This document shows, piece after piece, positions 1 through 4,525 of a stretch of DNA of 4,525 bases. Origin of the DNA: a virus (Duplodnaviria > Heunggongvirae > Uroviricota > Caudoviricetes); the IMG/VR virus record IMGVR_UViG_2751185970_000012. The stretch is one strand, 5' to 3'. The notes beneath the pieces are model-generated. The model saw only the letters and a program-made list of their open reading frames with translations, had not been told where the DNA came from and did not search any database. A program made the translations under genes and the position numbers. The first letter of the stretch is position 1. Every line of letters starts with the position of its first letter.

Positions 1-302
1 ACGTCTTCGGTGAACGCACTCTGGCCACACTGGAGCGTCTTCTGAGCCTGCTGTCGGCCTTTGAGGTCGTGGTATGGATGACGGATGGCTGGCCGCTGTA
101 TGAATCACGCCTGAAGGGAAAGCTGCACGTTATCAGCAAGCGTTACACTCAGCGCATTGAGCGACATAATCTGAATCTGAGACAACATCTGGCAAGGCTG
201 GGACGGAAGTCACTGTCGTTCTCAAAATCGGTGGAGCTGCATGACAAGGTCATCGGGCATTATCTGAACATAAAACACTATCAGTAAGTTGGAGTCATTA
301 CC
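1..302 (+). mobile_element. IS1-family insertion sequence, partial: 3' ~300 bp including the right terminal inverted repeat; element continues beyond window start
   Basis: Sequence ends ...CACTATCAGTAAGTTGGAGTCATTACC at 276-302, matching the IS1 terminal repeat as I recall it; encodes InsB C-terminus; exact inverted copy at 4224-4525. Confidence 0.9.
3..287 (+). CDS. insB: IS1 transposase InsB, C-terminal portion (5' end outside window)
   Basis: Frame 3 reads [94 protein letters not shown], stop TAA 285-287; the ORF-track Met at 69 is internal. Confidence 0.9.
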
Positions 303-382
303 TCAGGCGGCCTCCTGATGTTCTGAGGGTGCAGAAATCCCTCCGGTTAAGGATTAAATTTTATTTGCTGTGCTAAATTTAA

Positions 383-838
383 TTATTCAGTTTTTATTCC
401 TGCTCTCAAAACAGCCTCTGCCATTCTGATATCCGGATTTTCTGAAATCATCTTTTCCGGCGAGTCGCAATCACCACCACATTCAGTTATGCGTTCATGA
501 CCAAAACGAATTGTGGTTTTGTGCGCATTAATCATTTGTGTAAGCGCATCTGTCAATTCTGCAATGCGTTTGTCTTTAACTTCCAGCTCTTTCAGTAAAG
601 CCAGTACGTCAGGAGCGCTAACATCAACGACGGTTACGCGCGATTTCAGGTAATGCTCATCCGCAAAAGTTCGACCAGTTTTAAAATATCCATCATCCCC
701 CTCACCTGTGCAGGCATACACAATATGCGTTCTGGAAAATATGCGCTGTATCGACATTTCATCGCCACAAACAGGACATTCCGGCACCTGAATTGGTGAA
801 TAACGTTCACGTAATGCCTGGTAATTAGTCTTGCACAC
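383..838 (-). CDS. Hypothetical phage protein, 151 aa, with CPVC and CGGDC cysteine motifs and a central coiled-coil-like segment (LKELEVKDKRIAELTDALTQ); possibly Ead/Ea22-like, family uncertain
   Basis: ORF starts with GTG at 838-836 preceded by TTTTTCAGGAGA (SD-like, 6-nt spacer); stop TAA 383-385; start overlaps upstream gene stop by 14 bp. Confidence 0.6.
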   Translation of the reverse strand: MCKTNYQALRERYSPIQVPECPVCGDEMSIQRIFSRTHIVYACTGEGDDGYFKTGRTFADEHYLKSRVTVVDVSAPDVLALLKELEVKDKRIAELTDALTQMINAHKTTIRFGHERITECGGDCDSPEKMISENPDIRMAEAVLRAGIKTE

Positions 839-1130
839 TGGCTGTCTCCTGAAAAATCACCGCATGCCCCAGTTTCTCCGCCAGCGCCAGTTCTGCCTTA
901 GCGCCTGCTGACCGCTGCCAGCCTTTCAGCATGTAAATCGCATCCACACAACGAATCATCGCCATGCAGATATCCATGTACTGCGGCTGTGTCAGCCCGT
1001 CCGGAAGTACTGCCGGGTTTAAGACGGTATGCCCTTCCCGTTTCAGTTCCTCTTCCGCATTGTGAAACGCCTCACGGTTGAAATTTTTATACCCGGTCAT
1101 TGGACCGGCGATATAGACTCTCACCCTCAC
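825..1130 (-). CDS. DUF4406-like small protein (nucleoside 2-deoxyribosyltransferase-like fold), 101 aa
   Basis: N-terminal VYIAGPMTG and downstream LKGWQRSAGAKAE motifs match the DUF4406 pattern (..IYIAGPMTG...NPA...GW..S.GA..E) as I recall it; GTG start at 1130-1128 overlaps upstream TGA as GTGA; AGGAGG 7 nt upstream. Confidence 0.75.
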   Translation of the reverse strand: MRVRVYIAGPMTGYKNFNREAFHNAEEELKREGHTVLNPAVLPDGLTQPQYMDICMAMIRCVDAIYMLKGWQRSAGAKAELALAEKLGHAVIFQETASVQD

Positions 1131-1549
1131 GCCATCACCTCCTGAAAATTACCCTGATAAAACGACAATATGCGCTGCATAACTTCGCTCTTCCGGCACT
1201 CGCGACAGATTATGTTTAGGCGACTGTCGTAGCGACGTATTTCTCCGTCAGGTAATGACCAGATAAGGTCCGGATCAACCGCAGATGGTTTCTTCAGCTT
1301 TGCCCTTGAGAGCTTTTTACGGGCATTTTGCCAGTCCTTACGCGCCTGTTCAGACGGGAATAACCCGTAACCAGAGTTGTATACATCGCCACTGGCAACC
1401 AGCTCTCTGGCCAGAACGCTCATCAGATATCTTGTTGCCCCAGTTTTAGCTTCCAGTTGTCGTAACGTCTCGCGCCCACTCTGGCGTACGAGTTCAAGAA
1501 CCTGCCCTTTAATTTTTTCCCGCTCTTCTTGTGTAAAAACTTTTGCCAC
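1127..1549 (-). CDS. Hypothetical protein, 140 aa, basic, with possible winged-helix-like N-terminal region; function unknown
   Basis: ORF with GTG start at 1549-1547 preceded by TTTTCAGGAGG (4-nt spacer); lies directly downstream of the replication initiator in the same operon. Confidence 0.6.
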   Translation of the reverse strand: MAKVFTQEEREKIKGQVLELVRQSGRETLRQLEAKTGATRYLMSVLARELVASGDVYNSGYGLFPSEQARKDWQNARKKLSRAKLKKPSAVDPDLIWSLPDGEIRRYDSRLNIICRECRKSEVMQRILSFYQGNFQEVMA

Positions 1550-1589
1550 AAGCCCTCCTGAAAATTACCTCATGACCAGAAATTAACAC

Positions 1590-2660
1590 TTACCCCCTGA
1601 AGCCCGGCGGAATTTCGTTATCCGGTTCAGAAATATGATTCACACAACGCTGGTTGTTCGTGCCGCTTACCGGGAGCAACCAGGGGTTCTCAAAATTCCG
1701 GTCCGGTCCAAAAAACGTCGTCGCTCGCTGAACAAATTCCGTTCCCGTTTTCCCGGTAGCCGCCAGGTATCTTGCGTAACGCCTCACGCCATCCAGCATG
1801 GCCTCTGGTGGCACCCCCTCGCGTAATCTGGCCTTCCAGGCACTGAAAGCGGATTTCTTCGGGTTTGCCCCGGCACGCAACGGGTACTCCCGCCAGACCT
1901 GTTCGAACACATCCGGATAATCCACTCGTCCCACAGACTGCCCGGTGTTTTCCGGGACTACCCGATCGGCTTCCCGCTGAATGGCGGAATCGGCTTCAGG
2001 CTGCTGCAGTTGGTGTGATTGCTCCGGACTTGCGGTCATCGCCTGCTGCACAGCGCCCGAATCGGCTTTCAGCGCATACGCTGAATCGGCTTCCGGTGTC
2101 GTGCCTGCTGGCTGACCAGGATTGACGGTCTGAACATCCCCTGCCTGGTTCGTGGCGTTTTTTACGCCATGGACCATAGTGTTTTGATCTTCTTGATCTG
2201 TATCTTTATCTGTATCTTTATCTGTCGTGACTCGTCGTGACATGTGCGTGACATATCGTGACGCGCCGTGACAATCGCCATTTTGTTCCCGCTTTCTTTC
2301 CCTCTCTCGCTGCGCCCTCTTGCGCTCTGCAGGAGATTTTGCGGTTTGCGAAATATTGCCGTTGTCCTCTTTCAGCACCTGGCGTTTTTCCCATCCAGTG
2401 ATTAAATCACCATCAAGTACCCGCCCCTGCATCGTCTGCAAAATTGAATCAATTACCTCTTCTGTCACGTCGAGCGCACTTGCCAAATCTTCTGTCGTGA
2501 CATCAATGTGACCTCGCGTGACATTTCGTGACGCGCTCACCAGGAGGTGGATATACACTGCCATCACTGTTGCAATTGGCTGCCCTGACACCCTGGCAAT
2601 TGTTCGCCACTTAGGGTCATTTGGCATGTCATGCCATAATCTGAGCCAGGCGTTAGCCAT
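1590..2660 (-). CDS. Phage replication initiation protein (O-like / replisome organiser type)
   Basis: 356-aa ORF from ATG 2660-2658 (AGAGGTG SD about 5 nt upstream); ORF-track start at 2666 is GTG two codons earlier. C-terminal FEQVWREYPLRAGANPKKSAFSAWKARL...FFGPDRNFENPW fits the conserved F..W..YP.K.GK..A..AW motif of phage replication initiators; internal iteron-like repeats; sits after Cro-like and CII-like genes. Confidence 0.8.
   Translation of the reverse strand: MANAWLRLWHDMPNDPKWRTIARVSGQPIATVMAVYIHLLVSASRNVTRGHIDVTTEDLASALDVTEEVIDSILQTMQGRVLDGDLITGWEKRQVLKEDNGNISQTAKSPAERKRAQRERERKREQNGDCHGASRYVTHMSRRVTTDKDTDKDTDQEDQNTMVHGVKNATNQAGDVQTVNPGQPAGTTPEADSAYALKADSGAVQQAMTASPEQSHQLQQPEADSAIQREADRVVPENTGQSVGRVDYPDVFEQVWREYPLRAGANPKKSAFSAWKARLREGVPPEAMLDGVRRYARYLAATGKTGTEFVQRATTFFGPDRNFENPWLLPVSGTNNQRCVNHISEPDNEIPPGFRG
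2196..2231. repeat. 12-bp tandem repeat ATCTGTATCTTT x2 plus a diverged third unit ATCTGTCGTGAC, encoding the acidic (DKDT)n segment of the initiator
   Basis: Direct reading of 2196-2231; abuts the first CGTGAC array; two GATC sites just upstream at 2186-2189 and 2195-2198. Confidence 0.7.
2221..2272. repeat. Iteron-like array 1: five direct CGTGAC repeats at 10-11 bp phasing
   Basis: CGTGAC at 2226, 2236, 2247, 2257 and 2267 (spacings 10, 11, 10, 10); contains the 18-mer GTGACATATCGTGACGCG, nearly identical to one in array 2. Confidence 0.6.
2464..2535. repeat. Iteron-like array 2: CGTGAC / TGTGAC at 10-11 bp phasing plus one inverted copy
   Basis: GTCACG (inverted) at 2464-2469; CGTGAC 2496-2501, TGTGAC 2507-2512, CGTGAC 2517-2522, CGTGAC 2527-2532; 18-mer GTGACATTTCGTGACGCG at 2518-2535 differs by 1 nt from 2248-2265. 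Confidence 0.6.
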
Positions 2661-2731
2661 ACTCACCTCTTTTGATACCGAATCTTTTTACTCACAAATT
2701 GCCGGAAGTGATCCGGTATGAATATTGCGAG

Positions 2732-3157
2732 TCAATGCACAGCCACAATATTTCCTGCAGGGCCACCACGATTCATCTGGTTGAAACCAGCGATCGCCAC
2801 TGCGACAAAATCATCAGCGTCTCTCACCAGTCGTTCCCGCGTCTCCACTAGTTCCCGAAAATAGGCTGAGCTATGGCTGCGCATTCGGGCCACCAGCAGA
2901 GGTGGCATTGCTTTTTCGATAGCTGGTAACAACGCCTGAATTTTTTTAAGCGCATCAGGGGTGTCTTTCTCCACCCAGCGGAAAATTTTCTGAGTATTGC
3001 GAGCCAGGGCTTCCGGATGGCTGTCGTCATACAGTTCCGGGAACGTCATTCCCAGCTCGAAATACGCTTTGGTAATTTTCGCAGCCGGTACTTTTTCGCC
3101 GTCCGGATGCGCCCAGGCATTCATCGCCATGCGGATGTGTTCATGCTTGATTTTCAT
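2732..3157 (-). CDS. CII-like regulator, YdaT-like (Rac prophage type), 141 aa
   Basis: ATG at 3157-3155 with GGGAG SD 7 nt upstream; start overlaps upstream stop as ATGA; N-terminus MKIKHEHI and position right after the Cro-like gene match my recollection of Rac YdaT; not verified by search. Confidence 0.7.
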   Translation of the reverse strand: MKIKHEHIRMAMNAWAHPDGEKVPAAKITKAYFELGMTFPELYDDSHPEALARNTQKIFRWVEKDTPDALKKIQALLPAIEKAMPPLLVARMRSHSSAYFRELVETRERLVRDADDFVAVAIAGFNQMNRGGPAGNIVAVH

Positions 3158-3408
3158 GAATCAACTCCCATCAGCTTTTTCGTAGTAGTTTTATTCCTGC
3201 CAATAGTTAAAATTGCATCGGCAGAAAATAATCCGTTTGATGCAAGAGCGATTTTTTCAGCGTAATTTGTTTCGCCGGTATATTCTGTGCGAGGCAATTT
3301 TCCGTTATCCATCCATTTATAGATTGCTCTTTGGCTGACACCACAAACGTCGGCCACAACAGCAACGCGAACAGTTTTGATTACATCTTCAAGTGTTTTC
3401 TGGTTCAT
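3154..3408 (-). CDS. Cro-like HTH DNA-binding protein (YdaS-like), 84 aa
   Basis: HTH segment VADVCGVSQRAIYKWMDNGKLP; start placed at internal ATG 3408-3406 because it follows TGAGGGTGAT (strong SD, 4-nt spacer); divergent from the repressor gene. Confidence 0.7.
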   Translation of the reverse strand: MNQKTLEDVIKTVRVAVVADVCGVSQRAIYKWMDNGKLPRTEYTGETNYAEKIALASNGLFSADAILTIGRNKTTTKKLMGVDS

Positions 3409-3487
3409 ATCACCCTCACAATGTGAACTTTGAGTACATGCCATAACAGAACTGACAGTACATTCAAGAGCGAATATCATTGAACTT
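3409..3487. promoter_or_regulatory. Divergent promoter/operator region between the Cro-like and repressor genes (OR-like)
   Basis: 79-bp intergenic region between divergent starts; two AGTACAT motifs (3433-3439, 3457-3463); rightward -35 CTGACA 3452-3457, 17-bp spacer, -10 TATCAT 3475-3480, ending 7 bp before the repressor ATG. Confidence 0.5.
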
Positions 3488-3907
3488 ATGGTTCATGAAG
3501 ATAAAGCGCGTAAAGAGTTCGCCAGTAGGCTTGCGCTAGCCTGTGAAAACGCTGGTTATGAACAACATGGAAGGCAGGCAGAAATTGCCCGTCGAATGAA
3601 ATTAACACCAAAAGCGGTTAGCAAATGGTTTAATGGCGAAACAATTCCTCGCCGGGAGAAATTAAGGGAATTAGCAACACTAATAGGAACAACACCAACC
3701 TATCTTTTGGGAGAGGATACAGAAGAAAGTGGACAGGTACGTTTCTATCAGGAGTTAAATCCAAGACAAAAAATCATCATTGACCTTCTGGACGAGCTCC
3801 CTGACAGTGAGACAGATGAACTTTTAAAAACTCTTGAAGAGAAAAAACAGAAGTACAATGCAATTTACGAAGAGTTAGCACGAAAGAAAAAACAAAAAGC
3901 CTCTTAA
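3488..3907 (+). CDS. XRE-family HTH repressor, DicA/RacR-like (CI analogue without S24 peptidase domain), 139 aa
   Basis: HTH segment QAEIARRMKLTPKAVSKWFNGETIPRREKLRELATLIGTTPTYLLGED; acidic/basic helical C-terminus; no peptidase domain; divergent from the Cro-like gene. Confidence 0.8.
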   Translation: MVHEDKARKEFASRLALACENAGYEQHGRQAEIARRMKLTPKAVSKWFNGETIPRREKLRELATLIGTTPTYLLGEDTEESGQVRFYQELNPRQKIIIDLLDELPDSETDELLKTLEEKKQKYNAIYEELARKKKQKAS

Positions 3908-3970
3908 ACCAGCATAAATCCGGTAGCGCCTTCCTCCGGGTTTGTGCTTCACTTTATCCCATCTCATTTT

Positions 3971-4030
3971 TTTACACACAAAATGTACCATAAGCACTTT
4001 ACAACAATGAACGCAAAGTACATTATATAC
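3971..4030 (+). promoter_or_regulatory. Candidate PL-like promoter/operator downstream of the repressor gene
   Basis: ATGTAC 3983-3988 (reverse complement GTACAT) and AGTACAT 4017-4023, the same motif as in the OR-like region; -35 TTTACA 3998-4003, 17-bp spacer, -10 CATTAT 4021-4026. Confidence 0.35.
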
Positions 4031-4204
4031 CTGCCACCCACCCCGCCCCACAGAATGCAGGGCAATACTTCGAGTTACCAGGCAGTGGTCAGGGGTTAAG
4101 TAGCCAGCCCGAGGCGTAAGAACATGACGGCAGGGTTCAACTTTAATAACTATGCAGCAGGTTTTTGTTCCGCTACCCCGGCGTTAAGGGGAAATGAGGT
4201 CAGC

Positions 4205-4228
4205 ATGGATACTATCGATCTTGGGTAA
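4205..4228 (+). pseudogene. 5' remnant of a rightward ORF (MDTIDLG...) interrupted by the IS1 insertion
   Basis: ATG 4205 preceded by TGAGG (5-nt spacer); reading frame runs directly into the IS1 terminus at 4224 and stops at TAA within it. Confidence 0.3.
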
Positions 4229-4525
4229 TGACTCCAACTTACTGATAGTGTTTTATGTTCAGATAATGCCCGATGACCTTGTCATGCAGCTCCACCGATT
4301 TTGAGAACGACAGTGACTTCCGTCCCAGCCTTGCCAGATGTTGTCTCAGATTCAGATTATGTCGCTCAATGCGCTGAGTGTAACGCTTGCTGATAACGTG
4401 CAGCTTTCCCTTCAGGCGTGATTCATACAGCGGCCAGCCATCCGTCATCCATACCACGACCTCAAAGGCCGACAGCAGGCTCAGAAGACGCTCCAGTGTG
4501 GCCAGAGTGCGTTCACCGAAGACGT
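4224..4525 (-). mobile_element. IS1-family insertion sequence, partial: inverted copy identical to 1-302; continues beyond window end
   Basis: 4224-4525 is the exact reverse complement of 1-302; terminal repeat GGTAATGACTCCAACTTACTGATAG faces inward. Confidence 0.9.
4239..4523 (-). CDS. insB: IS1 transposase InsB, C-terminal portion (5' end outside window)
   Basis: Translation identical to the InsB fragment at 3-287. Confidence 0.9.

Follow-up and report, generated by a model that had tools for sequence, protein, structure and literature searches.

Here we report that the two inverted IS1 ends enclosing a 4,525-nt stretch of viral DNA (IMG/VR record IMGVR_UViG_2751185970_000012; the whole stretch analysed is called the window below) most probably (probability about 0.9) record two independent IS1 hits on a decaying prophage at different times, the first accompanied by a deletion (IS1 A) and the second a simple insertion (IS1 B). 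Nothing in the arrangement points to a mobile composite unit; it is the ordinary kind of prophage decay driven by IS elements. The locus is already known, its finished genome having been publicly available for a long time, and the case carries little general weight, since IS1-driven decay of Shigella prophages and other genes is well documented. IS1 insertion and IS-associated gene loss are a documented mode of genome decay in the Shigella lineage (PMC7373316). No discussion of the IS1 junctions of this particular locus was found in the literature searched.

The reverse complement of the whole window matches the finished chromosome CP000036.1 exactly (locus L005; 100% identity, no difference), an accession that belongs to Shigella boydii Sb227 (PMC3218036). 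The comparison set consisted of ten loci or assemblies, with about 20 kb around the locus in each. Judged by its sequence, the window comes from a defective Qin/Rac-type lambdoid prophage (dicA-dicC-ydaT-O) located beside mtfA in Sb227 and close relatives of that strain. In each of the ten genomes shown, prophage DNA runs on past both IS1 copies, at an unchanged chromosomal position next to mtfA; the neighbours on the repressor side are mtfA, an integrase and an exonuclease, and those on the ead side are hokD, DUF968 and further genes (10/10 loci in both cases). The DNA between the IS1 copies, hereafter the cargo, is 99.4–100% identical across the ten loci. Inversion of the cargo by recombination of the inverted IS1 copies was considered and rejected for these genomes, the orientation relative to mtfA being constant in 10/10 loci.

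IS1 is about 768 bp long, with terminal inverted repeats of about 23 bp; its insA and insB frames are linked through an A6C frameshift site, and its transposase carries the IS1 DDE domain. A simple insertion of the element creates a target-site duplication of 8–9 bp. The ends of the window contain the following features:

1–302 (+): IS1 copy B, last 302 bp (3′ end of insB, stop codon 285–287, IRR tip 302); inverted repeat, PF03400; full element at L005 10537–11304
303–311 (unstranded): inner copy of the 9-bp target duplication of IS1 B (TCAGGCGGC; other strand GCCGCCTGA); the second copy lies just past the outer end of B, outside the window
4205–4223 (+): start of a ydfA/DUF1391 homologue, first 6 codons plus 1 nt (MDTIDL), ATG at 4205; cut by IS1 A (the DUF1391 coding sequence starts at L001 9571, and the window match stops at 9589–9590)
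4224–4525 (−): IS1 copy A, last 302 bp (IRR tip 4224); inverted repeat; full 768-bp element at L005 5848–6615; no target duplication

The initial annotation had described the first and last 302 bp as exact reverse complements, each an IS1 3′ end with its terminal repeat facing the cargo, and a base-level check of the arm ends bears this out. The arms (1–302 and 4224–4525, 302 nt each) are 100% complementary, and the inverted match ends precisely at the IS1 tip: the next base is T on the left (303) and, read as the complement of base 4223, C on the right. Each arm encodes the final 72 residues of the IS1 transposase (PF03400 DDE_Tnp_IS1, E = 3.4e-38), and both terminate in the IRR sequence GGTAATGACTCCAACTTACTGATAG, oriented toward the cargo. 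Both copies are indeed full length in Sb227 (768 bp, ends GGTAATG...CATTACC); the insA and insB frames are unbroken in each, with insA starting at GTG and the A6C frameshift motif AAAAAAC at position 307. They had also been called identical, which is correct for the 302 bp that the window includes and, in most related genomes, for all 768 bp, but the full-length copies of Sb227 differ by 1 nt at position 245. The identity of the window ends reflects the lineage-wide expansion of IS1 in Shigella: IS1 is the most expanded IS of the genus, Sb227 included, and each lineage has expanded its own resident variant (PMC7373316). Because all IS1 copies seen in the lineage are 99.7–100% alike, no linked event is needed to explain the identity of the two copies, and gene conversion was set aside as unnecessary.

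On sequence grounds, IS1 B is a simple insertion that arrived alone, because it has a duplication of its own and its empty site is preserved in another genome. In Sb227 its flanks read GAGGCCGCCTGA, IS1, GCCGCCTGAAAG, with the 9-bp sequence GCCGCCTGA on both sides. The locus without IS1 B (L010) is an exact empty site with a single copy of the 9-bp sequence, and joining the flanks of IS1 B with one copy of the repeat gives a 111-nt sequence that agrees with L010 at every base. Precise excision of IS1 B in the L010 lineage could, strictly speaking, also have left this site. In two other loci (L002 and L003), IS1 B is present but interrupted by a later IS insertion. The entry of IS1 B was an ordinary transposition into the spacer separating the ead-like gene from the next early gene, and it generated the 9-bp duplication. 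The initial annotation placed the left IS1 against the end of the leftward operon; instead, the element sits in an intergenic spacer, and prophage genes on the same strand resume beyond it.

The flanks of IS1 A in Sb227 (...GGTTGCAG, IS1, CAAGATCG...) show no repeat. The right-hand element had been said to cut a rightward reading frame after 6–7 codons, and the frame proves to be the ydfA/DUF1391 homologue, cut after 6 codons plus 1 nt. Compared with L001, 1797 bp (about 1.8 kb) are missing at IS1 A: the inner match ends at 9590 and the outer flank aligns from 11388, 245 nt into the exonuclease coding sequence. The deletion removes the rest of ydfA and the genes ydfB, ydfC, dicF, dicB and ydfD, together with 245 nt at the 5′ end of the exonuclease gene; in phage Tritos, the interval deleted at IS1 A is seen to hold ydfA, ydfB, ydfC, DicF, dicB and ydfD. 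No Rfam family matched anywhere in the window at E up to 1, so DicF is absent from it, which fits the deletion at IS1 A. Since there is no target duplication, the original insertion point of IS1 A cannot be read from the present sequence.

In L010 the outer junction of IS1 A is the same as in Sb227, and the inner one is displaced inward by 981 bp, to window base 3242 within the cro-like gene. With this extra deletion the repressor and the control region were lost at once, along with the 5′ portion of the cro-like gene. One fixed IS end combined with a variable distal end (Sb227 vs L010) is the product expected of adjacent deletions. The end points suggest that IS1 A replaced about 1.8 kb of a PL-type operon through an adjacent deletion that ran from its IRR end. 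Adjacent deletions by IS1 begin exactly at the IS terminus and leave the IS without direct repeats (PMC9330008, section 5.2.1), as seen at IS1 A, and the distal end point differs between the relatives compared here (1.8 kb or a further 981 bp). This likeness is one of end points, and homologous recombination of two IS1 copies would give the same product.

IS1 A is probably the older event, because it is common to all ten genomes shown. IS1 B probably came later, an order suggested by the one genome that lacks it (L010); if L010 never carried IS1 B, IS1 A would predate it.

The most serious alternative concerns how IS1 A came to lack a duplication, and leaves the history otherwise the same. Two direct IS1 copies about 1.8 kb apart might have recombined by homology and deleted the interval between them, which likewise yields a single IS1 without target duplication (PMC9330008), and IS1 is very dense in these genomes (PMC7373316). 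However, the second, deeper end point in L010 would call for another IS1 in the cro-like gene and another recombination; nested deletions that share one fixed IS end explain it more simply. The two-copy intermediate is found in none of the ten genomes. Recombination between two IS1 copies is thus a rather unlikely route and less likely than an adjacent deletion from the IRR end.

By family matches and gene order, the cargo is a lambdoid immunity and replication module of the DicA/Rac type. Its features, in the order of the window, are:

383–838 (−): Ead/Ea22-like protein, 151 aa; PF13935, E = 4.2e-20
825–1130 (−): DUF4406 protein, 101 aa, nucleoside 2-deoxyribosyltransferase-like; PF14359, E = 9e-38; phrog_355, E = 5e-48
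1127–1549 (−): DUF977 (YdaW/Ren-like) protein, 140 aa; PF06163, E = 3e-30; phrog_142 'Ren-like exclusion protein', E = 7e-47
1590–2660 (−): O-like replication initiator/replisome organiser, 356 aa from ATG 2660 (reading frame to GTG 2666); phrog_3729 'replication initiation protein', E = 2e-255
2191–2272 (unstranded): origin-like array within the initiator gene, consisting of the 12-bp tandem repeat TCTTTATCTGTA in 2.9 copies (2191–2225) and five CGTGAC 10–11 bp apart (2226–2272)
2464–2532 (unstranded): second cluster, four CGTGAC repeats, within the initiator gene
2732–3157 (−): YdaT-family protein in the CII position, 141 aa; PF06254, E = 1.2e-9; phrog_163 'CII-like transcriptional activator', E = 9e-45
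3154–3408 (−): HTH regulator in the Cro/DicC/YdaS position, 84 aa; phrog_35 'transcriptional repressor', E = 7e-14; HTH_17 below cut-off; Cro in phage Tritos
3409–3487 (unstranded): divergent control region between the cro-like and repressor genes, with two AGTACAT (3433, 3457) and a sigma-70-like site at 3452–3480 (+); putative function, from position only
3488–3907 (+): short DicA-like HTH repressor, 139 aa, no S24 peptidase domain; PF01381, E = 1.8e-9; CI repressor in phage Tritos
3908–4204 (+): non-coding leader in the position of dicBp (PL-like promoter), with a sigma-70-like site at 3998–4026 overlapping AGTACAT at 4017; putative, by analogy with the Qin layout

The divergent repressor and cro-like genes, followed by the CII-position regulator and the initiator, stand in the same order as in phage Tritos and E. 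coli prophages, and the reading of the cargo as a repressor, Cro, CII-position, initiator and putative origin module was sound. The repressor reading frame is intact, and the DNA of the immunity region is about 97.6% identical to Tritos; the best NCBIfam match of the repressor is DicA, whose cut-off of 101 bits it misses with 56.8. YdaT has been described as the equivalent of CII (PMC9986795). Relatives of the initiator are annotated as 'phage replisome organizer' or 'DNA replication protein O'; the protein itself had no match in Pfam, and in NCBIfam only a weak DnaT match over its last 24 residues, far below the cut-off. The repeats in its gene form an origin-like array of putative initiator sites: CGTGAC occurs 9 times against 1.83 expected, and none of 200 shuffles reached 9. 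A promoter scan of positions 3100–4300 gave two sensibly placed promoter-like sites, in a number no higher than in shuffles and thus usable as positional hints only, and a terminator scan of the same interval gave no terminator-like site.

The window resembles Qin (dicA-dicC-dicBF) and Rac (racR-ydaS-ydaT-ydaU-ydaW) of K-12 and the phage Tritos in its HTH repressor without cleavage domain, divergent cro-like gene, YdaT, O-like initiator and DUF977 protein, and on the repressor side in a PL-type promoter followed by ydfA (PMC10448788; PMC9986795), the layout in Qin being dicA-dicBp-ydfA (PMC10448788). Tritos, a functional phage, is 97.6% identical across window bases 1152–4223. The window differs from these systems in that its dicBF operon breaks off after 6 codons of ydfA and has lost the division inhibitors, and in that the repressor falls short of the NCBIfam cut-off for DicA (56.8 vs 101 bits). 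The window also differs from Qin, Rac and Tritos in having no separate helicase-loader gene (P or DnaC-like) between the initiator and the DUF977 gene.

A more far-reaching proposal has two versions: the inverted IS1 pair may now be able, as a composite transposon, to carry the repressor and the origin onto a new replicon by way of its IRL outer ends, or the module may have been retained through an 'addictive' repressor. Taken jointly, we consider them very improbable. By analogy, the repressor in the second version, like RacR in K-12, may silence harmful neighbours and would be losable only together with their promoter. If it is true that selection retains the repressor, the Shigella case would join the RacR/DicA story of cryptic-prophage regulators that are hard to lose. 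The joint removal of repressor, control region and 5′ cro-like part in L010 fits this version.

Less probable still, and to our mind hardly credible, is that IS1, cargo and IS1 together are a composite transposon that has moved or can move, carrying immunity and an origin. IS1 composite transposons are known with inverted (Tn1681) and with direct copies (Tn9), and as in Tn1681 a few kilobases of cargo, with all its genes intact, are bracketed here by two full-length inverted IS1 copies with seemingly intact frames and intact IRL outer ends. In contrast to such transposons, the outer flanks of the pair (...GGTTGCAG / ...TAGCGGTTGCAG vs GCCGCCTGAAAG..., GCCGCCTGA...) share no direct repeat, so that a duplication of 8–9 bp at the outer ends is absent from Sb227. 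The repeat GCCGCCTGA brackets IS1 B alone, and the empty site in L010 lacks IS1 B only. Moreover, the same prophage continues outside both copies, at an unchanged site, and the unit was seen in no second location, its inner junctions being found nowhere else in the collections searched.

Among 5426 complete E. coli genomes, no place covered at least 80% of the right (A) inner junction, and none of the six places covering at least 80% of the left (B) inner junction has the same junction; they are two separate pieces 270–510 bp apart or IS1 alone at 83% identity. No PLSDB plasmid record covers at least 80% of the window, the matches being IS1 alone or related prophage modules without the junctions. 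A search of species-representative genomes for the exact A junction and one of JGI metagenomes for the exact B junction, each limited to that junction, returned zero matches.

The initial annotation, which proposed that the module could move as a composite element, had itself named an intact prophage running on directly past each IS1 with flanking target duplications, as left by two independent simple insertions, as the finding that would speak against it. This is essentially the situation in Sb227 and its relatives, with the mtfA-side context present in 10/10 loci, IS1 A beside a deletion, IS1 B provided with its own duplication and empty site, and the outer flanks different; on those terms, the origin of the segment as one composite unit is already refuted. 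The two separate IS1 events at this locus may serve as a worked example of how independent insertions are told from a composite transposon: by the duplication belonging to one copy, by the exact empty site of that copy, and by nested deletions that share one fixed IS end.

We dismiss the view that one IS1, or a repeat-collapsed assembly graph, was wrongly joined to both contig ends: the window does stop at the same IS1 position at both ends, as is typical of short-read contigs breaking in a repeat, and most assemblies have the ead-like gene on contigs of 2–5 kb, but in the finished Sb227 chromosome and in 7 of the 9 other assemblies shown there are two full IS1 copies whose outer flanks differ, the Sb227 copies differ at position 245, and the inner junctions are unlike each other in sequence. 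Probably the window is one of the usual short-read contigs that end inside a repeat, and its perfect inverted ends arise because the copies are inverted, with the IRR inward, and the contig stops in the repeat. Pipelines that scan for such structures should be cautious, as short-read assembly yields perfect inverted IS ends wherever inverted multicopy IS elements bracket unique DNA. In short-read data, the ead protein is encoded mostly on contigs of 2–5 kb (232 of 354 blocks).

The window arms 1-302 and 4224-4525, of 302 nt each, are mutual reverse complements at 100% identity, and their pairing ends exactly at the IS1 inverted-repeat tip GGTAATGACTCC..., the next inward bases being unpaired. 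Both arms code for the C-terminal 72 residues of the IS1 transposase (PF03400, E 3.4e-38) and have their right terminal inverted repeats (IRR) toward the cargo, which confirms the perfect inverted IS1 3' ends described in the initial annotation. Related loci were collected by look-up of the 151-aa Ead-like protein, which led to ten NCBI assemblies. One of these, the chromosome of Shigella boydii Sb227 (CP000036.1; PMC3218036), holds the reverse complement of the entire window, base for base, and both IS1 copies are full length there (coordinates of the Sb227 locus, L005):

5848-6615, IS1 copy A, 768 bp, complete, right-hand in the window
10537-11304, IS1 copy B, 768 bp, complete, left-hand in the window

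The longest contig with the Ead-like protein was only 2-5 kb in 232 of 354 index blocks, as short-read assemblers produce where unique DNA is bracketed by a multicopy repeat. The window is very probably one such contig, with both breaks at an identical internal position of IS1.

The insA frame (GTG start) and the insB frame are intact in both copies, with an A6C frameshift motif at position 307. The sole difference between the Sb227 copies is one base at position 245, within insA; it is private to copy A of Sb227, and most related genomes have A and B copies without any difference. In this Shigella variant, insA apparently starts with GTG (VASISIRCPSC..., IS1 positions about 55-330 of copy A); that of E. 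coli K-12 IS1 starts with ATG. IS1 is the most expanded insertion sequence in Shigella, each lineage having amplified its resident variant (PMC7373316). Since all IS1 copies found in these loci are 99.7-100% alike, the likeness of A and B, once taken as a sign of recent insertion or gene conversion, carries no information particular to the two.

Copy B is a simple insertion. In Sb227, it is flanked by the 9-bp direct repeat GAGGCCGCCTGA / IS1 / GCCGCCTGAAAG, and the flanks joined with one repeat equal, exactly over 111 nt, the sequence of AMGB01000051.1 (L010), which lacks copy B and thus preserves the empty site. The target was the spacer that separates the ead-like gene from the following same-strand gene, whose ATG comes within about 20 nt, so that copy B does not mark the end of the leftward operon, as had been supposed; the operon runs on with more small genes, hokD and DUF968, and in an intact relative additionally has RusA and an antiterminator. 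Two loci (CP162080, L002, and CP162048, L003; 10537-12617) carry an IS3-family element with a 404-aa transposase inside copy B, near IS1 position 643-648. In CP162080, the distal part of copy B is missing and the sequence beyond is different, with an acyltransferase gene and Mu-like tail genes, which indicates a further rearrangement. In E. coli TW14425 (NZ_CP127265.1 4498262-4498531), CFSAN051542 and PI7, an IS1 is found within 270-510 bp of the copy B flank sequence, near a DUF7167 gene and with a different junction; these look like independent insertions in the same neighbourhood of related prophages.

The flanks of copy A in Sb227 (...TAGCGGTTGCAG / IS1 / CAAGATCGATAG...) are without a shared repeat. 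The locus was compared with the intact relative in E. coli AST240 (L001) as reference. The inner match stops at position 9590 of that locus, 19-20 nt into the DUF1391 (ydfA-like) gene, in agreement with the early truncation of a rightward ORF noted initially, and the outer flank resumes at 11388, 245 nt inside a 3'-5' exonuclease gene, which leaves 1797 bp missing. In the functional phage Tritos, 97.6% identical across most of the cargo, the missing interval contains ydfA, ydfB, ydfC, the DicF RNA, dicB and ydfD; an Rfam scan of the window gave no match, as expected with DicF deleted. L010 shares the outer junction of copy A and has its inner junction 981 bp deeper, at window base 3242 (window 3243-4223 absent; L010 7579 onward), so that it lacks the repressor gene and control region, along with some 55 codons from the 5' end of the cro-like gene. 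A constant IS end combined with a varying distal end point, in the absence of direct repeats, is the described signature of IS1 adjacent deletions (PMC9330008), and on these grounds such a deletion would have removed the interval at copy A. Recombination between two direct IS1 copies would yield an identical single product, but requires extra IS1 insertions to account for L010, and a two-copy intermediate was not seen among the ten loci. Copy A probably predates copy B, since it is present in the sole genome that lacks B.

A composite unit severed or moved by the IS1 pair, as initially proposed, was rejected: the outer ends share no 8-9 bp duplication, copy B is bracketed by a duplication of its own, with an empty site in L010, and the prophage continues past each of the independently inserted copies, the outcome named in the initial annotation as refuting the proposal. 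Among 5426 complete E. coli genomes, none has the right junction, and the left junction gave only split or low-identity matches, none of them the same junction. No PLSDB plasmid carries at least 80% of the window, and exact scans for the A junction (one genome per species) and the B junction (JGI metagenomes) returned nothing. Two intact IS1 copies could in principle move the segment; nothing suggests that this has occurred. The feature is real and was accurately described, and it is ordinary: a published genome contains a Qin/Rac-type prophage in decay that was hit by IS1 twice, independently.

On the repressor side, all ten loci have the exonuclease gene, DUF4224, an integrase remnant and mtfA; on the ead side, hokD and DUF968 are followed by an IS3-family element and remnants of another prophage. 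Cargo orientation is uniform across the ten loci, with identities of 99.4-100%. The locus is a prophage remnant eroded stepwise by IS activity.

The gene assignments of the cargo (repressor, CII, initiator and origin-like array) hold with refinements, and every cargo reading frame that was compared in the nine assemblies other than L010 keeps its length:

1590-2660, initiator, phrog_3729 'replication initiation protein' (E 2e-255)
3488-3907, repressor, short HTH_3 protein without cleavage domain, best NCBIfam match DicA (below cut-off)
'CII' gene, YdaT-family protein, classed as CII-like by PHROGs

YdaT has been described as a CII equivalent (PMC9986795), and the repressor is placed before a PL-type leader and ydfA, as is dicA in Qin (PMC10448788). 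In L010, the only genome without the repressor, the same deletion took the neighbouring promoter region and the 5' end of the cro-like gene. Such joint loss fits a repressor that cannot be lost alone, as reported for RacR of K-12, and the single case is compatible with a RacR-like 'addictive' repressor. The motif AGTACAT occurs four times in the window (0.31 expected); three copies (3433, 3457, 4017) lie in two control regions, the gap between the cro-like and repressor genes and the region upstream of ydfA, and two of these overlap sigma-70-like sites. They are candidate operator half-sites for the DicA-like repressor.

A Pfam search of the initiator gave no domain match; a PHROG with the name DnaD-like helicase loader aligns with its C-terminal half, and its last 24 residues weakly resemble the DnaT C-terminus (E 7.5e-4, far below cut-off). 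No separate helicase loader gene follows the initiator, the next genes being DUF977, DUF4406 and Ead-like. Within the initiator gene, a 12-bp tandem repeat and five CGTGAC repeats spaced 10-11 bp apart form an origin-like array, a putative origin judged by its sequence, with a second CGTGAC cluster 230 bp from the first (9 CGTGAC observed vs 1.83 expected; no shuffle attains 9). In a further related locus (L009 8167-9249), the initiator has 360 aa vs 356, and the cargo alignment has one gap with 12 extra bases, which may reflect a different number of 12-bp tandem repeat units.

An exact 16-nt repeat, CCTCCTGAAAATTACC, is located at 1138-1153 and 1554-1569, just upstream of the start codons of DUF4406 and DUF977, which are consecutive minus-strand genes; its coding-strand form, GGTAATTTTCAGGAGG, takes in the ribosome-binding site. 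Ahead of the ead-like gene, at 846-861, stands a less exact version, CTCCTGAAAAATCACC; with up to 3 mismatches allowed, just 0.03 chance matches of the 16-mer are expected. The repeats may represent conserved gene-boundary sequences such as have been linked to mosaic exchange in lambdoid phages.

Follow-up and report, generated by a model that had tools for sequence, protein, structure and literature searches.

The window analyzed here, a stretch of 4,525 nucleotides of viral DNA, carries on its minus strand a replication initiator gene, rep (positions 1590 to 2660), which was identified through its open reading frame, a family profile and the annotation of its homologues. The list of open reading frames gives it as 358 codons (1590 to 2666) with a GTG start at position 2666; judging from the homologous genes and from the annotation of phage Tritos, the ATG at position 2660 is the likely real start. 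Residue numbers for Rep are nevertheless counted from the GTG at 2666. Rep matches phrog_3729 ("replication initiation protein") with an E-value of 2e-255, and genes that are 98-99% identical are present in the isolated phages Tritos and Evi and in those named vB_Eco-, where they are labelled replication protein O or replisome organiser. A YdaT/CII-like gene is positioned directly upstream of rep, and the gene after it is DUF977/Ren-like, as in phage Tritos. The family to which Rep belongs comprises more than 1100 (about 1160) proteins at E ≤ 0.001, whose hosts extend from E. coli and Shigella to Pseudomonas, Bordetella and Chromobacterium, and at least 593 viral contigs contain a gene for a relative. 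The rep copy of the window lies within an IS1-flanked prophage remnant and may itself be inactive.

Codons 6-95 of rep (2382 to 2651, minus strand) encode a predicted winged-helix DNA-binding domain, for which sequence searches against Pfam, NCBIfam and the PDB returned no significant family. The C-terminal tail of the protein, NNQRCVNHISEPDNEIPPGFRG (codons 335-358; 1593 to 1664, minus strand), is similar to the C-terminus of DnaT, a primosomal protein of the host. This similarity to the DnaT profile NF002770 is confined to the last 24 residues of Rep (E 7.5e-4; 19 bits, the cutoff being 201), which cover positions 156-179 of the 179 profile positions; the Rep family profile matched DnaT structures weakly (E 0.036), with the tail aligned with the DnaT chain 6aep. 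A DnaT-like tail recurs in several Rep homologues, and the DnaT-like domain PF17948 is present in 16 of 65 Rep relatives. No gene for a P-type loader was found beside rep, either among the genes of the window or in phage Tritos, which was used for comparison. We also considered a relationship to YdaU and oriJ of the Rac prophage, and dropped it; the K-12 YdaU protein is a DUF1376-domain protein, a label that the family scans never gave to Rep, so that the two are set apart by annotation only.

The hexamer CGTGAC occurs nine times in the window, all copies being confined to positions 2226-2532 inside rep; shuffled versions of the 4525-base window contained 1.83 copies on average and 7 at most, and none of 200 shuffles reached nine. 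The original prediction had described two helically phased clusters of four to five such hexamers each. For the cluster at 2226-2272, this description holds: on the plus strand CGTGAC is found at 2226, 2236, 2247, 2257, and 2267, with spacings of 10, 11, 10, and 10 bp. The second cluster has only three exact copies (2496, 2517, and 2527), and it becomes an array of four units, spaced 11, 10, and 10 bp, through the one-mismatch copy TGTGAC at 2507-2512. An 18-mer common to both clusters, which had likewise been predicted to be nearly identical, was found as GTGACATATCGTGACGCG at 2248-2265 and as GTGACATTTCGTGACGCG at 2518-2535, and both clusters do lie, as proposed, within the coding sequence of the putative initiator (1590-2666, minus strand).

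Read in the direction of the gene, the upstream iteron array (array A; 2496-2532, minus strand) consists of the units GTCACG, GTCACG, GTCACA, and GTCACG, spaced 10, 10, and 11 bp. They stand in codon phases 3, 1, 2, and 1 and are read as A-S-R, V-T, G-H-I, and V-T, coding, in the predicted winged-helix domain, for the last part of helix 3 and for the loop that follows (residues 48-57). Array B (2226-2272, minus strand), 260-270 bp away from array A, holds five GTCACG units spaced 10, 10, 11, and 10 bp; in codon phases 2, 3, 1, 3, and 1 they are read as C-H, S-R, V-T, S-R, and V-T within residues 132-147, where a disordered linker begins. The encoded peptides are those that the prediction had given. 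A single inverted hexamer (2464-2469; GTCACG on the plus strand) follows array A at a distance of 32 bp in gene direction and codes for D-V-T through the codons GTG-ACA.

Array B adjoins an AT-rich tract (2181-2225), which we consider a candidate DNA unwinding element on the grounds of its low GC content, its tandem repeat and its homologues. Its sense strand reads ACAGATAAAGATACAGATAAAGATACAGATCAAGAAGATCAAAAC and encodes DKDTDKDTDQEDQN; the GC content of 27.5% at 2180-2219 is the minimum of the entire rep gene. Array B and the tract occupy the beginning of the disordered linker that connects the predicted winged-helix domain with the C-terminal domain. A GATAAA/GATACA-repeat tract comes after array B in all 37 sequences examined, and its codon choice is strongly skewed: GAT and GAC are used 126 and 5 times in the tract, against 338 and 345 times in the remainder of the genes (P = 4e-28), and the tract stays on AT-rich codons even in hosts with a GC content of 59-62%. 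The elements said to flank array B, a 12-bp tandem repeat (three units; 2191-2226) and two GATC sites (2186 and 2195), are real. GATC sites are not conserved in the family, however, and by array B they showed no enrichment across 36 loci (13 observed, 10.4 expected); we therefore regard them as incidental and dropped Dam sites as a feature of the origin. Beyond the AT-rich tract lies an imperfect palindrome (2146-2176) with arms of 13 nucleotides, 11 of 13 positions paired, and a 5-nucleotide loop. Possibly it belongs to the structure of the origin, but on the plus strand it is also scored as a terminator-like hairpin. In the corresponding palindrome of phage 75/02 Stx (L001, about 3043-3072), the loop-proximal pair has undergone a compensating change. 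GC-rich palindromes beyond the tract are common in the homologues, although with a mean score of 5.9 they exceed the background (5.3) only slightly. Promoter and terminator scans of the window remained at chance level, and Rfam recorded no RNA family in it.

The check that had been set beforehand for the prediction was whether the hexamers and their phasing are kept at synonymous positions in homologous initiator genes. We compared 19 homologous genes from hosts with 34-62% GC (Escherichia, Aquitalea, Entomomonas, Serratia, Bordetella, Pseudomonas, Chromobacterium, and others), and the outcome was clearly positive. Throughout the 19 loci, GTCACG is located at constant offsets from a WLRLW anchor (116, 126, 136, and 147, then about 376-406). 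The exact inverted hexamer at +179 from the same anchor is present in 11 of them, the window counted, and in six other loci it is one base off (TGTGAC, with GAT replacing GAC). Adjacent hexamers are 10 bp apart in 78 cases, 11 bp in 24 and otherwise spaced in four. Since all three codon phases are used across the family (58, 42, and 44 times), the hexamer is a unit of DNA and not of peptide; depending on the phase, it is translated as Val-Thr, Gly/Cys-His, or Ser-Arg. Synonymous recoding of the genes yielded 0.4-2.3 hexamers per gene, compared with the 4-10 that are observed (P ≤ 0.0025 in 19 of 19 genes). At conserved amino acids with at least four synonymous codons, codon entropy was 0.13 bits within the hexamers (n = 8) and 1.86 bits elsewhere (n = 27; P = 1e-5), a value at which the synonymous sites outside the hexamers are saturated; the mean nucleotide identity of this set is 68%. 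The viral contig scan, with its at least 593 contigs, returned only copies that are 98-100% identical; because these are too alike for deep comparison, we used them for a test of polymorphism. Among 47 alleles, one of 82 variable sites falls on the 60 hexamer positions where 4.6 would be expected (P = 0.053 when taken alone), and the variation inside the arrays is located in the spacers. The hexamers, their phasing and the AT-rich tract are under selection as DNA.

Distant subfamilies bear other motifs (GTAACG, GAACGC, or GTGACGC), with the same one in both arrays of a given locus, and an ACG(C) core is common to the iteron motifs of the subfamilies. The motif of array B occurs 3.1 times in array A of its own locus, as against 0.29 times where the locus is of another type; arrays A and B co-vary. 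The GTCACG cassette is found fused to at least seven unrelated C-terminal modules, and its neighbouring genes are varied, so that the N-terminal domain, the arrays and the tract travel as a single cassette. Conversely, phage 75/02 Stx has an unrelated N-module on the same C-domain, together with 11-bp-spaced repeats of its own in two clusters that are about 260 bp apart. A 21-bp insertion in homologues corresponds to two extra iteron units and seven codons.

Collectively, these observations point to positions 2146-2532 as a phage replication origin embedded in its initiator gene and made up of iterons with an adjacent unwinding element, a reading to which we assign a probability of about 0.8. 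Phased direct repeats, their maintenance at the DNA level and a neighbouring AT-rich candidate unwinding element, three attributes of iteron origins, are found together here. As to mechanism, we infer that Rep itself is the binder, which fits with the covariation of the arrays and their exclusive linkage to the N-domain cassette. A point against this is that the predicted recognition region of the N-domain is highly conserved across subfamilies with differing iterons, although these have the ACG(C) core in common. Its N-terminal winged-helix domain would contact the GTCACG cores as head-to-tail units; these are spaced by one helical turn and would therefore be presented on one face of the DNA. 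Rep would occupy the five units of array B as well as the four units and the single inverted copy at array A, and a bridge between the two arrays, or a wrapping of both, would probably join them in a single nucleoprotein complex. Such a complex could stress the adjoining GATAAA/GATACA-repeat tract (2181-2225) to the point of melting, and the C-terminal domain of Rep, with its DnaT-like tail, might then recruit the host DnaB-DnaC complex, the phage type having no loader of its own.

Several other explanations for the arrays need to be weighed against an origin. One of them, a coincidence of codon usage and of a repeated peptide motif (SR.VT) devoid of any function at the DNA level, could appeal to the fact that the encoded peptides are themselves conserved. 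It is refuted by synonymous recoding, by codon entropy and by the three-phase reading: hexamer counts are beyond the reach of recoding, codon choice is invariant only within hexamers, and the inverted copy spells the same V-T dipeptide with other codons (GTG-ACA), which is what an inverted hexamer calls for. According to the original prediction, homologues with the protein sequence kept and the hexamer phasing lost would have refuted it, as would a similar hexamer density elsewhere in related genomes, a sign of such a coincidence. No homologue was found with the peptide intact and the hexamers gone, and the complete genomes of Tritos (46 kb) and pAEv1818 (41 kb) offer no comparable density, since clusters of at least three hexamers, and likewise hexamer pairs spaced 10-11 bp, exist there only as the two rep arrays. 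We give this explanation practically no weight. That the arrays are Rep sites serving regulation, either as a roadblock through which rep autoregulates or for copy control by titration and handcuffing, with initiation taking place elsewhere, is better founded, yet improbable. The arrays do lie inside the transcribed rep reading frame, array A is 230 bp away from the AT-rich tract in the region coding for the DNA-binding domain, and plasmids offer well-known examples of iteron arrays that exert control. However, array B abuts a universally conserved tract whose AT-rich codons are held against the GC content of the host, which is the signature of an unwinding element; the two complete phage genomes offer no further phased cluster; and origins that are proven have this layout (PMC7466680; PMC6316719). 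The arrays can serve regulation and initiation alike, and array A in particular may be a regulatory site rather than a part of the origin.

The hexamers could also be sites for another protein, such as a CII/YdaT-like activator of an antisense promoter or a partition or packaging protein. Lambda CII reads direct repeats that are one turn (10 bp) apart within coding sequences, a YdaT/CII-like gene is directly upstream of rep, and a weak promoter-like match on the plus strand overlies array B, the count of such matches being equal to the shuffle expectation. Against this, most GTCACG loci have an unrelated regulator upstream, a YdaT-like gene accompanies GTAACG-type loci as well, and the hexamer type follows only the N-domain cassette of Rep. 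Moreover, four to five copies in two arrays by an AT-rich tract are unlike a CII site, and complete phages with the cassette possess an integrase and no partition genes; we thus judge another binder to be very improbable. Equally small is the chance that the conserved DNA where the two domains meet, above all the GATAAA-repeat tract, is a recombination joint for the exchange of N- and C-terminal initiator modules instead of an unwinding element. The mosaic junction does lie at the tract, similarity to the initiator of 75/02 Stx starting at residue 160, just past it, and the C-terminal modules are shuffled among iteron types. A joint leaves the hexamer arrays, their helical phasing and their covariation unexplained, and because the flanking synonymous sites are saturated, conservation reflects purifying selection and not recent exchange. 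The tract could, however, serve as a joint and as part of an origin at once.

An origin embedded in an initiator gene is a familiar design; it was not previously described in this large initiator family, and a search of the literature returned nothing relevant on GTCACG iterons or on origins in Rep's family. The closest parallel in layout is oriλ, which lies within the central part of gene O, at the linker behind the N-terminal origin-binding domain, with iterons and then an AT-rich tract, and which in Stx phages may have two extra iterons that add 13 residues to O (PMC7466680). The proposed rep origin resembles lambda and its Stx variants in its mid-gene position at the linker, in its order of iterons, AT-rich tract and palindrome (2146-2176), in the alteration of iteron number by in-frame insertions that lengthen the protein, and in forming with the N-domain a cassette that is exchangeable against C-terminal modules. 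In oriλ, too, a palindrome comes after the AT tract. The lambda-like arrangement that had been proposed therefore stands as far as the layout is concerned, but it does not extend to sequence or repeat type. Pfam gave no match between Rep and the lambda O family (Phage_rep_O) even at E ≤ 10, and no protein named lambda O was among the named matches in the best 50 from BFVD. Unlike lambda, which has 19-bp palindromes bound by dimers, the proposed rep origin has direct-repeat cores of 6-7 bp every 10-11 bp, is bipartite through a second array about 260 bp upstream within the coding sequence for the DNA-binding domain, and lacks a downstream P-type loader gene.

In phage SPP1, oriL is located within gene 38, which encodes the replisome organiser G38P (PMC6316719); our scan of this gene revealed mid-gene repeats followed by a tandem-repeat tract with 20% GC. 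Rep shares with SPP1 the position of the proposed origin in the initiator gene and, by prediction, two separate binding regions; the predicted fold of its N-domain may be of the replisome-organiser/DnaD-like winged-helix type. Sequence comparisons did not connect the two proteins: Phage_rep_org_N gave 12.7 bits on Rep (cutoff 23.3) and TIGR01714 gave 15.4 (cutoff 49.8), the G38P-type profile matched none of 65 Rep relatives at E ≤ 0.01, and hhalign of Rep with G38P returned a probability of 0.1%, i.e., no relationship. SPP1 differs in that its second site, oriR, is about 13 kb off, whereas both arrays lie in one gene here, and in that it has its own loader and helicase. The RepA_N plasmid initiators (e.g., RepA of pSK41) gave no sequence match to Rep and differ in host range, replicon type (plasmid versus temperate phage), iteron sequence and C-terminal domain. 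The ori and crr regions of the satellite phage P4 form a bipartite origin whose octamer type I iterons are read by the alpha protein at two loci. The proposed rep origin is likewise bipartite and built of short direct-repeat cores; alpha, in contrast, is a primase-helicase, and the P4 loci are kilobases apart and outside the coding sequence of the DNA-binding domain.

While the accepted picture of phage origin organisation is unchanged, our data provide a concrete candidate origin for a widespread, uncharacterised family of prophage initiators and a clean natural case of DNA-level selection across three reading frames, in which the conserved SR.VT..DKDK peptide can be interpreted as a by-product of DNA function. 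The cassette of origin and binding domain is portable and recombines with different putative helicase-recruitment modules. In the annotation of prophages, the hexamer can serve to mark the origin and its incompatibility or specificity type, and the cassette lends itself to the design of mini-replicons.

The surface loop at about residues 48-57, within whose codons array A is found, is the sole hypervariable part of the otherwise strongly conserved N-domain, the presumed reader of the array. It reads NVTRGHVDVT, NVTRDENGVT.., or NATERGRTQ depending on the iteron type, so that a switch from GTCACG to GTAACG to GAACGC necessarily rewrites it. The loop might help in reading the variable iteron bases, with site and reader residing in the same nucleotides and changing together, a notion that we consider unlikely. 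If true, it would equip these phages with an inherent means of acquiring new origin specificities and would prevent co-resident prophages from activating one another.

The hexamer CGTGAC occurs nine times in the window (1.83 copies expected; none of 200 shuffles reached nine), and all nine copies fall inside rep, the replication initiator gene (1590-2660, minus strand; phrog_3729 'replication initiation protein', E 2e-255). The original prediction of hexamer clusters at helical-turn spacing within an initiator gene is thereby borne out. The four to five copies that it ascribed to each cluster hold for array B (2226-2272), whose five exact units are spaced by 10, 11, 10 and 10 bp, but array A (2496-2532) contains three exact units at 2496, 2517 and 2527 and a fourth with one mismatch at 2507. 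A single inverted copy lies at 2464, and the shared 18-mer, the 12-bp tandem repeat (2191-2226) and the two GATC sites were likewise found. The GC minimum of rep (27.5%, at 2180-2219) adjoins array B. Phage Tritos and Aeromonas phage pAEv1818, whose complete genomes were scanned, had neither a cluster of three or more hexamers nor a pair 10-11 bp apart outside the two arrays of rep; with phased clusters restricted to this gene in both, a mere coincidence of codon usage, which had been named as an outcome that would speak against the prediction, is removed.

In its sense-strand form, GTCACG, the unit is read in the window in three codon phases, as Ser-Arg (G|TCA|CG), Val-Thr (GTC|ACG) and Gly/Cys-His (GT|CAC|G); it is a DNA element rather than a peptide repeat. 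We gathered 40 homologous loci, one genome per species; counting the window, GTCACG is found in 19 loci at constant offsets from the conserved WLRLW anchor, namely at 116/126/136/147, as an inverted copy at 179, and in three to five copies around 376-406. The hosts span 34-62% GC and include Escherichia, Aquitalea, Entomomonas, Serratia, Rahnella, Bordetella, Gilvimarinus, Pseudomonas, Acidovorax, Superficieibacter and Chromobacterium. Neighbouring units in these loci are separated by 10 bp in 78 instances, by 11 bp in 24 and by another distance in only four; the counts for the three codon phases are 58, 42 and 44. When the protein was held fixed and codons were redrawn from each gene's own usage, 0.4-2.3 hexamers per gene resulted, compared with 4-10 observed (P <= 0.0025 in 19 of 19 genes). 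Sixteen loci (mean nucleotide identity 68%) were also aligned codon by codon without gaps, and we compared codon entropy there for conserved amino acids that have at least four synonymous codons: it was 0.13 bits inside the hexamers (n=8) and 1.86 bits outside (n=27; Mann-Whitney P 1e-5), with Val GTC, Thr ACG, Gly GGT, His CAC and Ser TCA invariant inside them. The Val-Thr pair of the inverted copy uses Val GTG throughout, followed by ACA in 10 of 11 exact copies, as the inverted hexamer requires. Hexamers and phasing are thus kept at synonymous positions in homologues, as the original prediction proposed to check. The 47 near-identical alleles from viral contigs have 82 variable sites, of which one lies at a hexamer position (60 such positions, 4.6 variable sites expected, P 0.053); within the arrays, variation lies in the spacers.

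Comparison of homologues further showed that array length changes in steps of 21 bp, corresponding to two units and seven codons, so that the reading frame is kept; the helical phase is preserved as well. Array B has five units in the window versus three in most relatives; in array A (listed for locus L004) an extra 'TCHGVSL' is present in E. albertii and some E. coli alleles, E. albertii gaining 21 bp. This growth parallels the insertions in the O genes of Stx phages, where two extra iterons add 13 residues (PMC7466680). GTCACG is absent from more distant relatives (43-57% identity); there, substitute motifs set 10-11 bp apart occupy both array positions, GTAACG in 4 loci, (C)GAACGC in 8 and GTGACGC in 1; an ACG(C) core is common to all array motifs. 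The two arrays co-vary in motif: the commonest 5-mer of array B has 3.1 copies in array A of its own locus versus 0.29 in loci with other motifs. Some of the loci L025, L027 and L033 (low-GC Ventosimonas and Entomomonas), L034 and L039 show no obvious array A repeat; in L034 and L039 an inserted domain replaces the usual linker.

With these last two omitted, the window and 36 loci share a further element. In all 37 sequences array B is followed by (C/T)AGATAAAGATA(A/C)AGA..., an AT tract (2181-2225 in the window) of GATAAA or GATACA repeats that encode DKDK or DTDT. Within the tract GAT/GAC codons number 126/5, compared with 338/345 elsewhere in those genes (P 4e-28), and AAA/AAG codons 101/16, compared with 315/244 (P 2e-10). 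These AT-rich codons persist even where the host has 59-62% GC, and usually no part of the gene is lower in GC than the tract. Just past it lies a GC-rich imperfect palindrome (2146-2176), whose counterpart in Shigella phage 75/02 Stx (about 3043-3072 of locus L001) carries a compensating change. In many relatives a palindrome follows the tract at a distance of 20-60 nt, with small enrichment over background; an example is CACCTACCTCACTACGTTCGGTAGGTG in Aquitalea and Chromobacterium, which codes for a conserved 'TSLRSVG' peptide.

From an alignment of 65 sequences, AlphaFold2 predicted the structure of the Rep protein. The N-terminal domain (residues 6-95), modelled with confidence, is predicted to comprise three helices, a loop with a short strand, a helix-turn-helix and a beta wing, followed by a basic helix (112-132), a disordered segment (137-244) and a helical C-terminal domain (250-320). 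In this model array A codes for the last part of helix 3 and for the loop ahead of the helix-turn-helix (residues 45-57), and array B with the AT tract for the first part of the disordered linker (132-162). By sequence, the N-domain falls within no curated family: Phage_rep_O gave no match, Phage_rep_org_N scored 12.7 bits (cutoff 23.3) and TIGR01714 15.4 bits (cutoff 49.8), 0 of 65 relatives matched, and hhalign against SPP1 G38P returned a probability of 0.1%. The last 24 residues of Rep (335-358; 1593-1664; ..ISEPDNEIPPGFRG; tail VNHISEPDNEIPPGFRG) resemble the very C-terminal end of E. coli DnaT, a host primosomal protein that belongs to the pre-primosome, by which DnaB-DnaC is loaded (PMC13220808). 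This tail recurs terminally in relatives with otherwise different C-terminal domains, a full DnaT domain is present in 16 of 65 relatives, and the tail may be a short docking motif for the host helicase-loading machinery. Neither in the window nor in Tritos is rep followed by a helicase loader or helicase gene; a DnaC-like loader is present in relatives sharing the N-domain or the C-domain, in pAEv1818 (after the initiator gene) and in 75/02 Stx, and loader dependence seems to vary within the family.

The cassette of N-domain, both GTCACG arrays and tract has at least seven unrelated C-terminal modules as fusion partners, each such module is found with several iteron types, and the genes up- and downstream of the initiator vary independently of iteron type. 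Phage 75/02 Stx carries the C-terminal domain of the window (64% identity from residue 160) on an unrelated N-domain. Its initiator gene has, at 3089-3156, two copies of AAGGGGCT(T/C), 11 bp apart and adjoining a hexanucleotide (TTCCTG)n tract, and two more, inverted, about 260 bp upstream (3385-3405). This looks like a parallel bipartite origin of different specificity; the architecture thus recurs where both reader and site are other ones.

The simplest account, solidly backed by the comparative evidence, would be an iteron-type origin within the initiator gene. These comparisons demonstrate selection on the DNA, together with phasing, covariation, a unique location and modular linkage. We infer that, at each of the two arrays, the winged-helix domain of Rep would bind the phased cores along a single DNA face, with looping, and that the complex would stress and then open the AT tract beside array B. 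The C-terminal part of Rep would recruit a helicase, here probably the host DnaB-DnaC through the DnaT-like tail, because the window is without a loader gene. A repeated peptide or codon bias as the source of the hexamers is excluded, being contradicted by the recoding counts, the codon entropy and the use of three phases. That the hexamers serve the CII/YdaT-like regulator encoded upstream is unlikely, since its gene is unlinked to hexamer type. The Rep sites of array A may be purely regulatory, a reading that leaves the AT tract unexplained. The tract may also be a recombination joint between initiator modules, as the point at which similarity to 75/02 Stx begins and the shuffling of C-terminal modules among iteron types suggest, a role compatible with origin function.

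Origins embedded in an initiator gene are an already known functional class. The mechanism proposed for rep matches that of oriλ, which has iterons and an AT tract midway along gene O (PMC7466680), and in our scan SPP1 gene 38 had this mid-gene layout too. The lambda-like arrangement originally suggested holds for the layout of iterons and tract. The candidate origin differs from characterised examples in its initiator, whose sequence does not demonstrably place it in the lambda O, G38P or RepA_N family, in direct cores of 6-7 bp that recur with each helical turn and are read in three frames, in a second array and inverted unit within the coding sequence of the DNA-binding domain, and in the GATAAA-repeat tract after array B in every family member examined. 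A literature search found no description of such an origin; most subscription journals lay outside it, and an earlier mention is possible.

The window consists of a lambdoid prophage fragment (303-4223) flanked by IS1 ends in inverted orientation, which form a perfect terminal inverted repeat of 302 bp (1-302 and 4224-4525) made up of the InsB C-terminus and the IS1 terminal inverted repeat. Inverted IS1 copies thus bracket a 3.9-kb immunity and replication segment; either a composite-transposon-like remnant or an artefact of assembly at IS1 copies could account for this. The rep copy in this remnant may be inactive as an origin; the origin inference rests on the initiator family, including isolated phages (Tritos, Evi, vB_Eco-*) whose essentially identical genes (98-99% identity) are labelled replication protein O or replisome organiser. 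The plus strand carries a CI-like repressor gene (3488-3907), and the 315 bp or so between this gene and the IS1 end (3908-4223) showed no long ORF and no Rfam match. On the minus strand are a Cro-like gene (3154-3408), the YdaT/CII-like gene (2732-3157), rep, and genes of the DUF977/Ren-like (1127-1549), DUF4406 (825-1130) and Ead/Ea22-like (383-838) types. The DUF977/Ren-like gene directly follows rep in the window (1127-1590), in Tritos (2538-3001 of locus L002) and in similar isolated phages.

Follow-up and report, generated by a model that had tools for sequence, protein, structure and literature searches.

Probable HK022-type operator sites around the gene of a short repressor in a decaying lambdoid prophage region

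INTRODUCTION

Three copies of the word AGTACAT lie beside the gene of a 139-aa helix-turn-helix (HTH) repressor in a 4,525-nt stretch of prophage DNA (the window), raising the question of whether they belong to the operators of a phage genetic switch and, if so, of which immunity type. The window starts and finishes in two inverted IS1 copies, whose ends occupy positions 1–302 and ∼4225–4525, with C-terminal InsB ORFs; the 3.9 kb between them comes from the early region of a lambdoid prophage. The minus strand encodes Ead/Ea22-like, DUF4406, DUF977, O-like replisome organiser, YdaT-family and Cro-like proteins, and the plus strand carries the repressor gene (3488–3907) and, beyond an intergenic region, a ydfA-like gene truncated by IS1 after its first ∼7 codons. 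The features under discussion are as follows, with promoters as predicted and with scores from a PWM built only from the annotated operators of phages HK022 and HK75:

3154–3408, minus strand: Cro-like gene, 84 aa from the ATG at 3408, with homology to HK022 Cro
3424–3438, plus strand: OR1, TGAACTTTGAGTACA, aligning to HK022 oR1 TGAACTTATGGTTCA (430–444 of the HK022 record); 17.1 bits
3440–3467, minus strand: PR-like promoter, –35 TTGAAT (3467–3462), 16-nt spacer, –10 TATGGC (3445–3440)
3448–3462, plus strand: OR2, AGAACTGACAGTACA, aligning to HK022 oR2 GGAACTGATAGTACA, 24 bp from OR1; 13.6 bits
3452–3480, plus strand: PRM-like promoter, CTGACA-17-TATCAT, from a consensus scan (10/12 matches)
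3481–3495, plus strand: OR3, TGAACTTATGGTTCA, 15/15 identity with HK022 oR3 (487–501 of the HK022 record); 20.3 bits
3488–3907, plus strand: repressor gene, 139 aa; HK022-CI-type HTH (residues ∼1–77), linker, DicA-type helical C-terminal domain
3984–3998, plus strand: OL2, TGTACCATAAGCACT, aligning to HK022 oL2 TGTACTATTGGTACT, 24 bp upstream of OL1; degenerate
3998–4026, plus strand: PL-like promoter (dicBp equivalent), TTTACA-17-CATTAT (–35 at 3998–4003, –10 at 4021–4026), from the consensus scan and alignment to HK022 pL
4008–4022, plus strand: OL1, TGAACGCAAAGTACA, aligning to HK022 oL1 TGAACTTTAAGTACA; 13.8 bits

RESULTS

The AGTACAT words are halves of a 15-bp site

The initial annotation had placed AGTACAT at 3433–3439, 3457–3463 and 4017–4023 on the plus strand, and all three positions, which adjoin the repressor gene, are confirmed. 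The word is strongly over-represented in the window as a whole, with four matches on both strands against 0.31 expected, a count that none of 200 shuffles reaches. The fourth copy (976–982, minus strand) is found inside the DUF4406 gene, where it scores below 6 bits and lacks a partner half-site, and is best read as a chance occurrence. Each of the three copies flanking the repressor gene, by contrast, is preceded by GAAC exactly 4 nt upstream. The words are real, but the 7-mer is not the unit that it had been taken for; the unit is a 15-bp pseudo-palindrome, TGAAC-N5-GTWCA, of which the word supplies the right half. A repeat search independently finds a four-member, 16-nt family at 3424, 3448, 3481 and 4008, and the pattern TGAACNNNNNGTWCA, with at most one mismatch allowed, matches at these four places only (7 strand-hits versus 0.57 expected; 0/200 shuffles reach 7).

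The 15-bp unit also changes the number of sites. Two operators, recovered here as OR1 and OR2, had been proposed for the 79 bp that separate the Cro-like and repressor genes, but this divergent region carries a third, OR3, that was overlooked because the site reads GTTCAT rather than GTACAT. Likewise, the core ATGTAC at 3983–3988 had been located correctly as the reverse complement of the word, although it is one half, the left, of OL2, a degenerate fifth site at 3984–3998. At a threshold of ≥10 bits, the HK022/HK75 PWM detects exactly these five operator places in the window and nothing else, and no hit of ≥6 bits falls within 1093–3424 or 3495–3984.

Operators and promoters align with those of HK022

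As reference we used the 15-bp operators annotated in GenBank for HK022 (X16093) and HK75 (HM173637). The 79-bp divergent region aligns to the annotated oR1–3 of both phages without gaps, and the spacing is the same in the window and in HK022 (OR1–OR2, 24 bp; OR2–OR3, 33 bp; OL2–OL1, 24 bp). The OL/PL region matches HK022 position for position, with an identical pL –35 (TTTACA) and CATCAT as the HK022 –10. The view that the half-site differs from the lambda operators is correct, but the sequence is not new, being that of the HK022 operator. Two further HK022 elements have no counterpart in the window by PWM: OL3, located 53 bp upstream of OL2 in HK022 (the corresponding window positions, 3931–3945, read TTCCTCCGGGTTTGT), and OFR, located beyond cro.

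The overlap of the AGTACAT words with promoter elements, proposed earlier, is borne out by the consensus promoter scan and by alignment to the annotated pR and pL of HK022. OR1, the operator closest to the Cro-like gene, lies directly downstream of the PR –10 and over the PR start region, and its offset from the repressor ATG is constant in all homologous loci. OR2 is situated between the PR –10 and –35; the predicted PRM –35 (CTGACA) falls in its spacer, where TGA.A is kept in 8/8 distinct OR sequences. The PR-like promoter itself was not called by the consensus scan of the window and is assigned by gap-free alignment to HK022 pR (–35 TTGACT, –10 CATAAT). Its –10 is TATAGC in close relatives, TATATT in another relative and TATGGC in the window, the last being weak.

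OR3 is a perfect palindrome that spans the repressor ATG (3488), and begins 7 nt 5′ of that ATG, as in HK022. A TATnnT hexamer occupies the PRM –10 position in all homologues (TATAAT in a Salmonella one). As the predicted PRM –10 ends 7 nt before the ATG and no Shine–Dalgarno sequence is present, the repressor mRNA is probably leaderless, a property documented for the mRNAs of lambda cI and paaR2 (PMC8630535).

On the other side of the gene, where a terminator scan downstream of the repressor finds none, OL2 abuts the PL –35 and OL1 lies between the PL –35 and –10, overlapping the latter. OL2 scores 12.4 bits (minus strand) in the window and 13–16.5 bits in relatives. In three intact relatives the PL-like promoter heads ydfA-ydfB-ydfC-dicF-dicB.

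A hybrid repressor with a DNA-binding domain of HK022 type and a tail of DicA type

In a tblastn comparison with phage genomes, the N-terminal 100 residues of the repressor match the CI proteins of HK022 and HK75. With HK022 CI, identity is 47% over residues 4–102 (99 residues, E 6e-32), and the recognition helices, TPKAVSKWFNG in the repressor and TPKAISKWFNG in HK022 CI, differ by one I/V change. Over 73 residues, the divergently encoded Cro-like protein shares 60% identity with HK022 Cro (E 1e-33). Similarity to DicA amounts to 29% identity over residues 30–137 (E 5e-15), including a common L-PxSE motif, and it is DicA, not the S24 repressors, that the protein resembles after residue ∼85; against the NCBIfam DicA model NF007257 the repressor scores 56.8 bits, below the cut-off of 101. 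The earlier description of the repressor as DicA/RacR-like thus holds for the C-terminal third, which is DicA-type, whereas both the DNA-binding domain and the divergently encoded Cro belong to the HK022 type. On the strength of these homologies, the repressor is a hybrid in which a DicA-type tail follows a DNA-binding domain of the HK022 type.

Pfam identifies only HTH_3 in the repressor and no peptidase domain, and in alignment the protein lacks the S24 domain carried by the repressors of HK022 and of the Klebsiella, Citrobacter and Salmonella phages. It therefore falls outside the LexA-like, cleavable lambdoid CI repressors, which are defined by a C-terminal S24 peptidase domain with a Ser/Lys dyad and by an Ala-Gly cleavage site in the linker. 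Since the C-terminal domain is of DicA type and lacks the S24 protease domain, self-cleavage is not expected, and the repressor is probably non-cleavable. The AlphaFold (AF2) model (mean pLDDT 82.6) consists of a five-helix HTH (2–74), a disordered linker (77–87) and a helical hairpin (92–138). Foldseek comparison of the model with the PDB returned generic XRE-type HTH matches only, none at E ≤0.001, and nothing for the C-terminal hairpin. In RefSeq the protein is labelled merely as a ‘helix-turn-helix domain-containing protein’.

The sites are conserved in homologous immunity regions

Prophages of Escherichia coli and phages such as Tritos contain near-identical DNA, and the module is present in 1047 of 5426 complete E. 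coli genomes. Scanning a species-representative genome set with the repressor protein gives a single locus, in Shigella flexneri. The OR triple is found at the same offsets from the ATG in Tritos, four E. coli chromosomes (including O157:H7), S. flexneri, a Klebsiella phage, a Citrobacter phage, Salmonella phage S9-5 and two Salmonella prophages whose short repressors are merely 62–65% identical. All these relatives have the OL pair as well, with the exception of the Klebsiella phage, for which the stretch fetched contains the OR triple alone. Presence of the motif in homologous immunity regions had been named as a check on the operator proposal, and the OR/OL sites are there in the relatives examined.

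Conservation follows the half-sites. Among eight distinct OR sequences, 27/30 half-site columns are invariant, compared with 9/15 in the spacers and 10/39 outside the operators. Exact TGWAC-N5-GTWCA occurs at the OR1, OR3 and OL1 positions only (18 loci) and is absent from the Qin prophage. The Salmonella prophages carry a HigB/HigA insertion between the repressor gene and the OL pair, which is found ∼900 bp downstream, still directly before the ydfA-like gene. That the pair stays with the ydfA-like promoter is the behaviour expected of PL operators and not of an element tied to the 3′ end of the repressor gene.

Taken with the HK022 homology, this conservation upholds the lambda-like OR/OL layout first suggested for the locus. 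As judged by sequence homology, the five sites and the two regulatory proteins belong to an HK022-type immunity region, and we put the probability at about 0.88 that AGTACAT marks the right half-sites of five HK022-type operators serving the OR/OL switch of the 139-aa repressor.

Decay of the prophage copy and alternative readings

The prophage in the window is decaying. On the left, IS1 has inserted simply, with a 9-bp duplication. On the right, ∼1.8 kb of the PL operon, dicF and dicB included, has been deleted, and IS1 now borders a recE-like gene. Three IMG/VR contigs have the same right-hand IS1 junction, and the left IS1 is present in two of them and absent from one. A composite IS1 transposon carrying an immunity cassette is ruled out by both ends, the left IS1 being a simple insertion that is missing from one contig and the right IS1 forming a junction with the recE-like gene after the deletion. 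A plasmid search gave mostly IS1 matches and no plasmid with the whole region.

Over 3409–4230, four substitutions (3442, 3989, 3991 and 3995) set the window apart from four compared relatives. The first changes the PR –10 from TATAGC to TATGGC (minus strand), and the other three all fall in OL2, where the substitution at 3995 breaks the right half-site (GCACT; GTACT in every relative). The three contigs that share the right-hand IS1 junction all have the OL2 allele, and they vary at 3442. A reading of the PR –10 and OL2 changes as selected regulatory mutations has consequently been replaced by one of lineage polymorphism.

These lesions make it conceivable that the sites are relics, i.e. HK022-homologous operators of a switch that no longer works, with a weak or non-cooperative hybrid repressor, a mutated PR and OL2, and a deleted PL operon. 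The defective OL2 right half is found only in the IS1-bearing lineage, the T-to-C change in the PR –10 is also specific to that lineage, ∼1.8 kb of the PL operon has been lost to IS1, and a second IS1 interrupts the region on the left. We nevertheless consider this reading unlikely. The repressor ORF is intact and its product is 100% identical to the protein of inducible or sequenced phages such as Tritos; the repressor gene, OR1–3, OL1 and the PRM –10 are all unchanged with respect to the relatives; and the ydaT-like and replication genes that remain still require repression.

Less probable again, to the point of being very unlikely, is the reading in which AGTACAT is itself the unit, as direct repeats for another protein or as a product of promoter hexamers and AT-rich intergenic composition. 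The three plus-strand copies do share one orientation and do touch promoter hexamers, but exactly 10 bp upstream of each stands a conserved partner, TGAAC or AGAAC, and spacers vary while both half-sites stay fixed. Moreover, OR3 and several homologous sites have GTTCA instead of GTACA, the last T of the word is not conserved (GTACAG in HK022 oR2), and the one copy that lacks a partner, at 976, lies within a gene.

That the sites are DicA-type operators of a repressor sharing its specificity with Qin DicA is suggested by DicA similarity along the whole protein (at a low score) and by a ydfABC-dicF-dicB operon downstream in relatives, as in Qin, but is highly improbable given that Qin has neither TGWAC-N5-GTWCA nor a PWM hit of ≥9 bits between dicC and dicA or between dicA and ydfA, pointing to a different specificity for DicA, that the DicA helix-turn-helix reads SHVSVSQWERG against TPKAVSKWFNG here, and that the NCBIfam DicA score is under the cut-off.

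DISCUSSION

Proposed working of the switch

The positions, spacing and conservation of the sites are observed directly, as is the homology of the proteins; with the sites read as HK022-type operators, the working of the switch may be proposed from that homology. Dimers of the 139-aa repressor would bind through the HK022-CI-type HTH, one monomer to each half-site, with the half-site centres 10 bp apart. Occupancy of OR1 and OR2 would block PR and keep the cro-like, ydaT-like and replication genes silent, and occupancy of OL1 and OL2 would block PL, the dicBp equivalent; all three promoters are likewise predicted to be active on the basis of their alignment or consensus match. As OR3 sits on the start of the apparently leaderless transcript, its occupancy is expected to give negative autoregulation of the repressor, whereas the HK022-type Cro homologue, acting on the same sites, would shut off PRM. 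OR2 contains the predicted PRM –35, about –33 from the presumed start, an arrangement unlike the activating geometry of lambda, in which OR2 lies near –42. This difference in PRM/OR2 geometry makes positive autoregulation uncertain.

Cooperative binding of HK022 CI to adjacent operators and OL–OR looping are described in PMC8053113, which cites Carlson & Little 1993. HK022 CI cooperativity needs the S24-type C-terminal domain, which is absent from the present repressor, and therefore neither cooperativity nor looping is transferable from HK022 to this switch. The mode of induction would also be different, as relief of repression is expected to proceed via an antirepressor or some other RecA-independent route and not by self-cleavage. 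Short repressors of the DicA/RacR/Gifsy class remain uncleaved on SOS induction and are controlled by antirepressors (PMC3121763; PMC10448788). The window is without an antirepressor gene.

Significance

The switch is an ordinary phage genetic switch whose operator sequence was already known from HK022, and the accepted view of such switches is unchanged by these findings. Their main value is in annotation, in that an immunity module very common in E. coli and Shigella is placed in the HK022 type, and five operators and three predicted promoters are placed to the base. Only one feature stands out as mildly unusual: an HK022 DNA-binding domain and a DicA-type tail are naturally fused, in a clear case of modular exchange between cleavable and antirepressor-controlled repressors, and this fusion predicts cross-immunity with HK022-type phages. 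A stronger interpretation is that of a domain swap in which the HK022 DNA-binding domain, Cro and operators were kept and the RecA-cleavable S24 domain was replaced by the DicA-type tail, resulting in HK022-type immunity that is insensitive to SOS; we advance this tentatively, at slightly under even odds. Should binding to HK022-type operators be tight, approximately 1 in 5 complete E. coli genomes, as well as Shigella remnants like the window, would carry with the module an SOS-insensitive immunity directed at superinfecting phages of HK022 immunity type, and one operator code would serve two induction logics (self-cleavage and antirepressor).

Comparison with known systems

The Qin system of E. 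coli K-12 (DicA/DicC/dicBp) resembles the window in its short repressor (135–139 aa) that has no cleavage domain and has a homologous C-terminal region, in the divergent cro-like gene, and in a PL equivalent just 3′ of the repressor gene that drives ydfABC-dicF-dicB (in intact relatives of the window). Operators have been reported at both Qin promoters (PMC10448788). The two differ in the DNA-binding domain and in operator sequence, HK022-type sites being absent from Qin.

The PaaR2/YdaS/YdaT system of CP-933P (E. coli O157:H7) likewise has a short, non-S24 repressor with an apparently leaderless mRNA (PMC8630535, PMC9986795), OR operators in the divergent region and OL operators at the PL promoter. 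It also shares a YdaT-type CII analogue and a TTGATTN6AATCAA site at the end of the cro-like gene, of which the window has an exact copy at 3147–3164. In CP-933P, however, the operators are four 18-bp palindromes with consensus GTTTAGTAA repeats, the Cro analogue is YdaS and not an HK022-type Cro, and the repressor gene is followed by a toxin–antitoxin pair.

Lambda shares with the window the bipartite operators around the repressor gene, three OR sites, and the overlap of operators with PR, PRM and PL; the spacing of adjacent operators in lambda is 24 bp, the same as in the window. It differs in half-site sequence and in site length (17 bp versus 15 bp in the window), and has three OL sites where the window has two. 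The 33 bp between OR2 and OR3 in the window put OR3 on the transcript start and start codon and not between the PRM hexamers, and the S24 domain is lacking from the window repressor.

HK022 shares its operator code with the window. The common features include the 15-bp operators with TGAAC/GTWCA half-sites and the bracketing of the PL –35 by oL1–2. Apart from OL3 and OFR, the differences are these: the 235-aa HK022 CI ends in a LexA-like S24 C-terminal domain, whereas the 139-aa repressor has a DicA-type helical tail; nun lies downstream of HK022 PL, whereas the window type has ydfA-like genes; and a YdaT-type protein in the window replaces the CII of HK022. Phages 933W and phi24B show how specific the assignment is. 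Their OR layout is homologous, the sites having similar offsets and OR3 spanning the cI ATG, and their CI DNA-binding domain is ∼51% identical to that of the window repressor over residues 1–73, but OR1 has the half-sites CGTAC/GTACG and the recognition helix reads SSKGVSKWFNA. With the same architecture thus carrying other half-sites and another helix, the sites of the window are specifically of the HK022 type.

Operator substitutions and IS1 boundaries

Compared over 3409-4230 with four relatives (E. coli 14EC020, S. flexneri, Tritos and O157:H7), the window departs from all of them at 3442, within the PR -10 hexamer, and at 3989, 3991 and 3995, within OL2; its repressor gene is 100% identical to that of three of the four. 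Three IMG/VR contigs that share the window's IS1 junction also carry the OL2 allele, and among them position 3442 is either C or T. Either chance or selection for altered regulation may account for the substitutions at 3442 and in OL2.

Inverted IS1 copies form both boundaries of the window, whose two ends are exact reverse complements:
1-302, left IS1
4225-4525, right IS1
The left copy, missing in one IMG/VR contig (L016), is a simple insertion that generated a 9-bp target duplication. The right copy marks a junction of ydfA, at codon ~7, with a recE-like gene, where ~1.8 kb is lost (i.e. the rest of ydfA, ydfB, ydfC, dicF, dicB and a DUF1482 gene). A composite transposon is rejected on the strength of this simple insertion on the left and the ~1.8-kb loss on the right (IMG/VR contigs L016-L018).

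Additional recognition sites

A weaker conserved site, TnnCCTTAAAGTTCA, is carried 53 bp upstream of OL2 by HK022 and by S24-type Citrobacter and Salmonella phages:
1209-1223, HK022 (L004)
2274-2288, Citrobacter phage (L007)
789-803, Salmonella phage (L008)
The HK022 site is probably the OL3 of Carlson & Little; the oL3 of the HK75 GenBank record is annotated elsewhere (3241-3255). No counterpart of the HK022 site is present in the window. A fourth AGTACAT, the half-site of the initial annotation, occurs at 976-982 (-) within the DUF4406 gene, lacks a partner half-site and is most likely a chance occurrence.

The junction of the cro-like and ydaT-like genes carries an exact match to the YdaT palindrome 5'-TTGATTN6AATCAA-3', which has been footprinted as the OM site in prophage CP-933P, where it lies at the ydaS end (PMC8630535, PMC9986795):
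3147-3164, YdaT recognition palindrome, TTGATTTTCATGAATCAA
It covers the cro-like gene stop and the ydaT-like gene ATG. The window holds two further matches, each with three mismatches, which is the chance level.

The module in other prophages

In O157:H7 strain 3384 (L011, 2242-3633), the same repressor/OR/OL module is attached to a left operon of the Rac type (ydaF, sieB, kilR), which replaces ydfABC-dicF-dicB; the mosaic junction falls soon past the PL region, ~130 bp beyond OL1, corresponding to window ~4152. Salmonella prophages L013 and L014 encode a short repressor (62-65% identical) and carry a HigB-toxin/HTH-antitoxin pair between the repressor gene and OL/PL (3053-3720 and 3088-3755, respectively). 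In lambda the corresponding position belongs to rexAB, and in CP-933P to paaA2-parE2.
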